DNA of 64,000 nt. It comes from a virus. Taxonomy: Duplodnaviria; Caudoviricetes. The position numbers were made by a program, and so were the translations under genes. The notes under the pieces were generated by a model. The model was given only the letters and a program-made list of their open reading frames with translations, was not told the origin of the DNA and did not search any database. The stretch's first letter is position 1. Every line of letters begins with the position of its first letter. The DNA lies in IMG/VR virus record IMGVR_UViG_3300042258_000071, positions 172,444 to 236,443 of that record, one strand, 5' to 3'. Of the stretch, positions 1 through 64,000 are shown one piece after another.

Positions 1-2
1 AT

Positions 3-545
3 CGGGGCGATAAACGGGTTGCCGTCGGTTACGTTGGTGGGATCTTTGAAGATCCGGATACCATGAAAAAAGAGTTTGCGTGGGGAGAGGGCGGAACATT
101 ACTAGAAGCATGTATTGCTCTCCACCGTAAATTCACCTCATCGGTGATATTGACGGTGTATGAACTTGCACATCGCAGTACTTCAACCAAATACTTGTGC
201 CCGTTTGGCAGCCGAGGACACAAAGTATATGCTGAAGAGATGAACTCTGAGGAAATTAGTATGCATATCGATTTCCCGTACAACCTTGAAGCATTGATGC
301 AACACTCCGAAGATACGATACGCGGATTTTCACTAAAATATTACGCCAATGAAAGTGGATCATCCGTGACGCTAAAATTACGTAAAACTGGTATGCATTT
401 TGTTGCGGCATCTCTCTCAGATGCGATCGCATCGGCGTGCCACTATATTCCGGATTTTGACATGGCCACTCAACGGCCATGTATCAGTGATGGGAAACTC
501 TGCATCGTGGATATCTTCCAGTGGAAAGACGATCCATCTATCTGA
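3..545 (+). CDS. hypothetical protein, probably 5'-truncated by the window edge
   Basis: The frame of ORF 63..545 stays open back to position 3 (RGDKRVAVGYVGGIFEDPDTM...). Confidence 0.7.
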   Translation, partial: RGDKRVAVGYVGGIFEDPDTMKKEFAWGEGGTLLEACIALHRKFTSSVILTVYELAHRSTSTKYLCPFGSRGHKVYAEEMNSEEISMHIDFPYNLEALMQHSEDTIRGFSLKYYANESGSSVTLKLRKTGMHFVAASLSDAIASACHYIPDFDMATQRPCISDGKLCIVDIFQWKDDPSI

Positions 546-563
546 CTAGAGGCGTATTCCTGT

Positions 564-797
564 ATGGGAAAATTAACCAAAACACAACGTTTAAAGAGAC
601 GCTTTTCTCGCGTCTCTGAGCGATTTGGTAGAGTGCAAAACTATCTTGACGATTATACTGCAATTGCTCTCCAGACACAATTTAAGGTGCTTAGTTTCGA
701 CATTGCAATACAGCACGACAAACCGTATGCACTTGAACGTCGTATAGACCAATTGGGTCACAGACTTTCACTATATACTGCAGTAAGTACTTTATAA
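564..797 (+). CDS. hypothetical protein
   Basis: GAGG RBS; co-oriented gene array. Confidence 0.65.
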   Translation: MGKLTKTQRLKRRFSRVSERFGRVQNYLDDYTAIALQTQFKVLSFDIAIQHDKPYALERRIDQLGHRLSLYTAVSTL

Positions 798-842
798 TGT
801 GAATATCAGTTTCAATCTCAAACATACAGAAAGGCTCCGGTT

Positions 843-1430
843 ATGGATTTTGATCAATGGGTATCAAATGCTGAGTTGGCCGGCCTATTCACGGCGGAGG
901 AATATCCCGGTGATAAATTTGGCAATTACGGCGGAATGCCTCCAAATCATCTGTTTTATTATGCAACAAGTGGCATGATTAATGGACTCGTTAATTATGT
1001 CAATATTTCCAGAGGGTTCTTAACCAATCGAAACGGACAGCATTTAAAGGAAGATTTGGAAGACCAATTTGAAGATGGGGGTCACTGTCTTGAAAGCCTA
1101 AGTGCTGAAGATCGATATCAACGATTCCTTAATATATTGGAGTCGAGGCACAACTTCGATCCCAACATCTTTGACGATGTGATCTTGTTCGGAGAAACGG
1201 ACTTCGATCTGTGGATGTTGGAATATGCACAATCTGGACGTTCCCGTATCATGCGGGTGGCGAAGAAAACCTTTCCAGACATGTCCCTGTCGGAACTGAT
1301 CGCTATGGTGGAACAACGTCATTCGAAATGCTGGCAACGTGAGGATAATGATCCTCATGGATTTGGCAATGGCGATGCTCCTATGTTCTTGGAAATTCGT
1401 CGACAACAGTGGGGTTGGATTTCCGAATAA
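843..1430 (+). CDS. hypothetical protein
   Basis: 195-aa ORF with AAGG RBS. Confidence 0.75.
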   Translation: MDFDQWVSNAELAGLFTAEEYPGDKFGNYGGMPPNHLFYYATSGMINGLVNYVNISRGFLTNRNGQHLKEDLEDQFEDGGHCLESLSAEDRYQRFLNILESRHNFDPNIFDDVILFGETDFDLWMLEYAQSGRSRIMRVAKKTFPDMSLSELIAMVEQRHSKCWQREDNDPHGFGNGDAPMFLEIRRQQWGWISE

Positions 1431-1509
1431 ACCCTATTGATATCCGATAGCAGGCCAAAGCCCCACTACCTATGATCATTGATTCTTTGATAATTTGAAA
1501 GCCCTGAAC

Positions 1510-1920
1510 ATGAAATTATATCATACGACCGTCGATGAACTGTCCAATCTCATCGGTAACATTTCTGAAGATTATCTCGCATGTTCCTACAACGATCGCG
1601 ATGTCATGACACTCATGTGCGAACGCGATATCGGTTCTGGTAAACGATCTCCATGGGGAGGTTGGGGCATTGTTGATTTCATGAAAGAAAAACTGACTCC
1701 AGCCGGAGTGGTGCTGGAAGATTACTTCTGGGAAGTCGTTCTCCATGTTGGCGTTTGGCCGGGTTTGGATGGTACGTACGAACTAGGCTCCGCTGAGTTT
1801 AAAGAATACGTCCTCAGTGAAAAATCGTTATTCCATTCGGAAGATAGGGACTTAACGATGCGCACCATGGATAGCGTTATTAACCGGTTTAAAGAACGAA
1901 GGACTTCAGAAGAGGTATAA
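1510..1920 (+). CDS. hypothetical protein
   Basis: ORF 1495..1920; first ATG at 1510; followed by a hairpin at ~1939-1967. Confidence 0.7.
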   Translation: MKLYHTTVDELSNLIGNISEDYLACSYNDRDVMTLMCERDIGSGKRSPWGGWGIVDFMKEKLTPAGVVLEDYFWEVVLHVGVWPGLDGTYELGSAEFKEYVLSEKSLFHSEDRDLTMRTMDSVINRFKERRTSEEV

Positions 1921-2085
1921 TCAGGATACTATACATAATAGTGGAGTGTGAAATTTCACATTCCACTTCTATTTTAACAAAATAATTCATTTGTATATAC
2001 TAGAAGTGTATACCTCACTCGGAAGTTGACGATGATGTTGATTGTAGTGAGTAATGTTAACTGTCCTGATGAATAGGATATCGAC

Positions 2086-3273
2086 ATGAATACGGAAATG
2101 AGACTCAATCTCTTTGAGACTGTAAACGATTCAGCGATTGTTGATTTGGTTGTGGAGTTTGTTTATGACTGGAATGCCCTTGTTAGAAAGGAGCTCAGTG
2201 AACGTAATAACGTTATAAGACTGAGTGCGGTCGAATCAGGTTCGTTCAAATTATACATGAAATTCTGGGAAGATTTGAATGCAGAAGTAAAACCTCTGTT
2301 TCTATCAGATCGGGAAATCTCTGAAGCATCACTAATATCAGGTGACACCTCGATCAGTTCACTAGATACCAATGCCCCAGTTGAGTGTAATATTGGTAAC
2401 TCAAATGTTTATTCACAAAAGAATGGTGGGGACACCCCTTCTTTCTTCGATGGAGCAGGACGTAAACGCCTATCACCGACCTATCGGGTGAACTGGTTTG
2501 AAGATAATGTGATGCTTGATTATGTCGGTGGGATTCAGGTGGAATCTCAGTTTTCTTACATCGGGTTTGGGCGCATTGAGAAACTTGTTGTGTTCTCTGC
2601 TTTGGAAACATGCCCCCGCCACAATATCTTTAAAAATATGAGACAGGTTTACCAGGATTTGTTTCAGTTCATAGCCACTGAAATTTTCCCTCTCACTCAA
2701 AAAGTGTCTCTTGATGAAAACCCCGATGAAAGTATGAAATTAGAGAAAAATGCTAGTTGGCTTTATTGGGAAATCATGATGACGCATCTATTCAATAGTG
2801 AATTCCCAAAAGCTAGTAAAAATCTATGGTGGAAGCTACCTGAAGCTACCTCAAATCTTTTGACCAAATTTAAAATAACTGAGAAATACAAAGAGGTACT
2901 AAATTCTAAATATATAATCTTGCATAAACATATCTTTGACTTTCTCTCTCGCAAATATGGGATGATTGGATATTCTAACGGAGTAGGACTTTGTCAAATA
3001 TCTAAAGAAACTTGGCATAACTGCTTTCAGAATCCTCCGGAAAACATCACTATCCCTATTCCAGGATTTGGGGAAGTATCAGCACTGATGACGATCTATC
3101 GTTATGCTCAATATCGATGCAAGCCTTTCGGATTCAGAGCATGGCAAACCCCTCAGAAAGATGCTGTTCATTCTGTCTTAAAATGTCCTCATGGAAAAGA
3201 TCCTTTCGATCAAAAGAAGCGTCATGAGAAATATCGTACTGTAACAGAGAATGACATTGTCCCTATGGATTAA
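2086..3273 (+). CDS. hypothetical protein
   Basis: 395-aa ORF with AGGA RBS. Confidence 0.8.
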   Translation: MNTEMRLNLFETVNDSAIVDLVVEFVYDWNALVRKELSERNNVIRLSAVESGSFKLYMKFWEDLNAEVKPLFLSDREISEASLISGDTSISSLDTNAPVECNIGNSNVYSQKNGGDTPSFFDGAGRKRLSPTYRVNWFEDNVMLDYVGGIQVESQFSYIGFGRIEKLVVFSALETCPRHNIFKNMRQVYQDLFQFIATEIFPLTQKVSLDENPDESMKLEKNASWLYWEIMMTHLFNSEFPKASKNLWWKLPEATSNLLTKFKITEKYKEVLNSKYIILHKHIFDFLSRKYGMIGYSNGVGLCQISKETWHNCFQNPPENITIPIPGFGEVSALMTIYRYAQYRCKPFGFRAWQTPQKDAVHSVLKCPHGKDPFDQKKRHEKYRTVTENDIVPMD

Positions 3274-3429
3274 TCATTATTTAAGAGATAAGGAGGTAAC
3301 ATCTAATGCCGACTTCTCAAAAGAACGGGTACAATTAATCACTGTTACGTGGTCTTAGGTAGAACAACAAACTCAGGGGAGGGACATTTGTCCCTCCCCT
3401 TTATATTCTACATGAAAGGAAAACCCACC

Positions 3430-4071
3430 ATGGCTGACGCATTTGATCCTAAATCACTCCTTGATGGGATGGATGAAATTTCTGGAAAACAGGAATTCGT
3501 ACGGTTCATGCCAATTAACATGATCATGATTGAGAAATATGATCAAAGAGAAAACCCATTCCCAGTGAGTGTGGATCACCTTGTTCCATTCACCGATGCC
3601 TCGTCAAACACTAATATACATCTAAGGACCCCGACTTCCGACTCCACTGCGCATCAAAACAACATATCTTTCTGGTTCGGCGGATTTAGCGTGATTCTAC
3701 AAGATCTTTCGCACGCTATACATGGAACGCCGCCAAAAGGTAAATCACTGACAACGCGCGTAGGCTCATCAGCTACGGGTCAGTCCATGCTAGCGCATTT
3801 TGTTGGATATCGGTCGTATTGGATGACAACCTTGGTGTTTGATGATGCTAGAAACGAAAAGAAGTATAAGTATCTACGGGTATTCCTACATGGAACTGTC
3901 AAGAAACACATCTCCGAGAAGGAAGAAGCTGTAATACTTTCACAGGTTGACGATCTATTGGATCAGATATGTAAACGTATGTTTGGGGACATGTCAGAAG
4001 AAGTATTTGAGAGAAGATGTCAGGACACCATAACGTCCCATGTGATTACCATGATACGTGACAACGCCTGA
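3430..4071 (+). CDS. hypothetical protein
   Basis: AAAGGA RBS before ATG 3430; the upstream in-frame GTG would run through a terminator-like hairpin. Confidence 0.75.
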   Translation: MADAFDPKSLLDGMDEISGKQEFVRFMPINMIMIEKYDQRENPFPVSVDHLVPFTDASSNTNIHLRTPTSDSTAHQNNISFWFGGFSVILQDLSHAIHGTPPKGKSLTTRVGSSATGQSMLAHFVGYRSYWMTTLVFDDARNEKKYKYLRVFLHGTVKKHISEKEEAVILSQVDDLLDQICKRMFGDMSEEVFERRCQDTITSHVITMIRDNA

Positions 4072-4636
4072 CCATATGAGGTTTGATATGAAAAATTTAA
4101 AATACGTTCACCATATAACTCAGCCTACAAATTTCTCATGTGCACATGCTTGCCTTTCTATGGTAACTGGCATTGATGTATATGATATCATTTCAAGATG
4201 GACACGCCCCATTTCTCACTGGGAAGTGTTGACAATATTAAGTGAAGAAGGGATTGGGATGATCCCGTATCTTCCAGGTGTTGGAGATCCTTTCGATCAC
4301 ACTGGGGTTTATCTTGTCACAGTTCCAAGTCTTAATAAGTCTGGTGTAACACACTCTGTCATCATGACATTGGATGAAGAAGGTGAGTACACTGTATATG
4401 ATCCTAACAAAGGACGACAGATCAATAAGGATCAGTTATTCAGCGATGACCAGTCTAAATCTGAAAAAGTGATACGATACTACACTGCAGATAACTTCTT
4501 CATTAGGAATCATAATTCAGATATTCCACCCATGAGGTGCTGTGAAGCATTTAGATTAATATCCCTAAGAGACCATCGAGCAACACCAGCTCGGATCGAT
4601 CGCATGCAAAAACTTCTTAATATTACTCAAGCTTAA
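4058..4636 (+). CDS. papain-like (peptidase C39-like) cysteine protease
   Basis: QPTNFSCAHACLSM (Q...C nucleophile), GVTHSVI (His) and VYDP (Asp) motifs. Confidence 0.7.
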   Translation: MTTPDHMRFDMKNLKYVHHITQPTNFSCAHACLSMVTGIDVYDIISRWTRPISHWEVLTILSEEGIGMIPYLPGVGDPFDHTGVYLVTVPSLNKSGVTHSVIMTLDEEGEYTVYDPNKGRQINKDQLFSDDQSKSEKVIRYYTADNFFIRNHNSDIPPMRCCEAFRLISLRDHRATPARIDRMQKLLNITQA

Positions 4637-4649
4637 AACTAGGTGAAAG

Positions 4650-4928
4650 TTGATGAACAGAAATGATGTCCCCATGAAAAAGAAAATGTCAATTCAAGAT
4701 AGGGGTAATTTAGAGACCATCTATAGAAACCTGGTATCCCTCCGAGAAGAACTTTATGAAACACAAACAGTTTTAACACCTTCTGAAATTACCATTATAG
4801 ATAAACTGTCCAATGAATTGATTAAAATTCGAAATCAAGATATGATTATAAATAACAATTCAAATGTCTTATCAAAGGAGATTGCATCTAAATGGGGTTA
4901 TCTACAGGACGAGTATCTCAAATATTGA
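4650..4928 (+). CDS. hypothetical protein
   Basis: 92-aa ORF with AGGTG RBS. Confidence 0.6.
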   Translation: MMNRNDVPMKKKMSIQDRGNLETIYRNLVSLREELYETQTVLTPSEITIIDKLSNELIKIRNQDMIINNNSNVLSKEIASKWGYLQDEYLKY

Positions 4929-4961
4929 AAAATTGTTTCTTAAAAAGTTCCAACTAAAAAC

Positions 4962-5426
4962 ATGAAGATTTACCATTACTCACCATCATTTATTATGAAT
5001 GTATCATCTTTACATTCTAGGACTCAGGACTATACAAATGTTTACTGCTACTTCTTCTTTGAGCCCATTCCAATGAACCTCATTAAAGAGCATTTCAGTG
5101 AAACATCTCCACTCCTAAGACATGGAGAGTTATGGGAGAATATTATCGATATAGATGAACTCCCTCCTTCTCTTCCCTTTGAAATATTAGAAACAGATCA
5201 CCTATTTAAACAGGTATTGTCGGGTATTGGAAATGATGACCTTAAAGGGTATACTGAACTTTTTAAAGGTATGACCCATAAAGCATATGAAGATCTGATC
5301 AATCGAGCAGATTTTGAGGATTTCAATAAAGAGTATTATGCACCATATGTTCCACATCTTAAATTAAGAACGGACGACTTTGAAATACCAATACATTCAA
5401 AAATTGAAATATTGTCATTTTTATAA
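4962..5426 (+). CDS. hypothetical protein, paralog of 10844..11428
   Basis: Shares YHYSP, FF(E/D)P(I/V)P..LI..H, R.DF and YYA..VPH motifs with 10844..11428. Confidence 0.75.
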   Translation: MKIYHYSPSFIMNVSSLHSRTQDYTNVYCYFFFEPIPMNLIKEHFSETSPLLRHGELWENIIDIDELPPSLPFEILETDHLFKQVLSGIGNDDLKGYTELFKGMTHKAYEDLINRADFEDFNKEYYAPYVPHLKLRTDDFEIPIHSKIEILSFL

Positions 5427-5520
5427 GAAAACATGTATGACGATGCGAATTTATGGAGTGGGGATTTTTAATCCCCACTCTTACTTTTTTTTACGTGTGA
5501 TGTTTAATCGATTTCAGGTA

Positions 5521-5535
5521 TATATTACTTATATG
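5521..5535 (+). promoter_or_regulatory. early promoter TATATTAC-N5-TG
   Basis: Matches the phiKZ early (virion RNAP) promoter consensus TATATTAC; recurs in intergenic positions across the window. Confidence 0.75.
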
Positions 5536-5698
5536 AAATTTGTCCAGCTTCTATCCATTATTAAAAATGGTGAAAAACTTAGATCCATCTCTGGACATGA
5601 CATTATTAAATCTGATGAAACCGATATGGATCACCGATGCGGACTTTTGGCCTACGGCTTCTGACGTTGTAAAAACCTCATCCTAAAAGGAAATCTTC

Positions 5699-6163
5699 AT
5701 GGACAATAATCTAAGAGTAGTGCGCAGAATATCAAAGATGTCTTCCAAGGAATTTGCAACGAAAATAGGACTTCATTATTCAGTAGTTTATTCATTGGAA
5801 CGGCTGAATCCTAATGTGGATAGATTTCCATTCCAGCGTTTCATGGAGATCTCGGAGATACTTAAGTGCCCGATCGAAACTCTTCTCCCGGGCATTGATA
5901 CCTATGCGCGCAATCGAATACAAAGGGGGGAGAACCCTTTGCGAGTATATCGTGTCATGAAGGGGATTAGTCAGGATGAGCTGGGAGAGATGATTGGGAT
6001 CTCACAATCGATGATGACCAGATATGAACTGGGTGAAAGTATTCCGGCAATCCCTCTTGTGTTCAAATGTGCAAAGATCCTCATGTGTGATCCAGTGGAA
6101 CTCTTTAATTTCTATAAAGATATGGAGTCACATGAAGACGGAACCAGAGCCACTCTCAAGTAG
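5699..6163 (+). CDS. tandem XRE-family HTH transcriptional regulator
   Basis: Two Cro/C1-type HTHs: LRVVRRISKMSSKEFATKIG...SLER and LRVYRVMKGISQDELGEMIGISQSMMTRYELG. Confidence 0.85.
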   Translation: MDNNLRVVRRISKMSSKEFATKIGLHYSVVYSLERLNPNVDRFPFQRFMEISEILKCPIETLLPGIDTYARNRIQRGENPLRVYRVMKGISQDELGEMIGISQSMMTRYELGESIPAIPLVFKCAKILMCDPVELFNFYKDMESHEDGTRATLK

Positions 6164-6244
6164 TATATCTCTGGTGAATAACCTTTTACATGTAGATGGG
6201 AAGCATGCTTCCCATCTATACTTCTTAATCTTGGAGGTCTCTAT

Positions 6245-6454
6245 ATGCAAATACGAAACCATGTAAATAAAAAAATGAGATGTCGGGGGCCTGATAAAGA
6301 ACCCTCTAATCATAGACAGAAACGAAAGGGTAGGAGATTATCTAAAAAGATAGGAACTAGAATGGCACGAAGGAGGTTTAATCGCGATTTCAATCTAAGG
6401 ACTAATTTGGCGTGGGTTCTATCTAGAGAAGAGACAGATTATTATAGAAGATAA
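6245..6454 (+). CDS. small, highly basic protein
   Basis: GGAGG RBS; Arg/Lys-rich 69 aa. Confidence 0.6.
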   Translation: MQIRNHVNKKMRCRGPDKEPSNHRQKRKGRRLSKKIGTRMARRRFNRDFNLRTNLAWVLSREETDYYRR

Positions 6455-6664
6455 GTATACGTCATATATGTTAGAATTATTGTTATGGAAATATCTAACT
6501 ACTATTAGATATACTTAACATACACATCTAACATATTTGTATATTTTAAATAAGTATCCTTAGAGATCATTTAGAAAACTTATTATATCTAATGATCCCT
6601 AAGGATGTTTCTAATAATCAATTTCTTTTTGTTAAAATCCGTAGTGTTATATTAGGAGATTTTT

Positions 6665-6976
6665 GTGACAACTATTTACGATTTACATATGAAGACTCTT
6701 GTCGAGAGCCTTGCATTGGATACTAAGGCTTTATGGGTATCGATTTCAAAAACGAATGAGACTTTAAATTCTCACCAGCGGCTTGCACGTGCGAATGCAT
6801 ACAGACAGCTAACGGGCATTGTTTCCATTAAAACTTTCTCCGAATTTAAGCATGTGGCAGATAGTCTACTTGATATCAAAATTCACTCTATGGGGATGTC
6901 ATATAGCACGTCTGAATCCCCCATAGAAACGCGCGTGTATCTTCAGGATGATGGCACTATGCGCGCGCGATATTAA
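6665..6976 (+). CDS. hypothetical protein
   Basis: AGGAG RBS with GTG start. Confidence 0.7.
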   Translation: MTTIYDLHMKTLVESLALDTKALWVSISKTNETLNSHQRLARANAYRQLTGIVSIKTFSEFKHVADSLLDIKIHSMGMSYSTSESPIETRVYLQDDGTMRARY

Positions 6977-7026
6977 AAACACTGTTGTACTAAACTAAAC
7001 ACTTCCAACCAATAAAGGATATAGAA

Positions 7027-7860
7027 ATGTCTAAAGGTTCGCCAGTTAAGAAATATGCTAAATTTAAAAAAATAAAAGAAGGAGACATTCTCATTACGGG
7101 GGAGGTGGTTTATGATGCACGTATTACAGAATCCGTTTATGTAGTTAAAAAAACGGATAATGGAGACCTATACATCTCCTTGGAGGAAGAAATTTATTTG
7201 CTACAAGAACATGCCGCACGTAATGGCGGTACGCTCATGGGTTTTTCGAAAATTGGACCCCAAAATGGGTTAACATTTTCTCAGGCCTTGGAGATCTTAC
7301 AAGCGACCAACTATCATACCCTTCTTACCTTCACACCACCAAATACCGTACCAATGATTATTGGGGTGAAGATTATAGGACGTGAAAACACTCCCGAACT
7401 GATCAAACTTCGGTACTTTGAAAACCCTGGGATGTTGACCTATGAAGCGTGGGCCCCGCGACTTCAAGAACTGGAACATCATAATTGGGGGGTGTTGGAT
7501 GGCGGTAGTGGCATGTGGTGGCCTGATAAGGAACATGGGTGTTGTACAGAAAACGGAAAAGAAGAAGATAACAAAGCTACCAATAAACGACCGGATGGGG
7601 TCGTATCAATACTTGGTGAAATAATCTATCTTGGGGACATTCAGAGTATATCTTCAGTGTCTGGTCATGATGATGTATGGCACATCTCTGTGACCTTAAA
7701 AAATAGTAGTCGAAATTCCCTCATTGGGTATAATCAAGGTTACTCCCGAGAAGAGTTAATACAGGCACGATCAATGCTAGAAAAATTGTGGGTACACCAC
7801 TGTGATGTCCCACTCCTGTTAAACATCCCAGAATACGTTGTCCCTAGCACCGGAGCTTAA
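7027..7860 (+). CDS. multi-domain hypothetical protein with a central DUF2829/Tad2-like segment
   Basis: LTFSQALEILQ...WAPRLQELEHHNW resembles the F..AL..L...W.P...D....DW pattern. Confidence 0.55.
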   Translation: MSKGSPVKKYAKFKKIKEGDILITGEVVYDARITESVYVVKKTDNGDLYISLEEEIYLLQEHAARNGGTLMGFSKIGPQNGLTFSQALEILQATNYHTLLTFTPPNTVPMIIGVKIIGRENTPELIKLRYFENPGMLTYEAWAPRLQELEHHNWGVLDGGSGMWWPDKEHGCCTENGKEEDNKATNKRPDGVVSILGEIIYLGDIQSISSVSGHDDVWHISVTLKNSSRNSLIGYNQGYSREELIQARSMLEKLWVHHCDVPLLLNIPEYVVPSTGA

Positions 7861-7982
7861 ATACACATGAAGTAGGGGCAGGGTTATCCTGCCCCTACAC
7901 ATCCTTGTAATTAACTATATCTCATATTTATCCATTATGAGAGTAAGTTACTTCAAATACCTCATTAAATAGGAATGATTAA

Positions 7983-8201
7983 ATGACAGACACACTTGAC
8001 ACCATCAACATTGAGCAGCGTAAGTTCGATGACTTCATGAAAAAATTTAAAAGCGGTAAGTTTGGGACTCAACGTCTCGGACAAGCTTTTGAGAGTCACT
8101 TCAATCTTAGTCATATCCAAAAAATTAAAGATGTCAACATCTGGTCTAAGGATGGAGAACAGGCTCTTAACTGTATCAGATCTATTGTAACATTTTCCTA
8201 A
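7983..8201 (+). CDS. hypothetical protein
   Basis: AGGA RBS; 72 aa. Confidence 0.7.
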   Translation: MTDTLDTINIEQRKFDDFMKKFKSGKFGTQRLGQAFESHFNLSHIQKIKDVNIWSKDGEQALNCIRSIVTFS

Positions 8202-8214
8202 AAGACCATCTAAC

Positions 8215-8700
8215 ATGATCACTTACACAAATTGTCATTCCGTAATAGAAATGTTAGCAACCCTTCCTTTCATAAAAGATCTTGATCGCTACTACCCTAA
8301 CATAGAAGATTGGTATGTGAATAAAGTAATTCCCGGAATGATTCAGGGTTCAGATGGGATGGTCATCGCCAAAGATGGAGATACACCAATTGGAGTCGGA
8401 CTCTATAAGTCCGAACCATATGAGAAAAAGTTGCGATGCATTCGCGTACTTCCACCATATAAAGGTAGAGGTGTAGGTCTTCACTTAATTGATCGGACCC
8501 TTAAAAAACTAGACTGTGCTAAACCTACAGTGTCGGTTGCAGAAGAACTAATTCATGAGTATTCTAGAATATTTGTCAATCGATATGATTTTAAAATCTC
8601 TCATGTCTACCGAGGAATTTATCGTACGTCTAAATTGGAATACGAATTCAATGGACACCTCAACCTTGCAGACTCCCCACCCTATGGGTCAGTAGGTTAG
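8215..8700 (+). CDS. GNAT family acetyltransferase
   Basis: Acetyl-CoA motif A: IRVLPPYKGRGVGLHL. Confidence 0.85.
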   Translation: MITYTNCHSVIEMLATLPFIKDLDRYYPNIEDWYVNKVIPGMIQGSDGMVIAKDGDTPIGVGLYKSEPYEKKLRCIRVLPPYKGRGVGLHLIDRTLKKLDCAKPTVSVAEELIHEYSRIFVNRYDFKISHVYRGIYRTSKLEYEFNGHLNLADSPPYGSVG

Positions 8701-8895
8701 AAACGGAATAATTAGATGACCATTCAGAACTGCCCATTCATTACTCTGACGGTTCTGAATGGTCAAGTAAGAATGTCCTTGATAATTTCAAGACGGATGA
8801 CATTGTGAAAAATACAATGGAAGATATCCGTCAGATTCTACAGAAAAATGGTGTTGTGGTCAAAATTATCGACCATAGTTAAATTGGAGTTAGAA

Positions 8896-9396
8896 ATGAC
8901 ATCTCAGGTAAAAAAATCTAAGAGAAAGAGAAATCCTATCCCAGGGTTTGTTAAACCCCCAAAAGTAGATCTAAATAATTTGTCTCTTGAAGAGTGTGTT
9001 CAAAATTTATGGGAAAAACCAACTAAAGGATATATCTCAGCTCTCGCATTTAAACTTCGGGAAACATTTGAAATCAAACAACATGAAGCCTTGAGGATGG
9101 TCGCACATTGGTATGGGTTTGAATCCTATACTGATTTATTCTATTCTAAACTAGACATTTATACAAGTACTGAAGAAGATCGTACTTCTTATGAGAAACG
9201 CATACCTTATCGGGATGAAAATCGACTGTTTAGAAAAAGTCAAACTTCCAGACATAGAGTATATAAAGAAATTGAATCTTTACCTTCTAAGTCTCTACCT
9301 ATTCAAACGGGTCTTGATGAAATACATAAAAGACAATCTCACTCACCTATTGATAAAAACGCTGCAACTGAAATACTACCTCCCAAGTCAAACTGA
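8896..9396 (+). CDS. hypothetical protein with a glyoxalase-superfamily-associated helical domain
   Basis: AFKLRETFEIKQHEALRMVAHWYGFESY; GGAG RBS before ATG 8896. Confidence 0.55.
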   Translation: MTSQVKKSKRKRNPIPGFVKPPKVDLNNLSLEECVQNLWEKPTKGYISALAFKLRETFEIKQHEALRMVAHWYGFESYTDLFYSKLDIYTSTEEDRTSYEKRIPYRDENRLFRKSQTSRHRVYKEIESLPSKSLPIQTGLDEIHKRQSHSPIDKNAATEILPPKSN

Positions 9397-9419
9397 GATT
9401 TAAATTGGAGTTAGAATAG

Positions 9420-9809
9420 ATGCCAGGTATGAACATTGCAATTCTTAATGACGGTGAAGGTAACCCGATATCGGTAACCATGTCATATTCCATGTACCAG
9501 TCATTAATAGGTAAACCGGTAGAGTTGCCAGAATCGAATAATAGTGATGATCGGGTAATCATAGCTAACTCTATATGGTCAGGTACTTACTCAAAAGATC
9601 TTAGAGTTAAATTAGGATTGTCACAACAAGACGTGGCATCTATGTTAAGTATATCTCAATCGTCTCTCTCAAACTTTGAAAATGGCGTGCATAAACCATC
9701 CCAATCTCTGAGAATAGAGAAGATGGTAAGGCGTATATTAAAATTAGAAGGGAGTGATAAAAAAAAAATGAATATGAAGTACCATCTTCGATGTACTACG
9801 TCAGAATAA
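9420..9809 (+). CDS. XRE-family HTH regulator with an antitoxin-like N-terminus
   Basis: LRVKLGLSQQDVASMLSISQSSLSNFENG; N-terminal ILNDGEGNPISVTMSYSMYQSL. Confidence 0.8.
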   Translation: MPGMNIAILNDGEGNPISVTMSYSMYQSLIGKPVELPESNNSDDRVIIANSIWSGTYSKDLRVKLGLSQQDVASMLSISQSSLSNFENGVHKPSQSLRIEKMVRRILKLEGSDKKKMNMKYHLRCTTSE

Positions 9810-9863
9810 AGAAGTAGGATACTCATCATACCCTACCACGTAAACATGTAAAGGAGATCCACA

Positions 9864-10313
9864 ATGACATATCCTAACCATTCCAGAATACTCGAAGAAT
9901 ATGCAAGTGAAGTTATCCCAATGATTTTAGAAGAATCTGAGAAACTCCACAACTCAACTCCTTTTCAGATCATGTCCAGCATCAATACCTGGGAACTTGT
10001 GGACACTGAATTGTCGTCTGTTCGAGGTATGTCTGAAGAAGAACTCAGAAATTCCATTATTGCAGACATACAGAATGTTGCATACTGGGGTATCAACAAT
10101 AAAAAACTCATTATGATGCCAGAAGACCTCCATCGTCATGTAGCTGACGAAGATCAGAAGCAGCGCATCATGGAAGCGTTCCAGCATAAAGACGTTCAAG
10201 ATCTCATCACAACATCCAGTGATGGAGGTTTGATCATTCGTGAAGATAGAAAATCTGAGGCAGAAGAATATTGTGGCGTATATGTTCTGACCCCATACCC
10301 CCACAATGGGTAA
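9864..10313 (+). CDS. hypothetical protein
   Basis: AAGGAG RBS. Confidence 0.75.
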   Translation: MTYPNHSRILEEYASEVIPMILEESEKLHNSTPFQIMSSINTWELVDTELSSVRGMSEEELRNSIIADIQNVAYWGINNKKLIMMPEDLHRHVADEDQKQRIMEAFQHKDVQDLITTSSDGGLIIREDRKSEAEEYCGVYVLTPYPHNG

Positions 10314-10818
10314 ACTACTCACATATCACATAAAGGAAGACGATATGTTTCATCATGTGGAAGTCGTTCTGCCAAATATGTCTGACTCTAAGGCCAAAAT
10401 TATTGCTACTAAAGTTTTAAATACATACCTCCCTCTCTCCGAATGTAGGTCGGGCTTTCATGAAATATTTGGATCATGGGAATTTGGGGGACAAGAAATT
10501 GAGCCACATGGGTGGCAATGGCAGGATTCGGATTCTACCATGGAATCAGAATACATTCGTCAACTTAAAACTCTCCCAAAAGACTATCTTTTATCTCACG
10601 CCGTAATTGTCGAATACAAACACCATCATGGCACCCCCAACGGTCCTAAGACGTGGGATATTTCCACACTTCTTATATCTCACATATGGAATGGAATTTT
10701 ATGGCAAAAAGCCGCATTTTCAGGAAACATCTTTGATACAGTTCACTATCACAATGAACGTAGCGAATCTAATATCACAGACGATTGGATTTCCGTAACA
10801 GCAACTTGTCAAGACTAA
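10306..10818 (+). CDS. hypothetical protein
   Basis: Overlaps the upstream stop (translational coupling). Confidence 0.7.
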   Translation: MGKLLTYHIKEDDMFHHVEVVLPNMSDSKAKIIATKVLNTYLPLSECRSGFHEIFGSWEFGGQEIEPHGWQWQDSDSTMESEYIRQLKTLPKDYLLSHAVIVEYKHHHGTPNGPKTWDISTLLISHIWNGILWQKAAFSGNIFDTVHYHNERSESNITDDWISVTATCQD

Positions 10819-10843
10819 AGAGTAATTGAAGGGAAAACTTATC

Positions 10844-11428
10844 ATGGTGCTTAAGGCATTGGAATCCTTAAAAGAATACACATTCAACTTGTATCATTAC
10901 AGTCCTGTTCCACGTACTTACTTATCTGCCACATCAACTATTTCACATAAAAAGAATATCGATATTGAAAAACGAGACAGATCAGACAGTATATCTCTGT
11001 TCTTTGACCCTGTTCCGATTGAACTTATCCGAAAACATTATCCAAAAGAATCTATGTGGAAAGCACCGCGTATTATTGAACATGTGGTTACAGTAAAAAG
11101 TCTCCCTACTAAACTCTCGTTTACGATTGTTGAAACAAAAAGTCTAACAAAACTCGCCGATGAAAAATGGGGAAAAATCCCAGAATCGGAGTATCTAAAA
11201 GAAGAAGAGAAGATTCATCGAAAAGAAAATACTCAGGGTTTAGGGAAAACTAATTTAATATCAATGATCCCCCAGTTTATGGGTGGAACAGAAGCTGCAT
11301 ATAAAAAACTTGTTAAACGCCCAGATTTTAAAGGGGATCTGGATACGTATTATGCGGCAACGGTTCCACATGTCATGCTCTGGGTTCCTACTGGTAGGCT
11401 TCTTGTACATAAAAAATATGCAATTTAA
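10844..11428 (+). CDS. hypothetical protein, paralog of 4962..5426; possible head-packaged protein
   Basis: Shared motifs with 4962; N-terminal ALE-S matches the phiKZ prohead-protease motif (S/A/G-X-E). Confidence 0.75.
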   Translation: MVLKALESLKEYTFNLYHYSPVPRTYLSATSTISHKKNIDIEKRDRSDSISLFFDPVPIELIRKHYPKESMWKAPRIIEHVVTVKSLPTKLSFTIVETKSLTKLADEKWGKIPESEYLKEEEKIHRKENTQGLGKTNLISMIPQFMGGTEAAYKKLVKRPDFKGDLDTYYAATVPHVMLWVPTGRLLVHKKYAI

Positions 11429-11628
11429 ACTACTGATAATCTTAAACACATTGTTCACAATAATGGTGACTTAGAGATACTCAATCTACCAATGAAAGAA
11501 TATTTAAACGTCCATACTTCAAGACCACATACCTGTTGTAAAAGATCCAATGTTTGCACTCAGATGATTTGCACAGGGCTGAACAGTAAATCATCTTCGA
11601 TTCAGACTCAACTTAAGGAAGTGTTATA

Positions 11629-12372
11629 GTGAAAAAGTCTCGGTTAGAAAGAATGCGTTTTGCACGTAAAAATAAAGAAACCAGTTCTAATGGCCCTGTT
11701 CTTAACGAAGATAAGGGTCAGTTTAATGGTTCCTGTAATCGAACCGCATGTCAAGCTCCACACGCCATCTGGTGGAACCGTGGTTCACATTCTCACTACT
11801 GTGCTAGATGCAAAACTATCCTCGATTTTGCAAATCGTCATGAAGCCATGCAGTTATTCCATGGACCTCTCTGTGTTCCAGCTAAATCGGAATCTGGATA
11901 CACACTCTTCTGTGCACCGGAAGGTTGTGAAGACAAATCCATTATGAACATTGCGGATCGAAGATTTAGTGAAAAACGTGATCCGAAGTTTGTACATCTA
12001 CATGATGTAGAATCTGTCATTTCATACTTGGACGACAACGGGTGTCCTGATATTCTCCAAATCGAAATGTCGGAAGATGAAACTGAACAAATCTTAACTT
12101 ATCTATATGGTAAAACTGAAAATAATCCAGAGTGGGTGGATGGTAAGTTGTATCACCTGAGGTTGTCAGCACTTGACCCTCAGTCCCCAAAAGATTCATC
12201 AAAAAGAGTATACTACGATCCAGAGATGGATGTGACTGCTAAAGAGAACACTTTTAAAGAGTTAAGAGTCTGTCTCATTCGAACCATGTTCACTGACTAT
12301 CATAAGTTCTTTAATCAATTAGAATGGCGTCGTTGTGAATTTGACGGTATTCTTAGTATGGTACAAATTTAA
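11629..12372 (+). CDS. hypothetical protein with a Cys-rich N-domain and possible degenerate receiver-like C-domain
   Basis: GSCNRTACQ...YCARC; VESVISYLDDNGCPDILQI. Confidence 0.65.
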   Translation: MKKSRLERMRFARKNKETSSNGPVLNEDKGQFNGSCNRTACQAPHAIWWNRGSHSHYCARCKTILDFANRHEAMQLFHGPLCVPAKSESGYTLFCAPEGCEDKSIMNIADRRFSEKRDPKFVHLHDVESVISYLDDNGCPDILQIEMSEDETEQILTYLYGKTENNPEWVDGKLYHLRLSALDPQSPKDSSKRVYYDPEMDVTAKENTFKELRVCLIRTMFTDYHKFFNQLEWRRCEFDGILSMVQI

Positions 12373-12471
12373 AGGGGATGGCGCATGTGTAGCGCCATCC
12401 TTCTCTTATCCTCTTACTCTTTTTTATTAATTTAAGAATATGGAGTTGAAGATTGATAACGATTAAAAGTA

Positions 12472-12486
12472 TATATTACTAAATTG
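12472..12486 (+). promoter_or_regulatory. early promoter TATATTAC-N5-TG
   Basis: Exact motif upstream of 12516. Confidence 0.75.
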
Positions 12487-12515
12487 AATTAACGTCTCAT
12501 AAAGGAGTTCCACCG

Positions 12516-13265
12516 ATGACTAGCGAAATAAAGACGATTTGGTTCTCAAATAAGATTCTGAAATTCCTAAAAATACGTTCTTTTGAACGCGGCCCTAAGA
12601 ATAAATTCATGAACTGGGTTTTACAAGGATCGTGGATCGAAGCTCATGGCATCTTCGGATTTGGACTTTCGCTATGCAATTTTCAAGATGACCAGTATGG
12701 ACACTTCAGTCTCTATATTCATCTAGGTTACCCGTCTATCTATCTTAAACTCCCTTACTTTAAAAGAGAACCTAAGGATGGCGGGATGATTGATAAGTGG
12801 GGTTTTAATTTCAATACAGATTTTCTTCATCTTAATTTTGGTCCAAACCGGGGGATGGTTATAGATCTTCCATGGAGTTGGTCCTTTGTCAGTCACAGTG
12901 TTTTACAAGAAGATGGTACTTGGACGACAGATTATTATCGAGACACTCCTAAAATGAAAACTGATGATATTCGAGCACATGCTCAATATGAGAAACATCC
13001 CTATACGTATACACCTCGGTATGGAGCCACTCATACGGTTCAAGCCGCTATAACAACTGAAAAATATGAATGGCGCATGAAATGGTTGCGACGCATTCCT
13101 ATTTTTCGTAAGATCCGCAGGTGTATAGATGTGAACTTTGAACGAGAAATAGGGGAAGACGTCGGATCTTGGAAAGGTGGCGTCATTGGATGTGGGTACG
13201 ATATGCTTCCAAACGAAACTGCTTTAGACACGCTTCGGCGTATGGAGCGAGAACGTAAATTTTAA
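12516..13265 (+). CDS. hypothetical phage protein (aromatic-rich)
   Basis: AAGGAG RBS; 249 aa. Confidence 0.8.
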   Translation: MTSEIKTIWFSNKILKFLKIRSFERGPKNKFMNWVLQGSWIEAHGIFGFGLSLCNFQDDQYGHFSLYIHLGYPSIYLKLPYFKREPKDGGMIDKWGFNFNTDFLHLNFGPNRGMVIDLPWSWSFVSHSVLQEDGTWTTDYYRDTPKMKTDDIRAHAQYEKHPYTYTPRYGATHTVQAAITTEKYEWRMKWLRRIPIFRKIRRCIDVNFEREIGEDVGSWKGGVIGCGYDMLPNETALDTLRRMERERKF

Positions 13266-13424
13266 GTAGGACACCTTAGTAGGAGTGAGAAGATCTCACT
13301 CCTGCTTATAGGCTTTATATCCGATAAGTAAGATCACTATCTTACCATCCTTATTTATTGAATATCGGAGAAGTAAAAGTTCACTCACGATAGACTTTTA
13401 AACATAAAAATGGGAGTTAAAGAT

Positions 13425-13733
13425 ATGTATACAAAACATGAGATTTTGAAGATTATCCAAACTCTCTATGATGCCGGACTATCTTCAGATGAAATTCTTA
13501 AAGGTCTTAAGAATATTCTTACAAAAGACAGGGAGGATCCCACTAGCACTGTTCTGGAATATGTAGAATGTGAACCTGGCGATCGCATTGAATTCAGAAA
13601 AAGCCGAGGGTTATCCCAAACTGAGATAGCACGTGTTTTAGGAGTCTCTCAGAAAACTGTTTCAAACTGGGAAACTACCTTAGTAACATGTGAGGATCTT
13701 AAAAAGAGACTCCCTATCTGTGAAAATATTTGA
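13425..13733 (+). CDS. XRE-family HTH regulator
   Basis: FRKSRGLSQTEIARVLGVSQKTVSNWE; GGAG RBS before ATG 13425. Confidence 0.8.
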   Translation: MYTKHEILKIIQTLYDAGLSSDEILKGLKNILTKDREDPTSTVLEYVECEPGDRIEFRKSRGLSQTEIARVLGVSQKTVSNWETTLVTCEDLKKRLPICENI

Positions 13734-13780
13734 CACTCACTGAAACCTCTATCATTAAAAAAATAAGAAGAGATATCAAA

Positions 13781-13808
13781 TAGAGAGTGCCCGCAAGGGC
13801 ACTCTCTA
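13781..13808. terminator. bidirectional terminator-like hairpin (GCAA tetraloop)
   Basis: TAGAGAGTGCCC-GCAA-GGGCACTCTCTA between convergent genes. Confidence 0.75.
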
Positions 13809-13816
13809 CTCACTCG

Positions 13817-14425
13817 TTAATATGTGCATTTCCAGTTAGTCGTCAGTTGACGACTAACATTTCCAACGTCCCTTAGCCATCCCACCCGATTTTTAGTAAT
13901 GACCAGATATTTGGCACCGGCTAACCGACGGGTGATCATGGCCGGTGTCCCGGTCAATTCTTTCAACCTCGGGAGGTACTTTGATCTGGCGAGATTTCGA
14001 TCAATTTTTAATGTCATGATGGGTGACATATATTGATCCCACCCTTCCTGGGCCACTGCCTCCGGTATTGACTCACGTTCTACGAACTGCAACCACCACA
14101 GATCAACAAGACCTGCGGCCAGTTTCCCCACTAGCCAGTCATTGTCATTGTAGAAGGCTCGGCGTTTACCGAGTTTTATTTCTGGGGTGTTCTCCAGGTT
14201 TGGTAGGATTAAGGTCGGTGTCGGGTATGAAGAGTCTGGATCTTCGATTTTAACCCATATGCCATCAATATATTGATGCCAGTGAGATTCTGTCCCTGGA
14301 CAAACCAGGTGCACACGCCGTACGGCGCTCCAGGCTTGCTTCCAAGCCTCTTTGTATAGAGACGTGCGATCTACGGTGATCACACCGTTACGGAAGCTGA
14401 AGAATGCGTTTGCACATTTAGTCAT
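13817..14425 (-). CDS. hypothetical protein (lone minus-strand early gene)
   Basis: AGGAG RBS and its own TATATTAC promoter on the minus strand. Confidence 0.8.
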   Translation of the reverse strand: MTKCANAFFSFRNGVITVDRTSLYKEAWKQAWSAVRRVHLVCPGTESHWHQYIDGIWVKIEDPDSSYPTPTLILPNLENTPEIKLGKRRAFYNDNDWLVGKLAAGLVDLWWLQFVERESIPEAVAQEGWDQYMSPIMTLKIDRNLARSKYLPRLKELTGTPAMITRRLAGAKYLVITKNRVGWLRDVGNVSRQLTTNWKCTY

Positions 14426-14457
14426 GGTAGTCTCCTAATTGAGAATGATGAAGGTAT

Positions 14458-14472
14458 CCTATTAGTAATATA
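14458..14472 (-). promoter_or_regulatory. early promoter (TATATTAC-N5-GG variant)
   Basis: GTAATATA at 14465-14472 on the + strand. Confidence 0.7.
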
Positions 14473-14691
14473 TATCTAAGAAGAAATGATTGTCAATATG
14501 GGGATATCGTCATGGAAATAAAAGATAGAATGACTGACCTTGACTAGGTGTCTTTTAAACTATAATAAGTAGCATATAACGCGTGTAGTGTGATTATAAA
14601 CTTTAACAAAGTATCCAATAAGTAGTGGTGGGATGCCCACCACTACTTCCATATTGTCACTTGTAATTCAGCTTTCTAAAGGAGACATGAA

Positions 14692-15033
14692 TTGGTAGAA
14701 TTTATTATTTGGACTACATACACTATCGTGGCTGTTATACTCTCTGTTGTTGGTTACATTGTGTACATGCAGATCCATTCCGAGAAATTCAAGGAACAGG
14801 CTGAAGATGCGATCATTAAGATCTGCGCAGAAAAGAGGTCTAACATTAAAGAATCTGATTACATAAAGTATCTCAGGATCTATTATAGATGCTGTTTTAT
14901 TCAAAACGTTGTCAGTGTGCGATCAAAAAGTATATCAGAAATTCAAGCAGATTCTAAGAAGATTGCCCTTCGAGATACTCAAAGAATGATTGATGCCGTA
15001 AATCGAAAAGGTGCAATAGGGAATCCTTCTTAA
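14692..15033 (+). CDS. membrane-anchored hypothetical protein
   Basis: TTG start 7 nt after AAGGAG; N-terminal hydrophobic helix. Confidence 0.7.
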   Translation: MVEFIIWTTYTIVAVILSVVGYIVYMQIHSEKFKEQAEDAIIKICAEKRSNIKESDYIKYLRIYYRCCFIQNVVSVRSKSISEIQADSKKIALRDTQRMIDAVNRKGAIGNPS

Positions 15034-15084
15034 GGTAGCACAAACTAAAAACATTACATCCTTATAATGGAAAGGAATTAGATC

Positions 15085-15561
15085 ATGTCGACCTTAAATG
15101 TCCGGACTATATCAGAAGAAGTTACCCTTATCGAATGTCAGGGGACCTTCCAGACCTCAACTCCTGAGCAACGTGCCAAGTACGAGAATCTCAATACCTC
15201 AATTGAAGGCGCCCTAGATCTCATCATGGCTGGTGAGATCAATTCATTTTATCTCATTGGGTGTGATTTTGGACTCTATCGTCCTTCTGAACCTTGTTGT
15301 ATGGTTCGAGTGTTTAGAGAAGCTGATAATCCAAAAGATCGCATCATCGCATGTCACTCCCTTAAATTTATGGATGGGGAATATCGCACCGGAAGCGGTC
15401 ATTACGGTCGATGTGACAGTGAAGCTACATTAAATTATCTCTCCGGAGAGTTCTTGAAAGCTTCTCTTATCAACAGCCAGATCGTAGAATTTATTCAGAA
15501 ACGTAACGGTGGAGAACCAATCCCGAATCATCAGCGGCTGTGCAAGGTCAAGATTTTCTAA
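15085..15561 (+). CDS. hypothetical protein
   Basis: AAGGA RBS. Confidence 0.75.
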   Translation: MSTLNVRTISEEVTLIECQGTFQTSTPEQRAKYENLNTSIEGALDLIMAGEINSFYLIGCDFGLYRPSEPCCMVRVFREADNPKDRIIACHSLKFMDGEYRTGSGHYGRCDSEATLNYLSGEFLKASLINSQIVEFIQKRNGGEPIPNHQRLCKVKIF

Positions 15562-15651
15562 TCAAACACCCGGAAAAGAGGAAGGTACTACAAAAAATGA
15601 TGTAACGATCCTTAACGTATAAAATACAGTTATCATTGTCAGGAGATTATA

Positions 15652-15685
15652 AGAGAAGGAAGTGCCTAGAGGCACTTCCTTCTCT
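15652..15685 (+). terminator. terminator-like hairpin
   Basis: AGAGAAGGAAGTGCCT-AG-AGGCACTTCCTTCTCT followed by a T-rich tract. Confidence 0.7.
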
Positions 15686-15720
15686 ACTCTTTATTTTTTA
15701 TCTCAATGGTACTCTATTTA

Positions 15721-15735
15721 TATATTACTTCTATG
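15721..15735 (+). promoter_or_regulatory. early promoter TATATTAC-N5-TG
   Basis: Exact motif upstream of the ligase gene. Confidence 0.75.
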
Positions 15736-15831
15736 ATAGAGGTTGTACTATTATTTCATACATTTAAAATGATGAAATTAAAAAGTACCACATACCCATA
15801 TATTCGGTATCACTTTTAAAAGAGAGGTGTC

Positions 15832-17103
15832 ATGTCTGTTAGAGATAAAATCTCATTCTTAAATAAAAAATTAATGCATCACAATGAACTGTATAGAAAA
15901 GATGGCGTCTCAGATATTTCAGATTCTGAATATGATGAAATGTTTGATGAATTGGTTGCTCTTGAAACTAAGTATCCTCAATATAAAATCTCCGACAGTA
16001 TCACGTCTAAAGTAGGACACCCCTCGTATCGAAATAAAGTTAAACACGAACAAAGAATGTATTCTCTAAGTAAAGTATTTGATATAGAAGAGCTTCATAA
16101 ATATTTTGCATCAAAAATAGATCATGACGTTCAAATGTATGCGGATCTTAAAAACGATGGGGTTGCTTTAAAATTAATATATGCAAACGGGAAGTTGAAA
16201 CATGCTCTCACACGAGGGGATGGAAAGATTGGACGTGATGTTACACAGAATATTAAATATACATCTAATCACCTGCAAATCCCCTACACCGCCCCATTAA
16301 CTGTAGTAGGTGAACTTACTTTAGCTAAAAAAGATCTTAAGAAAGTATCTGACCTTGCGGGTACTGAGTTTAAAACAACAAGACATGCTGTTGTATCATT
16401 TATAAATTCTAAAGAACCAAATTCTGATATAGGGAAATACTTGTCATTTTACGCCTATGGTGTATATGGAACTACCTACAATTTTCATAGTGAGGCATTA
16501 CGTTTCGTAGAGAAAGATCTTAATTTTAAAAGATCTCCCTGGGTACGATTTAAACTAAAAGATATATCTGTTCTAAACACCCTTTATAAGAGATGTCTTA
16601 AAGATCAGCAGACTTTTGATAATCCCATAGACGGGATCGTTGTTCGTATCGATGATTTAAGAGTATGCGAAGAGATTGGGTATACCGAACGTGCTCCAAG
16701 ATTTTCATTGGCTCTCAAATTTAAGGAAGATGGGCACCTTGCTGAAATATCTAATATCACTTTTAATTTCGGAGAGAGTGGTGTTATCACCCCCATTGCA
16801 CATCTAAAAGATCACGTGGTAATACATGGGGTATCTGTTAAGAAGATATCTTTACATTCTGTTGGGAACTTAAAAGAACTTGGTATCAATCCTGGGTCTA
16901 AAGTTAACGTCATCTTAGCAGGTAAAATCATCCCTCACATTCAATCTGTCATCTCCATAAGTAATCCATCCACATTCTCAATCCCAGATACCTGCTGGGT
17001 ATGTGGATCTAAGTTAACATTTAATACGAAACATCTTAAATGTCAGAATGTTAAATGTAAGGAACTTAGAAGTACAATGCCTTCTTCAGACATAAACATG
17101 TGA
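15832..17103 (+). CDS. ligA: NAD+-dependent DNA ligase lacking HhH and BRCT domains
   Basis: Domain Ia (Y...ISDSEYD), MYSL, KNDG adenylation motif, TRGDG, IDGIV, PRFSLALKF, OB fold (G.IIP); ends right after the Zn finger CWVC...CQNVKC. Confidence 0.9.
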   Translation: MSVRDKISFLNKKLMHHNELYRKDGVSDISDSEYDEMFDELVALETKYPQYKISDSITSKVGHPSYRNKVKHEQRMYSLSKVFDIEELHKYFASKIDHDVQMYADLKNDGVALKLIYANGKLKHALTRGDGKIGRDVTQNIKYTSNHLQIPYTAPLTVVGELTLAKKDLKKVSDLAGTEFKTTRHAVVSFINSKEPNSDIGKYLSFYAYGVYGTTYNFHSEALRFVEKDLNFKRSPWVRFKLKDISVLNTLYKRCLKDQQTFDNPIDGIVVRIDDLRVCEEIGYTERAPRFSLALKFKEDGHLAEISNITFNFGESGVITPIAHLKDHVVIHGVSVKKISLHSVGNLKELGINPGSKVNVILAGKIIPHIQSVISISNPSTFSIPDTCWVCGSKLTFNTKHLKCQNVKCKELRSTMPSSDINM

Positions 17104-17810
17104 ATATATGGAGCAGTCTAATGCTAGATGCGACGCCACTCACACTAGACCAACTATATCAACTATATAAAGTTCGAGAAGTAGAAGGAACCCTTTTAAT
17201 GAATATGTATATCACTCTAGGGGTCATCTTGGTGACCATCACCTTATCAAGTATTGGTTTGTGGTTTTGTTTTCACACTTATCAGTTAAAAAGGTCTCAA
17301 CTAAAGAAACTTCCGTTAAAACAACTGTCTTTTCAAAACTCTAATACACAAAATGATCCTTCTTCTCAAAAGGTGTATGATTCTTCCATCGAACCTCTTA
17401 TTAAGAAGAATCTTAAAAATATTGAAGATCAACTTTCAGCAATATTCAAACTCAACTTTGAAGAGTCAAAAAGTTTAACACTTAATACAGTAGAGTACGA
17501 GTTGATCATGGAGTCTCTTAATGAAACTTCTCGAGTTAAACGTCCTATTCTTAAACTTAACGTTAATATGACTCACGAGATTTCAAATTCTTCTCCATCA
17601 AAAATGGACTCCCCCGATGATGATGACGACGAGGCTTTCACCGATTCCATCTTATCTGTATTTGAAGTCTTCGGTGTTCCTGTACCAATATTTCCTAAAA
17701 GTAAAAAACTGGAAATAGATGTACGTGGGTCTGGACCTAAATGTATGGAGATTGACATGCATCTTGGTGTTTATTGGGATATGGAATTAAGGGAGTCACA
17801 GAATGTCTAA
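17100..17810 (+). CDS. membrane-anchored hypothetical protein
   Basis: TM segment YITLGVILVTITLSSIGLWFCF; acidic patch. Confidence 0.7.
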   Translation: MNIWSSLMLDATPLTLDQLYQLYKVREVEGTLLMNMYITLGVILVTITLSSIGLWFCFHTYQLKRSQLKKLPLKQLSFQNSNTQNDPSSQKVYDSSIEPLIKKNLKNIEDQLSAIFKLNFEESKSLTLNTVEYELIMESLNETSRVKRPILKLNVNMTHEISNSSPSKMDSPDDDDDEAFTDSILSVFEVFGVPVPIFPKSKKLEIDVRGSGPKCMEIDMHLGVYWDMELRESQNV

Positions 17811-18405
17811 GCCCATCATTTTCCTGACAGGTGTCCATGGAAGCGGTAAATCAACACTTGCTGAAAGATATGCCTCTGAAAATAGTCTTACATATATCCC
17901 ATCAAGTGTTAGTGATATTCACAAAAAATATGGCGTTACTGTTGCACAAGAAATCGATCTTGATCTAAAACTTAAGATTCAACATGAAGTCCTTCAAACC
18001 TGGAAGGGTCATCTTCTAGGTATCTTTGAACAAGGTACAGGAGCTATCTTTGATCGATGCCCTGTTGACTTCTATGTGTACACAATTATGGCTATTCGAA
18101 AAGACAGTAATACAAAGCACTGTGCTATCATGCAGAATTATCTTGATGAATGTATACGTATGATGAAGCAGGTTATGGCAAGTTTTAGAGTACATCTCAT
18201 CTATGTATCTCCCATCTCTCAAGACGATCTGTTAACATCAGATCGTGGAGTCTATAAAGCACCTCCAGGACCATTCGCACAGATGTTTTCAGACATCATG
18301 ATAGGCTGTCTTTACAGAAACGAGCTCCCTGCTCAGATCATAGAGGGTCCCCTTGATAAACGATACTCTCATATGGCAACGCTTATTCGTGATCTTATGA
18401 CTTAG
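17803..18405 (+). CDS. P-loop nucleotide kinase (NadR/AAA_28-like)
   Basis: IFLTGVHGSGKST Walker A; IFDRCPVD motif. Confidence 0.8.
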   Translation: MSKPIIFLTGVHGSGKSTLAERYASENSLTYIPSSVSDIHKKYGVTVAQEIDLDLKLKIQHEVLQTWKGHLLGIFEQGTGAIFDRCPVDFYVYTIMAIRKDSNTKHCAIMQNYLDECIRMMKQVMASFRVHLIYVSPISQDDLLTSDRGVYKAPPGPFAQMFSDIMIGCLYRNELPAQIIEGPLDKRYSHMATLIRDLMT

Positions 18406-18424
18406 CCCATAGTGATATCATCTA

Positions 18425-18439
18425 TATATTACTAAAGTG
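18425..18439 (+). promoter_or_regulatory. early promoter of phuZ
   Basis: TATATTAC-TAAAG-TG; shares TATCATCTATATATTACT with the 20860 promoter. Confidence 0.75.
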
Positions 18440-18473
18440 ATCCACTCCAACGACCAACATAAGGTATGTTCAC

Positions 18474-19538
18474 ATGAATGACTCTGCAACACCTGCAGCT
18501 GAGACAACATCCTACCAACCCGTGGCAGCTGTCGTACCATCGACGCCTTCGATCACGATATATGCTTGTGGAGGGTGTGGGATCAACATGCTTCGCAGTA
18601 TGAAAGATGCCATCTCTCCCTATATCGATAAAGTGCGTCGCATTTGCACTGCGGATGCAGATATTCGGTCCGGGGAAGAAGTTTATATGGTGTCTGGAAC
18701 TAAAGGATCGGGATCAGGGACCATCCGATCCACAAATGCAGATGCTATTTTTAAGTATGTTGCAAATCTTGATGATGAAGATCTTGGCTACTCAGATATC
18801 AACATCATCCTCACCTCATTATCAGGTGGTAGCGGAAGTGTCATAGCGCCTGCGCTCATAAAACGTATCCATCGGCGCTCCGGCGGAAGTGCCCAGTTCA
18901 TCTTCATCGGCGTTGGACATACGTCCTCTGAAACATTTACTAATAATACTCTTAATTCTCTCAAGAGCATGGTAAATATCACTACCACAGATAAGATCTA
19001 TCTCCCCTCGCTTATCTTTGATAACAGTAGTGTTGGGGAAGATATCGTAAACGCTACTATGAAATACCGGTTAACACAACTGGTGTATCTCTTTGCCCTA
19101 CCGACTTATAATCTAGACCCATCTGACCGTAAAAACTTCTTAAATGGCATCCGCACGATGAATGCAGCGCCTGGCATGCGTCTCTTGCGCTTACATTCCG
19201 TAGATGAGGAAGACACTCATGTCAACACTGGTGAAGTGTACCATCATGAAGAAGGTGAAATTTTCGACGCCTTATTGTCCATTGGTCATGAGACTGAGGA
19301 TGGGGGTCGAAACTACATCAACTGGTCAAGTACCGTTCGACATGTTCGTCAGGGTATTTTCAAATCTCAACGCATAACGGCATTAGCAGCGTCCATCTCT
19401 TCTTCAGATGCCGGGATCGCTTCATTGATGAAAGAAATTGACAACCAGGCAACTCGATTCCAAAGTCAATCTAAACATGTCACTTCCATCATTCGGGTTG
19501 ACCCCAGTGATACGAATGAACATGGCATGGTGCTGTAA
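18474..19538 (+). CDS. phuZ: phage tubulin PhuZ
   Basis: IYACGGCGIN (T1 loop), GSGSG, SLSGGSGS tubulin signature, LDPSD T7 loop, C-terminal EHGMVL tail. Confidence 0.9.
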   Translation: MNDSATPAAETTSYQPVAAVVPSTPSITIYACGGCGINMLRSMKDAISPYIDKVRRICTADADIRSGEEVYMVSGTKGSGSGTIRSTNADAIFKYVANLDDEDLGYSDINIILTSLSGGSGSVIAPALIKRIHRRSGGSAQFIFIGVGHTSSETFTNNTLNSLKSMVNITTTDKIYLPSLIFDNSSVGEDIVNATMKYRLTQLVYLFALPTYNLDPSDRKNFLNGIRTMNAAPGMRLLRLHSVDEEDTHVNTGEVYHHEEGEIFDALLSIGHETEDGGRNYINWSSTVRHVRQGIFKSQRITALAASISSSDAGIASLMKEIDNQATRFQSQSKHVTSIIRVDPSDTNEHGMVL

Positions 19539-19559
19539 GTAGTTACACTGTACCTTTTA

Positions 19560-19595
19560 GGAGAGGATGGGGATCCCCGGATCCCCATCCTCTCC
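19560..19595. terminator. palindromic terminator-like hairpin
   Basis: GGAGAGGATGGGGATCC-CC-GGATCCCCATCCTCTCC. Confidence 0.7.
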
Positions 19596-19646
19596 GATGG
19601 TCATATTTAATTTTTCAAATAAATCATCTCAGGAGATTTATAAAAA

Positions 19647-20789
19647 ATGTTTTATCTCCTATATCCTCTTCTACGTCAATCTAACTTATACTCAGATACG
19701 ACAGCGAACTTCGGATATATCAATGATCATTTTCTACAAAGTATAAATGATTCAGATGGATCAGCCTCTCTTATTCTTATGGATCTTGTAGATATGGAAT
19801 TTAGAACAGGATATAGTCTTAAGACTTCACAGTTGCATCCTCTCTATGGAAATCTTTATAAGACTGTTAATCTTCAAAAACTACCCTCTGGAGATGCCAT
19901 CCTTGAAGTTGTACACTACAAAACCTCTCGCGGATACATGCCTTTCCGGGCGAAGTATCGAACCCAAAATGGGACCATGCCCGTACGATATGTATATGCA
20001 ACCAATCTTGAAACCATCATGGCTACCTTATTTGGACAAGATGGCTATATTGGAGTTAGTGATGTTTTAAGTGAAATTGCAGATTCTATAAATGCGTATG
20101 GTACTGATAATCAAGAAGATCTCATACCGTTTTCATTTTCAGCAGAATGCCTAACTTCACGTATCATTCACACTCTAGATCATATGAAATTTAGCAGAGA
20201 TGCACTATTTACAGGGAAGTCCCCCTTAGAAATTAAAGGGTATTCTGGATTTACAGAATATTTTCAAACAGGATACATTCCTTCAAATTTCATACACCAA
20301 GAACTCACCAAATCCCCCTTTCCAGGATTTGGATACCCAGACGCCCTAAAAGTCTCACCGCAAGATATGGGTGTGTTAATCGTTGAGGGTACATACGGAG
20401 AATTGGCTTATGTTGCCGATCTGCTTGAGAACTTATTCTTAACAGATATGGACCTGACATACATCGTCATGCAGGGTAAGATCAAACATCGTATCATCGA
20501 ATATTGCATCGATCGCTTTCGACACATCATCCGCCCACATACCGAGGATGACATTCGGTGTGATATGATTGCGACATATCTCACACAAACATTTATCCCC
20601 TCACAGCATCCAGACAAAGATCTTTTAGAATGTATTCATAAAGGGTTAGAGCTTCGTATTATCAAGACTTTTAATGATGAAGCTTTAATTGTTCTAACAG
20701 CTCCAGATTATAAACAAGAACCATTTGCTATCTACTACATTGATTTCATTGTACATACATTTATTTCACAATCTATAGGGTTCATATAA
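19647..20789 (+). CDS. hypothetical protein
   Basis: 380 aa; AGGAG RBS. Confidence 0.8.
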   Translation: MFYLLYPLLRQSNLYSDTTANFGYINDHFLQSINDSDGSASLILMDLVDMEFRTGYSLKTSQLHPLYGNLYKTVNLQKLPSGDAILEVVHYKTSRGYMPFRAKYRTQNGTMPVRYVYATNLETIMATLFGQDGYIGVSDVLSEIADSINAYGTDNQEDLIPFSFSAECLTSRIIHTLDHMKFSRDALFTGKSPLEIKGYSGFTEYFQTGYIPSNFIHQELTKSPFPGFGYPDALKVSPQDMGVLIVEGTYGELAYVADLLENLFLTDMDLTYIVMQGKIKHRIIEYCIDRFRHIIRPHTEDDIRCDMIATYLTQTFIPSQHPDKDLLECIHKGLELRIIKTFNDEALIVLTAPDYKQEPFAIYYIDFIVHTFISQSIGFI

Positions 20790-20859
20790 GAGAGGTGGGG
20801 ATTACCCACCTCTCTTATACTTATTTTTTGTCATGGTGAAGGTCAAAATCTATCATCTA

Positions 20860-20874
20860 TATATTACTTAAGTG
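20860..20874 (+). promoter_or_regulatory. early promoter TATATTAC-N5-TG
   Basis: Exact motif. Confidence 0.75.
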
Positions 20875-20905
20875 ATTCCATTTCACCCTAAAGGAGGCCC
20901 ACCTT

Positions 20906-21073
20906 ATGTTTATTATCATCGATTACATGTCTGTAACTATCTGCGAACATTTCAAGTTATCGGCTACGCCGATAACGGAGTTTCCCCTTATGGCGTCACA
21001 CTTTGAATCTATATGGAGTTGTATTTTAAAATTTAAAATACAACTCCATATTCTTATGCAACATTCTTTTTGA
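20906..21073 (+). CDS. 55-aa ORF or truncated paralog of the next gene
   Basis: AAGGAGG RBS; MFIIIDYMSVTICEHFKL resembles MYIFEFSNSFTIVEHFKL of 21145. Confidence 0.55.
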   Translation: MFIIIDYMSVTICEHFKLSATPITEFPLMASHFESIWSCILKFKIQLHILMQHSF

Positions 21074-21144
21074 CAATTTCAAAGAAATTTGAGTGAACAC
21101 TCTACCCACTTCATCAACCCCCCCCCATCTAACACGCAACAAGG

Positions 21145-21900
21145 ATGTCTATTATGTATATATTTGAATTCTCGAACTCGTTCACTATCGTTGAACACTT
21201 CAAGCTTGAAGTTTTGGATCCTCAGGAAGTTTCGCGAGAGCAACGATCGATGTCACTGGATGATATCATCTCCAAAGATAGTCAAGATGATGTCATTAAA
21301 TATGTGAAAGAAAACATGGGGGCTCCTCTCTTCGATAAAATCTGTGCGGACGATTACCTACGATATGACTTGAATGGACCTATGGCCCTTCTCCCTGAAC
21401 TGGGAGAGATTTTACATAAGAAACTGAATGCAAAAAATCTTCTAAATGCGAATGCGGGCGAATGCGTCTACTATGCATCTAAATGTGCGATGAAAGTCGT
21501 CAATGACAGAAGAGATATTACACTTTCACACCAGTCTCAATCCCTGGACATTCTGGGGTACCAAGAATGTCATTACGAACTAGGGAAGAAAGGACTACAG
21601 TCGTTTTATACGAATGTGGCGCGACGATACCCCATGCAGGGAGCAAGAGCTTTCTCTAAAGGCAGTGCCTTTAAAGACCTCATACATTCCGAGGCCATAT
21701 CCAAACCATTCGACATTGAGAATGGCCGCGTGATTGAAGAATTTGATATTCTAAGAATTGAATCTTTTGTTCATACGTCTGGATTCATGAGAACTGAACG
21801 CCAGGAAGATGTTCCGACGTGGATCATGATAATACCTGGTATCGGATCACAAGTATATCCTATCCCCCTTGAACATGAAAGACTCTATCGTCAAATTTAA
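21145..21900 (+). CDS. hypothetical protein
   Basis: 251-aa ORF with AAGGA RBS; true start may be ATG 21154. Confidence 0.75.
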   Translation: MSIMYIFEFSNSFTIVEHFKLEVLDPQEVSREQRSMSLDDIISKDSQDDVIKYVKENMGAPLFDKICADDYLRYDLNGPMALLPELGEILHKKLNAKNLLNANAGECVYYASKCAMKVVNDRRDITLSHQSQSLDILGYQECHYELGKKGLQSFYTNVARRYPMQGARAFSKGSAFKDLIHSEAISKPFDIENGRVIEEFDILRIESFVHTSGFMRTERQEDVPTWIMIIPGIGSQVYPIPLEHERLYRQI

Positions 21901-22285
21901 AAGAAAAGACCAGGTGACTTATTTTGACGGAAATAACTGTGCACTAGACGCGTTATGGTGAAGAAATCAGGTTGCTACAGATCTCACAGAACAGCTCTTG
22001 AGTGAACATCCCTCTCGGAAAATACCGGAAGAATTCATATACAAATCCATCACTACCAAGAAAGATTGGGGAACATTGCTACGGTGAAAATTTAGAGTTA
22101 CGATGAAGAGAGGGCTTTTAAAGCCCTCTCTTCATGTCATTACGAAACGACGCGGATATCACACACTCGAGGTTGTACTATGTTATCTTCCAAAATATTA
22201 GCCGAAATGCTGAAGCAAGCTTTACAGCAAACAACACAAGTTATAAAAATATTTAGCAGATGACAGTCATCATGAGGAGCTATAA

Positions 22286-22678
22286 TTGATAAAAGTATCC
22301 CTATTCTACTATAAGACGTTGTCACATAATCAGATTCTAAGTGTCACGCTTCAAAATCGAATGTCGGGGGAGGAACTTACGATTCAAACGCCCGCCATGG
22401 CCGACATAGCCAAACTTCAAAATCTTTCATGCGATCCCAACACCATAAACGTGCAGTCTCATGAAGAATTTGATGACGTTATTGTTAAATTTTGTGGTGA
22501 TAACCCTAAGTTTCTAATGACGACGTGCTGGGGGAATAGTATTGAATCCTCATCTCACATCCCTCATAACCAATATTTGGAGTTTCGAAATCTCATATTG
22601 GACCAGCAGAAAATTCAACATTGGCCGATGACGGTAGTGTCCGCATATTTGGAAGGTGGGTTCTTTAAACGGTATTAA
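22286..22678 (+). CDS. hypothetical protein
   Basis: GAGGAG RBS with TTG start. Confidence 0.65.
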   Translation: MIKVSLFYYKTLSHNQILSVTLQNRMSGEELTIQTPAMADIAKLQNLSCDPNTINVQSHEEFDDVIVKFCGDNPKFLMTTCWGNSIESSSHIPHNQYLEFRNLILDQQKIQHWPMTVVSAYLEGGFFKRY

Positions 22679-22735
22679 AGTCTGTCACTTCAAAGAGTGG
22701 GATATCTATCTAAGAAAGGAGGTTAGATACGAAGC

Positions 22736-22909
22736 ATGGTCGATCTATCAAAAGAAATTAACGCGAATAAAAACGCTTCTGATAAAGACAAGAAGAAAAA
22801 GGAGGTTTTAAAAGAAGGGTTCTATGTTCCAGAGGAATATTCCGGAACCATCAACATTGGTAGTGTTGATGGTTCAGACTCGGAAAATCTAGGTGAGAAA
22901 GATGCTTAA
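22736..22909 (+). CDS. 57-aa hypothetical protein
   Basis: MVDLSKEINANK...GEKDA; AAGGAGG upstream; below the ORF-track cutoff. Confidence 0.5.
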   Translation: MVDLSKEINANKNASDKDKKKKEVLKEGFYVPEEYSGTINIGSVDGSDSENLGEKDA

Positions 22910-22995
22910 ATTAATTCTTGAAGGTCCCCCACTGCTTCAGGGTAGACCTTTAAATCGATCGCATTCGAACGCATTCTAAAAGAGGAGCGTAGATC

Positions 22996-23273
22996 ATGTC
23001 TAAACAACAGGTCCATACCTAGGATCCTGCACAAATTGTGGAAAACTATCTTTCATCAAAGGAGATCGGGATCGGGATACAGAGATATGCTTCGACTGTC
23101 ACAAATTATTATCGGGAGACCACTGTGACTACTGTGGGAACATCTGGACAGCCGATGTCCACGTCCATGACACCACCTTCTTTGACAGGTGGAAGACTTC
23201 TATCCATGAGCACTCTAAAGATGGAATTAACCATATTAAAGAGTTCTTCGATTCAGATCATCTTCTTACTTAA
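22996..23273 (+). pseudogene. frameshifted small Zn-finger protein
   Basis: GAGGAG plus ATG 22996 reaches TAG after 8 codons; the -1 frame (23004-23273) encodes CTNC, CFDC and CDYC but has no start codon. Confidence 0.6.
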
Positions 23274-23299
23274 AAGTGGTGTTCATGCACACTTAGGTA

Positions 23300-23314
23300 T
23301 ATATTACTAGTATG
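23300..23314 (+). promoter_or_regulatory. early promoter TATATTAC-N5-TG
   Basis: Exact motif upstream of 23376. Confidence 0.75.
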
Positions 23315-23375
23315 AGCATAACACAATATCCTCATCAGGTAGGGTGTTAAATCTTAAAAATTAAAGGAGACTAAA

Positions 23376-24380
23376 ATGAGTAAAATTGAACAACCTCTAC
23401 CGACTTCCCAGCATATACAAACCCGTTCAAGTTTGTACTACGAACGGGGTAATTTAACAGATATATGTGTCGGCCATACCTGTGCCGAAACACTCGCTAC
23501 TGGATGGGGTGCAATTGCCCTTTCAGACGGGGAATTGTCGCCAAAGGCGACCATCATGGATGGTCCATATGCCATGGCGATTACAGCTGGTAATAATGGC
23601 ACAGCAACCGTCGAAGGGGATGATAAACCCAACACCTCAATCCTGGTTGCCCAGGGGGATGGAAGTAAGACTGTCTCCACGGGGCATGGTAATCTACACA
23701 TGGCCCAGGGTATTGGAGTCACTGCCAAGGCCAGTGGGGTTGGAAATGTTTTGGTTGCAGTAGGATCTGGGCATCGCCCAGAGACTGTATCCACGGCGAC
23801 GGCACGTGGGGACCAAAATACGGCTCTCACAGTGGGGGTAGGTTCGAGGGTAGAGATAATCGGGACCGGTGGGCTTGGCATCTGTAGGGGTAATAACACC
23901 AACAGCAGGACTAACGGAGATCGAGGAATGTCGATCTCCGTTGGTGATGAAGCAGAGGCACAGGCCGGGAATGGCGATTTCGTAACTGCCATCTCGAAGG
24001 GTATCCGTGCCAAGGCCACGGCGTATGGGCATGCACCCACCGCATTCGTGGCAGGGGAGTATTCGGAAGCCCTAAGTGCAGGGCCGTGGGCAGTGGCCAT
24101 CGCCACCGGTCCGTTCAGCTCCGCCCGCGTAAGAAGTAGTAATGGAGTGGCTATCTCAACCGGGGATGCCGGTAAAGTTCGCTCAACCTTCGAGGGTTCA
24201 GCAATATTCCTTATAGAACGAGATGAAGAATATGGTCGAGACATTGTGAATGTCTTTGCCGGCATCGTCGGTAAAGACGGTATCAAACCCGCAACATGGT
24301 ACACCCTCGTACAGGGTGTACTTACCGAAGTCTCAGACGAACCACTCCCCGACGACTCTGAAGACCACGAAACTATGTGA
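23376..24380 (+). CDS. Gly/Ala-rich beta-solenoid repeat protein
   Basis: ~9-aa A.A.G..S repeats; C-terminal GIVGKDGIKPATWYTL typical of this phage family; AAGGAG RBS. Confidence 0.8.
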   Translation: MSKIEQPLPTSQHIQTRSSLYYERGNLTDICVGHTCAETLATGWGAIALSDGELSPKATIMDGPYAMAITAGNNGTATVEGDDKPNTSILVAQGDGSKTVSTGHGNLHMAQGIGVTAKASGVGNVLVAVGSGHRPETVSTATARGDQNTALTVGVGSRVEIIGTGGLGICRGNNTNSRTNGDRGMSISVGDEAEAQAGNGDFVTAISKGIRAKATAYGHAPTAFVAGEYSEALSAGPWAVAIATGPFSSARVRSSNGVAISTGDAGKVRSTFEGSAIFLIERDEEYGRDIVNVFAGIVGKDGIKPATWYTLVQGVLTEVSDEPLPDDSEDHETM

Positions 24381-24492
24381 ATATACAAGAGATGGGAGGG
24401 CTTCACCCCTCCCATCTCTTGCTCCTCTTATTTTTTTTTCACTATTATCGTATAGCCCATTTTTTTTTCACACTTAGCATATTAGGTGTTAT

Positions 24493-24915
24493 ATGGCGGA
24501 ATCCAGTACAACAAATTCCTATGGCCTAGTTGTGGAATTTTTAAACCGTATCAATTTTAGTGACCCAGCCGTGTCTATTGTAGGGATGTCATGCTTTGTC
24601 ATTTGCTTCATCGCTTTCCTTGTTTATAGGTCGTATTCACAATCTCAAACTTTAAGACTTCAATCCCCCCATCCATCCCCAACAGTAGAGGGGATGGATT
24701 ATAATGATGTCATTAAGTTAATAGCAAGTATGCTCGAAGAGACCACACGATCTGTTCACGAGATGAACTCTACAACTGAGAAGTTCTGTGATAAGATCGA
24801 TAAGCTAGAAGATTCGTTTAATAAGTTATATGATCGCATTGACAGAGTCGCTGACACCCCTTACCGAGGACCTCCACCAGGGAGAGATCCCAATACACTC
24901 ACAGATACGCCATGA
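24493..24915 (+). CDS. membrane protein with coiled coil (holin-like candidate)
   Basis: TM segment SIVGMSCFVICFIAFLVY followed by a heptad-rich region. Confidence 0.6.
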   Translation: MAESSTTNSYGLVVEFLNRINFSDPAVSIVGMSCFVICFIAFLVYRSYSQSQTLRLQSPHPSPTVEGMDYNDVIKLIASMLEETTRSVHEMNSTTEKFCDKIDKLEDSFNKLYDRIDRVADTPYRGPPPGRDPNTLTDTP

Positions 24916-24924
24916 TAGTTACAG

Positions 24925-24962
24925 ATACAAGAGAGTGGGGCAGATGCCCCACTCTCTTGTAT
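24925..24962. terminator. bidirectional terminator-like hairpin
   Basis: 18-bp perfect stem between convergent genes. Confidence 0.75.
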
Positions 24963-24964
24963 AT

Positions 24965-27514
24965 TTATAGATTTGCATATGTTTTAAGAACAACATGATC
25001 GTTATAATGGGTTGGTGTTAAAATATTCTTATCACTTAAAACAAGAATGTCTGAATTAGATAACCCTGACCATATGGCGGAGTGATGATTAACAATGAAC
25101 ATTTGAGAGACAAGATTTTGATCCACAATCTCAGTAAAAAGTGTGAGAAGGTTTTGCTTATGATAGTGATCAAATCCCTTTCCAATCTCATCAAGACTGA
25201 TAGGATATTTTGAAAGATTAAGGTGATAAATAACCGATAACATAAATGCTAAGTCTATCATTTCCTTTTGAGCATCGGAACATAGTGAGATATCTGGAAC
25301 AATAATGTCTCCAGATTGTGCTTTGAATTTATAATCTAAAGGATCATGAAGATCCACTGGGATGACTTCAAAAGGATAACTAAATACTAAATCAATATAG
25401 AGATTCATTCTTTCAATGAGACTATTTACAAACGATACAGTATATTTGTGAGGAATGCCATCTTTGGGAGATAATGCTTTTTCAATATATTCTAATTTCT
25501 CTTTCTTTTTTAAGATTTTCTTGATTTGATGTTTGATTTCACCTGTATATTTAGCAGAGAGAATTTCTTGATGACGCAAAGTGTGATCAATAACCCCCAT
25601 GCGTTTGAGGTAATGATCTTTGGCATCTTGACCAATGTCTAAAAGATCGCAATATAAATCTTTAAGATGTGACTGTCTTGAGATTTCATAGAAGGTGTCT
25701 AGCTCTATAGAGGTATCATCCACCCATTTTAAGGTATCTTCATATTCACATAATTTAGAATACAAATGTTCATAATACGCAATGTCATTTGTGGTACGAT
25801 CTTGTTTACACCTTAAAGTGTTTAGAGTGACCATTTTTTCATTAAGAAGATTTTCTGTAAATGTAATTTCTGAAGTATCTGTCTTCTCAAGTTTCTCTTT
25901 TATCTCGAGTTTATTAAGGTATTCAGCTTTAAGATCTTCAACTTCATAAAAACATTGAGATCCTTCATAATGCGCATGTAAAATATGATAGATATGCACA
26001 GGGTTAGATTGAAGTGTATTTAAAAGCTTTAACCCCTCTAACTTAGAATTTAGTTCAGGATACTCTCGTAATAAGGTTACAATATCTAAAATCTTAGGGA
26101 CATAAGGATGTTGTTCTTGAAGTTGTTCTGAGAGATGGTCAACATAGAACTGACGTCGTTTTAATTTATGATCAATTTTTCTTAAAGCTTCTTTTAATTT
26201 AGAGAGCTTATCATGTACAACATCATGTTTTAAAACAAATGCCGAATATAAAGGACATATGTCAAAAGAACAGTTAGTTTTAGGAAGGTCATCTAGTGAA
26301 ATGTCTAACTCTCGCGATAAGTCCTGACATTGAGAAGTATAGTGATCTCTTTGACCTTCTAAGATTTTAATCTGTTCACTTCGTCTATAAAGACTGTTTT
26401 GTTTTAGTTTCAATTTCCCACTTTGAAGAAGGGCTGTTGAGATCCCAATAAAAAAAGATGTTAAAGACTGTAACATATCAATCTTTTCTTTAAGAACAGG
26501 GAGACGTGTACGTGTGAAAGGGTCAGTGATATCGGATATACATTGAGATTTTAAAGAGATGGTTGCTCGTAAGGTCTCTAATGTATTTTCAAGGTCTTGA
26601 GTATCTTCTTGATCTTTAAGACGCTCCAATACATCTTGGTATCTAGAGATTTCTTCAATCAGCGTTGTAATTTGTTCGAAATACATACTGTCGTGAGCTT
26701 TGAGAGTATCTATCTTGGATCTCGTGTCTTCTTTTTGAAAGATAATATCTTCTCTAGGAACCTCTTTAAATATAGAAAGATTTTTATAAACTTTCTGACA
26801 TTGAGCTCGAATCTGATCAAGATCTATGTTACATGAAGTTTCAGTTTTAAGAACGGATATCTTCTCTTCAAGTTGATAAAGAGTTTTAATAACTCCTTTT
26901 AAATGTGTATCGATTTCTTCTCGTTCATCTACGAGTTCTGTTAAGATCTCTTCACTTAACAATTCAGACCTTAACTCAGCTTCGCGTTCATGTAGCATTG
27001 TTAAGTTATTTTTACACGCTTTTATCTGGGATGATATTTTTTTATGATACTCTAAAATAAACTCAATGGAGTAAAGATTGATAAACATTAAGATGTTCTT
27101 ACGATGACCAGGGGCCATCATGGTTAGTTGGTATTTTCCAGTAACAATATCTTCAACACGTTTAGTGTAAGATAGATGTGATCTTACAAGATCTTCTTGT
27201 ACAGAGGTCGTACCCGATTCGTTAAGTTCTTTACCATCTTTTAAAAAAGAGTGAGAATGACTTTTAATTCGGAAATCTGATGTCAGAACGTAAATATGTC
27301 CTTCATGACTTAACTCGATCTTCTTATATCCAAAATTAAAATAATCTGACCGGTTCGCAGGGAGAGGACTACATTCTCTTAAAAGAGATGACTTACCAGA
27401 TCCATTTGTTCCTAAAATAAGTTGAACAACAGAGTCAGTATCTAAGGTCAATGTTTCAATACCAAACGAAGAGAAGGCTTTAAGCTGATGAAGTTCGATT
27501 TGAATATATTTCAT
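24965..27514 (-). CDS. sbcC: SbcC/Rad50-like SMC ATPase
   Basis: GTNGSGKS Walker A, long coiled coils, CSFDIC hook-like region, LCSDAQ signature, ISLDE Walker B, VNHH H-loop. Confidence 0.9.
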   Translation of the reverse strand: MKYIQIELHQLKAFSSFGIETLTLDTDSVVQLILGTNGSGKSSLLRECSPLPANRSDYFNFGYKKIELSHEGHIYVLTSDFRIKSHSHSFLKDGKELNESGTTSVQEDLVRSHLSYTKRVEDIVTGKYQLTMMAPGHRKNILMFINLYSIEFILEYHKKISSQIKACKNNLTMLHEREAELRSELLSEEILTELVDEREEIDTHLKGVIKTLYQLEEKISVLKTETSCNIDLDQIRAQCQKVYKNLSIFKEVPREDIIFQKEDTRSKIDTLKAHDSMYFEQITTLIEEISRYQDVLERLKDQEDTQDLENTLETLRATISLKSQCISDITDPFTRTRLPVLKEKIDMLQSLTSFFIGISTALLQSGKLKLKQNSLYRRSEQIKILEGQRDHYTSQCQDLSRELDISLDDLPKTNCSFDICPLYSAFVLKHDVVHDKLSKLKEALRKIDHKLKRRQFYVDHLSEQLQEQHPYVPKILDIVTLLREYPELNSKLEGLKLLNTLQSNPVHIYHILHAHYEGSQCFYEVEDLKAEYLNKLEIKEKLEKTDTSEITFTENLLNEKMVTLNTLRCKQDRTTNDIAYYEHLYSKLCEYEDTLKWVDDTSIELDTFYEISRQSHLKDLYCDLLDIGQDAKDHYLKRMGVIDHTLRHQEILSAKYTGEIKHQIKKILKKKEKLEYIEKALSPKDGIPHKYTVSFVNSLIERMNLYIDLVFSYPFEVIPVDLHDPLDYKFKAQSGDIIVPDISLCSDAQKEMIDLAFMLSVIYHLNLSKYPISLDEIGKGFDHYHKQNLLTLFTEIVDQNLVSQMFIVNHHSAIWSGLSNSDILVLSDKNILTPTHYNDHVVLKTYANL

Positions 27515-27709
27515 AATCCCTCAAATATCTGGGTAACCTATGTATAAGATCATTCTCCCTGCGAATCTTTTAATCCCGTATATACATACTTATATATGTT
27601 ACAGTATCTACTATATGAAGACACCTACAGAAGTGTCTATTTTTTAAACCAACATTTAAATACATTCATTAGGGCCTATTTAGAGGTATCGATATAAGGA
27701 ACGCGGGCA

Positions 27710-28372
27710 ATGACAGACTATCGCTCAATAACTTTTCACTGTGAAGAAGATGGTTATCTTTCTACTGTTTTTGAAAAAAAGAATGGACAGAAAGAAGTAC
27801 ATCCCTATAAAACAGAACATTGTCTTTATAAATCACCTAATATTGCAAGATCTCTACCAATAACAGATCAAGTATGCCCTTTCTGTAAAGGACTTGTAAC
27901 TTTAACACATGACGATCATGCCTATTGTTTAAATCTCAAATGCCCAGGGGCATACATGCCCACCTTAACACTTCAAAGTCTAATGCTTCAACTCCCACCA
28001 GATCTTCATGAGGTCATCTGTAGTTTAGGGATGAAAAATCCTCATTTAGAGTTTTCCGATTTTCTAAATTTAGCAGATGATCAAGTTAAGAAGTCTTATA
28101 AGAAAATTCTTCTCCAAAATATCAAAAGTCTATCTGGAACAGATTTTATGACATTTATGCGACTTCCTAAGTTTGTGATTGAAGATCTTACTACAGATTG
28201 TCAGCCGATGCTTAGCAGTCCTATTGAAGTCTACCATGCGATTACATCTGGTCAGTTTAAGATGGATAAACTAACACATCCATCTTCTTTTGGATTGGCA
28301 CTGTCATCGTTTGGAATTGTGAATCGAGGTTATGTTTTACGTTTTCTCGATACTACCACGCGCGTACGTTAA
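27710..28372 (+). CDS. protein with an NAD+-ligase-type Zn finger plus helical domain
   Basis: CPFCKGLVTLTHDDHAYCLNLKCP (C-x2-C-x13-C-x4-C). Confidence 0.6.
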   Translation: MTDYRSITFHCEEDGYLSTVFEKKNGQKEVHPYKTEHCLYKSPNIARSLPITDQVCPFCKGLVTLTHDDHAYCLNLKCPGAYMPTLTLQSLMLQLPPDLHEVICSLGMKNPHLEFSDFLNLADDQVKKSYKKILLQNIKSLSGTDFMTFMRLPKFVIEDLTTDCQPMLSSPIEVYHAITSGQFKMDKLTHPSSFGLALSSFGIVNRGYVLRFLDTTTRVR

Positions 28373-28393
28373 AATTCATAGAGCTTTAACGTA

Positions 28394-28408
28394 TATATTA
28401 CCATTATG
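28394..28408 (+). promoter_or_regulatory. early promoter TATATTAC-N5-TG
   Basis: Exact motif upstream of 28473. Confidence 0.75.
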
Positions 28409-28472
28409 ATTCGCCATATTTTAAGGCGTGTCTATCCGGATACAAAAAACATCTCATTAGGAGAGTTACATA

Positions 28473-28994
28473 ATGAGCGATAAAGAAAACCAGACCCCAA
28501 AAGAAATGACTGAAGGGGAATCCTCGGCCGTTGAATTTATCAATTCAAAGGCAACCTTTGACACCAAGAAGGATACCTTCTCAGTATCCCGTAAAGAGTA
28601 TTACGCGTACGGAGCACAACGGGGTGTTCCCCAGGAAATGTTCCAGTCTGTAAAAGACGTGGATCAAGATCTTGGATCAGCAGCTATCCGAGTTGCTGCT
28701 GATAAATTGGCAGTAAAAGTCAAAGACGCGTTAAAGAAAGGTGAGGACCCGAAGGACCTGGAATTCTCGGGTACGATTCAGACCGCGATTGGGAAGATCA
28801 GTGCACGCGTTATGGCGGAGCGTGTTCGGACCGTTCCAAAACGTGTAGATAAGGATGGTAATGTTCTATCCGAACAATCTACCATCACAAAACACGGGCC
28901 ATCATCTCTACAGGTTATTGTGTCGAAGGGTGCTAAGAAAGAACCCGGGTTATATGCCCAAGATCGGATCGCCGCTGCGATGAAAGGGAAGTAA
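28473..28994 (+). CDS. probably abundant early protein of unknown function
   Basis: Own promoter and terminator, AGGAG RBS, GC-richer codon usage like the capsid and chimallin genes. Confidence 0.8.
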   Translation: MSDKENQTPKEMTEGESSAVEFINSKATFDTKKDTFSVSRKEYYAYGAQRGVPQEMFQSVKDVDQDLGSAAIRVAADKLAVKVKDALKKGEDPKDLEFSGTIQTAIGKISARVMAERVRTVPKRVDKDGNVLSEQSTITKHGPSSLQVIVSKGAKKEPGLYAQDRIAAAMKGK

Positions 28995-29182
28995 CTCTTC
29001 TCTCCTTGACGACGACTGCAATATATAAAAGGGAGAGGGGACAATCCCCTCTCCCTTATTCCTATTTGTTTATTTTTAGGCTTTAAAACTAAAGCATGCT
29101 TAACTATTTCATCTCTAATACTTCTAAATTTCAAGAAGTAAGGTAGAGATACAGCCCTCTTAACATATGGAGTATGAGAACA

Positions 29183-30868
29183 ATGTCATCCGTAGAAATG
29201 AAACACGACTACAGTCAAGACCTGCACCTGTCCAGTCAAAATGTAGAGATAATGCTACAAGCCCTTTATGCATGTAGCCAGTCAATACATACCTCAATTT
29301 TCTCACAGAATTATCAATCTGGCATGGATGGGGTGTGTAACCTAAAGATTGCCGGAGATCCATTGGAGGTAGGGGTTTATGATATTTCAGGTGAACTTGT
29401 TCTTAGTGCAGATACGCCAAAGTTTAACTTGAAAGAATCCTATCTTAAGGATCTTAAAACCCTTGTGTCTAAACATTTAGAGTCTGCGAATAACTCAGAT
29501 GATTTTAATAGCAAATTTTATACTGTTAAATCCATCATTTACAATCCTGATCAACGTGAGCTAACAATACGATTTGAAGATATAACAGCGTATGATGATC
29601 TTGAAGAACTCAGACCTCCCCACCTAAGCTCATCTGGAACTAAAAAAGATCACGATCTTTCTATAAGTCCTATAAAGGCATTTACAGAAGAATCTACAGT
29701 AGAAGTAGATGACACATCTGTCCCTAAAGAGTCGTCTCCAAAAGACCTCCTCATTGAGACAGTTAAACATGTAGCATTTAACATTCTAGATCTGTCACCT
29801 GTAAGTTCTGAACTGGGCCACCTCATCTCTCCTTATGTTGAAATTAAAGATAGGTGTGATGGATCTTATATTGAACTCTTTAATGTCCATGTTAATCACG
29901 AGAGGGTTATCATGGAGGATCCGGCTCTGGTGTTAAACCGGACACCTAAATTTCTAAAAGCCATTGAGGAAAATTTCTCTTACGAAGAAAATTTTGTATC
30001 AGGTGTGCGGTACTCTCACGAATCTAAGTCTCTTAAGATCTCCTTGAAAAACTTCACAAGACACTTTAACGACTTGAAAAAGGTTGCTGGGTGTGAAGAC
30101 ACCTTTACTCTTCCAGTGGCAGTAGACGCCGCAGTGAGTTATTCAGACTTGGTTTCGAATGTAGTGTATGCTTTCATCAACAGAGGTATTGTTCACGTAG
30201 AATCAGGAGATCTTCCTTGTAAATACGTTAGACAACAAGGTGTTTCAACTGTCACACTTACGTGTCCTAAAGTCTCTATTCTAAGGGACTTTAAACCTGT
30301 AACCGAAGATGCAGAATTTCTTAGAGGACTATTGGCCGTTATTAATGTTGATATATTCTATCAACGCGCTCTGTTTTATGAATTTAAGACCTTAATGACA
30401 GCGTGGCATATAACCCTCACTTCAAATGAAGGTCTTACGATTCATTTTGTACCGAGACCCAACGTATCAAATAGCTCTTCTGACATTAGTCATAGTGATG
30501 TACGGAGTAAAGATATTCTTTCAGAGTTTGCAATTTCATGTTACCAGACACTTGTGAGAAGAAGGATTGATAGAAAGACTGTTAAAAATCTTAAAAATGC
30601 CTCAACATACACGCATAATCCGTTTGGTACCATTTCACTAAGCATCCCCATCTATCATCACTTACTACGGTCCCCATCCTGCAGTACTGAACTTCTAACT
30701 GCTATAAAGAAGTATAAGGATAACATGAATAATAATAAGTATACTCGATCAGAACTTAAAGCGGTATTAGGTGATAATTGTTTCGTATCGAATATCAGCA
30801 TAGAAACTTACCCTAAAACAGATTATGCTTGTCTTATTCTACAGGTTAAAACCCCTCCTCGTATCTAG
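29183..30868 (+). CDS. hypothetical protein with about four degenerate internal repeats
   Basis: Repeated end motifs such as VKSIIYNPDQRELTIRF, VSGVRYSHESKSLKISL and HITLTSNEGLTIHF. Confidence 0.75.
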   Translation: MSSVEMKHDYSQDLHLSSQNVEIMLQALYACSQSIHTSIFSQNYQSGMDGVCNLKIAGDPLEVGVYDISGELVLSADTPKFNLKESYLKDLKTLVSKHLESANNSDDFNSKFYTVKSIIYNPDQRELTIRFEDITAYDDLEELRPPHLSSSGTKKDHDLSISPIKAFTEESTVEVDDTSVPKESSPKDLLIETVKHVAFNILDLSPVSSELGHLISPYVEIKDRCDGSYIELFNVHVNHERVIMEDPALVLNRTPKFLKAIEENFSYEENFVSGVRYSHESKSLKISLKNFTRHFNDLKKVAGCEDTFTLPVAVDAAVSYSDLVSNVVYAFINRGIVHVESGDLPCKYVRQQGVSTVTLTCPKVSILRDFKPVTEDAEFLRGLLAVINVDIFYQRALFYEFKTLMTAWHITLTSNEGLTIHFVPRPNVSNSSSDISHSDVRSKDILSEFAISCYQTLVRRRIDRKTVKNLKNASTYTHNPFGTISLSIPIYHHLLRSPSCSTELLTAIKKYKDNMNNNKYTRSELKAVLGDNCFVSNISIETYPKTDYACLILQVKTPPRI

Positions 30869-31051
30869 GTGTTTTGAAGGTTTCTCTGTCTAGATATTTT
30901 TATAAATATAAAAAGATATATCTAGTATGTCGTAATCATCAAATCTAACAAGATAAAATCTCATATAAGAAGGATAGGGTATTACCCTATCCTTCTTATA
31001 TACCGTTTAGAAATAAAGAAAGATTAAACATAAGGAAGGAAGGACTTCTAA

Positions 31052-31855
31052 ATGTCACATGAAGAAACATATCGTAAAATAAACACAATGGCACGTACTC
31101 TTAGAGAGAGACTTGATACTTTATTTCGTACTAGTTTACCTGAAAATAAAAATTCTTTAGATACACATCTGAGTGAACATCTAACCTCTCTTATAGTAGA
31201 TGCACTTGAAAACTTAGATAAGACGTTAACACTTAATGAATATTATCTGAATAATTATAAAATTTATGAGGGTCTTAAATTCATTCGAAATGAGTCTCCT
31301 AGTGGACAAGTTCTTTTTCTTAAGATACCTAATGCTGAGATCAGTGGTCTTAATGTTGAGACACTTGTACCGTTTGATAGGGACTCTACAGAGATGGCTT
31401 ATCTTAGACATGCAGTGTGTTCTGTCTTTAAGAAATTGGAGACAGTGGACTCTTCACAATTAATGATCGATGATGTTGACAATACGATCACATATCAGGA
31501 ACATTATACCCCTTCTAATGAGGAGGATGGTGATGATGTAAGTGTAGTTCCTATTGAGCTGAATAAGAATAGTAGTTTTAAAGAAATTATGTTTGAAGGG
31601 AACGCCCTTCTTCCATCGGGTGGTGTGACATTTGGGTCTATTATTCAGTCACAATCGGATGTCTCTGTTCTTCTTAAATTTCCTTATGTTTCATCATCAA
31701 AAATCGAATCTGATACCTATGATATCTCTAAGATTATTCGCCTTGATAATGTCAAACTTAAATATACGAGGGTAGTTTTGAACTCGTTCTTCGAAGTTGG
31801 ATTTACCTATCAAAGTTCTCAGGTAGAGATCGTTGCTAAAGAGAAAATAGCTTAA
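31052..31855 (+). CDS. hypothetical protein
   Basis: AAGGA RBS; 267 aa. Confidence 0.75.
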   Translation: MSHEETYRKINTMARTLRERLDTLFRTSLPENKNSLDTHLSEHLTSLIVDALENLDKTLTLNEYYLNNYKIYEGLKFIRNESPSGQVLFLKIPNAEISGLNVETLVPFDRDSTEMAYLRHAVCSVFKKLETVDSSQLMIDDVDNTITYQEHYTPSNEEDGDDVSVVPIELNKNSSFKEIMFEGNALLPSGGVTFGSIIQSQSDVSVLLKFPYVSSSKIESDTYDISKIIRLDNVKLKYTRVVLNSFFEVGFTYQSSQVEIVAKEKIA

Positions 31856-32009
31856 GGTCTTTTTAAGGTTAAGTTAGATCTTGAAGATAAGTCTTCACCT
31901 TCTAATTTTACAGTAAAATAGTCCCATATACCTTAAGATTTTGATGTCTCATATCTTTTAAAATGGGATAGTAAGGTAGGTATACGGACCTTCCTATATT
32001 AGACGGTGT

Positions 32010-32041
32010 ATAAGAGAGAGGGATTACTCCCTCTCTCTTAT
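32010..32041. terminator. bidirectional terminator-like hairpin
   Basis: ATAAGAGAGAGGGA-TTAC-TCCCTCTCTCTTAT adjacent to the RuvC stop. Confidence 0.7.
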
Positions 32042-32680
32042 CTACATCTGAATATCTTTAACATCTTCAAGAAGAATCTTCTTTCTTTTCTTTTTTATCT
32101 TTTTAGCTGTAGGATCTATACCTTGTAAAATAAGAGGGATAAACTTTTTACAAAAGGCATAGTTAATGGCGATGGCATCTGCTTCATGTTCAGATGCTTC
32201 TTTATACTTAACTTTATCTTTAATAAGGATGTCGTTATGAGTGTTAACGGCATTATAGATATCGTCTTTTGTTGCTGTCCCTTCAAAGACAACTGCTTTA
32301 ACTTCTTTAGGGGGCATCTCATAGGGGTTAATATTTAAGCTCTTATGAGCGGCTTGTCTTATGCGATCGATAACAAGTTTTAAGGAAATAAAAGCTGCAA
32401 TAAAGAGATGTGCAAAGGCTCCTTCTGATACAACATAATCTGGTTTAACCCTCATCATAATCTCTTTTGAATGATCATGGATGGCACATAGGATCGTGTA
32501 TTGTTTTGCAAAGATAGGGAGCATATATTTTTTACGTTCTTTAGCAATCCTATCACCTAATATAAGATCGAATTCTAAGATTTTACATTTCCCAGTTCTA
32601 AGATTATACTCAGAGAGAGCATATCCCATTTTGTAGAGTCCTGGGTCAAATGATAATACGCGTATAATGTCTTTAGTCAT
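32042..32680 (-). CDS. ruvC: RuvC-like Holliday junction resolvase
   Basis: VLSFDPG, SEGAF, PKEVK, ATKDDI and EHEADAIAI catalytic pattern. Confidence 0.85.
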   Translation of the reverse strand: MTKDIIRVLSFDPGLYKMGYALSEYNLRTGKCKILEFDLILGDRIAKERKKYMLPIFAKQYTILCAIHDHSKEIMMRVKPDYVVSEGAFAHLFIAAFISLKLVIDRIRQAAHKSLNINPYEMPPKEVKAVVFEGTATKDDIYNAVNTHNDILIKDKVKYKEASEHEADAIAINYAFCKKFIPLILQGIDPTAKKIKKKRKKILLEDVKDIQM

Positions 32681-32782
32681 TTAAATGTCCTTAATATATA
32701 CTTAACATATCATCTACAGGTTAAATAGAAAAGAGAGGTGGGTTAAACCCACCTCTCTTGGATAGGACGCGTATCTATATTC

Positions 32783-34576
32783 TTAAGTGTGTGCAGGTGT
32801 AGTATGCTCCATCTGGATAGAAACAAGTTCTTGTTCAAGCATGAGTATGTCTCCTTTAAGATGTTCACTAAATGCCTGATCCATCTCTTGATAATTGGGG
32901 AGGTTAAAATATTTATGACACATAGGGATGGCGTTCTCTTCAACAGCAAGATATTGACTGAGGTAACTGCGTACATCCTCTCGGGAGAACCCCTCGATCT
33001 CTAGGATCATAGCTCTCTTGGTCTCTCGAGAGACATTGCACATCATATCGTTATTGGGATATAGAGCACTAAAATCGATATCGTTAACATGTGGGTGAAC
33101 ATGGGTTTCTCGGAAGAGAGCTTCTCTTAGAACATTAGCTCCAGCTCTATAAGCCCGCTCTGCTGGAAGAACGGCACCCCCCTTCTTTGCAATATCATGT
33201 CCATCATCTCCCCAGGCTGCTGTTGCGGCTGGAACATGCATAGGGGACATGTTAATACAATAGAAATGGATCTCATCAGCACTTCGCCTGGTTTGTTTAT
33301 TGAAGTTCTGACAAGGGGTATATTTAAGAAGGGTGTTCATAGAGGCGATGTCATGATTGATCCATCCAAGAACCTGCATCCCGATAACGTCAAAGATGCC
33401 GTATAGAATATATTCATAAGGATGCTCAGATTGCATGAAACGATGCCAGTCAGCTGTTGACATCTCATTAGCAGATGGGATTTCTTCTTTAAACTTAAGC
33501 TTCCCATCTGAGACTTTATTTTTCCGTAAAATATAATCTAAACTATAATTATTTTCATACCCACTCACGATCCTAAGAATAGAATACAGACACATCGCAT
33601 CGATCCATTGTGTATAACTAGGCCCATACAACCAATGCCATCGTCGTGATGAAATGTCTCCATGTTTACCTTTATCTACTTTAAATAAAAATTTACGATA
33701 CTCTTTTGGAACTTCTTCTGGGGAAAATATTTCCGAAGGATCAACACCTGCTTGTTCACATGTTCTTAAAATCACGGGAATATCAAATTCAATATTCCAA
33801 ATGGTCATGTAATCTGTCTTATTTTTATGAAGGTTACCAAGTGTATACCGAAGGATATCAATAGGGGTGTCTGCAATGTGGATGTGATATTTAAACTGTC
33901 TATCCCCAATAGCTTTTTGAGCCTCTTTTGAGGGGAAGATCTTTTTTTGATCTTTAAGAATACGATCGATATACCCTTCAATATTCTTAATGATTTCATC
34001 ATCTGTACTTGTCGTATCTTTTTTAAAGAAACTTCTTAAAACACTTGTGTATACTAACTCTTCATGCGTAATAGTCGCCATGATGAGTTTGCCGAAATCA
34101 TCTTTAAACATAGATGTTTCAGTATCAAACCCCCCAGATGTCACACCTCTCTTTGTGAGTCCTGTTTCATTAAATTTCTTATCCATTTGATACTTAATGA
34201 GAGACTCAACACTGATATCTGTTCCATATAAGTAAGGGGATTTTGAGAGTTGTCTTAAAGATATAAATTGATTAGGGTGAAATCCATTTAAAGCTTTAAA
34301 AGCTTCTGTTGTTAATTGGTCATTATACGTAACATATTCATCTAAATTCTGAATGGTCTCCCATTCTTTCTTTTCATTATAGACAGACTGCATCCCCTTT
34401 TTAGTCACCCAGAACTTTCGTTTAGGACGATAAATTTTCTTTAAAGCAGGACGTACAGAACCATCTTCTAAATACTGATTTACCTTTACAAAAACGGCAT
34501 CGTGTTTATCTGGACCAATATACTGAACATGACTACTGTGTACAAACTGTTCCCCTAGGATCTTCATCACTATCAT
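32783..34576 (-). CDS. split family-B DNA polymerase, N-terminal subunit (3'-5' exonuclease plus motif A)
   Basis: ExoI FDTET, ExoII WNIEFD, ExoIII Y.LYGIFD, motif A DIDFSALYP; motifs B and C are absent, as in the phiKZ gp82-type split polymerase. Confidence 0.85.
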   Translation of the reverse strand: MIVMKILGEQFVHSSHVQYIGPDKHDAVFVKVNQYLEDGSVRPALKKIYRPKRKFWVTKKGMQSVYNEKKEWETIQNLDEYVTYNDQLTTEAFKALNGFHPNQFISLRQLSKSPYLYGTDISVESLIKYQMDKKFNETGLTKRGVTSGGFDTETSMFKDDFGKLIMATITHEELVYTSVLRSFFKKDTTSTDDEIIKNIEGYIDRILKDQKKIFPSKEAQKAIGDRQFKYHIHIADTPIDILRYTLGNLHKNKTDYMTIWNIEFDIPVILRTCEQAGVDPSEIFSPEEVPKEYRKFLFKVDKGKHGDISSRRWHWLYGPSYTQWIDAMCLYSILRIVSGYENNYSLDYILRKNKVSDGKLKFKEEIPSANEMSTADWHRFMQSEHPYEYILYGIFDVIGMQVLGWINHDIASMNTLLKYTPCQNFNKQTRRSADEIHFYCINMSPMHVPAATAAWGDDGHDIAKKGGAVLPAERAYRAGANVLREALFRETHVHPHVNDIDFSALYPNNDMMCNVSRETKRAMILEIEGFSREDVRSYLSQYLAVEENAIPMCHKYFNLPNYQEMDQAFSEHLKGDILMLEQELVSIQMEHTTPAHT

Positions 34577-34644
34577 CCTTTTTTACATATTAACTTCCGT
34601 TGTATATCATCCCTCCTGCTTATATGAAGATAAACAAAATAGAA

Positions 34645-34676
34645 ATAGAGAGAGGGCCCTAGGGCCCTCTCTCTAT
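34645..34676. terminator. perfect 32-bp palindrome downstream of the major capsid gene
   Basis: ATAGAGAGAGGGCCCTAGGGCCCTCTCTCTAT. Confidence 0.75.
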
Positions 34677-34704
34677 CATCTTCTTCGGTAAAGAAAAGAG
34701 TTTT

Positions 34705-36939
34705 TTAGGTAAAGTCAATGCCTGAAAAGACATCATTCAACCCAGTGATCGTGCATTCAAAACCAATTGGGTTGGTAACGAATGGAATCTCACGAGTGTT
34801 ATGGATAAACCGCTTGTTAGCGGCATTGCCATTGGTAAGAGTGTAGCTCCCCATGAAGTTCCCACAATCACGGATAGCCGCAAATGAAGTTACTTCATCT
34901 TCAGAGCCTTCATCACGAACATACATACCGATAACGGTATTGTCCATGTTCTTAAATGACGTCCCATAGACATCCACTCGGGTGTCATTTTGGAGGTTAA
35001 AGGAGTAATCCGAACCTGCCATTTTCCGACCACCTTCAGGAAGATCGGACAGCACGTTGTGATAGGCATCGATACCAAACAAGATGTCCACCAACGGACG
35101 TGCTGCAATGACTTTAATAACCGGAGTTTCGCCCGGTTTGAACACCGTCATATACTGCGAGTTGGTCTTAATCAAAGAGTCCATTGCTAAGAAACGGAAT
35201 CGCATCAGAGCATGGAGATCAGAAGGACGTTCAGATTCACGCATAATCGCGATACCAGAGGCCGAGATGTCGATCGTAGTTTTCACGACATACGGTTTAA
35301 CAACCGTACCGGCGGCATATTGACGACCAACGGTTTGGAAATAGTTCGTCTGAGCCGCATTCTCTTTTTCAAACGTATTGCGAGCATTAACGGTGTCAAG
35401 GTGACCCCGAATCACCGAAAGCCCCCGAGTAGAGTTACCGATGTCAGCAACCGTCCCCATCGACTCAAGAACTTCTTCAGTCGTAACCTGTTGCAAAGAG
35501 AAATCTGCAATCATGGTGCGACCAACAGGAATTTCATAAGCCTGCGGGCGAACATTATGACGGATGGCCAGATCTGCTTTGCGAACGTTCTCTTCTGACC
35601 AGGTTGCATCGATAGACCAGCCGATGGCTTCAACTGTCAGGTCATCCATAATGTCCTGAGTTGCTGTTGCAGGATCAGCATCCGCATCACCGATAACGAT
35701 TGCTTCACCCTTTGCAGTGGGATTGCCGCTAACATACGAAGTTTTAAGTTCAACGTCACCAGAGAACGACACTGAGAGGCGGATGGCATCCGAGGTGTCG
35801 ACATCTGCCAGAATCACAGATGCAGACCCGTTAGATTGCAAAGTTGTGGAGGTCAAGTTGAACATGACATCACGCAACATCGCTACGCGAACAGAAGAGT
35901 CCTGTTGGTTATCATGTTCGGTGAATCGACCACCGGCATAGTGAAGCGTCGGAATTGAGAAAGTCTCGACAGTGTTTGGAGTACCAGCAAGAGTCAATTG
36001 GACCAACACACTTTTAACTTCAGCACCTTCCGATACGAGATCGGTATAATCAGCCGTGTCAAAGCCAGATCGATTCGAGTCAAAATGCAAATCAAGCATG
36101 TTGGCCCGGACACCTGGCATCAAGACGTCATCTGCAACCAAATAGGTTTCAGTGCCAGTGTCATTGCTTTTCTTCAAGGTAACCGGTTTTGCAGTCGTGT
36201 CAACGATCTCCGGATTACGATAGAGATCGATCAAGGTCCGACGATGATCCATGCTGTATCGCGTCTTGGCATCAGCCGACTGGGATTTACCCAGATTGTA
36301 GACTTCAACTTCCGGAATACGGATCTTGATGATGGGGTCTTTGTGCGAGATGCGCGAGAAAACGCGATCCATCAGAGACTTCCATGACCGAACAATCGTC
36401 AATGCGATGTTCAATCGTGCATCTGTTACAACGTGGTCAATGTTCACACCAAATGCTTCGAAAGCAGTTGCCGTATTGACATCATTCATGACCTGGCTGT
36501 AAGCACCGCGCGAAGTAACTTCATGCATGGCGGCAACAGATTTGTCCCCACGTGAAGTCATCTGGAAGTGACGCGATGCATCCACACCACCATTCAAGAT
36601 GGCTGCGATCGAACGGGTCAGCGATTTTTGAGTGTTCTTTGGCAGCGCTGCCATATTAACACCCGCATCCGCCATCAGCTTAGCGACTGATGCCTGGAAG
36701 TCGCCACCGGCAGACGCCCCTTCAGTGAAGAAGGTCTTTACCGAGTCGCTGTTGATCTCAACTTTTTTGTTAAGATCATTAAACCCTTCTGTTGCACCTG
36801 AAAAGAGTGCACTATCTTCCATAGAGAAGGTTTTTACTGCGCTAAAAATGCGCTCACAAGAAACGACCTCACGGTCGTTCGGATTTGTAATCACCTGCTG
36901 TTGCAGCTGATCCCATACACTATCAAATGGGCTCGTCAT
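34705..36939 (-). CDS. major capsid protein (phiKZ gp120-like)
   Basis: 744 aa; highly biased codon usage; AFE/AF cleavage motif at about residue 161; gp119-like gene and divergent DnaB upstream, as in phiKZ. Confidence 0.85.
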   Translation of the reverse strand: MTSPFDSVWDQLQQQVITNPNDREVVSCERIFSAVKTFSMEDSALFSGATEGFNDLNKKVEINSDSVKTFFTEGASAGGDFQASVAKLMADAGVNMAALPKNTQKSLTRSIAAILNGGVDASRHFQMTSRGDKSVAAMHEVTSRGAYSQVMNDVNTATAFEAFGVNIDHVVTDARLNIALTIVRSWKSLMDRVFSRISHKDPIIKIRIPEVEVYNLGKSQSADAKTRYSMDHRRTLIDLYRNPEIVDTTAKPVTLKKSNDTGTETYLVADDVLMPGVRANMLDLHFDSNRSGFDTADYTDLVSEGAEVKSVLVQLTLAGTPNTVETFSIPTLHYAGGRFTEHDNQQDSSVRVAMLRDVMFNLTSTTLQSNGSASVILADVDTSDAIRLSVSFSGDVELKTSYVSGNPTAKGEAIVIGDADADPATATQDIMDDLTVEAIGWSIDATWSEENVRKADLAIRHNVRPQAYEIPVGRTMIADFSLQQVTTEEVLESMGTVADIGNSTRGLSVIRGHLDTVNARNTFEKENAAQTNYFQTVGRQYAAGTVVKPYVVKTTIDISASGIAIMRESERPSDLHALMRFRFLAMDSLIKTNSQYMTVFKPGETPVIKVIAARPLVDILFGIDAYHNVLSDLPEGGRKMAGSDYSFNLQNDTRVDVYGTSFKNMDNTVIGMYVRDEGSEDEVTSFAAIRDCGNFMGSYTLTNGNAANKRFIHNTREIPFVTNPIGFECTITGLNDVFSGIDFT

Positions 36940-38577
36940 TTATTTGTCCTCTTTTACCGAAAAAGTTTTAAACTGATCTTCGATACCCAATACTTTTAGC
37001 ACCCTTTGGGTATCCTCAATGGGTGTTAACCACATCCATCGAGCACACCAATCTTTAAGAAGAGACAGACCCTCAGGTGTAATGTCGATAAGGTCCTGTC
37101 TGGCTTCAAAAAGTTGGCAAGCCTTCCAAACAGCTTCACAATAAAGAGTGGATGCTTTCTCTTCATTATCTTGAAGATCAATAAAGGCAAACGCCTTCCC
37201 AACCGGGGTCGTCGCTATACTATTATTTTGATCCTCCCCGTCACCGGGATTTTCGTCTTGTGCAGGGTCGTCTTCAAAGTCGTTATCAGATGGATCACTA
37301 GGAGCCTCATCGTCCTCATCTTCTGGGATTTCATCGTCTTCAGATGAGGTGTCGTCATCACCTTCTTCTTCTGTATCTTCTTCAAGTACTGCAGTTGGAT
37401 CACCGCGTAGTTCTTTAATCTGATCTTCGATGGCTTCACAGCCAAATGTCACCTGATTAATTTGAGAACGCGCATAATCCGATACCGACCATGTTGGAAC
37501 CATAGTAGGTTTTCCAAGTTTAGAATGTACACCTAAATAGTGATCTATGATAAATCTAAGAGCAGGGGACAGCTGATCTTGAATAGTACTAAGCGTATTC
37601 CTAAATTCAATGTTATCAATATTTTGAAATACAGAATTAAAGAACTTAGAAGCGTCTTTATGATCATAGATGGTGGGGTTACAATGTTGATCTGTTAAAA
37701 TAAGATTGGCAAACATCGGATAGGCGTTTTCACGATCATGTGACCCGGTGGTATCGGACACATATTCATATGCCGTCATGCTAGCAAGAATGTTTGCAAG
37801 AGGAGCCCCATGGGTACCGTAACCTAAGTTGATGGCTGGGGCATGTAAGGCGAGAATATCTTTAATACGTCTGAAACCCTCAAACACCTCAAGTGTACTG
37901 AGATTATCAGTTTTCCAAGATCGGGTAAGGAGGTATAAATATTTCCAAATAGAAGGAATGTCTGAATTAAGGGTTATTTCAGAACAATCAATCTCTGTAA
38001 TTTTAAAATCAAAGGTATGATTGTTAAAGATTACAGTGTGATACTTTGAGATAGCAGCAGATTCTTCTGGTGTAACCACCCACTTCTTAGTACTATTTCC
38101 AAATACTGCTAAGGTCAGATATACCAGTGCTTTAGGGAAAAACTTATAAAGACCAATACGGGAGGCAATCTGTTCAACAAGTCGAGTATCGAGTGTGTAA
38201 GTATTAGAAGAGTTTTCCTGATGAGAACGTTTCCGTGTAATATACTCTTGTGCAAACTTTGCAACATATCCGTCTTTAGATGTGAGCAGTCGTTTGGCAA
38301 CTTCAATAATGTTTGAATGTAACGTATTATAATCTAGGTACATTAATTTCTTATTGTGAGAATAAAAGATAAGATTGTAATGATAGAATATAAAAGATGC
38401 CATATTCCGAATATCGTCTGTGACAAGGCCATCTTCTAAAAAGGTATCAACGGTAATTTTTTTACTTCTTGCATAAAGAATATCTTCCCACCCCACTTGG
38501 GATGGGAGAAAGCTTTCTACACTTCCAGACATGTGTAATTTAAGATTTTCAGAAAGGTGCCTATGCATATAGAGCAT
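36940..38577 (-). CDS. virion head protein (phiKZ gp119-like)
   Basis: Directly upstream of the capsid gene; acidic low-complexity linker; S/G-X-E cleavage motifs; C-terminal W...W.W pattern. Confidence 0.65.
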   Translation of the reverse strand: MLYMHRHLSENLKLHMSGSVESFLPSQVGWEDILYARSKKITVDTFLEDGLVTDDIRNMASFIFYHYNLIFYSHNKKLMYLDYNTLHSNIIEVAKRLLTSKDGYVAKFAQEYITRKRSHQENSSNTYTLDTRLVEQIASRIGLYKFFPKALVYLTLAVFGNSTKKWVVTPEESAAISKYHTVIFNNHTFDFKITEIDCSEITLNSDIPSIWKYLYLLTRSWKTDNLSTLEVFEGFRRIKDILALHAPAINLGYGTHGAPLANILASMTAYEYVSDTTGSHDRENAYPMFANLILTDQHCNPTIYDHKDASKFFNSVFQNIDNIEFRNTLSTIQDQLSPALRFIIDHYLGVHSKLGKPTMVPTWSVSDYARSQINQVTFGCEAIEDQIKELRGDPTAVLEEDTEEEGDDDTSSEDDEIPEDEDDEAPSDPSDNDFEDDPAQDENPGDGEDQNNSIATTPVGKAFAFIDLQDNEEKASTLYCEAVWKACQLFEARQDLIDITPEGLSLLKDWCARWMWLTPIEDTQRVLKVLGIEDQFKTFSVKEDK

Positions 38578-38720
38578 ATGTGTTAACCCTTTACATAAGG
38601 TTTAAGGTACTTAAGAATACCCGGAAAACTGCATACTATGTTTTAAGTATGTCTGAGACGTCTGATGAGGTCTTTATGATTATGAGTTACTTGAAAACCA
38701 TCAAAATAGGGTCATAAAAA

Positions 38721-40328
38721 ATGTTTCTAACCCCAGACCTATTATTAGATTGTATAACAGTCTTATTTCACGATAATAGTGAGACGAATAAGAATATTGT
38801 TAAAGAAATTGTAACGATCTATGAAGGATCTATTGCTGCTGGAACAGGAAGTTCTGAACAGGATGCGGTTGTTGAATTATATGTTTGGATTATTAACCTT
38901 CTCTTAGACGATGGCCTTGATCGCACTGATGAAAATGATGTAAACAGATTTCTTATTAAAATCAAATCAAATCCTATCATGGAGAAACGACGAGAAATCT
39001 ATGATCTCCTTTCAAACTTGTTTACATCTAGAGAAACCCTATCTGAAGTTAAACTTGCTAAATGTTTTAATGCTATCCAAACTCGTCTTTTACATATTCG
39101 TATGAATAAGGTTAGTCGCATGTTTTTTGGTGGCGTTAATCGTGTTCAGGATATGGCGAATGTTGAAGATCAAAGTCGAGACCTTAAGAAATTAATTATA
39201 ACCATTAAAGAAGCCTTAGATGAAACCGAGAAATCATTATCCTCTTCAAGTGATGATGGTGCCATCGAGACCGTTTCATTTAACAATAAACAGAGTATGA
39301 AAAATGCTCTTAAGAAAAATAACGATCGAACAATTAGAGGGGTTATCAAGACAGGACTCCAAGGTCTTAATATGGCCTTTGGTAAAGCTGGAGGGCTGAT
39401 CTTAGGTGAAAGCGTTATTTTTAACGCACCCTCTTATCATGGTAAGTCTCTTATTCTCCAACTGGTCGCGATGTGGGCTGCTGTGTATAATACACCAGCA
39501 CCTTGTGATGGAAAGATGCCTCTCATCATACTCTTTTCATTAGAAAATGAAGCTTTTCAGAATTTCATCTTTATATCAAGTGTCATGTATTATCAGGCAA
39601 CTGGTAAAGAGATCGGAAATTTGGCTAAAGAAGAGGTTCAAGATGATCTTATTGATTGGGTGTATGATGAGTTTGAGAAGAATGGTTTTAAACTCGAAAT
39701 CATTCGTCAACTTCCTGACACCTTTGGATATGAAGAAATTGTTCAAATTATTAATTATAAAGAAAAGTCTGGATTCGTCATTCATTTATGCGTTATTGAC
39801 TATATTAATAAAATGCGTAAAGGGGCAAATGGTGATAAAAATGCATCTTCTGTTGGGAACCATCTTCTCATTAAAGAACTTTATAGTAAATTGTGTAACT
39901 ATTTTAAAACAAAAGGCATCACACTCGTCTCCGCACATCAGTTGAATCGAGATGCACTTAAGATAGGAAACATTGGTGGTAAACGTGAGGTTGTAAAATA
40001 TCTTAATGCAGATCATCTTGCAGAGAGTGTTGATGTCCAGCGTGAACCAGATGTACTGTTTTTCATGTATAAAGAATATAACTATGATGGTATTCCATTT
40101 CTAACAATGCGAATTGATAAACACCGTTATGTCAATGATACTCCAGATACCCATAAACATTTTGCATATCCTTTTACGAAACATGGTATCTTAGCTGATA
40201 TTAATGGTACACCTATGTTTACTCGTGATATTTACAATTATAAACCTAAAGATATGAGTCTCTTTCATGACAATATTGCCACTAATAAGCAAGCTCTTGA
40301 TCAAGCTTCTGCATCTGACATCTTCTAG
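38721..40328 (+). CDS. dnaB: DnaB-like replicative helicase
   Basis: TGLQGLN, APSYHGKS Walker A, FSLEN, CVIDY Walker B, SAHQLNR, KHR. Confidence 0.9.
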   Translation: MFLTPDLLLDCITVLFHDNSETNKNIVKEIVTIYEGSIAAGTGSSEQDAVVELYVWIINLLLDDGLDRTDENDVNRFLIKIKSNPIMEKRREIYDLLSNLFTSRETLSEVKLAKCFNAIQTRLLHIRMNKVSRMFFGGVNRVQDMANVEDQSRDLKKLIITIKEALDETEKSLSSSSDDGAIETVSFNNKQSMKNALKKNNDRTIRGVIKTGLQGLNMAFGKAGGLILGESVIFNAPSYHGKSLILQLVAMWAAVYNTPAPCDGKMPLIILFSLENEAFQNFIFISSVMYYQATGKEIGNLAKEEVQDDLIDWVYDEFEKNGFKLEIIRQLPDTFGYEEIVQIINYKEKSGFVIHLCVIDYINKMRKGANGDKNASSVGNHLLIKELYSKLCNYFKTKGITLVSAHQLNRDALKIGNIGGKREVVKYLNADHLAESVDVQREPDVLFFMYKEYNYDGIPFLTMRIDKHRYVNDTPDTHKHFAYPFTKHGILADINGTPMFTRDIYNYKPKDMSLFHDNIATNKQALDQASASDIF

Positions 40329-40437
40329 AGTTACCCCTAGAACAGAGAAGAGATCCCCAATTAAGGGGATCTCTTCTCTTATGCCCATTTCCAGATAGTA
40401 TGATCATGACTTTTACATCATACAGGGATATTTTACC

Positions 40438-42210
40438 ATGGTGACATCGATTACTGCTGAAGGTATTTCTACTTCTAAATTTACCTTAAACGATGAAGAT
40501 GCTGTTGCAATTATTTCAGATCTTGAAGGTGCAACTGATCTCACACATAAGTTAGTATCTGCAGGGGCGGTATCAACCTATGTCACTCAGAAAGTTCTTC
40601 AGGTTACATCGGGTGGGAATGGTTCTTCTATTTCTGATGTGAATATGATTACAAAAGCCCCTATGGGAACTCTTAAACTTGGGGATGTTGGTCCTTTCCC
40701 TTTTATTGGTAAACTTAAAAACATTACGCACTGTAAAGGGGGTGTTTTTAGTCCATCCTCTGGATACATCACCTGTTCACATGATGCAACAACATCACTT
40801 GGAAATGCCGTACGATGTGATATTTTAGAGAGAGGTGTGCTCTTTAACTACCTAGGACCTGCAAACAAAATTACAAGTGCAACGCTTTTTTATGAACTCT
40901 TATATCCAAGACCCATCTCACATGTCATTTTGCATGTAGAACAGGTGGCAACAGATTGTGTTCCAAATGAGATCATCATCACGGTTAACAACACCTCATA
41001 TACAGTAGATCTTACAATGGCAGAAGGTTATGGAGGTGGGTACCATACAGTTACATATACCCTTCCAGATGGACCTGTTATTGTAACCGATCCATTAGCT
41101 TTTCATATTTCAAACATGTCTTCTGGGTCAACATATGGTCTTGGTGTCGATGTCTTGTTCTCAGATATTGGGGCTGCAACTTTTGTTATTAACAGTGGCA
41201 TCGATGTCAATATGTCTAACAAGGACGGTGTCATTAATCAATACCGAACAAACACCCCTATTAGTGTAAACACTGCTACTCTTGAAAATGATCATTGGTA
41301 TACACTCATGTTCAATTCTGTTACAAATCTCCCAGAACTACATGTCTTCACTCCAACTGTCGTAACTCCAAATCAACCAGATCGAAATGCGTATCCTTTA
41401 AAAGCCCTTTCTTTAGAACATCTGGGATATGGAACTGTTACTTCCACCTATCAGGCTGGGAATGTATATGGACTATATCAGGGTCATGATGGTGTGAGTG
41501 GCGGCCAGACAACCGTTCACATAAAAACCTTCACCTCCCCAATTTCTATTCGTAAGATTGATTATCAGGTTAACAGTGTTGCATTATCTGATATTGATTT
41601 TGCAGAGATCATTGAGACGACGTTAGAATGTCGTCTTGAAGACGATAGCGTCATAACGCTTTCAACGCAAGGTCCCAATCCTGCTCTGCCAAAGAAAGTT
41701 GTGAAACACAATCGACCTTCTACACAGACAGTCTATACTGGAACAGGTGGGCGGTATGCTTTAGATGTATCTGTTGTTGTTGAAGACTATACAGAACTTA
41801 AAATTAAACAGTTCACAATTACATCTACATCTACAAGTGTCACGATTAACCAACAAAATTCATCTCTTTGGAATCTTAAGGTTGGTATAAATGTCCCATG
41901 GTTTGATACGACTTTAAAGAAGTGGAATGACGACACTTCCAGGTTCTTTATCGGATATCTGAGTAAATCATCTCTCTCTGGAAATATTCTTTTTTCACCC
42001 TCAGCTATAAATTCTTTTGGAGACATATACCCAACTGGTTATAATACTTTGCTGGCCTCTGAGATCAGAGATGTTTTAAATCCTTTTTTTGTTATGCAAG
42101 ATCTTATCCCTATAACAAACGACGATGCTTCTATAGTTAAAGTATTATCTCCAAGTGTTCTTCAAATTGCATGTAACAACACCCCTCACCTTCGACTTAA
42201 GAGACTTTAA
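40438..42210 (+). CDS. putative virion structural/tail-associated protein
   Basis: Thr/Ser/Gly/Val-rich, beta-like composition; 590 aa. Confidence 0.55.
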   Translation: MVTSITAEGISTSKFTLNDEDAVAIISDLEGATDLTHKLVSAGAVSTYVTQKVLQVTSGGNGSSISDVNMITKAPMGTLKLGDVGPFPFIGKLKNITHCKGGVFSPSSGYITCSHDATTSLGNAVRCDILERGVLFNYLGPANKITSATLFYELLYPRPISHVILHVEQVATDCVPNEIIITVNNTSYTVDLTMAEGYGGGYHTVTYTLPDGPVIVTDPLAFHISNMSSGSTYGLGVDVLFSDIGAATFVINSGIDVNMSNKDGVINQYRTNTPISVNTATLENDHWYTLMFNSVTNLPELHVFTPTVVTPNQPDRNAYPLKALSLEHLGYGTVTSTYQAGNVYGLYQGHDGVSGGQTTVHIKTFTSPISIRKIDYQVNSVALSDIDFAEIIETTLECRLEDDSVITLSTQGPNPALPKKVVKHNRPSTQTVYTGTGGRYALDVSVVVEDYTELKIKQFTITSTSTSVTINQQNSSLWNLKVGINVPWFDTTLKKWNDDTSRFFIGYLSKSSLSGNILFSPSAINSFGDIYPTGYNTLLASEIRDVLNPFFVMQDLIPITNDDASIVKVLSPSVLQIACNNTPHLRLKRL

Positions 42211-42286
42211 ATTATCAGTAGGAGAGAGGGTGGGAGATCCCACCCTCTCTCTCTTATATTCGAATTTCTCAATTAAAAAATACATA

Positions 42287-42301
42287 TACATTACTTTAAT
42301 G
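42287..42301 (+). promoter_or_regulatory. early promoter TACATTAC-N5-TG
   Basis: Motif variant; same core as the chimallin promoter. Confidence 0.7.
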
Positions 42302-42526
42302 ATTCGACGTCAATTAAAAAATATAGTATTAAGTATGGTCATATAATGCACCACTTGGTGGCAGTGACCTCTCACTCTTAAAGTGTTGGAGAGATAAAGT
42401 GTAGCATCTTATCAATCTTTTAATAACCTGCTCAGGCCGACCTAAAACTATCACTTCTAAATCAAAGTGATATGTACTACTTTGACGAATCCCCTATAAG
42501 CAGTGGCATATTCTGCTTATATTTTT
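42301..42526 (+). ncRNA. candidate structured ncRNA or attenuator leader
   Basis: 5' end GATTCGACGTCAA pairs with TTGACGAATC (42482-91); several internal hairpins; closing hairpin 42495-42521 followed by TTTTT. Confidence 0.5.
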
Positions 42527-42550
42527 AACATCCTGTAAAAGGAAATTCTC

Positions 42551-43780
42551 ATGTTGTATTTGGTACCCAAACCTGAAGACAAAATCGTAAATCTCAACCA
42601 ATTCGTGGATCCGATTCTTCCGTATGATCCTACCTTCCGATTTAATAATCAAGAAAAAAATCGGTTTTACGGGGACCCAACCCGTATCAACACCAATGCT
42701 CTGTGTCGAGCAATCTGCGACAACAAGTCGCCGGATGCTATGAAGATCTCTTTAATCGTTAAGACTTTTAAACACCAGATTAGCAACCGGAAGGAAGTGG
42801 TTCCGATCATTTCCGAAGATGGCGGGAGCGATGTGTCGCACGCCACCGGCTATGCCACGGTAGTGGCCGATGCATCTGGGGGCCTTGTTCAAGGTCGACA
42901 AGTATGCCGGGTGGAACACTTCCAGACCCAACCCAATCGTACACATGCGTTGATTCACGCAAAGCCTGGGACCCTGGTGTCCTTTGGTATGTGCGATGGG
43001 CATCATCGTCGAATGATCGTTGTGTACCGCGTCGATGACATTGTCACTGTATTTGAAGACAGTCTGTTGGAACACCTTATCGCTGGAAATGACTGCCGTG
43101 ACATGCTAACAAAAGAACCGATGTGTCTGAATTTAACATTGGTAACGGCATACGATGCTGTTCATAACCATCAGCCTTTGAGCTATGAGCTTGCCGGTGA
43201 TGATGGCCAGCCCGTTGCTGACACTAAAAACTTGATAAATCTGACCCTCCAGAAATTGTCAGGGGAGTCAACAACACCGCTTGGTGTCGAATTCTTCTTC
43301 ACACCATTGTTCATCGCAGCCTCACGCAATCCAATGTACGACATCGACTGGGGAACTGCTGAATCATATTCTGCAGAACCTGAAGAATTCTTCGATGTCT
43401 TGCGGTCTCATCTTGCTGGGTATCGTGATGCTTCTAAGGTAAGTGGGCGGAAACGGATCTCTTTTCCTGTTCCGGTTCAAAATTGGGTCACCCTAAACAC
43501 GGTCACGCGAGAGATCGTTGTCGGCGTGGCTTTCAATCAGAAATTTGTATTACATCTAGTGGATGGGGTGTCTAAAGAACCGATCTTTGATCATCCGATC
43601 GCAATACAGACAAAACCTATCACAGGGGTCCTCCCTTGGCAACTTGTCAGGGATAATAAACTCGTCTTCGGAAAAACAAATTTCGACGAGCTTGAAACCC
43701 TCCTTCTCGAAAAGGGTGAACCCATTCATCCTGACACGGATGAACTTGTTATGTATCAAAAACTTGATACTCATGCCTAG
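42551..43780 (+). CDS. hypothetical early protein
   Basis: 409 aa; AAGGA RBS; GC-richer codon usage; flanked by its own promoter and terminator. Confidence 0.85.
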   Translation: MLYLVPKPEDKIVNLNQFVDPILPYDPTFRFNNQEKNRFYGDPTRINTNALCRAICDNKSPDAMKISLIVKTFKHQISNRKEVVPIISEDGGSDVSHATGYATVVADASGGLVQGRQVCRVEHFQTQPNRTHALIHAKPGTLVSFGMCDGHHRRMIVVYRVDDIVTVFEDSLLEHLIAGNDCRDMLTKEPMCLNLTLVTAYDAVHNHQPLSYELAGDDGQPVADTKNLINLTLQKLSGESTTPLGVEFFFTPLFIAASRNPMYDIDWGTAESYSAEPEEFFDVLRSHLAGYRDASKVSGRKRISFPVPVQNWVTLNTVTREIVVGVAFNQKFVLHLVDGVSKEPIFDHPIAIQTKPITGVLPWQLVRDNKLVFGKTNFDELETLLLEKGEPIHPDTDELVMYQKLDTHA

Positions 43781-43795
43781 TCCATAAACGTATAC

Positions 43796-43829
43796 ATAGA
43801 AGAGGGGAGCATCTGCTCCCCTCTTCTAT
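43796..43829. terminator. bidirectional terminator-like hairpin
   Basis: ATAGAAGAGGGGAGCA-TC-TGCTCCCCTCTTCTAT between convergent genes. Confidence 0.75.
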
Positions 43830-43838
43830 TTTCTGTCT

Positions 43839-44702
43839 TTAATTTTTTTGATTTTTATATGTCACACCTAGACGATGGAGTACATATATAAAGTTATGTT
43901 CAACCCGTTGGGAAGTATCTAAGAGAACTCCAAAATAATCAATCTGTCGAGCACAGGTAAGAATGAGTGAATGAAAGGCTTTGAGATACTCTTGATTCAA
44001 TTTCACTTTTTCGAATTGTGAAATTAATTGATGCACTAACTTTTCAATATCATTAATTTTGGAAAAATATGAACTTGCCAGCATGTAGTACTTCTCAAAC
44101 TTCTTAATATCGTGATAGGTAGCTCTTACTTCTTTAAGAGAACTTAAAACATTAGAGATTGGAACATTCCCTGGGGTATGTGTCCCACTAAATGATTTCT
44201 TAAATTCAGCTTCCATCTTTTTTTCTGTAAGATAGTTAATTTCATTCATCGTCGTTATTGTTTTATCTTTAAGAAACGAATACTCGTCAATTGAACTGGT
44301 TTTATATAAATCGAGATAAATGAGCATTTGATCAATCATGGATTTAAAATTAGAATCTTCAAGAAAGGAGACTAACATGGTAGTGGCTTGATCATAAGGC
44401 ACTTTCATGCCGTCAGGGATTGGGACCTCAACAGAAGAGTAATAATGAATAGGTCCTTTTAGAATATTAGAGACTAAAAGTCGATGACTTTCTTCATAGG
44501 CGGTTAATTCTGATCGTTTAAATCCTTTGAACCCCTTAAGAAGATACGTCTTAAAATTATTTAAGATGCGACCAAATGCATCTAGAATGCTGTGGAAGGC
44601 ATTAAAGGCTTCTACTGAGAAAACCTCATCATTATAAGATTCTAAGGCGAGATAGGAGGACGTCTGCGATAGGCTCGTGTATCCGATCATTTGGGCGCTC
44701 AT
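43839..44702 (-). CDS. virion head protein with protease-cleaved propeptide
   Basis: AAGGA RBS before ATG 44702; N-terminal ALE-S and SVE-A motifs. Confidence 0.65.
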   Translation of the reverse strand: MSAQMIGYTSLSQTSSYLALESYNDEVFSVEAFNAFHSILDAFGRILNNFKTYLLKGFKGFKRSELTAYEESHRLLVSNILKGPIHYYSSVEVPIPDGMKVPYDQATTMLVSFLEDSNFKSMIDQMLIYLDLYKTSSIDEYSFLKDKTITTMNEINYLTEKKMEAEFKKSFSGTHTPGNVPISNVLSSLKEVRATYHDIKKFEKYYMLASSYFSKINDIEKLVHQLISQFEKVKLNQEYLKAFHSLILTCARQIDYFGVLLDTSQRVEHNFIYVLHRLGVTYKNQKN

Positions 44703-44736
44703 GGATGTACATCCTTGGGTTGTATGTATACGGGGG

Positions 44737-46287
44737 TTATGTCCCAACAAAAAACTCACAAGAGAGATTATTGTCTGAAACAGGATAGATGGCGAGTTCT
44801 TTAAGATAACCCTGAAGAGGACCGATCTTGATGAGAGGAGCCTCTGTGGCGATACTTGAAAATTCACCCTCAAGGGTTACTGACGGATTTCCCGTTGTTT
44901 TATGTTTAAGAGATAATGGAGAATATGAAAGTGCTGTGATCACATTCTCAAGAGACTCAGTTAATGGGGTTGAGATCTGATAACCAGATCGCATACAAAT
45001 CAGAGTATCACTTTCAGATTCAATAGTGATCCATTTTTGACCATCTACCTCAAATAAGTTTGCATCATGAGATTCATCTGAAAAGGGTGTAGAACCATGT
45101 GCTAGATGACTGTACCACCTCAAGTAGATCATTCCTTCATCGTGTCGAATGGTGGAAGCATCCATTGATATCTCAAGATCTGGAAACGTCACCAGACCTG
45201 TAGCATTACTTGTTGGTATATAAGGTGGGAGACCTGCTCCTAAATTATGAGATATTCCAAATAATCCAAATAAAGTCTTTTGAGAACCTTCATATTCGAA
45301 TACTTCAGGATCGTGGTGCCCAAGTACACTCAAGCTAATATCCCCACTCATACTACTGACAAAAGCAGAGAGACCTATACGCAACCATCCTGACCGAGAC
45401 ATGTGAATATAAGTGTCGAGAACTTCAGTTCCTTTGAAATAAACTTTCTTGTTCACAACATCGACTGTAACGAGATGGTTCGGTAGTATTTCTGATGTAT
45501 TAACATTGACCAACTGGAGGGTTATATATTCTGCTAGATATGGGAAAACATACACAGATGGAGTTTGAAGAGTTGTAGCTGTCGAGGTTAGAGCATTAAG
45601 GACGTGACAGATGCACCCTTGTGTACCAGTGGTGCCATTTGATTCTTTAACAAGAACCGTATTATCAGGTTCAAGATCTGGACCTAACAGTCCTTCTGTG
45701 TCAACAGTTATAACACCCTCCCCATAGGTGCGGAGCCGGGAGGTTGTGGTTGCTATGGTTTCAAAAGCAGCTTTTGCATTTGATCTTGAGAATCGATTGC
45801 TTCGCTTTCCAAACAAGGGAATCATAGGGGTACCATCGACCCCATAATCAATGATAATACCAGAGGTTGGACCATTTACCATAACACCTTCTTCATTAAA
45901 GATTTTATATCCAGTTGGATATGAAGACATCTGATAAATTTCATCTGTGATCCATTCACAGATAGTGGGGTCGAGAGCAAAGGTTGGGATCATAAGAGGA
46001 GGTGTTCCTGGAAAGAATAGGGTCGTGATCTGTTCGATGACATCTGCGCCAAGATCGGAGAAACGCATCGAGTGAACATTACCTGACTTAAGGATGTGAT
46101 CATCAATTTTATTAGAAAGCTCTTCAAGTTTCTTAGGGTCTAAATCCCTTAAGATCCTTCGAAATTTCTCAATCATTTTTGTTGCAGAAAAATGAGGAGA
46201 AGGAGTTACCTCATTGACAGTACCAGTAGGATCAAGTTGAATATCAAATCCAACAATAGATCCACTTGGGGCTTTACGATTTATCAT
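44737..46287 (-). CDS. virion structural protein (spike/baseplate-like)
   Basis: 516 aa; beta-rich C-terminal half; in a structural operon; AAGGAG RBS. Confidence 0.6.
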   Translation of the reverse strand: MINRKAPSGSIVGFDIQLDPTGTVNEVTPSPHFSATKMIEKFRRILRDLDPKKLEELSNKIDDHILKSGNVHSMRFSDLGADVIEQITTLFFPGTPPLMIPTFALDPTICEWITDEIYQMSSYPTGYKIFNEEGVMVNGPTSGIIIDYGVDGTPMIPLFGKRSNRFSRSNAKAAFETIATTTSRLRTYGEGVITVDTEGLLGPDLEPDNTVLVKESNGTTGTQGCICHVLNALTSTATTLQTPSVYVFPYLAEYITLQLVNVNTSEILPNHLVTVDVVNKKVYFKGTEVLDTYIHMSRSGWLRIGLSAFVSSMSGDISLSVLGHHDPEVFEYEGSQKTLFGLFGISHNLGAGLPPYIPTSNATGLVTFPDLEISMDASTIRHDEGMIYLRWYSHLAHGSTPFSDESHDANLFEVDGQKWITIESESDTLICMRSGYQISTPLTESLENVITALSYSPLSLKHKTTGNPSVTLEGEFSSIATEAPLIKIGPLQGYLKELAIYPVSDNNLSCEFFVGT

Positions 46288-46302
46288 AATGGAACTTTCT
46301 CC

Positions 46303-47280
46303 TTATTTTTCATGGAGGATCATGTTAATGAGATTAGTATCTAGAATCTCTCCATACAACCCTATTTCACGAATACCACTATTTGTAAGATGAACCCGAT
46401 CCCGATCAAGTGGGTGATGGATTTGGAGAGTATCATGTTTTCGATAAAATCCACTTGCATTGTTCTCAAGAGCAACTGTCACGTAATTATTTTCCATATC
46501 TAAATAATGGAACGTGCAGGATCCTGGTTTAAAAGTGAATATGCAGTTCACCCAATCTCTACCTTGAACTTCCGAGAATAGGATAGGAGGTTGAGAAGCC
46601 TCATGATAAAAGGTGAATCCTGTCGGAGTGACATTTATGGTTGAAAGTTCATTTGTACTAAGATGTAAGGTTATGCGACGATCGGATATACCAAGTGATG
46701 ATCTTACAATGTTTCTAATCTTAAAGACAAAAGTCCCACAATAAAATGCTTGTTCCACCGGGATGGGGAAGTAGGTATTGGTATCTTGAGAATACCGTGT
46801 GAGTTCATCAATGTTAGATTGGTCAATTGTAAATATAGGTGACCTAGTTGTGAGTTCATCTGGAAGGATGTCTCCCCGATAATAATCTGTGACAGGGGAG
46901 GACCCTTCCGTTACGATATACGACCAGGTGTTCATTAGGAGTCTTGTCATGAGTTCTAATAGTAAGGGGTAATTCTTACCATATTTCAAATTAAAATCGG
47001 ACTCTTCAAGAGGTGTTTCTGTGATCTTAACATATCGAGCGTAAAGTTCGCCTAAAAAGCTTTCTAATACTGGTCCATCAAAATCTGAAAGATTCCCATG
47101 AGCATCATGCCCTGTTGCAAATACATGTTGCCTGAAGAGTTCAAGTAATGTGTTAAAACGATCACCTGAATACCGCTTAGAGTATCCATCTAAGAGTTTG
47201 TAAACATCATTTGCAACCCGTGGAGGGAGAATATCTCCACTCCGTTTGGTATATACTGTAAATCCTCTAATCTCATTCAT
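46303..47280 (-). CDS. virion structural protein
   Basis: Co-transcribed with 44737..46287; shares an H...G...H and IRE/LKE C-terminal pattern with it. Confidence 0.55.
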   Translation of the reverse strand: MNEIRGFTVYTKRSGDILPPRVANDVYKLLDGYSKRYSGDRFNTLLELFRQHVFATGHDAHGNLSDFDGPVLESFLGELYARYVKITETPLEESDFNLKYGKNYPLLLELMTRLLMNTWSYIVTEGSSPVTDYYRGDILPDELTTRSPIFTIDQSNIDELTRYSQDTNTYFPIPVEQAFYCGTFVFKIRNIVRSSLGISDRRITLHLSTNELSTINVTPTGFTFYHEASQPPILFSEVQGRDWVNCIFTFKPGSCTFHYLDMENNYVTVALENNASGFYRKHDTLQIHHPLDRDRVHLTNSGIREIGLYGEILDTNLINMILHEK

Positions 47281-47424
47281 ACTGCAAATACCTTTTATAA
47301 CGTTATAAAAATATGCATACCATAAGCTTATCCTTACCCTATTCTCTGCTAAAATAGATAAAACTATAAGTGTTCAATTGTATGTTGATTAAGGGATATT
47401 ACTTATAAAAATTTGGAGAAAATC

Positions 47425-48891
47425 ATGCTTCTTAATAGGGTGGCATTTCAAGAACTTTCTTTCATACCTTCACTTAACACAGGATCACTTTTAGATATTG
47501 GTACGGGTACGTTTGTCCCAGGGGTTTCTGGAAATATGGTTCTTGATGGTGGTATTACATTTGGAACTTCTGTTCTTGGTCGAAATGGTCTTTTTAAATC
47601 AGCAACCATTATTGGCGACTTCGTAAACGCATGGGCACGCCTCCCAGGTGCCGACCTCATTGTTCATGATGTTGAACGTCATCAAAATGAGGAGCGGGTG
47701 TTAGGTATGTCAGATGTTACACCCCATCCTAAAAACGAACTTAATATCATTGCCGGAATTGAGAATACCGCAGAGAGTGTCTTTAACACGATAGAAGCCA
47801 TTGTTAAAGAGCGGGTTAAGCATAAAAAAGATTACATGGTTGAAACACCTTTCTTAGACCAGAAAACCGGAAAACCTAAAACCATGATGGTCCCTATCCT
47901 CCTTATTGAGGATAGCTGGACTGAGATGCGAACTCAGCTTTATATTGACATTATGGATGGTAAAGTTAAACTAAATGACGATGGAACTATCCAGTCTAAA
48001 GGTGAGATTTCAGATCCTGCTAAGAATACAGTTGCGATGCGAGAAGGCCTTGTAAAATCACGGCTCTCAAGAGAATATGCAAGACTGGCTGAGTATGGAA
48101 ATCTATATGTTGGGGCTACGGCACACGTTGTAGATAAAGGTATCGAAAACCCTATGATGCCATCTGCTAAAGACAATCAGTACATGAAACAGTCTGAAAA
48201 GATTAAAGGTGTTGGCAAAGACTTCATGTTCTTAATGACGACTGTTTTAGAGTGTCGTAAAGCACGTGTCATGGATGATGGGAGTCGTAATGTTCTGTAC
48301 CCTACAAAAGAAGGTCTTATTGCACCAACCGATCTAAATGAAGTGTCTCAACTTATTACCCGAGGGAAAGTTCGAGGATCTGGAGGTCAACTTAATCGTG
48401 TCTACTCTCAGGCATATGGGTTAAATAAAGGACTCACAGATTATCATTATCTAAGGGATGGTATGAAATATTGGGGGATGAAGGGAAACCCTCAGAATCA
48501 TCAATGTGCATTATATCCCGAACAGAACTTGTCACGTACAACAATCAATGATCTGACGTATAATGATCCTAAGCTAAGACGTGCTCTTGAGATTACTGCA
48601 CAACTCTGTTTCATTCGTCACAATTGGACAATGAGATCTGCACCAGTACCCTTTACTATTACACCTCAGGCGTTGTTTGAGAAACTTCAACAAACAACCA
48701 ATGTGGCAGATGACATTCTTACATCCCGTGGATGGTGGACATATACTCTCCCTGGTGAACAACCCAACAGTCAACCCTACCTTTCTCTTTGGGATATCCT
48801 TTCGATCGCTGAAGGGAAATATAAACCTAAACACATTTCTGTTAAGACACCCAGTTCGAGCAAAGCAGAAGAAGCATCTAATTCAAAATGA
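47425..48891 (+). CDS. uvsX: RecA/UvsX-like recombinase (phiKZ gp152-like)
   Basis: LNTGSLLDI, GRNGLFKS Walker A, DVE, IEDSWTE Walker B, ATAHV, TRGK; GGAG RBS before ATG 47425. Confidence 0.8.
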   Translation: MLLNRVAFQELSFIPSLNTGSLLDIGTGTFVPGVSGNMVLDGGITFGTSVLGRNGLFKSATIIGDFVNAWARLPGADLIVHDVERHQNEERVLGMSDVTPHPKNELNIIAGIENTAESVFNTIEAIVKERVKHKKDYMVETPFLDQKTGKPKTMMVPILLIEDSWTEMRTQLYIDIMDGKVKLNDDGTIQSKGEISDPAKNTVAMREGLVKSRLSREYARLAEYGNLYVGATAHVVDKGIENPMMPSAKDNQYMKQSEKIKGVGKDFMFLMTTVLECRKARVMDDGSRNVLYPTKEGLIAPTDLNEVSQLITRGKVRGSGGQLNRVYSQAYGLNKGLTDYHYLRDGMKYWGMKGNPQNHQCALYPEQNLSRTTINDLTYNDPKLRRALEITAQLCFIRHNWTMRSAPVPFTITPQALFEKLQQTTNVADDILTSRGWWTYTLPGEQPNSQPYLSLWDILSIAEGKYKPKHISVKTPSSSKAEEASNSK

Positions 48892-49016
48892 TGCCATGCA
48901 GAGCCTGTGAGAGTAGGGGCAGTGCCCCTACTCTCACATTTATACCGTGTGTTATACCCTGCGAACTTTCATGATATAGTTTATTTATAATGTTCACAAT
49001 AAGGAGGGCACGTTAC

Positions 49017-50810
49017 ATGCCCACGACTAATATCCTTGTCGATGAAGTTCAAACCAACGTTATTGATACCGTTACACATCAGGCTACAATCTCTATTTTA
49101 AAAGACTTAAACTTATATGAGAAATTTAAAGATCGTAACATTACAATTACAAGTGATCACCAAAGAGATGCTTCTTCAAGAGATGTAAATGAGAATCTTC
49201 GTCTTGAAAATTCGGATCGATGTAATGTTCTAGCAACTCTTACGTCAAATCCGCAAAGGATGAAATGGGACATTCTTCATTTTGGTACATTACAAACATA
49301 TGGCCAAGCAGGAAGTCAATATGCAAGAACCATGCAGTTCCCCTTATTCTCAGATAACACCATAGGGCTTCGAGTCATTGAACAGATGTCTCCTAGGGCA
49401 GTTGAATTGGAGTTTACACTTACGTTTAAAGATAAGAATGACGCTTTAAAAACAGAAGCGATCATTGCTAATAAATATCATGGAACAGCATTGCTTAATG
49501 TCCATGATCTTGTGTATACATACCCTCTTAATATCGAGTTTCTTTCCGTCTTAAAATGTTTTTATAATCTAAGAACCTCGTACAATCAATCTAAGGACTT
49601 TATTACATATTTAAAAGAGTTCTTCTCAAAAGAGATGGTTTTTGAACATCTTAAGGATAATGATACTAAGAAACGTCCATGTCTTAAGGCATATCAGATT
49701 AACGCGCTTGGATTATTGGAGTATGATCAGGAACGTCCGGAACCTGTTATTGTTGAAAATGTAACTGATCGATGGGAGGTGCGTTTCAGATACTCTATTC
49801 AATTTGGATGTCCAGATAGTTTTATTATCGATTATCCTACCGTTGTTGAAAATCAACTTGTTCCTACATTCGTAACACCTCCTGTTCAAGATACCACATA
49901 TAACTTTATGGAGTTAGAAGGGTATCTTCAGACAAAACCTTTCACCCATGTTCTTAGACAACTGTATGGTAGAACATCATATCTCATAAGAATTCCCACA
50001 TACGAAACCTTTAATCCTCCAAGAGGTCCTTTACAAACCTATGCCTACAAACCTTTTCTTATCAGTGCCCTTCTTTTAGAAGAAAATGGGTCATCCACCT
50101 TTGATCTAAAAGAGATTGGAGATGTGCATCTGCATGGAGCGACAGTGGAGATCATGAAGCGTGCAGGTTTAGACGTTCTTGGGTACAGCGGTCTTTTCAA
50201 TGTTACAGTATATGCAAGGGATGCGATCATACGAGAAGGGATTTCTATTGATGAGGATTTGATTTTAACACTAGATGACTTTGATAGAACCATCCCCTAT
50301 TATCTCGTCCTTTCAGAAGCAACCACTCTTACCAATTTGAACGTTGAAGCGATTGAGGACCTCCAAGACTATAGATGGTTTTTCGCAACGCTGATTGCTC
50401 AGAATCTGAATTACATGATCACACATCGGTGGTTAAAAGTGGTCCCATCTTATCAACTCATAGCGCTTATAAGCCGTCTTATAGCAAACATGGAAATCAA
50501 TGCCTACATTGAGTGGTTGTACGCAGAAGGACATGCAGGTAAGGATATTTTCCAAGTATCGTTTAATGTATATGTTTTTTGTGAATATATTGGAATGACA
50601 ATTTCTAAAATAGATCCTTCTAAACGATTCTTGTATGACATTTTAATGGAGAAGTTGAGTTTAGATGGTAAGGTGTTTCCTCCATATCCTAAAATGTATG
50701 TGAGAACAACTGACAATAATTATCCTTTAAAGTTCAATTCCATGGAGACCGATCATGCCCTTTCCGTCCCTTTCAGGGTCGCACAATACCGACTCACCGC
50801 CGGTCAATGA
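49017..50810 (+). CDS. virion structural protein (conserved phiKZ-like core)
   Basis: AAGGAGG RBS; YPTVVENQLVP motif; structural operon. Confidence 0.65.
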   Translation: MPTTNILVDEVQTNVIDTVTHQATISILKDLNLYEKFKDRNITITSDHQRDASSRDVNENLRLENSDRCNVLATLTSNPQRMKWDILHFGTLQTYGQAGSQYARTMQFPLFSDNTIGLRVIEQMSPRAVELEFTLTFKDKNDALKTEAIIANKYHGTALLNVHDLVYTYPLNIEFLSVLKCFYNLRTSYNQSKDFITYLKEFFSKEMVFEHLKDNDTKKRPCLKAYQINALGLLEYDQERPEPVIVENVTDRWEVRFRYSIQFGCPDSFIIDYPTVVENQLVPTFVTPPVQDTTYNFMELEGYLQTKPFTHVLRQLYGRTSYLIRIPTYETFNPPRGPLQTYAYKPFLISALLLEENGSSTFDLKEIGDVHLHGATVEIMKRAGLDVLGYSGLFNVTVYARDAIIREGISIDEDLILTLDDFDRTIPYYLVLSEATTLTNLNVEAIEDLQDYRWFFATLIAQNLNYMITHRWLKVVPSYQLIALISRLIANMEINAYIEWLYAEGHAGKDIFQVSFNVYVFCEYIGMTISKIDPSKRFLYDILMEKLSLDGKVFPPYPKMYVRTTDNNYPLKFNSMETDHALSVPFRVAQYRLTAGQ

Positions 50811-52041
50811 GCAACCTTCTAACATACAAGATGTGTATGATCAGGTAGATCATGTTCGAGATGTTACTGTTGAGAAGAATGCTTTTAACTCTTCTGATTT
50901 TAAGGTAGATCGACAACTCATTTTAGGCTACCTCGAAGGTCACAAGATCCAAGTGACGTATTATCACGTTGAAAGTTCCACTTATCATCAAAGGTCTTCC
51001 CCATCTGATACAACCGCTAAACGTGACAATATTGAAATACCTTTAACAAAGATATCTGAGTTCGAACTTATTCTTCCTAGTAACATTGGAAATCTTGATT
51101 GGAATCAAGATGCCTCTGCAGGTACAGTTACTGGTGAGGGGATGGTTTATTCTGGGTTTAATGCTAAGATAGGGGATTTGTTTATTTATTCTCTTGGAGA
51201 AGGACGGGTTGGATTATTCACAGTAGCCTCTGTTCAACCGCTCTCCATCTATAGTACCGCAACCCATCGCATTTCTTTTATTCTTAAAAATGCTAATGTC
51301 GACACTTCCGAGCGACACCTCATTGAAGATCGTGTTGTTAAACATCTCTATTTTGATAAACGCGCTTTTCTTACAGGAGATCGAATTCTTCTCACTGCAG
51401 ATAGTAAACTTCAAAGTGATACCTTAAAACGGCTTACATCGAACATGATTTCTTTTTATTATAAGAAGTTTTATAGTTACGTATCTAACTCTGTTGTGGC
51501 GCCCTCCCCTGACTATGCGTATGATCCTTATATTGTCGAGTTCTTAAATAAAATTGTCACTATAGATCAGAGTGGTAAAAGACTTAGACAGTTGTATCCA
51601 AAAGTAAATCTCACGTACGATTATTCGATCTGGGCTAGAATGCTAAGTTTTTATAATAACAGCATCTCAGGGCTCGTGCAACACTATAGAACAACACTTG
51701 CAACGAATACCTACGTCGATGTAGATTCAACAGGGTTAACAAATAAACCTTATCTCATGCTCATTACCAACCCTGAACTAGGGGAATTAGAGTTACCCTC
51801 TATTCAAGAGGGGTATATTTTGTCATCTAACTTTTATACGAGAACTCTTTCAGATATGGATGACTTTGAGAAAATTGTCCTTGAAGCCATCGAAACTCGA
51901 AAGATATCTGACATTGGATCTTTTATTACGAATTATGGAAGTCAGTTTTATGAACTTGATACTTTAGAACAGTTTCGGTATATCCCCATTCTTATATGGA
52001 TCTGCAGTATTGCCCAAAGACAATTAACATCGACGCAATAA
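50755..52041 (+). CDS. virion structural protein (conserved phiKZ-like core)
   Basis: YLEG...VTYY, GDLFI...G.F.V and YDPYIVEF motifs; GGAG RBS. Confidence 0.65.
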   Translation: MPFPSLSGSHNTDSPPVNEQPSNIQDVYDQVDHVRDVTVEKNAFNSSDFKVDRQLILGYLEGHKIQVTYYHVESSTYHQRSSPSDTTAKRDNIEIPLTKISEFELILPSNIGNLDWNQDASAGTVTGEGMVYSGFNAKIGDLFIYSLGEGRVGLFTVASVQPLSIYSTATHRISFILKNANVDTSERHLIEDRVVKHLYFDKRAFLTGDRILLTADSKLQSDTLKRLTSNMISFYYKKFYSYVSNSVVAPSPDYAYDPYIVEFLNKIVTIDQSGKRLRQLYPKVNLTYDYSIWARMLSFYNNSISGLVQHYRTTLATNTYVDVDSTGLTNKPYLMLITNPELGELELPSIQEGYILSSNFYTRTLSDMDDFEKIVLEAIETRKISDIGSFITNYGSQFYELDTLEQFRYIPILIWICSIAQRQLTSTQ

Positions 52042-52134
52042 AAGACATGGAAGGGGATGTCCCCTTCCATGTTTTCTTACAGAGTACTGTCTTATGTTTA
52101 TGATGCATAGTTTAAATGTAAGGAGCGTTATAAA

Positions 52135-52770
52135 ATGCTTTCATATCCCTCTTCAGCAGACCATATTGCCAAGCACACCTATAGAGTCACGATGTCTCAA
52201 GCAGAGGCTGATGTAACGTACAATGATGAAGCTCTCCATCTTGCAGTGTATGAACCTTTAGATATTTACCAAACTGTTAATTCCCGAATCACCATACATC
52301 GCATGGTGACTATTTATCATCGAGGTAAAACAAGTTTTGAGATTTTAATAGATGAAGACGTTCTAAAGATTCGCCATGAAATGGATGCATATCTAAATGA
52401 ACTTCATGATAAAGGCATGGAGAACAATCCTGAAGTCATTGCATATCTTAGAAAATTCTTAAAGTGGAGAACACGTATTGAGACACTGTCACAACGTGTT
52501 TTAAATAGACATCCAAGATGGAAACGACACTATGCGCCTCAGTATCCCGGTATGATGCAAACGATGTTAAATATGATCTCTGTAGGGACTGGGCAGAATG
52601 CCACCTATCAAGATTTCAAAGAGAGGATCCTAAAGGAGCCAACTCCTCTACCCTCCCTATCTTCTGAAATCCAGCGCATCCAAGACCGTAATAAGTCATC
52701 AAATGATACTTCAAAAAATACAGAATCTTCCTTCTCAGGAAGCATTTATGGTAGTGGAGGTATCAGATAA
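52135..52770 (+). CDS. hypothetical core protein
   Basis: AAGGAG RBS. Confidence 0.75.
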   Translation: MLSYPSSADHIAKHTYRVTMSQAEADVTYNDEALHLAVYEPLDIYQTVNSRITIHRMVTIYHRGKTSFEILIDEDVLKIRHEMDAYLNELHDKGMENNPEVIAYLRKFLKWRTRIETLSQRVLNRHPRWKRHYAPQYPGMMQTMLNMISVGTGQNATYQDFKERILKEPTPLPSLSSEIQRIQDRNKSSNDTSKNTESSFSGSIYGSGGIR

Positions 52771-54081
52771 GTGATCACTAATCCTCTTTTAAAAGCTTCT
52801 ATTAAAAACGTACTCTCCCATATCACCCCTACACAAGTGTCTTTGAGATTAGATATCACCACACGTTCAGATACTAACTTCACCTATTCAACTTATTTCT
52901 TAGAGAACTTCATGTTTACACAAGATTATTATCAAAATTACATGGATGACATTACAACATCGATTAAAATATCTCCGGCAGAGTATACAAAGCTGTATGA
53001 TAATCGACACAACTTAAGTGCTACACTCACAGTGTCGTATATTAGTACTTCAGGTCAGCATATTCTTGCATCCCCAGAACCCCTTGTTTATCAGTACAGA
53101 ATGCTTCTTCTTAATCTTCAGAATCTGAAATTAAAGTATGCAGACATCGATAAGTATATAGAGCCATCCCTAACAATCCCCATCCGACTTATTGAACCTG
53201 AAATGTACGACATTACACAGCAAGAAATTTATGGTATATTTAGAAACACGACCATAACCGGGGTTATAAAACATATTGCACAAATGAGTGGTATAACCAA
53301 CTTGTCTATATATCCAGCTGATAATGTCTTAGTCTATGATCACATCATCATTCCCCCGACACCAGGTAAGAATTTTAGCAATATCTTTTCTTGGTTACAA
53401 GACAACTACGGTGTATATTTCAAGGGGCTCGCTGCTTACTTTACAGGGCGCACCCTCTATATCTATCCTCCCTATGAGTCTCGACCGAGGTCAACGCGTC
53501 ATTTACATGTTTATGTAGGGGAGAAAGCTGAACAAGCTGGGCTTACATCGTATCATTGGTCGGAGGAAGATATTACACATCTGGTTTCATTTGAGACTAC
53601 TAAGATTGTAGATCTATCTCAGGGTGGGGGTGAAGAATATGGAACCGGGATCATCATGACCCGCTCTTCTGAAATCTTAGATGGCGCCATGGAGACCACG
53701 GAATATGGATCAAAATTCACACAGCAAGTATCTGCGGTAGTTAACTATAATGATGCCAAACTAGTATCTCAAGGTAAGCGAAATACAAAACATGCTAATG
53801 AAGCAACTGATAATATCTTTGCATTAACATCTCGCACTGTAAAATATCAAGCGCAACTTATCAATTTCAACTGGTCGCGGTCTACACTTAATCTATTATA
53901 TCCAGGACATAAGACAAAATATCTGTATGACAGTTCAGGGATTATTGGGGTTAAAGAAGGTAGATTGGAAGGTGTTCAGTACTCTTTTGATCGGGTTGCA
54001 CCCATCGGAGACAATGGACGTTTTGGATATGTCGCATATAGTACTTTACGATTAAGGGTTGAAACGGATGATGCTAGTTAG
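52771..54081 (+). CDS. virion structural protein, possible baseplate hub
   Basis: DN...YDHIIIP, LQ..YGVY..G, YIYPPY and LLYPG motifs. Confidence 0.65.
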   Translation: MITNPLLKASIKNVLSHITPTQVSLRLDITTRSDTNFTYSTYFLENFMFTQDYYQNYMDDITTSIKISPAEYTKLYDNRHNLSATLTVSYISTSGQHILASPEPLVYQYRMLLLNLQNLKLKYADIDKYIEPSLTIPIRLIEPEMYDITQQEIYGIFRNTTITGVIKHIAQMSGITNLSIYPADNVLVYDHIIIPPTPGKNFSNIFSWLQDNYGVYFKGLAAYFTGRTLYIYPPYESRPRSTRHLHVYVGEKAEQAGLTSYHWSEEDITHLVSFETTKIVDLSQGGGEEYGTGIIMTRSSEILDGAMETTEYGSKFTQQVSAVVNYNDAKLVSQGKRNTKHANEATDNIFALTSRTVKYQAQLINFNWSRSTLNLLYPGHKTKYLYDSSGIIGVKEGRLEGVQYSFDRVAPIGDNGRFGYVAYSTLRLRVETDDAS

Positions 54082-54185
54082 TCTTTTAAATCTTCCTTAA
54101 AATCTCCACTATATATCACTTTTTAAAGATCATAGAGTACCATATGTGAATGTGTCGTATACCTACCTTATAGAGGCCATTATAA

Positions 54186-54221
54186 AAGATAAGAGGAGGG
54201 CAAATGCCCTCCTCTTATCTT
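54186..54221. terminator. bidirectional terminator-like hairpin
   Basis: 17-bp stem between convergent genes. Confidence 0.75.
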
Positions 54222-55377
54222 AATTTATGTTCACCCAAGAAGCTATATTTTTAACTTCAGATTCTACTTGTGACCTTAATGTACTATTATGAATATTTGA
54301 CCAAAACCGACGACTTAAGACAAGTGATATGTCTCGTTGAAATTCCCTATAGAAAGTTGTGTATCCAACAAACTCTGTATTTAAACGATAAATTAGATAG
54401 CATAATTTTAACCAAGGAAGATCTCGTAAATATTCAACCCATTCATTTTGACGGATGTCTGTTACAGTTGTTAAGACAGATAAAGATTGGACATACTCAG
54501 GAATATAACCCTTGGATAATGGAAGAGAGGCCATGATCTTTTCAGGTACCGTACTTCCTTGTGAGGATCGCTTGTATAAATCATACACCTCCTCAATCAT
54601 ACGGGGGTATTGCGTCCCAATAAATCCATAGATATTGTGATACATAGAGTCTATGACATGCTGTCTTCTATCTTTGAATATATCAGGTGTTTCAAGAAGT
54701 TGAATGTAGCGATTCCTCAACCAAATATTTTGAAGATCTTCTAATAAAGGAAAGAGAACATATTGATGAAGATACTCTTGAATCGACATGCTCTGATCTG
54801 GATCTCGTTGAGATACAAAATTACAATACTGCATGACGAGTGCTAAAGTATCCACTGCAAATATAGCACGTGATGGGTAGTCATTTTTAAATTTAATCAC
54901 ATCTTGAAATGTGTGATACGTCAATTCATTACTGTCAATGTCTAACAATCTTAAAGCACGAACATCCTGCCATTCCCTCCAAGGTCTGTTAAACGGGAGG
55001 TATTTAAGATAGTCTTCCATGTGAACAGGGATAACGATTTCAACAGTGGCATTTACATTTTTATGAATAAACAGTTCTTCTCGAATAACACCCGTTGTCA
55101 CAGGGTCAAAGATGCGATCTAAATCATTATGAATAGCTAACAAACACTTAGAGTATCGATCATAATCATTAGTAAAATTAAGGATACCACTTCTAAGTGC
55201 AAATGCAATGACATGCCGTAATAAGACAACCCCCTGACTTTCTTTTCCAGGAGCTGTACGATATCGTCCAAGGGTGTCAATTTGTCTGGTATTAAGAGAC
55301 TGGATATAATTTTGAGTTTTAGGGAGAGATAAAGGTGATGAAGGTTTGAAATAAATCCTCAAAGCCCTATCGAACAT
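54220..55377 (-). CDS. conserved core protein divergent from chimallin (phiKZ gp52-like)
   Basis: 385 aa; position and orientation relative to chmA. Confidence 0.6.
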   Translation of the reverse strand: MFDRALRIYFKPSSPLSLPKTQNYIQSLNTRQIDTLGRYRTAPGKESQGVVLLRHVIAFALRSGILNFTNDYDRYSKCLLAIHNDLDRIFDPVTTGVIREELFIHKNVNATVEIVIPVHMEDYLKYLPFNRPWREWQDVRALRLLDIDSNELTYHTFQDVIKFKNDYPSRAIFAVDTLALVMQYCNFVSQRDPDQSMSIQEYLHQYVLFPLLEDLQNIWLRNRYIQLLETPDIFKDRRQHVIDSMYHNIYGFIGTQYPRMIEEVYDLYKRSSQGSTVPEKIMASLPLSKGYIPEYVQSLSVLTTVTDIRQNEWVEYLRDLPWLKLCYLIYRLNTEFVGYTTFYREFQRDISLVLSRRFWSNIHNSTLRSQVESEVKNIASWVNIN

Positions 55378-55635
55378 GATTGCTATATTCCTTTAATTAA
55401 AATATTCTCATTAAAAATCATAAGATGAGGACAGGATTGTTTCCCTTTCTTTATTTTTTAATTATTACATATAACTATTATTATATAGAGCACCCCAAGT
55501 CATTATTGACTTGTTAAGTGTATAGAGGATATTGTGTCTCTATCCACAAACTTTGAAAACAATCAACTAAATATATTAATCCAATAGTAAGTGATGTAAT
55601 AGGATGAGTAAAATTCTTCATCCAACCTTAAGCTA

Positions 55636-55650
55636 TACATTACTACGTTG
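55636..55650 (+). promoter_or_regulatory. early promoter of the chimallin gene (TACATTAC-N5-TG)
   Basis: Motif variant about 120 nt upstream of ATG 55772. Confidence 0.7.
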
Positions 55651-55771
55651 GATTAGGTGTTCTTGTGCAAGGCATTTTGTCTAGACATCTGTGAAGAAAG
55701 ACTACGGGAACATTGCACAACACCTCACAGAAGTCTCCCATCAAACCAACAAATAAAAGGTATACCTACTC

Positions 55772-57394
55772 ATGAGTATCAGTGAAACGGGCGGCCAGCC
55801 CAACGCAAAAACCACCTCAACCAGCGATCAAGCTTATGATCGTACTACCACGGCATCTGACCATGTTCCAGGATCGACGGAAGCGCGTCGCGATGGATTT
55901 GGCCTTCGTAATGTCCTGTCGGCTCTGTCTGTCATGAGTCGCCTAGGAGGACAAGCTGGTGACTACCTTAAAAAGGTAGAAGCTGAGATCGAGTCTTATG
56001 GAAAGAATTATGGAGTCAAGACTCGCCCGCTCGACATGCCGTCTGGTGCAGTGGCCTTTATCTTGGATCGCACAGCTATCGTGCTTATGTTCGAAGAACA
56101 ACTTAGCGCGCCAACTCGCCCTGCTAATGCGCCGAAGTCCGACAACATTGCATTGGCAGCAGAAGCTCTTCATGCGATCGATCCTGCCTTGGAATTTCTG
56201 GAAGGAATCATTGTTAGCCGTGCGGATTATGATTACTATCCGCAGATGGCAACACACATTCTAACAACGCTGGCCTACTCGAACCGTAACCGGTCGCAGG
56301 CCATGGGCATGACTGTCCAGGCAATGATCGAGAACACCAAATACACGGTGGTTCGCGATGTCAATGCAGCCCGGGATTTTACACGGTCCCTCTATCCTCA
56401 CAAAATGCTTCCCTATCACAACACTGGTTGTGTTGTTATGATGAAAAACCCTACCCAAAACACGCGAAATGATGGGCTTAGCCAACAAGGCACCCCCATC
56501 ATGGCAATTTTGGGATATACAAATTTCCATGAACATCAAGATCCCACTTTTGCAAACTCTCGCTTTGCACCAGTCTTTCACACGTCGCTGATCATTTCTC
56601 CGATCCAGCATCCGGCAATGGCAGCATTGGCGATTGCAGTTGTTGCATCGGAATTCTCGCGTAATCGTGGATGGCTTGATCCGTATCAAGACTTCACTTC
56701 TGGTGTGAACATCGGGAATCTCATCAACGATTCTAAGGGGAATCTTTACAACATCCCCAATCGAAACGATTTCAATACCTTCATGAATACCTACATTTCT
56801 CAAAAGCCTGCCATCATTGCGTTTGATGTTCAGGAAGGTACAGCACGACTGCCCGTGCTGCACAATCTGATCTCTCAGCATGGCGGTCTTCATTTTAATC
56901 GTCTCTTCGAATCTTTCTTTGAAGTGAAAGCTCCTCAGGTGCGCCCGCATCGTTCGGTGTATGAAGAATTCCATGGCTACTATGGTAGCCCGGAAGACCC
57001 GAAGGATACGCGCGAATTGAATTATCTGAAAATTGTTTCTCAAAAGGGTGGTAAGAATGCCGATCAACTCCGGGTGCTGATGCAGCCGGATAATGATCCG
57101 GTGCAGCGGTCACTGGAATTGCAGCGTCTGGGGGCCGATAGCATTCGGTTCTTGTATCGCACCAATATTGCGATTTTGGAACCTGAATTCATTAACACGA
57201 TCGAGGCGATCTTCCAGCAGTATCGGGTATCGATCCATAGCAACGATACAGCTGGGAATTCTATCATTGGATATAATTCTATCAGCGATATCGCTGATAC
57301 GTTGGCGGCTGGTTCTGGGATTGTCCAGCACATGTCTCCTTCCCAGGGGACGTTCTATGGGCAGTCTCCGTATTCTTCTGGGATTTCATCATAA
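55772..57394 (+). CDS. chmA: probable chimallin (phage nuclear shell protein)
   Basis: Directly upstream of the nvRNAP beta'-like gene (phiKZ gp54-gp55 synteny); own early promoter and terminator; strongest codon bias; disordered N- and C-terminal arms; PhuZ and a ChmC candidate present. The call rests mainly on synteny. Confidence 0.65.
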   Translation: MSISETGGQPNAKTTSTSDQAYDRTTTASDHVPGSTEARRDGFGLRNVLSALSVMSRLGGQAGDYLKKVEAEIESYGKNYGVKTRPLDMPSGAVAFILDRTAIVLMFEEQLSAPTRPANAPKSDNIALAAEALHAIDPALEFLEGIIVSRADYDYYPQMATHILTTLAYSNRNRSQAMGMTVQAMIENTKYTVVRDVNAARDFTRSLYPHKMLPYHNTGCVVMMKNPTQNTRNDGLSQQGTPIMAILGYTNFHEHQDPTFANSRFAPVFHTSLIISPIQHPAMAALAIAVVASEFSRNRGWLDPYQDFTSGVNIGNLINDSKGNLYNIPNRNDFNTFMNTYISQKPAIIAFDVQEGTARLPVLHNLISQHGGLHFNRLFESFFEVKAPQVRPHRSVYEEFHGYYGSPEDPKDTRELNYLKIVSQKGGKNADQLRVLMQPDNDPVQRSLELQRLGADSIRFLYRTNIAILEPEFINTIEAIFQQYRVSIHSNDTAGNSIIGYNSISDIADTLAAGSGIVQHMSPSQGTFYGQSPYSSGISS

Positions 57395-57531
57395 CACATC
57401 CGATCTTAAAAGGGGAAGGGGGACTAGAGTCCCCCTTCCTTCTTATCTTATTATTTTGTTTTTACACTATCGTATTTATCATTTTATATTTTAAGATGAT
57501 TTCTATGAACCACTGTTAGGGAGATATACGC

Positions 57532-59393
57532 GTGGGTATAGATGTTGTTACACCCCTTCCCCTCAATCCTCCTAAAGATGAACATGTGAATTATCGCATC
57601 TTACGTCTGGTAAATTTTGATAAACGTTTTCATAATGCACCTAACAAACTTCTCTTATCACACATCGACTTCACAGATCCTAATTACGCCGAGAGTCTTA
57701 ACAAAGAACTCTACTCTCATGGGGGTGAGTTAAATTTCATTGCATCATGTGACTGCGGTGAGACGACAGGTAATATCAACATTGGTGCAACATGTCGTGC
57801 GTGTAAAACTGAAGTTAAATCTCAAATAGAAACAGGTCAAGGGGATATCCCTCACACGACATGGATCGCCTTCCCAGACAGTGTCCCTGGCGTCATGCAT
57901 CCTATCTTTTACAACATTCTTTCTAAATGGCTATCCTGTGGTCAGGGTAAGCATAATAATTATTTAGATATCATCTTAGATCCTAAAAGACCTCTCCCTA
58001 ATGAACTCCAGGGGGTTGTGGATGGTCGAGGATTTGAATATCTGTATAATAATTTTGATCGTTTGATGGAATATTTCTATGTTCACCATATTAAACAAAA
58101 CAAACTAAAGTCTCTTGCAAAAGCAAAACATATTAAACGTTTCGTTGATAGGTATCGCCATCTTGCATTTGTAAAACATTGCCCTGTATTGTCTTCAGCG
58201 CTCCATCCTGTTACAGCGCCTGATAACTCGGGTAAACGGAAATATGCAGATAAAGGATCTCAACACATCCTAGAAACTGCACACATCTTATCTTACTTGA
58301 GGTTCTACCCAACCAAGTCTCGTCGTGCTGGTGAGTTCGATCATAAATGTATGAATGCGTATCGAGCTTATATCACCTATCTTGAAGATATTGCAAAAGA
58401 TCGACTATCTTCTAAGAAATCACTTCTAAGAAAACATCTCTTTGGGATGAGATTTCACTGGTCTTTCCGAGCACTTATTGTACCGCGTGTTGGAGTCCAT
58501 CGGTATAACGAACTAGAACTCCCATGGGTGGTCGCTGTTAATCTTCTTAGAGTGCACATCATCGGACGTCTGGTTAATAAACATGGGTATGCCCCTCATA
58601 TTGCAATTAATAAGCAGATGATGGCACGTGCCATGTATGATCCAGATATCGATCAAATTATGAATGATTTCATTAAGGAGAGTCCGTGGCCAGGACTTCC
58701 GGTACTTCTAGGGCGCAATCCGTCGATTAACATTAAGTGATAAAAGTTTTCACTTAATTAGTCCGCTTTAGATTGAAAGATCTTAAGTGAACCTTCCTTA
58801 ATTGCTGGAAACTCCTTAGAGCTAAACATACTACAACGCAACACGAAAGTGTCATCGTGAAAGTTTGAAAAATGTTTAGATTGGGCAACCAGCAGCGAAG
58901 CGCCTTATACATGTCGTTATGACAGTGATATGGTGAACGTTCAACGATCAAGGCTTTGTCCGCCTGTAGAGACCAAGGGGTCTCGAAATAGGAAGCATCT
59001 AAGAGTCCTTAAGGATTTAGGATGAAGATATGATCTAGTCTATGGTGAAAGTCATAGCTGCAGGTTATGCTGCGCATGGGGGAGATACCGAACCTTCATG
59101 GAATATTACGTCAAAAAGGCGCCCTTCAACTCTTTTTCGTTCCAAAAATTAAAACGTCAGTATACGACAGAACCATCGGGTTATCTCCTCTCACGCTTAA
59201 GAGGTTCAATGGGGACTACGATGGGGATGAATTACACGGTCTTCTTATTCTTGAAAATGACATGGTTAGAAAGCTTTTAAAAATACATCCTTCTCAAATG
59301 TACACATCCACCAATGGCGTTGGGATTGGAACGGATATTACTCTCCCACATCAGACGTCTATTGCTTGGAATTCATTCTTAGATCGCGTATAA
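57532..59393 (+). CDS. non-virion RNA polymerase beta'-like subunit (phiKZ gp55-like); exons 57532-58727 and 59111-59393, 492 aa spliced
   Basis: Zn ribbon CDCG...CRAC, KSLLRKHLFG.R..SFRALI, spliced RNPSIQKGALQ, catalytic FNGDYDGD in exon 2. Confidence 0.9.
58728..59110 (+). mobile_element. group I intron (IA2-like), ORF-less, 383 nt
   Basis: Exon U58727 pairs with G in IGS TTAGTC; P3 CTTCCT/AGGAAG; P4 TGCTGG/CCAGCA; P7 GATCA/TGATC within R (GTTCAACGATCA) and S (AAGATATGATC); P7.1/P7.2; P9 GAAA loop; terminal G59110; removal restores the frame. Confidence 0.9.
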
Positions 59394-59428
59394 ACATGTA
59401 ACAGAATTGACGTGATATTTGTATAGGA

Positions 59429-60082
59429 ATGTGTCATCATAAAAAACAAAGAGGATCCATGACAATCACCGTTTGTGCCCCTATAAGTCATCTTTCTGAT
59501 CTTCCACCAGCACATCTACTTTTGGGGACTGAGGGTCAAGCACATATTGCACAGCAGATCTCAGAAAGTTATGGGATCACCTCTTATGGAGATCGTGCAA
59601 AACATCGCTTTGCAACATCAGAAGATGCTTTCTTTAAGTTCCTTCGAAAACCTTATGATGAAATAAAAATTAAATTATCTGCGATCAGGAATAAACTCAT
59701 ACTCCCAGATCGGTATCGGCCTCTTGAAACCCACGCTGATCTTGGAGCAGCTCCTCCGTGTATGCACATCCCTATTTTGTCTTTAAAGCCTGTTCATGAC
59801 CTATTTAAGAAGGGGCTCATCTCTGGATATGGGTACGACATTTCCGATGTCCCAGAAGACTTGCCATATGAGCGTCTTGCTACCAATGGTTATATTCCAA
59901 ACATCCTAGAAGCTGAAGCTGATGAGGATGGGTATATCGCCCTTAAATATGAGTGGCATGATGATGACCCAGAGTTGGATGAAGAGGAGATTTACGCGCT
60001 TAATGTGACACGTCACATGATCGAACGTTTGATCGAGTCCACTAAGTTAGATCCTACGGATCCAACAAACGAGCGCGGGTAA
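59429..60082 (+). CDS. conserved core hypothetical protein
   Basis: 217 aa (alternative start 59459); follows the nvRNAP gene in the chimallin block. Confidence 0.75.
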   Translation: MCHHKKQRGSMTITVCAPISHLSDLPPAHLLLGTEGQAHIAQQISESYGITSYGDRAKHRFATSEDAFFKFLRKPYDEIKIKLSAIRNKLILPDRYRPLETHADLGAAPPCMHIPILSLKPVHDLFKKGLISGYGYDISDVPEDLPYERLATNGYIPNILEAEADEDGYIALKYEWHDDDPELDEEEIYALNVTRHMIERLIESTKLDPTDPTNERG

Positions 60083-60087
60083 TTAAG

Positions 60088-60121
60088 TATAGAACCTGTG
60101 GGTTAACCCACAGGTTCTATA
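60088..60121. terminator. perfect 34-bp palindrome, terminator-like
   Basis: TATAGAACCTGTGGGTTAACCCACAGGTTCTATA followed by a T-rich tract. Confidence 0.75.
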
Positions 60122-60187
60122 TTTCTTTTCTTTATTTTTTAACCATGATGTGATATCAATATACCTTACCTCATAGAGGAGTTTTAA

Positions 60188-60604
60188 ATGACTGCAAATG
60201 TTCATACCTTAGGACCTGGATCTATCATCACGGATCCTAATCGGATTCTAGCCTATCAAATGAGACATTATTCAGCAGCCCCAAAATCCGCCCTTAATGT
60301 CACACAATCCTTAGCAGTGTCGCTTACTTACACAGTAAGTTATCATCAGAATAAAACACAGGAAGAGCTGTGTAGTGCGATCGAGAGTGAAGTAACTTCT
60401 ATGTTTAACAATATCTTTGGATCTGAATCTGCAAATGTGCTTGTTAGATCTTCTCCCTTAGAAGATATTGCCGGGGGGCACTTGGTCGCGATAGCTGTCT
60501 CTGTTACATATGAAGGTCGTACCTACACCTTCACAGACAATGTTAAATTGGATGGTAACGGGTATATCGTATACGCTGACTACAATGAGCCGGAGATTAT
60601 TTAA
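60188..60604 (+). CDS. conserved core hypothetical protein
   Basis: GAGGAG RBS; 138 aa. Confidence 0.75.
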   Translation: MTANVHTLGPGSIITDPNRILAYQMRHYSAAPKSALNVTQSLAVSLTYTVSYHQNKTQEELCSAIESEVTSMFNNIFGSESANVLVRSSPLEDIAGGHLVAIAVSVTYEGRTYTFTDNVKLDGNGYIVYADYNEPEII

Positions 60605-60605
60605 C

Positions 60606-61178
60606 ATGGAAAATACTTGGTTTAAAGATCTAGATGCCGCTCTAGGGGAAGCACTTATAGAGTTTGACAAGCCTCAAGCAATGCATCTTAATGATTTTCA
60701 GAAATTTCTTCCTCTCTTTAATATCGAGCAGTTCAATAAGTGTGATCTTGATCAAATACGAGAACTTAGGAGCGAATACAATACACGAGTAGATCACACC
60801 AAACCCCTAAGTGTGGTCGTTCAAGATAAGGATGGTACGTATAAAGTTCTTTTTCAAATAGATCGGGAGCATGTAAGTATCACACTCCCAAGAGACGATG
60901 CTCTTAAGAATAAATTTCAAGAACATAAAAATATGTCTCAAAGTTTTGCACACCCAGCAACTGTTGAAGAATCTTTTAGAGCTTATGAGGACACTCTTTA
61001 CACATCACTTAGTAAGTCAGATAAAGTCTTAAAAGACATAAAAAAAGCCAATACTGAAACCCACGCTATCATGGAGCATTTCAAAGAGACCTTTCCTAAC
61101 TCCATATATAAAGACATCAAACCTACTTCGGCATTAAAGTCTGGAGATGACAGTCTTGATGATGTTGAGATATTGTAA
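60606..61178 (+). CDS. hypothetical protein
   Basis: GGAG RBS before ATG 60606. Confidence 0.7.
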   Translation: MENTWFKDLDAALGEALIEFDKPQAMHLNDFQKFLPLFNIEQFNKCDLDQIRELRSEYNTRVDHTKPLSVVVQDKDGTYKVLFQIDREHVSITLPRDDALKNKFQEHKNMSQSFAHPATVEESFRAYEDTLYTSLSKSDKVLKDIKKANTETHAIMEHFKETFPNSIYKDIKPTSALKSGDDSLDDVEIL

Positions 61179-62330
61179 ATGGCATATCGATCTAACCGAA
61201 TACTGAGTCTGTCTGACATACATTTTGGAAATAACCTTGTTCCAACATTAACGATGTCAGATAAACTTACACGGGTAGTCTTTCCATATTTAAAAGATAT
61301 TGACCTCCTCGTACTTGCTGGGGATATGACGGACACTGAATTGAGTCTTGCTTCATTAGAAGCGCAGCATGTCATTGAGTTCTTTATTCGGTTATATCAA
61401 GAATGTGAAAAGAATGATGTTGATATATGTCTTCTTCGGGGGACGGTAAGTCATGACCGTGATCATCTAAGGATTTTAAAATCTTTACATGCTACATATA
61501 AATTTAAGAATAAACTTCATTATCATGAAACGATTGGTCTCACAGAGATAACTCACTTAGGATTAAAAATAGGATTCCTTCCAGATAATCTTCCCTATAA
61601 AACCTCCAATGAAGCTATCGCTGTCTTAAAAGAGTTGATGCATAAAAAGGGGTGGGATATGCTAGATTATGTGGTATTCCATGGATATGCTAAACATGTC
61701 CTTCCAACTGGCATGGATCATGCAGATACCATTTTTGACATTGAACAGTTCGATTTTGTAAAACGTGCTGTCATGGCGGGACATGTTCATACACCTTCTT
61801 TAAAATCTCATAGATTTTCAAACGATCATGAACTCCATTTCTTCTACAACTCATCATTTGAACGACTCGCCCATGGAGAAGAAGAAGATAAAGGATTTAT
61901 GCTGGTCACTGAAGATGGGGATGATACTGAATTTAAGTTTGTGAAAAATCCTTATGCAACTGGGTTTTTTACGTTTGACCTCTATGCGTATGATAAGAGT
62001 GAGGACATTTTTAGAATCTTTGAAGAAAAAATGTCTAAGATTAACACATCACTCCCTGTACATGTTCGAGTCCTCCATCCCCAATCTGAAATACGATCAT
62101 CTTTAGCTCGCCATGTCTTAAAGACATATCCTCATGTTAAGTTTACATCTAAAAGTAAAAAAATCAAAAAGCGAGATATTGAGGATACTTCACATCCTTC
62201 AAGTGATACTTTTAAAACGTTAATCGCCCCCTCAAAGGATACTCTCCCGATCATGATTCATGATTTCTTGAAGGATAAAAACATAACACTTGACATTACT
62301 GAAATTGAAAGTATGCTCCGCGATACATAA
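61179..62330 (+). CDS. sbcD: SbcD/Mre11-like metallophosphoesterase nuclease
   Basis: SDIH, AGD, RGTVSHD, FHG and GHVH motifs. Confidence 0.9.
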   Translation: MAYRSNRILSLSDIHFGNNLVPTLTMSDKLTRVVFPYLKDIDLLVLAGDMTDTELSLASLEAQHVIEFFIRLYQECEKNDVDICLLRGTVSHDRDHLRILKSLHATYKFKNKLHYHETIGLTEITHLGLKIGFLPDNLPYKTSNEAIAVLKELMHKKGWDMLDYVVFHGYAKHVLPTGMDHADTIFDIEQFDFVKRAVMAGHVHTPSLKSHRFSNDHELHFFYNSSFERLAHGEEEDKGFMLVTEDGDDTEFKFVKNPYATGFFTFDLYAYDKSEDIFRIFEEKMSKINTSLPVHVRVLHPQSEIRSSLARHVLKTYPHVKFTSKSKKIKKRDIEDTSHPSSDTFKTLIAPSKDTLPIMIHDFLKDKNITLDITEIESMLRDT

Positions 62331-62339
62331 GGATTCTTC

Positions 62340-63245
62340 ATGTCAGATTTCCCATCAACCGAAGGTCTTGGAAAATCTCAAGATGGATCTGAGCTTGTCT
62401 ATGGTGGGAGTATTGCCATTAATAGACAGCTTGGACGTCTTAGAGATCTTGCTGGTCAGAAAGATGCTCCGCCTTATCTTTTATACCTTATTAATGTTTA
62501 CACTTTAGTGGACAATATATACAGTAAAGATACTAAAGTGTCTATCTTAGAAGATCTTTTAACAACTGAGATTAACATCTTAACAACTTATATTGAAGCC
62601 TACTCTTCACATTTTAATTCTTACATGTCTAAGTCCTTTAAACCTACAATTATATTCTACATTCCTGAATACAATATTCCTAGTAAATATCGCAGAGAGA
62701 TAGATTCTAAGACACAAAAAGGTAAGATCAAGCTTTTTTATGATCTTATTCGAAAATCATTTGGGAGAAACATTGTTGAGATGTCCTCAACAGGGAACTC
62801 TTATCGGTACATGCTTCCAGTAGGACACGTCACTTACCCCCATCGGGAGATCGTTCCTATCGTTCAAAGGTTATCTTCTAAGATAGACTATATGTTTGGA
62901 AGTGGACCTGTTGGACTCATATCTCACATCACACTTGATTTACACATCGGACGTCTTATTCCAAATATACATCTCCTAGAGCGATATACTGGAGACGTTC
63001 TTACGTATTCTCAGTTTGGAAAGAAACTTGATAAAGGAGGTCGGGTACCCTTTAATGTGTACACACATAGGGCCTTTGGGGATGACCTTCTTTTAGAACC
63101 CCTTGTTCAACGTAAACTCAAAAAGGAGCTCCTTGAAGTCGCAGAGAAGAAACGTTGGATGAGACTATCTCCAGGTGAAATAGCTGTTCACATTAAAGAT
63201 GTGACAGGTGTTTCGATTGCCGATCTTGGTGTTCTTAAGATTTAA
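62340..63245 (+). CDS. conserved core protein (possible degenerate PIN/5'-nuclease fold)
   Basis: INVYTLVDN, ISH...DL, LLERYTG and PFN...AFGD motifs; lies between sbcD and chmC. Confidence 0.6.
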   Translation: MSDFPSTEGLGKSQDGSELVYGGSIAINRQLGRLRDLAGQKDAPPYLLYLINVYTLVDNIYSKDTKVSILEDLLTTEINILTTYIEAYSSHFNSYMSKSFKPTIIFYIPEYNIPSKYRREIDSKTQKGKIKLFYDLIRKSFGRNIVEMSSTGNSYRYMLPVGHVTYPHREIVPIVQRLSSKIDYMFGSGPVGLISHITLDLHIGRLIPNIHLLERYTGDVLTYSQFGKKLDKGGRVPFNVYTHRAFGDDLLLEPLVQRKLKKELLEVAEKKRWMRLSPGEIAVHIKDVTGVSIADLGVLKI

Positions 63246-63269
63246 TAAATAAGAACATACGAGGATCAT

Positions 63270-63968
63270 ATGAGCCATTTGAATAACCAATATACAGTAG
63301 GACCTGCTATGACAGAGTTGCCACAAGTTCAAGTTAAAGAACAAGATTTTGGTCGATTGTATTCCATGCCTGCCGACCGTGAGAAAGATATTCGCCTTAA
63401 CGTAGCTGTATGGAAAGGTAGTGTTTCACTTACAATTTTCACAGGGCAAGGGAAGCCTTACGCTGTGAAGTTGGGATCGGATATGAACATGGTTGGGATC
63501 ATAGCCCGTCAGCTTCGACGGGCCATCCAGTTGTCACCAGATACCCATGAACGGATGGATATTAATGGGTATGATCCCAATGAAAAGAAGGCTTTTCCAG
63601 AAGCAACCTTGATCTTTGGACGAGATGATAAGGGTATTGTCTACTTGGGTGTTTCTGGCCCGAGCTTCGAGATGAAACGTTTCCCGATTCGTCTTCCTTT
63701 CAAAGTGTCTCTCCCTCACATGAAAGATTTTGCAGAACAATCTGGTTTTGCAACATCGATTCTAGTTGAAGACATTCTTCTCAAAGCTGTTCCAGCAGCT
63801 CTCATCGCGTCTAATGAAAAACGCGACTTCAATAAAGGTAGTCAATCTCAAGGAGGGGGTAATCGTTCTGGTGGTGGCGGTTATTCCCAGGGTGGGCAAC
63901 AGCAGGGCACAGGAGGTGGTTCTGGGTCTAGCCCCTCAAGTGCAGTGGCGGATGAGATTCCCTATTAA
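63270..63968 (+). CDS. chmC: probable ChmC (Whirly-fold nucleic-acid-binding protein with low-complexity tail)
   Basis: Two genes after sbcD in the chimallin block; two beta-beta-beta-alpha units; G/S/Q-rich C-terminal tail ending DEIPY. Confidence 0.6.
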   Translation: MSHLNNQYTVGPAMTELPQVQVKEQDFGRLYSMPADREKDIRLNVAVWKGSVSLTIFTGQGKPYAVKLGSDMNMVGIIARQLRRAIQLSPDTHERMDINGYDPNEKKAFPEATLIFGRDDKGIVYLGVSGPSFEMKRFPIRLPFKVSLPHMKDFAEQSGFATSILVEDILLKAVPAALIASNEKRDFNKGSQSQGGGNRSGGGGYSQGGQQQGTGGGSGSSPSSAVADEIPY

Positions 63969-64000
63969 GCTGTTACCTACTAAAGGAGGGGAGAGGTGGC

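Follow-up and report, generated by a model that had tools for sequence, protein, structure and literature searches.

Early promoters of the jumbo phage phiKZ are AT-rich and transcribed by the virion RNA polymerase (PMC8244752), and TATATTAC, listed as the phiKZ promoter, stands in the same register as the promoter consensus of 201phi2-1, TATATTACDWHDGTG (PMC7058600, Table 2). Short RNAs derived from 5' UTRs, which arise where transcription ends prematurely a short way past a promoter, have been described in both phages: 17 ncRNA candidates in phiKZ, some of them confirmed by northern blot (Putzeys et al., bioRxiv 10.1101/2023.10.13.562163), and eight of the 11 sRNAs of 201phi2-1 (PMC11512511). 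The class is recognized by a termination site in the 5' UTR and a dominant short RNA of less than 250 nt that has the same 5' end as the mRNA (bioRxiv 10.1101/2023.10.13.562163; PMC11512511). The locus described here resembles these RNAs in its phage type and in the order of its parts, with a promoter, fewer than 250 nt free of ORFs, a hairpin followed by a U-run, and then a gene, and it is similar in size to the 196-nt 5'UTR_gp40 RNA of phiKZ. It differs in that the phiKZ and 201phi2-1 ncRNAs rest on mapped transcript ends, 5' as well as 3', and on northern blots, whereas the element here is predicted from sequence; in that one published ncRNA is kept in position and fold across phiKZ, 201phi2-1, EL, and PA3, whereas this element is absent from all relatives found; and in having a hairpin that is atypical for the terminators of its genome. 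The original prediction took it for a stand-alone structured early RNA with its own terminator, or else for an attenuator or riboswitch. On balance, we judge it to be probably the 5' leader of the early mRNA of the 409-aa gene that follows it, an ordinary leader that has been expanded in this lineage.

The locus lies in a stretch of 64,000 nucleotides (hereafter the window; G000:C1:172444-236443) of an IMG/VR virus record of 236,443 bp with direct terminal repeats and 39% G+C. Judged by its genes, the source is an uncultured phiKZ-like jumbo phage, because the window encodes a divergent DnaB-type helicase (PF20307; divDNAB) at 38721-40328, a related contig carries a PhiKZ_MCP capsid gene, and the helicase is ~23% identical to helicases of 256 phage records, with jumbo phages among the matches listed. 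The 340-nt gap between a 590-aa and a 409-aa ORF contains the leader (Table 1), and, as had been predicted, the element sits just ahead of the ribosome-binding site of the 409-aa gene. The AlphaFold2 model of the 409-aa protein is confident (pLDDT 81.7), and no named fold match to it was found in PDB or BFVD. Residues 242-270 of the 409-aa protein are matched by 32 separate stretches of a 2,073-aa database protein (P0003), which points to a short repeat module common to the 409-aa protein and this giant repeat protein.

Table 1. Features of the leader and its flanking genes, in window coordinates.
Feature	Position	Strand	Details
590-aa ORF	40438-42210	+	Upstream gene; no Pfam or PHROG match
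Intrinsic terminator of the 590-aa gene	42221-42252	+	14-bp GC-rich stem, tetraloop, -28.5 kcal/mol, tail CTTATATT
A-rich upstream promoter part (tCAAT + A-run)	42269-42282	+	Copy 1 of the 14-nt direct repeat TCAATTAAAAAATA
Predicted early-promoter core TACATTAC	42287-42294	+	7/8 against the genome consensus TATATTAC (one mismatch); followed by the conserved T-N4-TGA
Predicted transcription start G	42301	+	G of the conserved TGA; placed from the promoter-matrix position, +/- a few nt
ORF-free 5' part of the leader (proposed multibranch 'self-closing' domain)	42301-42491	+	191 nt; fold not above chance
Copy 2 of the 14-nt direct repeat TCAATTAAAAAATA	42310-42323	+	41 nt beyond copy 1; not followed by a promoter core
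AU-rich hairpin + T5, possible weak or partial terminator	42495-42526	+	9-bp stem with 3 G-C pairs; loop of 9 nt; approximately -9 to -9.8 kcal/mol
Ribosome-binding site AAGGA	42539-42543	+	7 nt ahead of the ATG; equivalent AAGGAA in L002
409-aa early gene of unknown function	42551-43780	+	ATG at 42551; kept beside the divDNAB helicase block in related jumbo phages

We regard the predicted phiKZ-type early promoter at 42287-42294 as solid and real, lying well above chance. The 8-mers most enriched upstream of genes in this genome are TATATTAC and ATATTACT, and the motif reads in context tCAt, ~14 nt, (g/a)aTA, TATATTAC, T-N4-TGA. With 19 strong sites of the phage's own genome as the basis of a scoring matrix, about 31 sites score at least 17 bits, 30 of them on the + strand and most of them 20-300 nt upstream of an ORF; the site studied here, with its TGA at 42300-42302 and its core flanked by ctCAATtaaaaaata upstream and tttaaTGA downstream, reaches 24.2 bits and ranks 23rd among these ~31 credible sites. 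It shares with phiKZ-type early promoters seven of the eight core positions, the AT-rich upstream element, and the occurrence of multiple sites, nearly all on one strand and ahead of genes, and with the 201phi2-1 consensus a conserved TG ~5-6 nt downstream of the core; it departs from them in the one core mismatch and in a start that is here deduced from the motif. At the orthologous spot in the closest relative, L002, the promoter TATATTTC tataaTGATT scores 18.6 bits with the matrix of this genome and is the best site in 21 kb, where the runner-up has 4.5 bits and no other site exceeds 5 bits; L007 and L008 have ATATATTCTATTGA in common at the orthologous promoter position. Conservation of the promoter at the orthologous site is therefore clear in L002 and plausible in L007 and L008, with an ambiguous picture in L006. 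The motif from which a start at G42301 had been predicted is thus upheld by its score and by its conservation in L002, with the start position itself still read from the motif.

Between this start and the ATG lie 250 nt, compared with the 31-40 nt of most phiKZ 5' UTRs (PMC8244752). The claim that they hold no convincing ORF was borne out: no + strand ORF of at least 20 codons was found in 42301-42550, and the only short ones, of 11 aa (ATG 42346) and 18 aa (ATG 42471), stand behind neither a GGAG- nor an AAGGA-type site. On the minus strand, a 41-codon GTG ORF (42329-42454) was ruled out as a gene, having neither a ribosome-binding site nor a promoter. In the absence of conserved structure and of an ORF, and in a stability near that of shuffled sequence, the stretch resembles ordinary long 5' UTRs of bacteria and phages; it is unlike them in that no other predicted early promoter of the genome is followed by so long a leader without an ORF, the other long ones containing small ORFs, and in being about twice as long as its orthologues. 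Two exact copies of the 14-nt repeat TCAATTAAAAAATA occur in the window, against 0.14 expected.

The 191-nt domain had been proposed to close on itself through pairing of GATTCG(ACG)TCAA (42301-42313) with TTGACGAATC (42482-42491) and of TAGTAT (42324-29) with GTACTA (42474-79), around a set of inner hairpins. All of the listed pairings are present where they were placed, and RNAfold of 42301-42530 recovers four helices, namely the closing helix between the first 13 nt and 42482-42491 (pair probabilities 0.63-0.89) and, as robust hairpins, 42337-42369, 42449-42472, and 42495-42521; the remaining inner pairings have probabilities below 0.5. A selected architecture, however, does not emerge from comparison with dinucleotide shuffles, against which the folding energy of the domain 42301-42491 is no better than chance (z -1.33, 26/300 as stable). 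Adding the hairpin brings the domain to z -2.0 (6/300), and the whole leader including the hairpin is mildly stabler than shuffles (z about -2; 3-6 shuffles per 100-300). The antisense strand does better than the sense domain, at z -2.0 to -2.2, and therefore the fold signal is not strand-specific. Other early leaders of the same genome have z values of -5.2, -5.6, -3.8, -3.1, and -2.9, versus -1.95 for the leader studied here. As a duplex the closing helix amounts to -7.6 kcal/mol. When 13-mers were taken at 3,000 random genome positions, 58% of them had a partner at least as good in the 250 nt that follow, and the helix is also surpassed at several other predicted start sites. The self-closing RNA of the original prediction is not sustained by these comparisons, of which the one with dinucleotide shuffles gave for the domain essentially the result that had been named beforehand as refuting it, and the hairpins in the leader are most likely ordinary local structure without selected architecture.

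Relatives of the 409-aa protein comprise a moderately close one, P0002 (44% identity), and a handful at ~25-30%. Four syntenic relatives (L002, L006, L007, and L008) have the helicase, a 575-750-aa gene, a terminator, a promoter-like motif, a leader, and a ~400-aa gene, with the same terminator-then-promoter layout as here. Their orthologous leaders measure only ~90-130 nt and show neither a common fold nor a terminator-like element; RNAalifold on the five orthologous leaders gives 0 pairs, and the leader of L002 is less stable than its shuffles (z +1.1). That leader aligns weakly, and only to the middle and 3' part of the one studied here (global z 2.7; local score 32 versus 21.7 +/- 3.6), lacks the 3' partners of the predicted hairpins, and has no T-run. 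Covariation among the upstream regions of homologs had been put forward as a check on the structure; the homologous loci are without the element and so can offer none. The near-identical copies of the locus in three other assemblies do not differ from it at any position over 4-7 kb (100% identity), which leaves them without information on polymorphism or covariation.

Database searches agree with the view that the RNA belongs to no recognized Rfam family: cmscan against Rfam 15 with E up to 10 returned only noise, the best hits having 13-23 bits (E 0.16-9) where the gathering scores are 40-200. Neither a tRNA nor a tmRNA was detected in the region by ARAGORN. Blastn and tblastn of the region and of both flanking proteins against 50,697 phage records gave no match, and no further loci were found in IMG/VR and JGI metagenomes queried with the protein and with an alignment. 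Exact 19-33-nt words of the leader retrieved only chance 19-20-mers without flanking similarity from IMG/VR, JGI metagenomes, and GTDB genomes, and when the leader was compared with the genome it comes from and with the relatives, nhmmer and six-frame tblastn detected no paralogue, homologue, or coding remnant. An RNAduplex scan of the whole leader against all translation-initiation regions yielded long-range duplexes that are physically unrealistic; in a search with short words, which took its place, complementarity of the leader to other phage sequence was at shuffle level.

The hairpin at the end of the leader was predicted to be the RNA's own terminator. Both the 9-bp stem and the TTTTT are present, the T5 is clean, and the position is intergenic, but at about -9 kcal/mol the hairpin falls outside the terminator class of the genome. 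A genome-wide scan for hairpins followed by a T-run gives ~55 intergenic terminators at -14 kcal/mol or stronger, which are GC-rich, with stems of 11-20 bp and mostly tetraloops; most hairpins between -12 and -8 kcal/mol, the range into which 42495-42521 falls, lie inside genes, as expected by chance. The terminators of the genome are a family in sequence as well, with stems of the form (ATA)AGAGAGG(G/T)GGG ... CCC(A/C)CCTCTCT(TAT), tetraloops, and a CTTAT or TCTAT tail, as in the window at 42221-42252, 43796-43829, and 20785-20819. With this class the hairpin studied here has in common only the T-run and the word CTTAT in its 3' arm, a word found at 62 of 192 strong intergenic hairpin records and in only ~1-2% of hairpins inside genes. 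Its base, TATAAG/CTTATA, resembles that of the canonical terminators (TATAAGAG...CTCTTATA) without their GC-rich top. Because predicted intrinsic terminators of 201phi2-1 go down to -6.9 kcal/mol (PMC11512511), some termination at 42495-42526 is plausible, and the CTTAT word and the T5, together with these weak published terminators, are the reason for which we keep partial termination as a possibility.

How much termination occurs there separates the plain leader from a 5'UTR-derived sRNA, in which a substantial share of transcripts would stop at ~42524-42528, through conditional or partial premature termination as known from phiKZ and 201phi2-1, to leave an early RNA of ~225 nt, with read-through giving the mRNA; the short RNA may then be a by-product or act in trans. 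We consider this unlikely, though the strongest of the alternatives. The layout is that of the published phiKZ and 201phi2-1 class, the hairpin carries the terminator word of the genome and a T5, the ORF-free leader is the longest in the genome, and such an architecture is apparently used elsewhere in the same record, where a promoter, a canonical terminator, and a second promoter follow one another (G000 138613). Set against this are the weakness of the hairpin, with its large loop and few G-C pairs, unlike the ~55 canonical terminators; the leaders of the four relatives, with no terminator-like element; and a body without significant fold, conservation, or target complementarity within the phage genome. 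Strong termination without a second promoter would also shut off a conserved gene. A bolder version strikes us as decidedly improbable. In it, a lineage-specific early RNA of ~225 nt, transcribed from the virion-polymerase promoter, would be released where a reduced form of the terminator (TATAAG...CTTATA + U5) stops part of the transcripts, and would act in trans, for example by binding an RNA-binding protein of host or phage as its ligand or as a decoy, with read-through supplying the 409-aa protein. The riboswitch, or ligand- or protein-sensing attenuator, of the original prediction would have the 190-nt domain bind a ligand and thereby control the 42495-42521 hairpin and hence the 409-aa gene. 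Nothing favors it beyond the general arrangement, in which a hairpin and U-run come after a structured leader, and possibly a weak alternative pairing of AAAAATATA (42317-25) with TATATTTTT (42518-26), which consists of nine A-U pairs only; given a domain that folds at chance level, no significant Rfam family even at E up to 10, and the absence of the element from all four relatives that carry the same gene, we find it scarcely credible. In nucleus-forming phages, early and later transcription are physically apart from ribosomes. Such a separation, if it holds here, would make ribosome-coupled attenuation through the 18-codon uORF at 42471 implausible.

The extra ~120 nt might instead be functionless filler that has ended up by chance between a conserved promoter and its gene, left over from a small gene or terminator that decayed or from duplication or insertion at the locus. 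Several features invite this reading: the exact duplication of the 14-nt upstream element of the promoter, an alignment with L002 that covers only the leader's middle and 3' part, the hairpin base that looks like a canonical terminator shorn of its top, and the orphan character of the sequence. Useless sequence is, however, usually purged from phage genomes, no coding remnant is recognizable at the peptide level, and there is neither a target-site duplication nor any terminal repeat beyond the chance-level closing helix. We think filler improbable; it overlaps with the long-leader reading and does not exclude it.

The ordinary long leader, which we prefer, would work as follows. The 590-aa gene ends at a strong terminator, and therefore the 409-aa gene needs a promoter of its own. 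The virion RNA polymerase would read the phiKZ-type promoter, starting near G42301, and the RNA would cross ~250 nt of non-coding sequence to reach the ribosome-binding site and the ATG at 42551. The hairpin and T5 would probably be passed by most polymerases, and the extra sequence, which carries the duplicate of the promoter's A-rich element, would be specific to the lineage; we infer the start site, the read-through at the hairpin, and the early timing. A promoter kept at the orthologous site ahead of shorter, terminator-free leaders argues that its job is the expression of the 409-aa gene and not of a stand-alone sRNA. Counting against a plain leader, 250 nt without an ORF are unusual in so dense a genome. 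Of the stand-alone structured RNA first proposed, what stands is a promoter-driven, ORF-free stretch; its fold is at chance level, and the relatives point to the leader of a gene.

As it stands the leader has little significance, since phiKZ-like phages are already known to have both long leaders and short RNAs derived from 5' UTRs, and a special structure finds neither statistical nor comparative backing here. The more useful results are a promoter matrix and a terminator class for an uncultured jumbo phage, which together provide an in-genome yardstick for well-supported short transcription units such as that at G000 138613-138751, and an early promoter before a conserved ~400-aa gene by the helicase block that is clearly kept in the closest relative, with promoter-like motifs at the corresponding position in more distant ones.

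Several other leaders were noticed along the way. In L002, the orthologous leader contains at L002:9900-9919 the sequence AAGGAGGTGAT, which is perfectly complementary over 11 nt to the canonical 3' tail of 16S rRNA and is followed by a two-codon mini-ORF (ATG GAC TAA) ~80 nt upstream of the real start; no 16S-tail complement of this kind is present in the leader studied in the window. The L006 leader has TAAGGGAGGT in a hairpin loop. In the window, a 97-nt leader at 15735-15831 stands behind a strong early promoter without an ORF ahead of the next gene and forms three hairpins (z -3.1; 0/100 shuffles as stable). At G000:C1:138613-138751, 33.8 kb upstream of the window start, a promoter of 35.7 bits precedes ~85 ORF-free nt and a canonical terminator with a 17-bp stem (ATAAGAGAGTGTGGA...TCCACACTCTCTTAT), directly after which come a promoter-like TATGTTAC tttaaTGAT and then a gene; the leader has z -5.2 (0/100 shuffles as stable), and by these features the unit is a much better candidate for an early-promoter-driven short RNA than the leader studied here. 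Lastly, window 23314-23378 and G000:C1:154057-154121 are paralogous promoter-leader units with near-identical promoters, 62-nt leaders (z -2.9 and -1.6), a common hairpin (UAACACA...CAUCAGGUAG...UGUGUUA), and an identical ribosome-binding region AATTAAAGGAGACTAAAATG, and the pair has the look of an early gene cassette that was duplicated and has kept its 5' hairpin.

Follow-up and report, generated by a model that had tools for sequence, protein, structure and literature searches.

Crossing stems and palindromes in the mRNA leader of a predicted chimallin gene from a phiKZ-like phage

Chimallin is needed fast and in large amounts for building the phage nucleus, and how its message is controlled is the question raised by the locus described here. 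The window, that is, the whole stretch of DNA analysed, comes from an uncultured giant phage and comprises the final 64 kb (64,000 nt) of a 236,443-bp virus record carrying terminal repeats. Between the predicted transcript start of its chimallin gene (chmA) and the ribosome-binding site (RBS), a first-pass annotation had recognized two long interleaved complementarities and had proposed a pseudoknot or a two-state switch acting on the message. Our searches of the open literature found nothing on control of the chmA message or on a chmA leader element, and assembly of the phage nucleus would gain its first cis-regulatory RNA should the leader prove to control translation or message stability. 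The analysis supports a real structured leader, makes a switch for access to the Shine–Dalgarno (SD) sequence plausible, and leaves the pseudoknot unproven.

The chimallin gene and its early promoter

We assign the open reading frame at 55772–57394 to chimallin by predicted fold and gene order, the two lines on which its identity rests since sequence searches gave no match. Its product had zero sequence matches in Pfam, PHROG or the PDB (phmmer, and a profile of 79 sequences against the PDB) and none among GenBank phages by tblastn. An exhaustive HMMER search retrieved 330 homologues of ~530 aa, the nearest 30% identical, and an AlphaFold (AF2) model built on these homologues reached a pLDDT of 83.8. 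When this model was used for a fold search of the PDB, ranks 1–9 were all chimallins (PhiPA3 PhuN, Goslar and 201phi2-1; E 1e-15 to 1e-12, TM 0.54–0.61), and the next match had an E-value of 1e-2. The gene that follows chmA, at 57532–58740, encodes an RNA polymerase (nvRNAP) beta-like subunit (phrog_2987, E 4e-66), and the same order is found in phiKZ, PhiPA3, Noxifer, LucasX, RAY and Goslar. Fold and neighbour together bear out the earlier call of a probable chimallin. On the other side of chmA, a divergent gene of 385–408 aa (phrog_3938; minus strand, 54220–55377 in this window) and an intergenic region of 320–390 nt (here 55378–55771) are kept in the relatives L005, L007, L008, L011 and L017, and a divergent gene of ~390 aa lies 5' of chmA in most of the relatives compared.

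The elements that define the message are as follows:

55619–55651, plus strand: phiKZ-type early (virion RNA polymerase) promoter, matrix score 20.8 bits
55650–55771, plus strand: predicted 5' untranslated leader of the chmA mRNA, ~122 nt, its start placed from the promoter
55772–57394, plus strand: chmA, chimallin nuclear-shell protein of 540 aa, by predicted fold and gene order

The promoter core TATACATTAC occupies 55634–55643, and TGG at 55649–55651 replaces the consensus TGA. Scoring used a 33-nt matrix, CA..(N)..TATATATTACTAnnnTGA, built from exact copies of TATATTAC in non-coding DNA, a motif present in 19 upstream regions against 1.5 expected. About 32 genome sites form a clear top cluster of matrix scores, and the chmA site, at rank 29, falls inside it. 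The early-promoter core is also found 5' of chmA in phiKZ, 201phi2-1, RAY and Goslar, the phiKZ upstream region having TATATTACTAAATTGA and reading TTATATTACTAAATTGAATC, and most of the uncultured relatives keep the motif 78–215 nt 5' of chmA, with variant cores in L015 and L016. The early motif of jumbo phages is conserved, AT-rich and ~10 nt long, is centred near −10 and recurs 5' of early operons (PMC7598289). From this position and from the conserved G of the TGA, we place the predicted transcript start at ~55649–55651, near G55650, the base named in the first-pass annotation; it fits a 32-member promoter family whose core is identical to that of the phiKZ early promoter.

With the start so set by the early promoter, the leader would measure ~122 nt, compared with a median of 56 nt, by crude gene calls, over the 32 early promoters of the genome. 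A search of Rfam with the leader returned no family. The leader contains no intrinsic terminator or attenuator, having neither a terminator-like hairpin nor a U-run, and a short attenuated RNA is therefore not expected. The chmA gene of phiKZ is transcribed from two starts, a primary one of the early class and a secondary one of the middle class (PMC8244752). The late-type motif ATAGTATG has no exact match in the chmA intergenic region of our phage, where the closest sequence is ATAGTAAG, ~40 nt upstream of the early-promoter core. Genome-wide, ATAGTATG(A) is a second intergenic motif, with 33 of its 63 copies in the 12% of the DNA that is non-coding (examples in the window lie at 38633–38640 and 40395–40402), and it resembles the TATG start motif of phiKZ late promoters.

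Crossing stems, nested folds and the expectation by chance

The leader and the start of the gene contain the following elements, all on the plus strand:

55655–55670, plus strand: stem 1, 5' arm AGGUGU-ucu-UGUGCAA, within the predicted leader
55678–55687, plus strand: perfect 10-nt palindrome TGTCTAGACA at +29, overlapping the start of the stem 2 5' arm
55683–55694, plus strand: stem 2, 5' arm AGACAUCUGUGA, inside the loop of stem 1
55713–55725, plus strand: stem 1, 3' arm UUGCACAACACCU, including UGCA at −58 from the AUG
55725–55736, plus strand: stem 2, 3' arm UCACAGAAGUCU, adjoining the stem 1 3' arm without a linker
55737–55756, plus strand: C/A-rich spacer CCCAUCAAACCAACAAAUAA, unpaired in all predicted folds
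55758–55767, plus strand: perfect 10-nt palindrome AGGTATACCT over the SD sequence (AAAGG, 55756–55760), present once in the genome
55767–55778, plus strand: perfect 12-nt palindrome TACTCATGAGTA centred on the start codon

Stem 1 joins AGGTGT(TCT)TGTGCAA (55655–55660 and 55664–55670) to TTGCACAACACCT (55713–55725) through 13 Watson–Crick pairs with a 3-nt bulge, and stem 2 joins AGACATCTGTGA (55683–55694) to TCACAGAAGTCT (55725–55736) through 11 pairs with a single A55687/A55732 mismatch. Re-checked against the sequence, every coordinate and base originally given for these stems is exact. Read 5' to 3', the arms follow one another as stem 1 5', stem 2 5', stem 1 3', stem 2 3', which makes the helices cross: the loop of stem 1 pairs with a segment downstream of it, the topology of a pseudoknot. 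Both 3' arms form one unbroken 24-nt block in which T55725 is common to the two stems. The GTCT/AGAC sequences of the small hairpin that had been noted beside them likewise occur, GTCTAGAC being the core of the palindrome at 55678–55687, and another AGAC lies at 55699–55702. The arms are unique within the genome and so represent no dispersed motif, and a search for trans-pairing partners of the leader elsewhere in the genome gave only chance-level matches of 10–15 nt. One candidate strand-biased motif, AGGTGTTC (23 copies against 2), was rejected, its bias being spurious because of 129-bp tandem repeats inside a coding region unrelated to the leader. These repeats lie outside the window, at 26.3–29.9 kb of the genome, in at least 13 copies and three tandem runs.

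Whether both stems could form at the same time is a question of geometry. Because the 3' arms abut without a linker, the full pseudoknot is sterically doubtful: the loop crossing the 13-bp stem 1 would have a length of 0 nt, T55725 would have to serve both stems, and, in a stacking of the helices along the unbroken 3' strand, a first loop of 12 nt would be left to bridge ~25 bp. On this geometric argument, a fully formed two-stem pseudoknot is unlikely. A partial version that combines the inner 7 bp of stem 1 with stem 2 has loops of 12, 18 and 5 nt and is sterically feasible, at the price of opening the outer 6 bp of stem 1; the helix-only energies are −20.5 kcal/mol for stem 1, −13.3 kcal/mol for its inner 7 bp and −18.8 kcal/mol for stem 2. 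Using a crude pseudoknot-allowing energy, in which one crossing helix is added to a nested fold at a penalty of 9 kcal/mol and sterics are ignored, we obtained −27.6 kcal/mol compared with −22.8 kcal/mol for the nested fold, a value reached by 3.2% of shuffles (z −1.36). A true pseudoknot with both stems present simultaneously, serving stability, translational control or protein recognition as a compact element at the 5' end, would agree with the crossing order, with the specific partner of each arm and with the fact that stem 2 does not compete for the bases of a stem 1 formed earlier in transcription. Against it stand the steric objections, to which the energy heuristic is blind, and a lack of conservation, the relatives described below having no crossing pairs; we consider it quite unlikely.

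The nested folds point to another arrangement. With six codons included, the nested minimum-energy fold (−24.3 kcal/mol) combines stem 2 with an 11-bp helix between 55654–55664 and 55757–55768 (helix-only −13.5 kcal/mol), which covers the SD region, and the best fold containing stem 1 is nearly isoenergetic with it at −22.8 kcal/mol. Stem 2 has a pair probability of ~0.8 in the nested ensemble, compared with 0.18 for stem 1. If stem 1 is imposed on the fold, the SD palindrome becomes more accessible, its probability of being unpaired increasing to 0.52 from the 0.19 of the free nested ensemble. Two partners are thus available to the 5' arm AGGUGUUCUU, ACACCU/UUGCACA and the SD region, and a concrete two-state model follows. 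The idea of a two-state switch stays plausible in altered form: it is the 5' arm that shifts to the SD region and not stem 1 that alternates with stem 2.

In this model, the early chimallin message made from the phiKZ-type virion-polymerase promoter would have a leader of ~122 nt containing three perfect palindromes and a crossing pair of long helices. Pairing of the 5' arm with ACACCU/UUGCACA would give stem 1 and leave the SD palindrome open, and its pairing with the SD region AAGG-UAUACCU, with stem 2 formed, would close the site. Stem 1 may form first during transcription, in which case the open state would be favoured. We tentatively prefer this reading, a cis-acting structured leader that sets RBS accessibility and probably message lifetime, and give it somewhat less than an even chance of being right. 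The analysis shows the sequence, the identity of the gene, the family to which its promoter belongs and how rare the helix pair is; for this particular leader, we infer the transcript start, the helices that actually form and any effect on translation or stability.

The competing account holds that the stems are complementary by chance and have no selected role, the length of the leader being due to the palindromes, to the spacing of the promoter and to a structure-free landing zone for ribosomes. The nested minimum-energy fold of the leader agrees with it, showing no extra stability relative to shuffles (z = −0.12; repeat, −0.22). Taken as a lone hairpin, stem 1 has −13.6 kcal/mol, and 2.4% of dinucleotide shuffles and 11% of natural 122-nt genome windows contain a single helix as good as this. 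The crossing pair (−24.1 kcal/mol), judged by a statistic devised after the pair had been seen, had no match among 500 shuffles and 18 among 1938 natural windows (0.93%). When the 5'-terminal 122 nt of each of the 32 early transcripts are compared, it comes first by a wide margin, ahead of a next best of −16.8 kcal/mol. As ~1% of natural windows match it, around ten such places are expected in 64 kb, and the site was picked by its reader from that whole stretch. Chance also accords with relatives that have no crossing stems; it sits less well with the result from shuffles, with the lead over the other early 5' regions, with the fit of every arm, far better to its own partner than to an arm of the other stem, and with the generally structured chmA leaders of the clade. 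The crossing stems are rarer than chance, but as evidence for function they are suggestive, not decisive, and we regard a purely fortuitous origin as a serious though rather unlikely explanation.

Leaders of related phages and their palindromes

Closer relatives were sought by a protein word search and in IMG/VR, JGI metagenomes and GenBank phages, and none was found; three other contigs of the same phage are 100% identical over 3–7.6 kb and offer no population variation. The comparison covered 11 homologue loci, whose chimallins are roughly 22–30% identical. The chmA leaders of this uncultured clade measure ~60–240 nt and most are structured, seven of nine relatives' leaders folding more stably than shuffles (z −1.2 to −3.5). 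Given these folds and lengths, selection for structure in chmA leaders is plausible. Compensatory changes, which had been suggested as a check on the stems, would have to be read from an alignment of leaders, and no leader aligns with that of our phage. Crossing pairs reach significance in none of nine relatives' leaders (p 0.075 to 1). An SD complement lies close by in 8 of 12 clade leaders, which favours the switch; pairing of the 5' end with the SD sequence occurs in only one of nine relatives (L011), which counts against it.

The chmA leaders of phiKZ, PhiPA3, 201phi2-1, RAY, Goslar and Noxifer are 58–69 nt long, and those of phiKZ, 201phi2-1, RAY and Goslar are built from a 5'-end hairpin and a palindromic mini-hairpin, with an A-rich spacer before the SD sequence. 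C/A-rich or A-rich spacers resembling that at 55737–55756 precede the SD sequence in other chmA leaders as well. A likeness by eye between our leader and those of phiKZ and 201phi2-1 (UUAGGU..UUCUUG..CAAG) was discarded, having no significance in local alignment with a shuffle control. Among 15 chmA leaders aligned in this way, the lowest uncorrected p was 0.038, for L015, and phiKZ gave 0.096.

Two further observations concern the relatives. First, a hairpin with a UGCA tetraloop, often CUGCAG, lies 43–58 nt 5' of chmA in L005, L006, L010, L011, L012/L013 and L015, that is, in 6 of 12 relatives; its stems vary between phages and include G-U pairs, and from these sequences the uncultured chimallin clade seems to have kept an RNA hairpin at this place. 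We rejected the UGCA at −58 of our leader as the same element, as it has no local hairpin and the genome holds no intergenic UGCA hairpin. Second, PhiPA3 (L019, NC_028999) has an in-frame ATG 75 nt (25 codons) 5' of the annotated gp53 start, preceded by a good SD sequence (AAAGGAAAAAGAC-ATG). The protein read from it begins MSIRD, like the MIRD of 201phi2-1. The RefSeq start of gp53 is probably too far downstream.

The palindromes recur more widely than the stems. Three perfect, loop-free palindromes of at least 10 nt within 141 nt are found in 0.0004 of shuffles and in 0.0012 of natural windows. Palindromes are enriched across 19 chmA leaders, 10 of them individually at p < 0.05, with a Fisher combined p of 4e-11. 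A perfect palindrome of at least 8 nt covers the SD sequence in 6 of 12 clade leaders against a background of 13%. The six are the leader of this window, with AGGTATACCT, and those of L005, L006, L007, L008 and L011, and the further sequences are CCTCTAGAGG, CCTCATGAGG, CTCTCGAGAG, TCCATGGA and CTCGCGAG. The leaders of phiKZ (L018, 15612–15621), PhiPA3 (L019) and 201phi2-1 (L020) have CTTGATCAAG in common, ~28–30 nt 5' of the chmA start when the likely start is used for PhiPA3. This sequence occurs once in the phiKZ genome, once in that of PhiPA3 and three times in 201phi2-1, and no mention of it was found in the literature searched. The palindrome of the Goslar leader is AATGACGTCATT. Known phages have a single palindrome roughly 20–50 nt 5' of the AUG; in our leader the palindromes lie on the SD sequence, on the AUG and at +29. 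We regard palindrome enrichment in chmA leaders as a more robust and more general lead than the stems, and one directly testable in phiKZ, PhiPA3 and Goslar, for which genetics and antisense tools exist.

Palindromes and inverted repeats may also act in the DNA, binding a dimeric phage regulator as an operator or roadblock 3' of the early promoter. All 24 of the 24 stem pairs are Watson–Crick, for which reason strand and DNA or RNA level are indistinguishable from the pairs themselves, and the dense perfect palindromes of this leader, their enrichment across the 19 leaders and the invariance of CTTGATCAAG in three Pseudomonas phages, with a single copy in two of the genomes, are what such an element would predict. 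The arms of stems 1 and 2, however, have no common half-site and interleave in a manner unlike an operator layout, and two palindromes coincide exactly with RNA-level signals, the SD sequence and the AUG. In L006, L010 and L011, moreover, stems containing G-U pairs extend the palindromic cores on the sense strand only, and RNA is therefore favoured. A DNA-level element is, in our judgement, quite unlikely.

At the far end of the RNA readings lies a dedicated riboregulator, in which a partial pseudoknot and an SD-palindrome switch would time or localize shell synthesis, or in which chmA messages would pair with one another through their palindromes. In the former case the message might, for example, stay closed until it has left the early infection vesicle. 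In both versions, the palindrome hallmark of chimalliviruses would be the conserved core. We consider this reading improbable.

Candidate regulators and comparison with known systems

The first-pass annotation had named ChmA itself and ChmC as possible regulators. We know of no nucleic-acid binding by ChmA. It is the protein of the shell lattice (PMC11077065), its predicted fold here matches only chimallins, and autoregulation by ChmA finds no support. In PhiPA3, eCLIP of ChmC showed that phage mRNAs are bound with little or no specificity and no motif, with peaks 25–30 nt downstream of start codons (PMC11077065); specific binding of ChmC to this leader is accordingly unsupported too. Antisense oligomers directed at the SD sequence or AUG of phiKZ chmA block ChmA synthesis (PMC12571901).

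The precedent offered for the leader was T4 gene 32, and here the layout agrees while the nature of the regulator does not. In the gene 32 leader, a compact 5' pseudoknot with groove-fitting loops precedes an unstructured region extending into the RBS, and the regulator is the gene's own cooperative single-strand-binding protein. The chmA leader likewise belongs to an abundant early phage gene and places a candidate 5' pseudoknot before an unpaired A/C-rich stretch (55737–55756) leading to the RBS. In contrast to gene 32, stem 1 is 13 bp long and leaves a crossing loop of zero length, and the product of the gene is a shell-lattice protein rather than a single-strand-binding one.

Leaders that sequester the RBS by alternative pairings, such as those of the T4 early lysozyme (e) and soc transcripts and the anti-SD/anti-anti-SD switches, provide a second comparison. 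Here, too, an SD-like 5' arm, AGGUGU, can pair with the anti-SD-like ACACCU or with the SD region. Unlike those switches, the chmA leader has no known trigger, be it a ligand, a protein, temperature or a second promoter; its two states differ little in energy and do not exceed chance in stability, and there is no sign of a second start within the leader.

The E. coli ompA leader, with its 5'-terminal stabilizing stem-loop, resembles ours as a long structured leader before a very highly expressed gene. The chmA leaders of phiKZ, 201phi2-1, RAY and Goslar come closer to this type, with a hairpin at +1 in the manner of 5'-terminal stabilizing stem-loops, whereas in our phage stem 1 begins at about +6 and +2 is reached solely by the long-range pairing with the SD region. 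In phiKZ, structured RNAs are derived from 5' UTRs and premature terminators (PMC10914365), and the present leader is comparable to them as a long structured 5' region behind an early promoter of a phiKZ-like phage. Among the chmA leaders compared, the interleaved long stems are peculiar to this phage.
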